Assembly: GCA_054661495.1 (NCBI GenBank)
Contig: BAAFSQ010000326.1
Coordinates: 1 to 10,414, forward strand
Source: Zygophlyctis sp. KS116
Taxonomy: Eukaryota; Fungi; Chytridiomycota
Reading direction: 5' to 3'
Length of the DNA stretch: 10,414 nt
Shown: one piece after another, positions 1 through 10,414 of the stretch
Numbering within the stretch: position 1 is the stretch's first letter
How the letters are laid out: every line of letters starts with the position of its first letter
The notes under the pieces: generated by a model
Told to the model about the DNA's origin: nothing
What the model saw: only the letters and a program-made list of their open reading frames with translations
The model's database searches: none
Program-made: the position numbers and the translations under genes

Positions 1-171
1 GGAAGGACTTACACCCCTTACTTCCGGAATACTGGCTCCAGATAGTGCATTTGGGTGATTTGGTGAGACTCTAACTGATTGCTGGAATGTTTCAGCAACT
101 GAGTTGATGATTTTACCAAATGTATTAGCTGCATTGATGCATGAGAGGAATGCAAGTACTATTATCAGCAT
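1..171 (-). CDS. 5' end (57 codons, runs off the window) of secreted ankyrin-like family paralog A
   Basis: Minus strand from ATG at 171 reads MLIIVLAFLSCINAANTFGKIINSVAETFQQSVRVSPNHPNALSGASIPEVRGVSPS. Bases 45-171 match 5985-6111 at 122/127 nt. Whether the frame stays intact beyond the window edge cannot be seen. Confidence 0.8.
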   Translation of the reverse strand, partial: MLIIVLAFLSCINAANTFGKIINSVAETFQQSVRVSPNHPNALSGASIPEVRGVSPS

Positions 172-242
172 TCTAGAATTTGAATTGATTTTGACAGATT
201 TGAAACAATCAGCGGCGATCTTAATTGAGCCGCAACGGAGCC
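45..242. repeat. Dispersed direct repeat, copy 1 (leader-coding region plus about 70 nt upstream)
   Basis: Aligns to 5985-6179 with 5 substitutions in the 127 coding nt, and 4 substitutions plus a 3-nt indel upstream. Confidence 0.95.
212..233. promoter_or_regulatory. Putative promoter dyad GCGGC-gatc-TTAA-ttga-GCCGC upstream of paralog A
   Basis: GC-rich inverted arms around a centred TTAA, about 40-60 nt upstream of the ATG. Identical at 6149-6170. Function is inferred. Confidence 0.35.
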
Positions 243-325
243 GTAAGCTTATCGGTCAAAACCGCTTCAAACTCATCACGATCTCATACAAAGGGAAATC
301 ACCAATATAATATCATTTTTTAAAA

Positions 326-941
326 TCACAGTTTTGAACTCTTTTCATCATTTTCAGAGAAATAAGCAGCCATTCTGACTTCACTTTGAACAAATCCACA
401 TTTTTGATAAAATGGAACATTCTCTTCTACACAATCTAGAATAACTTTATAACAACCTTTTGAACGTCCGATTTCCTTTAAAGTCTCAATGATCAGTTGT
501 CCGAGATGACGCCCGCGATAATCTAGCCATTCAAGTAATCTATTTACATTTATCAGTCACAACATCTTCTAAATGCCCAACTAGACCATTCTGATGAACA
601 AACTTGCGTTCTATAAACAGAGTACCACAGCCAACTAATATCAAATTAACCAATATTACCGATTTGATTGCAAGATAAATCTTCCACGACTATAATATGA
701 TACTCATCTCCTCTAGATTTAAGATAATTGTAGCGATCTATTATTATAAATATTACTTGAAAATACCAATAAATTGACCAAAAGTCAAAGATCCAACCGA
801 CGTGAGCATTCCAAGAACCTTTAAGAATCCTTTATGAAAATCGTTTAATTCCAATTCTCTTATATAGAAACCTTGAGATCTTATATTTTCATAAGCTTCA
901 GGAGGAATGCAGTAATTTGAAATATATTGATCTGTACTCAT
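326..941 (-). CDS. GNA1: Glucosamine-6-phosphate N-acetyltransferase (GNAT family), 178 aa; complement join(326..522,548..634,660..737,767..941)
   Basis: Removing three GT-AG introns gives IRELELNDFHKGFLKVLGMLT...TLFIERKFVHQNGLVGHLEDVVTDKYYRGRHLG...GCYKVILDCVEENVPFYQKCGF...EKSSKL*, which contains the typical GNA1 motifs. Exons total 537 nt, a whole number of codons. Confidence 0.95.
523..547 (-). other. 25-nt intron (GNA1 intron 3)
   Basis: gtaaatagattacttgaatggctag; removal restores TDKYYRGRHLG. Confidence 0.9.
635..659 (-). other. 25-nt intron (GNA1 intron 2)
   Basis: gtaatattggttaatttgatattag; removal restores QIVGCGTLFIERKF. Confidence 0.9.
738..766 (-). other. 29-nt intron (GNA1 intron 1)
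   Basis: gtattttcaagtaatatttataataatag; removal restores QFIDRYNYLKSRGDEY. Confidence 0.9.
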
Positions 942-1109
942 TTTATCCTTTCCCAGACAAGTTCCATTCTCCCACTGATCTTATCATTTACTTATTAGTC
1001 CAAACGTTCCCACCGATTGCAATTTGCTATAATTATTTTCTCACTAGACTCTACTTATAGTAAAACCCACATAATATTTATTGTATTTTAGTATAAAGTA
1101 CTTAGTAAA

Positions 1110-1829
1110 CTATTCAAATACCTTTCCAGATCCTCTCCACAACTCTTTCATTACTTGACCTTGAATTATATGAGACTCAAACAATTGAGTAGCATTCTCT
1201 GGATTTACTCTTCCATACCAATGTCCAGAGAGAATTGGATTAGAATGATAAACAATACAATTCCCAGCAAACTTGTGTCCTCCAACATGAGAAATCCCAA
1301 AAACAAATACTTTATCCATCAGTCCTTTAGATTTTATAATTTCCTGAAATGCATCAATGATCAATGGACCAAGACTTCCACATCTTAAATCACGTTCTGA
1401 ATGTGTACAAACTAGTATATATGCCATCCCTACTAAATCACAAACATTTTGAGAATCAGATTTTGAATAATAGTTATTGACTATAGTCTCCAATTCTAGT
1501 TCTGAGTCTACCATAATTTTTTTAAAATCTGGAAATATTAGAAATTCATTCTCATGAATCTGATGAGACGCAGTTACCGAAAGTATAGATTTGTTTGGTA
1601 AAGATTTGAAATATTTTAATAGATTTGGTATAGATTTTACAGTTGAGTTTTTTATATCTGATGGCCATGGACTATTCAAGTAGCCTACCCAATGCCGATC
1701 ATATGGTTTAACTGATCCAATCAATGCACTTGTATGATCTATTGAATTCCAAACGCTTTTTGGGATTTTAGATAAACTGCAAGATTGACAACTTGAACAA
1801 TTCCAGGGGATTGACGATGGATAACTCAT
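1110..1829 (-). CDS. APD1: Sucrase/ferredoxin-like (Apd1/Aim32 family) thioredoxin-fold bis-histidyl [2Fe-2S] protein, 239 aa, no intron apparent
   Basis: C-X8-C (CTHSERDLRCG), HxGGH (SHVGGHKFAGN), WYGRVNP and the terminal LWRG are present. N-terminal cysteines and no obvious mitochondrial presequence favour Apd1 over Aim32. Confidence 0.85.
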   Translation of the reverse strand: MSYPSSIPWNCSSCQSCSLSKIPKSVWNSIDHTSALIGSVKPYDRHWVGYLNSPWPSDIKNSTVKSIPNLLKYFKSLPNKSILSVTASHQIHENEFLIFPDFKKIMVDSELELETIVNNYYSKSDSQNVCDLVGMAYILVCTHSERDLRCGSLGPLIIDAFQEIIKSKGLMDKVFVFGISHVGGHKFAGNCIVYHSNPILSGHWYGRVNPENATQLFESHIIQGQVMKELWRGSGKVFE

Positions 1830-1963
1830 TTCTTATATTAAAACTATTTTGTAATGAATTCACTCTTTAGAAAGACTAAAGTTTTAGTTTTACGACTTGG
1901 AGTTGGGTCTAAACTCTATGATCAAGTACAAAGTAGTACAAAGTAACTATAAAAAGTAAAATA

Positions 1964-2577
1964 TTAAAACATTTTTGCAGTATCAAGTCCAACAGATTTA
2001 AGATATTCAATTCTAAAAGAATTATTTTCTGATTCAAGAGAACGATTGACTGGAGTCCATTTAGGATCCTAAATTCCTTTAAAATCTTTAAAATTACCTC
2101 TTTAAAGATTCTCATTGCCTTAATGTAATTATTAGTATCCAGAATAAATCTATGATATATTCCTGCTGGAATCACTATTAAATCACCAATGGTTGTATGA
2201 ATACGAACCCATTCATCTTTAGAATTACGAACATCAAAGTATCCAGATCCTTCAACTACAAGTCTAATTTCTTCATCATCATGTAGATGTTCAGTAAAAA
2301 ATGATTTTAATTTTTCATCATAATTTGGTAATGTTTCTTTAGAGATTGAAATTAAATCTCTATTTTTATAACATCTTTGCTAAAAATTAAGAATAAAGAA
2401 ACTTACAGTCATCAATTCTGAGACTTTTTCTTCATAATTACTAGAAATGTCAAATTTCCAATGCAAAACTCCAATTTTTTCTAATTCTTCAAGACCGACG
2501 GAGACATTTGGAGATTTTTGATGGCTTTCTCTAGGATCAGCATCAGAGTTTGAATCATATTCCCATGCACTGACCAT
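1964..2577 (-). CDS. ADI1: Acireductone dioxygenase (methionine salvage, cupin fold), 185 aa; complement join(1964..2068,2098..2379,2407..2577)
   Basis: The spliced product has [39 protein letters not shown] and [16 protein letters not shown], including the ARD metal ligands H-x-H...E...H. Exons total 558 nt. Confidence 0.96.
2069..2097 (-). other. 29-nt intron (ADI1 intron 2)
   Basis: gtaattttaaagattttaaaggaatttag; removal restores IFKE-DPKWTP. Confidence 0.9.
2380..2406 (-). other. 27-nt intron (ADI1 intron 1)
   Basis: gtaagtttctttattcttaatttttag; phase 0, and its terminal TAG is an in-frame stop. Confidence 0.9.
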
Positions 2578-2718
2578 TTTATCCAAATTGAAAAGTTGAT
2601 GGTTCAACCTCCACACTGACGCAAAACTCTAAAGTACAATTTAGTCGCTGGGTTGCAAAGCTCATTGATCATTCAAGCGTTAAAGTTTAAAAGCTTTTGT
2701 CAAGAATTGGGTAGAATC
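2578..2718. promoter_or_regulatory. 141-bp divergent intergenic region, likely a bidirectional promoter
   Basis: Lies between the head-to-head ATGs of ADI1 (2577, minus) and the 642-aa gene (2719, plus). Confidence 0.5.
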
Positions 2719-4734
2719 ATGAAATTATTATTCTTGATTACATTGATTTCAATGGGAAATTCTATAGTTTCGGACATGAAATTTGGGAAAGATATTTCTA
2801 TTGAAAATCAAATTCAAAAACTATTGAAAAAGTTGATCAATTCGCAAACAAGAGTATCAACAGAATATGAACCCAAAATTATGTATTTTTTCTACTTTAG
2901 AATTGAATAGGTTCCCACCAGTCACTTATAAAATGAAAAAAGGTCTGTTTTCATCCTTTATTCATTTGAATTTTCATGGAGGGGAGTTGGAGTCTGAAAT
3001 TAGGAATAAAATGTCGTTTCCGGATGGTAATTTTTAGATTTAAATTTTTATAGATAATGGGTTTGTTACAATGAATGTTTTGGAAGTTTTGTTAGATCTG
3101 TGGGATTATAATGTAAAGGTTCCGATAAATGTTTTAAATAATGCACTTTCTGGAATAATGGATCATCAGGATAGGAATTCACCTAGATTTTTGCCAAAAT
3201 TTAGTTTTTGGACTCAGGAAGCTATTAAAACAAGATTAAATACTACAGGATATAGTGCTCATCCAACAAATATTGTAGTTCCTCTCAAAATGTATAAATC
3301 TATGAGTGGATTGGTTAATTTTGCTGTAAAGACTCTTAAATTACCTGGGAATGTAAAGCAATTGATTAATGTTGCAAATGATTTTTCAACAATTGGAGGT
3401 GTTATTTTTTCTATTCCACCTGATGCAGATGATACAGGATGTATGTTGGGTGTAACTTCTCAGCTTTTGAAAATGATCAAGGAAAATGATTTATTGAGAG
3501 GTCCTGCAAGTGAATATTTTACGACGATTTCAGATCCAAATAAGGAAGCTCTAGATTCATACGTGAAATATGCTTACAGACCTTACTCTGACAAAGTTGA
3601 TGAAAGCGTTATTGATCCGCGTACATATCATTGGATGCGCCATTTTTTAGCTGAAAGAAATGGATACGTTGACTTGATTACAACATGGTTTCAAAAGATT
3701 TCTGAAATACCTGAGCAAGGGGACTTTCAAAAAATGCCTTTTAGTGTGAATAATGTGGATGGTTCAGTTGTTGTTAATGGTCTTTATGGTATATTGGGAA
3801 CGCTTTTTACCCAACCTGTGAAATATGCATCCAAAATAACTTCGGAATTAGTTAAGCTCATAAGTGATAGTCTGGATCTTGTGCAATATATTCTAGAGAA
3901 TAATTTGATTGCTACTCATGCAGCTTCGATTCTTTTGTATTATCCTAGCAGATTTGCCTTTTATTATTTCATATCAAGACTTTGTAATTTGATGGAAAGT
4001 GGTCCTGAAAATTCTAAAGACCTACCGGTGGCATTTTCAGAGGTCATCTCTAATTATGGAAAAACTTTAAGGCATGCTATGCAAAAATATGGAACTGAAC
4101 AACTAATTTCTTTGAAAATAGATGATGTTTCAAAAGGAATGGTTTACTGGGATGATTTCTTAGGAAATGGAGACTTGAAGCCAAAGTATGAAGATCGTGT
4201 ATTCTCCACTTCAATGGCTCTTAATGCACTGATAAATACCTGGACTGTTAGGGATTACGATAAAGGAACCAAAAAGCTCAGATACGTTGATGAGGTTCCG
4301 CCGATTGTTGTTTCTTCTGCTGAAAGATCTGCTCAATTTTTGCTTTCAAACGAAGCAGATTTTCTGCCCCAGGAAAACGCATTCTTTTCTGCAAGTGTTA
4401 AAAATGAAGGGAGCTTACCTTTCTTTGGCGTCACTAACTATAGGAAATCAGTTGATGGACATAATTCATTAGATTGTACTGAAAGTCTTTATAAGGGAGT
4501 GCATTATGTATTTGGAGTAAAAGGACTGATGTCAGATACGGATTATAACTTACAATCCAAAGCCGGTTGCTTCAATATGTCTACGGGCAATCCAGATGTC
4601 GACTACAATAGGTAAATCTATAAATATCAATCTAAAACACTAGTCCTGATGCTGTTTTTCCTTATTGGAGCGCGCCTAGTTATACATATGCAGTCCGATT
4701 ACTATCGTTTGTGAAATACCGATCTCTATTATAG
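2719..4734 (+). CDS. Putative secreted 642-aa protein with class II terpene cyclase/prenyltransferase-like motifs; join(2719..2882,2911..3026,3054..4611,4644..4734)
   Basis: Three GT-AG introns (28, 27 and 32 nt) join an open 1929-nt CDS: MKLLFLITLISMGNS...FPDDNGFVTMNVLE...IPPDADDTGCMLG...IDPRTY...MPFSVNNVDGSVVVNGL...YYPSRFAFYYFISRL...WDDFLG...EDRVFSTSMALNAL...FPYWSAPSYTYAVRLLSFVKYRSLL*. The gene model is well supported. The function is inferred from motifs only. Confidence 0.85.
2883..2910 (+). other. 28-nt intron
   Basis: gtattttttctactttagaattgaatag; joins PKIM-FPPVTY in an open frame. Confidence 0.8.
3027..3053 (+). other. 27-nt intron
   Basis: gtaatttttagatttaaatttttatag; contains an in-frame TAG, and removal gives FPD-DNGFVT. 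Confidence 0.85.
4612..4643 (+). other. 32-nt intron
   Basis: gtaaatctataaatatcaatctaaaacactag; removal extends the ORF by SPDAVFPYWSAPSYTYAV...LL*. Confidence 0.8.
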
Positions 4735-4851
4735 AAAAAAAGCAGCAATTGCTAGTAGGAGCTAAATATAGTAAATGATCGTCCGATAAGAAAACTGAAA
4801 TTCATATGTCAAATAGCATTCTACTCTTAAGAATTTTATCGATTAAGAACT

Positions 4852-6111
4852 CTAAAGCACTGGATGGAAGCCCATTCCAAATCCATCAAGATATACTGGT
4901 TCTTCAAGTCTAGGTCTTTTAGCCAATGGAGCTTGTTCTCCTATAACCGCAGGCCTCTTTCTCTGAATATTCTCTAATACCCGTTTCACCCTTCCATATG
5001 TTGCTAGATTCTTTGAGTTTGTCATTTCTATAGCTTTTTTTAGCGGATCGGATCCTTTAGTATCTCGAAACTTTAAACGAGGATTTAATAATTCCATTCC
5101 AATACGATCGACCACATCGTCTGTAGCTTTTGACATTGCTGTTAATATACTGCTAACTGTTCTAGGATTCCAGACTTTCTGAGATAAGAAATAATCTATC
5201 GTGCTGACTGTCGGCTGGTGTTTCTTCTGGGAATACATCTTTAGAAAGTTTTCACTCCATTGACTGAGTTCATTGGGATTTTTAAAACTTTCTGTAGCCT
5301 TCTGCAAAACAGAGTCAACATACCATTTTCGTCGGTGATAAAAAGAAGATGACAATGCTTCTGTGTAGATATCCATGCGCATTTTAGGCTTTTCTTTGAC
5401 AACAAGATCAAGTACAGCCGTAAATGTCGGCCTTTGATCTTGATTAACAGATGACACGATCATTCTCCCGTAATTATCTAAAGAAGGATTCCTCTCAATT
5501 AACCACTTAACCATTTCAATGTGACCATAACGGGCAGCTAATGCTTCTGGTAGAAATCTGAAATCTTTGAATTGATAGATATTCTCTTTTCCTACCAGAT
5601 ATTTTAACAGTTCTAATTTTCCATTGGCAAAAATATTGTCTATATCATTGTGGTTGAGTAGGAAATTCTTCTCATCCTTAGCGCTGCTAAAGAATATTTC
5701 AAGATTGTTGATCCTAGTTTGGTCAGATATTTCCTGATTCCCAAGATCTCGCACGATATAGTTTATTATATCTTTGAAAGTTTCTTTCTGTAACTTTGGA
5801 TCTTTATAGGCCTTTGAAGAAAAATATTTAATGATTTCCCGCTCACCCATAACTTTTCCAATGATCGCTTCTTTAAATGACAAGAAAGGAAGGATCTTAT
5901 GATTTACTAATAGACTTGGAACACTATGGGCATCCCATACTTCATGAATGCTTTTGGAATTATGACGTAAATGGGATAAAATAGGTGCATTTGGGTGATT
6001 TGGTGAGACTCTAACTGATTGCTGGAATGTTTCAGCTACTGAGTTGATAATTTTCCCAAATGAATTAGCTGCATTGATGCATGAGAGAAATGCAAGTACT
6101 ATTATCAGCAT
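4852..6111 (-). CDS. Secreted ankyrin-like family paralog B, 419 aa, intronless (true start probably 6111, not 6321)
   Basis: MLIIVLAFLSCINA is signal-peptide-like and aligns with the starts of paralogs A and C. It has ankyrin-like NGKLELLKYLV and ALAARYGHIEMVKWLIE, a basic C-terminal cluster RKRP...AKRPRL, and the tail FGMGFHPVL. Confidence 0.85.
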   Translation of the reverse strand: MLIIVLAFLSCINAANSFGKIINSVAETFQQSVRVSPNHPNAPILSHLRHNSKSIHEVWDAHSVPSLLVNHKILPFLSFKEAIIGKVMGEREIIKYFSSKAYKDPKLQKETFKDIINYIVRDLGNQEISDQTRINNLEIFFSSAKDEKNFLLNHNDIDNIFANGKLELLKYLVGKENIYQFKDFRFLPEALAARYGHIEMVKWLIERNPSLDNYGRMIVSSVNQDQRPTFTAVLDLVVKEKPKMRMDIYTEALSSSFYHRRKWYVDSVLQKATESFKNPNELSQWSENFLKMYSQKKHQPTVSTIDYFLSQKVWNPRTVSSILTAMSKATDDVVDRIGMELLNPRLKFRDTKGSDPLKKAIEMTNSKNLATYGRVKRVLENIQRKRPAVIGEQAPLAKRPRLEEPVYLDGFGMGFHPVL

Positions 6112-6179
6112 TCCAGAATTTGAAGTGATTTTGACCGATTTGAAACTAGCGGCGATCTTAATTGAGCCGCAACCGAGCC
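5985..6179. repeat. Dispersed direct repeat, copy 2
   Basis: Near-identical to 45-242. Confidence 0.95.
6149..6170. promoter_or_regulatory. Putative promoter dyad upstream of paralog B
   Basis: gcggcgatcttaattgagccgc, identical to 212-233. Confidence 0.35.
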
Positions 6180-6387
6180 TTTCATTTGCTCGTCTTTTTC
6201 TGCCGTCTTTCAATGTTTCATGTGATGTTATCCCCATGTGAAATAGTCTTACAATATCACAACTGATGTAAGAACCATAAAAACAACTGTGGGGATAGCT
6301 TTCCCACATCTGCTCCCGCATAACCTTGAGTGTTAAAATGGATTTAGTTCTTAGCTGATAGGCGTAAGAAATTTATTAATGATAAGC

Positions 6388-7662
6388 CTATAAAATATCC
6401 ACAGCATCAGAATCCACAGGATGGAATGGCATTCCAAAAATTTCTACTTCATCTCCAAGTTTAAGTCTTTTGGGTGCTGAACCATGATCACTTAACTCAA
6501 CGGACATTTTGATTTTTTGTAGAATCTTTTTAGCCTTTCCAAAAAGTCCTTCATACATTGGATTGACAATCTCTATAGCTCTTTGTAGTGGATCATATCC
6601 GATTGAATCCAGGAAATGGAAGCGAGGATTTAGTAATTCCATTCCTATACGTTCAAGAACAGCATCAGCTGCTTTAGACATGGCAAGTACTAAGCTACGA
6701 ACTGTTCTTGGATTCCAAACTTGCTGAGAAAAGAAATAATCTAAATTTCCAACTGTCGGTTTCCAATTTGGCTTAGAATACATCTTTAAAAAACCTTCAC
6801 TCCATTGGCTTAAACTGTTTGGTTCAGTAAAGCTTTCAGAGACCTTCTTCAAAACGAACCCAGCATAATCTGCTCGATTGCCCAAAAAACAAGTTGCCAA
6901 TGCAAAAGCAAAAATATCCATTCGCCTTCTCGGCATTTCCTTGGCAGCAGTTTCAAGAATGGTGGCCAAAGTTTGCTTTTTATCATTAAGAATAGAACCC
7001 GATATTGAGTTTTTGTAATTCAAATTAGCAAGATTCTTGCCTAAAATCCACTTAATCATTTCGGAGTGGCCATTCTGAGCAGCTAACTGAGAAGGTAGAT
7101 ATCTTAAATCTCTGAATTGATCAAAATTCTGATTTTCTACAAAGTATTTCAAAAGGTCCAATTTTCCATACTGAAATATCAGGTTAATATCATTGAGGCT
7201 AACGCTGATATTTTCCACACCTTTGACACCAGCTATGAATATTTCAAGATTCTCTATCCGAGTTTGATCTGATATTTGATTATTCTCCAAATTTCTTAAG
7301 ATATAGATCAATATCTCTTGATATGATCTTTCCTGCAATAATTGGTCATCATAGTTCTTTGTAGCAAAATGTCTTATGACATCTTTTTCATCCATTACTC
7401 CAGTATTGATAGCTTCACTAAAATTCATATCTGAAGGTAGAGTTGGGGTAACTATCCGATGTGATTCAGCAGGTGCAGTCCATTTATCTATCCACTCATC
7501 AAAGGAATTATCAAGTTCTAAATCGGACCAATCAAGAGCATATTGGTGATTTGCAGCGAATCGGACTGATTGCTGTACCGCTTCACTAACGGCGTTAACT
7601 GCCAAATGTTGATTGTCTACTGCATTAATGCATGATATCCATGAAACGACAAGTATAAGCAT
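6388..7662 (-). CDS. Secreted ankyrin-like family paralog C, 424 aa, intronless
   Basis: Colinear with B throughout: SCINA, QQSVR, ISDQTRIxNLEIF, GKLxLLKY, LAAxxGHxEMxKW, LSQWSExFLKMYS, VWNPRTV, RIGMELLNPR, PKRLKL and FGMPFHPV. Confidence 0.9.
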   Translation of the reverse strand: MLILVVSWISCINAVDNQHLAVNAVSEAVQQSVRFAANHQYALDWSDLELDNSFDEWIDKWTAPAESHRIVTPTLPSDMNFSEAINTGVMDEKDVIRHFATKNYDDQLLQERSYQEILIYILRNLENNQISDQTRIENLEIFIAGVKGVENISVSLNDINLIFQYGKLDLLKYFVENQNFDQFRDLRYLPSQLAAQNGHSEMIKWILGKNLANLNYKNSISGSILNDKKQTLATILETAAKEMPRRRMDIFAFALATCFLGNRADYAGFVLKKVSESFTEPNSLSQWSEGFLKMYSKPNWKPTVGNLDYFFSQQVWNPRTVRSLVLAMSKAADAVLERIGMELLNPRFHFLDSIGYDPLQRAIEIVNPMYEGLFGKAKKILQKIKMSVELSDHGSAPKRLKLGDEVEIFGMPFHPVDSDAVDIL

Positions 7663-7741
7663 CTTTAAAGAGAGAAAAATTAGTGAGCCATTTTTAACTG
7701 CAAAGAGAAAAGCAGATCTTCAAATTTTGCGATCAGCGAAA

Positions 7742-7771
7742 TGACTCAAAACTCTGATCATCTCTGAGTCA
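7742..7771. promoter_or_regulatory. Inverted pair of AP-1/Gcn4-type sites (TGACTCA-N16-TGAGTCA) upstream of paralog C
   Basis: Exact heptamers at 7742-7748 and 7765-7771, 80-110 nt upstream of the ATG at 7662. Confidence 0.35.
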
Positions 7772-7797
7772 CCTAGAATAAAGATAAGATCGACCAT

Positions 7798-8310
7798 TTA
7801 AAGAGGAATATTGCCATATTCTGAGATACTCACTGAAAGAAACGCTGAATACCAGTTCCTTGTCTTCAGCTAGAGTTTGTTCAAATCTTGATGTTTTACC
7901 TTGTTCTCCTACATTTACTGACTGAATATTTTCTTAAGCTTTCTTAACTCTTCCATATGTTGCTTGATTCTTTGAGGCGTTATTTATATAGCTTTTGGTA
8001 GATTCACTAAACTTTTAACTGTTGCTGTTGATATTGATATTGCAGTTAATATACTGCTTATTTTGGTATGATTCCAGAATTTTTGGTAAAAAATAATAAT
8101 CCAAAGAGCTGAATGTCGACTGCATCTGATGAAATTATCTTAAGATAAAAATTCGACCAAACTGACTCATACTCTTGGAATCTCCCCATAATCGTAGTTG
8201 ATATTATTCTAAAAGAAAGCAGATCCCAAAGCTTCGGCATAGACATTCATATGGTTTTTAGGATCTTCCTCTGCAACCTGATCAAGTATAGCACCAAAAG
8301 TTGGCTTTTG
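7798..8310 (-). pseudogene. Degenerate paralog D (3' part) of the secreted ankyrin-like family
   Basis: Minus-strand fragments align with B: QKPTFGAILDQVAEEDPKNHMNVYAEALGSAFF* (B: QRPTFTAVLDLVVKEKPKMRMDIYTEALSSSFY), WSNFYLK, WNHTKISSILTAIS and KAI*IT/SKNQATYGRVKKA*ENIQ (B: KAIEMTNSKNLATYGRVKRVLENIQ). There are several stops, frameshifts and a deletion. The 3' boundary is approximate. Confidence 0.9.
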
Positions 8311-8324
8311 TTAGGTTAATTGCC

Positions 8325-8365
8325 CAATATATTGCTTAATATATTGTATATATTAGAATATATTA
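8325..8365. repeat. Left subterminal repeats of the hAT element
   Basis: Tandem variants caatatattg (a perfect palindrome), taatatattg, gtatatatta and gaatatatta. Confidence 0.7.
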
Positions 8366-8938
8366 AAACCAGTTCCGATGCGATTAAAGGTAGTAGTTTA
8401 ATGAACAAGCGGAAACGGGATGATGGCTCTGCTGATGAAGCGTTCAAGGATTTTCGTAAAAATGTGTACCCACTACTCTATCGGTACTTATGCTGATCAG
8501 TCTGATGAGGATTTAATGGACTACCATATATGTCTGGCCTGCCATCCGTCAGGAAAGTTGGAATTAGGAACAACAAGAACATTGCCTAAATATGTGTATA
8601 AATCCTGCGCTTCTATAAATTTGAATGGACAATTAAGTTTTAAAAGTGGTTACCGGAATCTCGTGAGTCACTACGATAAGCAACATAATGGATGGCGTGG
8701 CATGGTAGTTGCTGCATACCAAAAAGGTGAAACTCAGCTTTCTATATAAAGATGCCATAATCACAAACCAATGGATGGAATTAATCATTGATAACAATTT
8801 ACCTGTTACGTATGTTGAAAAGAAAGGATTCACCAGGTTTACAAATATTCAGGATACGATATGTTACAAGACGTTTTTAAAAAGAATGAAGCTTGTAATG
8901 GAATATATTGAAGAGTTTATGCGAAAAAGACTAGCAAG

Positions 8939-8961
8939 GTATTATTTTGTTTGATAAAAAG
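8939..8961 (+). other. 23-nt intron in the transposase
   Basis: gtattattttgtttgataaaaag; removal joins KRLAS-VKRFGLMI in frame. Confidence 0.7.
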
Positions 8962-9598
8962 TGTAAAACGATTTGGATTGATGATTTATGGATGGTCGAG
9001 TAATTATACACATTATTTGGCAGTTTTTATAGTCACAAAAGAATATGGAACTGAATTGTTGTCATTTTCCCCTTTAAATGATGAAACTTCACTTACTACG
9101 GCTTGCATGGCAGATTCGATTGATTGGATTATTGATTACAATAAATTGGATTATAGCAAATGCTTATTTCTTGTGGGAGATAATGCTGAAGTTAATCCAT
9201 CCTAAGCTAGAAAAATTTGGCTATTCAAAATAAAGTTCTACAGTCAGACCAATTAAAGTCGCTTCTAAAAAAGGTGCATAATATGATGAAGAAATTAAGT
9301 ACAACAAAGAGACGTGCACTTGTCAAGACAAAGACGCAGCTTCGCCCAACGTTTTTAAATGCTACAAGATGGTCAAGCTGCTTTAATATGATAAAAAGAT
9401 TTTTTGAAATAATCGGACCAGTCACAGAATTATTTATTTACGACAGAGAAGATGATAGAGTTTCAGAAGATGCGCCGGCAGACCATTATAGCCGATCTAA
9501 AATGTATTCTCTCATACCAAATGCTGATGAACGACTGATGCTGCAAGAATACTATGATATGTTGCATCCATTTGAAAGCATAACCAGTAGCTTACAAG

Positions 9599-9625
9599 GT
9601 TGACTTATTTTAATTAAAATGACAG
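9599..9625 (+). other. 27-nt intron in the transposase
   Basis: gttgacttattttaattaaaatgacag; contains an in-frame TGA, and removal gives SSLQG-KKVNLYEAR. Confidence 0.8.
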
Positions 9626-10170
9626 GTAAAAAGGTTAACCTCTATGAAGCACGCCTTTTTTTTGATGTTTGTATGCGAAGAAGTCAAGCTTTAAATTTCC
9701 CAGCAACTAGAGAAGCAATGAAGGAGTATTTGGGAGAAGGTGCAGCCACTGGCAGCAAAAGTAAAAATTCGCATGATTTCGTGAATGGAATTATCAAAAT
9801 CCTAAAAGGTGGTGAAGCCTTTTTGACAAATGATGAGATTGGAGCTGTCGAGGTCTTTAAGAAACCCGAAATAATCACTGCGGCTACAGATTACAGCGGT
9901 CTATCACCCGATGAAGAGGTTGCTGCACGTTTAGCTCCCAGAAAAACCTCAAATTATTATGATGGATCATGGATTCCTTCCACTACTTGTGAAGTTGAGC
10001 GTTTCTTTTCACAATGCAAACTTAATCATTCAGAAAAGAGATTGGCGCTAACGAATGACCACTTAGAAATGATTATGTTCCTCAAGTTTCATAAACAGAA
10101 ATGGACAGTGGAAATTATTGATCAAGCCCTGAAAGCTGGTAAAGATGTGGATAGTCTATAATTACCGCTA

Positions 10171-10297
10171 AATATAATAATATTGTATACTACACGATTT
10201 AAAATTTTCGGCAATAGCAGTCGGCATTAATATTGCAATATGACAATATATTACTTTTTGTCTTTGCAGAACACAATATAATATAAAATACAATATT
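10171..10297. repeat. Right subterminal repeats of the hAT element
   Basis: Multiple aatattg/caatat copies. caatatatta (10244-10253) is the reverse complement of taatatattg (8337-8346). Confidence 0.65.
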
Positions 10298-10304
10298 CCC
10301 AAGC

Positions 10305-10347
10305 AGGCCTTGGAAAAATAATATTTAAATATATTTCCCCCCCCCCC
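10305..10347 (-). pseudogene. Probable upstream fragment of paralog D beyond the transposon
   Basis: 10305-10328 matches B 5808-5831 at 21/24 nt (KYYFSKA vs KYFSSKA). The C11 run aligns with cccgctcaccc in B. The match is short and AT-rich. Confidence 0.45.
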
Positions 10348-10414
10348 TTCAAAGATAGATATATTTATTTTTTCCAGATTTCGTCAAAAATAGATAATTT
10401 TATTCCTTGAAAAA

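Follow-up and report, generated by a model that had tools for sequence, protein, structure and literature searches.

A young family of ankyrin-repeat proteins with predicted signal peptides and nuclear localization signals in a freshwater zoosporic fungus: plausible candidates for acting inside another cell's nucleus

Expansions of secreted ankyrin proteins are known in plasmodiophorids, such as PbANK1 of Plasmodiophora brassicae (PMC12503489), and ankyrin nucleomodulins have been described in intracellular bacteria, among them Anaplasma AnkA, Orientia Ank13 and Coxiella AnkG (PMC7819608, PMC8406279, PMC8824381). The plasmodiophorid effectors, which join a signal peptide to an ankyrin solenoid and number tens of copies, in which structural residues are conserved and surfaces vary (PMC12503489), resemble the family described here, represented by two neighboring genes, B and C, though we detected no sequence relationship beyond the generic repeat. 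They also fit standard ankyrin models, some with SKP1/BTB domains (PMC12503489), whereas the B/C family scores under the Pfam thresholds and is set apart by a leader of its own, an NLS-type tail and the FGMxFHPV ending, and its producer is a zoosporic fungus. The bacterial nucleomodulins likewise bring an ankyrin scaffold into the host nucleus, following the same logic of export and nuclear import that we predict for B and C. However, they are unrelated to them in sequence and depend on type I or type IV secretion where B and C have a predicted ER signal peptide, and Orientia Ank13 relies for nuclear entry on its ankyrin repeats (the RaDAR pathway), not on a classical NLS. Oomycete CRN effectors (PMC4695088) are also eukaryotic pathogen proteins that are secreted and then active in the host nucleus, but they have a defined N-terminal translocation region, a motif of which none was identified in the B/C family, and unrelated C-terminal domains. 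Secreted ankyrin effectors and ankyrin nucleomodulins are thus already known elsewhere and, judged by these comparisons, the B/C family is a variant on a known theme. Our literature search found no molecularly described effectors of aquatic zoosporic fungi, and the chytrid effectors that we met were those of the plant pathogen Synchytrium.

The window, by which we mean the whole stretch of 10,414 nucleotides that was analyzed, contains four related copies on the minus strand, and the sequence statements of a preliminary description of this DNA were confirmed for all four.

4852..6111, minus strand: copy B, an intact 419-codon gene plus TAG stop, coding 4855-6111 from a conserved Met
6388..7662, minus strand: copy C, an intact 424-codon gene plus TAG stop, coding 6391-7662
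1..171, minus strand: copy A, 57 N-terminal codons of a family member that runs off the start of the contig
7823..8355 (about), minus strand: copy D, a decayed pseudogene of the C-terminal half only, with stops and frame changes
8420..10161, plus strand: hAT-type transposase remnant of five ORFs in different frames, adjoining D; context, outside the family

The start assigned to B is the Met conserved across all copies. Copy C sits 276 bases upstream of B, its open frame is closed 19 codons upstream of its Met, and the two proteins align end to end (45% identity, E 3e-125). Both genes are intronless, as had been proposed: the reading frames of B and C run unbroken and stay collinear with those of every paralogue. 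Of the neighboring genes, for most of which introns had also been proposed, the ARD gene (1909-2616) lies in at least two coding pieces, whereas the Suc_Fer-like gene (1110-1829) is uninterrupted. Copy A is a mosaic whose residues 1-42 are 98% identical to B (tblastn) and which then continues as the type of another paralogue; at the DNA level, a repeat joins 45-242 in the region of A to 5985-6179 in the region of B. Copy D was recovered as two tblastn pieces (8310-8017 and 7975-7823) and was also read in three frames; it contains one TGA, one TAG and two or three TAA stops. The transposase remnant carries a Pfam hAT dimerisation domain scoring 22.2 bits against a cut-off of 21.4.

Across the genome, we counted 16 family loci on five contigs plus one distant copy on a further contig (C6). 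Relatives outside this genome form about 20 clusters, all metagenomic, and none was found in named genomes, named free-living species included. This range agrees with the proposal of a lineage-specific family, and the broadly conserved single-copy orthologs in free-living species that had been listed as contrary evidence did not appear among named species. Pfam searches put no name to either the family or its distant relatives. A scan of metagenome contigs returned 15 loci; apart from the top match, all of them aligned solely to the ankyrin repeats of the query (residues about 90-260), and the top match, L032, was rejected as a many-repeat ankyrin protein on a bacterial-looking contig. Sequence from upstream of B was found again at A and one close paralogue only, and the idea of an upstream-plus-signal cassette common to unrelated genes was therefore discarded.

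Several observations bear on how these copies are maintained. First, B has an ortholog on a metagenome contig (88% identity), with which its dN/dS is 0.28, and dN/dS between paralogues is 0.3-0.6. Second, by region, dN/dS comes to 0.12-0.3 in the core (0.12-0.5 for B residues 70-390) and is near 1 in both leader and tail (windows of 0.55-0.96 for the leader of B). Third, the copies with NLS-type tails form a single clade (support 99/98) that holds two ortholog pairs with metagenome relatives, which indicates that paralogues have been maintained. The orthologs come from lake metagenomes, ENA ERZ19571628 and JGI 3300046808 and 3300043548. The family genes are under purifying selection (dN/dS about 0.3-0.5). 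These comparisons also bear on the reading of the array as non-functional or selfish DNA, decaying duplicates carried along with transposons, for which one can cite the hAT remnant next to D, several truncated or decayed copies and the position of the arrays at contig ends. Against it, at least six copies have full open frames, the ortholog dN/dS and the core dN/dS are low, and B and its neighbors stay collinear, at 93% DNA identity, in a relative where they lie among ordinary genes and no transposon adjoins them. On these selection data, the reading is close to refuted and we regard it as scarcely credible; the same collinearity led us to reject transposon cargo or a viral insert as the origin of the locus.

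The genes are, from their alignments, visibly mosaic through gene conversion: the last 100 or so codons of C share 90-98% DNA identity with a copy on contig C31. Tandem arrays with birth-and-death turnover, as originally suggested, are borne out by the copies on five contigs, the decayed copies and the tree. The family appears to be young, tandemly arrayed and recombining, encoding proteins of ~420 residues in one lineage of freshwater zoosporic fungi. This exchange between copies offers a clear example of how such families diversify.

The folded part of the protein was located from a structure model of B and from profile searches.

4942..5904, minus strand: ankyrin-repeat solenoid core of B, residues 70-390, from pLDDT and structural matches
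5464..5631, minus strand: the only sequence-recognizable ankyrin stretch in B, residues 161-216
5905..6069, minus strand: post-signal leader of B, residues 15-69, predicted disordered and fast-evolving

In the AF2 model, pLDDT is mostly >85 over residues 70-390, which form about 9 helix pairs, and <50 over residues 13-69. Both B and C give a weak ankyrin match at residues about 161-216 (Pfam Ank_2 on a single sequence, 24.0 bits, under the 27.3 cut-off), while the family profile reaches thousands of proteins with multiple ankyrin repeats, by way of its positions 163-210, and also finds ankyrin chains in the PDB, both designed and natural (E 1e-16 to 1e-11). A Foldseek search of the PDB had no match under E 1e-3, its generic helical-repeat matches all lying above E 9e-3; it took VIA-align to reveal an enrichment, nearly all of its top 15 structural matches being ankyrin domains (Z 8.4-10.7). 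The ESM Atlas returned generic ankyrin clusters and a weak OspC-domain neighbor, a level of recognition below the usefulness mark to which we gave no weight. Residues about 70-390 are thus modeled confidently as one divergent ankyrin solenoid between a disordered leader and a disordered tail. The two ankyrin-like segments of the preliminary description were right as to the ankyrin nature but not as to extent, the whole folded core being one solenoid.

The best structural match is vaccinia K1 (PDB 3kea; Z 10.7, 261 residues aligned across model residues 76-384), a compact, irregular ankyrin solenoid used against a host. Identity is 12% and the rmsd 7 A, and a Z of this size can be reached between helical repeats that are not closely related. 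Poxvirus ankyrin host-range proteins, moreover, differ in having no signal peptide, and for the C-terminal PRANC/F-box of ANK/PRANC proteins (poxvirus, Orientia) Pfam found no match in B or C at E up to 1.

Upstream of the leader, the hydrophobic N-terminus ending SCINA that had been reported is present in both proteins.

6070..6111, minus strand: signal-peptide-like N-terminus of B, 14 residues ending INA, predicted cut after Ala14
7621..7662, minus strand: signal-peptide-like N-terminus of C, 14 residues

Signal peptides were assigned by a heuristic only, namely hydrophobicity and the -3/-1 rule. The N-terminal run reaches a Kyte-Doolittle value of 2.9-3.8 over 8 residues, with its core at residues 2-9 or 2-12, and a hydrophobicity scan of the family proteins found no membrane-like segment beyond it. 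In the family alignment, Ala at -1 (Ala14) is invariant and Ile at -3 (Ile12) nearly so, making these the most conserved N-terminal positions. A signal-like N-terminus was found in 22 of the 24 N-terminally complete members, distant ones included, and relatives from other organisms at about 25% identity are likewise signal-like. Genes of the calreticulin/calnexin type (ER chaperones) in the same genome have N-terminal equivalents of 15-16 residues. In its build and in how it is conserved, the 14-residue N-terminus thus behaves like a cleaved signal peptide, as had been proposed, with translocation and cleavage predicted. A signal of 14 residues with no charged n-region lies at the short end of the range.

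These features also bear on whether the proteins act inside the fungus, either held by the N-terminus as an uncleaved ER or nuclear-envelope anchor or translated from a downstream Met (~residue 88) to give an ankyrin protein that regulates the fungus's genes from its own nucleus. An ankyrin protein with an NLS normally works in the nucleus or cytosol of the cell that makes it, most copies have a Met shortly before the solenoid, at about residue 88, and export of the family proteins is itself a prediction from sequence. But a hydrophobic run of 8-11 residues is too short to span a membrane, the strongest N-terminal conservation falls at -1 and -3, as a cleavage site predicts, and housekeeping regulators do not usually show the lineage-specific tandem expansion, pseudogenes and mosaic exchange seen here. 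We consider action inside the fungus unlikely; if it were the case, one would have to explain why a nuclear-type protein carries a conserved signal-like N-terminus.

At the other end of the proteins, the basic clusters quoted for B and C are both present in the translations, as is the FGM(G/P)FHPV tail.

4906..4962, minus strand: basic cluster of B, residues 384-402; KR, 11-residue spacer, KRPR, a bipartite NLS pattern
6457..6480, minus strand: basic cluster of C, SAPKRLKL, residues 395-402, with a monopartite K-K/R-x-K/R core
4858..4881, minus strand: motif FGMGFHPV of B, residues 411-418, conserved in paralogues
6415..6438, minus strand: motif FGMPFHPV of C, residues 409-416, with 8 more residues after it

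As an NLS, we counted a match to the importin-alpha consensus, bipartite or monopartite, in an accessible region. Kosugi et al. 2009 reportedly give this consensus as bipartite KR-x10-12-K(K/R)x(K/R) or monopartite K(K/R)x(K/R). The tail of B matches KR-x11-K-R-x-R and the core of C is KRLK; in B, the cluster runs from the end of the last helix into the disordered tail, a segment with pLDDT <50. The bipartite form with its 11-residue spacer is shared by B, its ENA ortholog, C418_4 and the JGI copy, and the monopartite core by C, C31, C126_3, C418_2 and C418_1. By our reading of the alignments, K-K/R-x-K/R is kept in about 9 of 12 readable tails. The cluster thus fits the classical consensus and is kept in most copies, and by this match we class it as a classical-type NLS, with nuclear import predicted. 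As a pattern, K-K/R-x-K/R is short and common by chance.

The same cluster could instead be a lipid-binding, cell-entry or partner-binding patch on effectors that are secreted into the host cytoplasm or to its membrane, a reading to which the evidence for secretion and for the ankyrin fold applies equally. The C6 copy and most distant relatives have the signal peptide and the solenoid but no basic cluster, so that nuclear targeting does not extend to the family at large; the distant relatives P0028 and P0091 do have basic clusters at their ends. Yet the expanded clade keeps the specific K-K/R-x-K/R form, with an exact spacing of 11 in four copies, which charge alone would not demand, and we think it improbable that the proteins stop at the cytoplasm or membrane.

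Conservation of the terminal peptide itself has to be read with care. The tail combines low synonymous divergence with clear gene conversion, and part of its apparent conservation is therefore homogenization rather than selection. FHPV is missing from one metagenomic ortholog, which stops short, and the tail is absent from two genomic copies; the distant C6 copy, 25% identical and with no basic cluster, keeps FGMP followed by F or L. Searching the genome with the 40-residue tail recovered family copies only and no other gene, and a module shared beyond the family was accordingly rejected. The dibasic sites in the tail might also be kexin-type cleavage sites of a secreted precursor, from which the FGMxFHPV peptide would be released or removed as a propeptide. 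Nearly all tails do have a KR or KK pair ahead of the conserved terminal peptide, and secreted fungal precursors are well known to undergo kexin processing (PMC6339444). The peptide precursors outlined there, though, carry nearly identical motifs in repeats (PMC6339444), whereas here a single tail follows a 320-residue folded domain and the family proteins hold one terminal copy of the peptide with no internal repeats. In addition, Pro mostly follows the dibasic pair, and the C6 copy keeps FGMP with no dibasic site, making such processing very unlikely in our judgment.

From the pairing of a signal peptide with an NLS, we infer, as is reasonable, that the destination is the nucleus of another cell. 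In the reading that we tentatively prefer, and that falls a little short of being probable, the proteins are secreted, taken into another cell's nucleus by the NLS and act there through the ankyrin surface and the tail. They would consist of five parts in order: a short cleavable signal peptide, a disordered fast-evolving leader, an ankyrin solenoid serving as a protein-binding scaffold, an NLS in a disordered tail, and FG(x)xFHPV. The protein would enter the ER and be secreted, reach the cytoplasm of the other cell, host or prey, and be bound by importin-alpha through the basic cluster; in the nucleus, the ankyrin surface would bind a target, with the tail peptide as a second docking site. 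In keeping with cargo of a cytosolic type, the mature proteins have 0-1 cysteines and the fold is ankyrin. Secretion, uptake by the other cell, nuclear import and any target are all steps that we infer, and we know of no uptake mechanism for chytrid proteins. The original proposal of host-nucleus effectors is therefore upheld as to the family, the fold, the signal-peptide anatomy and the NLS consensus, but not as to FGMxFHPV as a binding motif or delivery to a host nucleus.

A more specific version, in which a chytrid-like fungus delivers the ankyrin family to the host nucleus, diversifies it by segment exchange between tandem copies and uses FGMxFHPV next to the NLS to dock a host factor, is possible but rather doubtful. 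If true, delivery and docking of this kind would make it the first family of nucleus-targeted effectors to be described from aquatic zoosporic fungi. On present evidence, the family members are plausible candidates for acting inside another cell's nucleus, a function that is predicted. They provide a compact candidate set whose modules can be separated, from signal peptide and leader through ankyrin core to basic cluster and tail peptide, and each is testable in yeast or a model alga. As to the organism, the ATP/ADP (TLC) transporter typical of intracellular Rozella and microsporidia gave no match in this genome, and control genomes were silent too. With the SSU rRNA model, the one match was a short, partial gene on contig C172. 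The genome does encode chitin synthases and a flagellar protein, marking its owner as zoosporic and chitin-making.

All four related minus-strand copies reported in the preliminary description were confirmed, and each motif quoted there was found in its place on translation. The window corresponds to the complete contig C326 (GC ~34%), one of 1175 contigs in the 12.7 Mb assembly, and contains the following features:

1-171, minus strand: copy A, the first 57 codons of another copy, cut by the contig start
1110-1829, minus strand: Suc_Fer-like gene, uninterrupted; an ordinary neighbour
1909-2616, minus strand: acireductone dioxygenase (ARD) gene, at least two coding pieces; an ordinary neighbour
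3071-4615, plus strand: ORF of 514 residues adjoining B, without a Pfam match
4855-6111, minus strand: copy B, 419 codons from the Met common to all copies
6391-7662, minus strand: copy C, 424 codons
~7823-8355, minus strand: copy D, a decayed C-terminal half with several stops and frame changes
8420-10161, plus strand: hAT-type transposase remnant beyond D, five ORFs in different frames

Copies B and C align end to end with 45% identity (E 3e-125), C lying upstream with 276 bases between its stop codon and the start codon of B. The hAT remnant passes the Pfam cut-off solely through its C-terminal dimerisation domain; its first ORF resembles a BED-type zinc finger. Because the remnant lies directly against truncated pseudogene D, the transposon may have cut that copy on inserting. 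A metagenome contig carrying the B orthologue (the ENA contig; protein 88% identical) is collinear with window positions 1978-6179 at 93% DNA identity, and an ORF equal in length to the 514-residue ORF is called at the same place beside the orthologue. Synteny stops just upstream of B, the window differing beyond 6320: the ENA contig (1-1188) continues into a Na/H exchanger gene, whereas in the window this position is taken by C, D and the hAT remnant, so close relatives differ in where the array ends.

Comparison across the family strongly supports a putative cleavable signal peptide, in line with the hydrophobic N-terminus first noticed in B and C. Every N-terminally complete copy begins with a conserved Met followed directly by 8–11 hydrophobic residues and C-I-N/S-A; upstream of this Met, conservation is confined to the closest paralogues and the reading frame closes. 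The family protein alignment shows no variation at Ala14 and almost none at Ile12, and these residues would be positions -1 and -3 of a putative signal peptidase site. A distant copy on contig C6 shows the textbook form, 20 residues long and with Lys in the n-region, and five distant metagenomic relatives (~25% identity) also have signal-like N-termini. The calreticulin/calnexin-type genes of the same genome (contigs C50 and C336) have signals of only 15–16 residues, so short signals look normal in this organism, a useful calibration for further secretome calls in this genome. Elsewhere the protein has no membrane-like segment. The proteins might instead work within the fungus itself, either held by an anchor or translated from a start codon further downstream.

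The core is a single divergent ankyrin solenoid, as judged from sequence matches and consistent structural enrichment taken together. In an AlphaFold2 model of B built from a 13-member alignment (mean pLDDT 78), residues 70–390 are all-helical with pLDDT mostly >85, and residues 13–69 and 391–419 fall below 50. Foldseek returned no specific match to this model. When it was compared with 48,161 PDB representatives using VIA-align, ankyrin domains filled nearly all top places, led by vaccinia K1 (261 residues aligned) with a Z-score of 10.7; NOMPC, RNase L, DARPins, EHMT1, ASB7 and ankyrin-B were also among the top matches. Helical repeats can reach Z-scores in this range without close kinship. 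Only residues 161–240 are recognisable as ankyrin from sequence, with a sub-threshold Pfam score, and the family profile matches PDB ankyrins with E 1e-16. The ankyrin nature of the two segments originally described thus holds, but the model and matches merge them into one solenoid. Mature proteins contain 0–1 cysteines; such scarcity is typical of cytosolic rather than extracellular folds.

In B, the last helix ends with RKR, followed 11 residues on by KRPRL. This spacing, present in three other members, fits the bipartite importin-alpha consensus reportedly described by Kosugi et al. in 2009, giving a predicted nuclear localization signal (NLS). Copy C and the copy on contig C31 have KRLK, the core of a c-Myc-type NLS, and other copies have KKPR; read from the alignment, K-K/R-x-K/R is kept in about 9 of 12 readable tails (C-terminal segments), and basic clusters also end two distant relatives. 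Kexin-type processing of the tail is an alternative reading of this segment. Most tails also carry a terminal FG(x)xFHPV, and the C6 copy keeps an FGMP-F/L core though it has no basic cluster, which speaks for the peptide itself being under selection. Two results temper this. In the tail, dN/dS is close to 1 and synonymous divergence is unusually small, and the C and C31 copies share 90–98% DNA identity over the last ~100 codons and just 45–64% before, so part of the tail uniformity is due to gene conversion.

The best reading is that the family consists of exported ankyrin proteins that work in a different cell, the nucleus being the simplest site; each step beyond entry into the ER is inferred. 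The signal peptide would remove the protein from the cytosol of the fungus itself, yet the remainder looks cytosolic or nuclear, with an ankyrin fold, almost no cysteines and a disordered tail that carries a predicted NLS. The host cytoplasm would be a rival destination. Precedents for exported ankyrin proteins exist in plasmodiophorid effectors (PMC12503489) and bacterial nucleomodulins (PMC7819608, PMC8406279). Ankyrin proteins as candidate secreted effectors, and the pairing of export with an NLS, are known in kind; the family itself, the order of its modules, the peptide at its C-terminus and its presence in a zoosporic fungus appear undescribed.

That these loci are selfish or decaying DNA is close to excluded, because selection data contradict it: in pairwise comparisons, B and its orthologue give a dN/dS of 0.28 and paralogues 0.3–0.6, with 0.12–0.3 in the core and 0.6–1.1 in the tail and the leader (the segment after the signal-like N-terminus). 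Segment exchange is widespread. One copy on contig C818 matches C418_4 at 93–99% identity over its first part and B at 93–98% over its second; C126_1 and C418_4 have a common 5' end; and C418_2 and C418_3 share a block at 97–98% identity. Copy A is no simple duplicate of B: over 42 residues it resembles B at 98%, after which it changes to the type of the C126_3/JGI orthologue pair, placing a recombination junction near residue 42. The family is one of functional genes diversifying through duplication, decay and mosaic recombination.

The genome contains 16 family loci in five clusters, on C326 (4), C418 (6), C126 (3), C818 (2) and C31 (1), plus the distant single copy on C6 (25–28% identity). 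Four of the five clusters reach contig ends, and C818 and C418 both end at an identical residue within a family copy (...AMSKASN), which suggests a collapsed or unresolved repeat; the real copy number is probably higher. Six copies are full-length with a complete tail, the remainder showing contig-end cuts, 5' truncation, internal deletions, changed or shortened tails, or decay. One C418 copy (2560-3999) has an in-frame insertion of ~70 residues repeating the core's first helical repeats and stops early, just past the last helix's RKR.

The source is a flagellated eukaryote that makes chitin, as shown by one radial-spoke protein gene and at least eight loci for chitin synthase. The eukaryotic SSU rRNA model matched at a single short, split site (C172:19633-20504; 182.9 and 32.4 bits, model positions 623–1823 within ~870 bases), which may be organellar or fragmentary rRNA.

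In a search of 5.8 billion clustered proteins, just two sequences were closely related to the family (88% and 57% identical), each originating from a lake-type metagenome. Searched with the family profile, 1.84 billion representatives yielded ~20 clusters matching along the whole length (all 10 looked up were metagenomic); the other ~2700 matches were ordinary multi-ankyrin proteins, hit through one repeat pair. In a maximum-likelihood tree, basic-tailed copies form a single clade (support 99/98), within which B is joined to the ENA protein and the third copy on C126 to the JGI protein, so the duplications are older than the split from these relatives and the copies have persisted ever since. 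A distant member, P0078, is encoded on a metagenome contig of 26 kb that derives from a compact eukaryotic genome (7895-8956 / 9428-10498) and is preceded by a 353-residue gene of similar size without a Pfam match; the two may form a tandem pair in that organism too.
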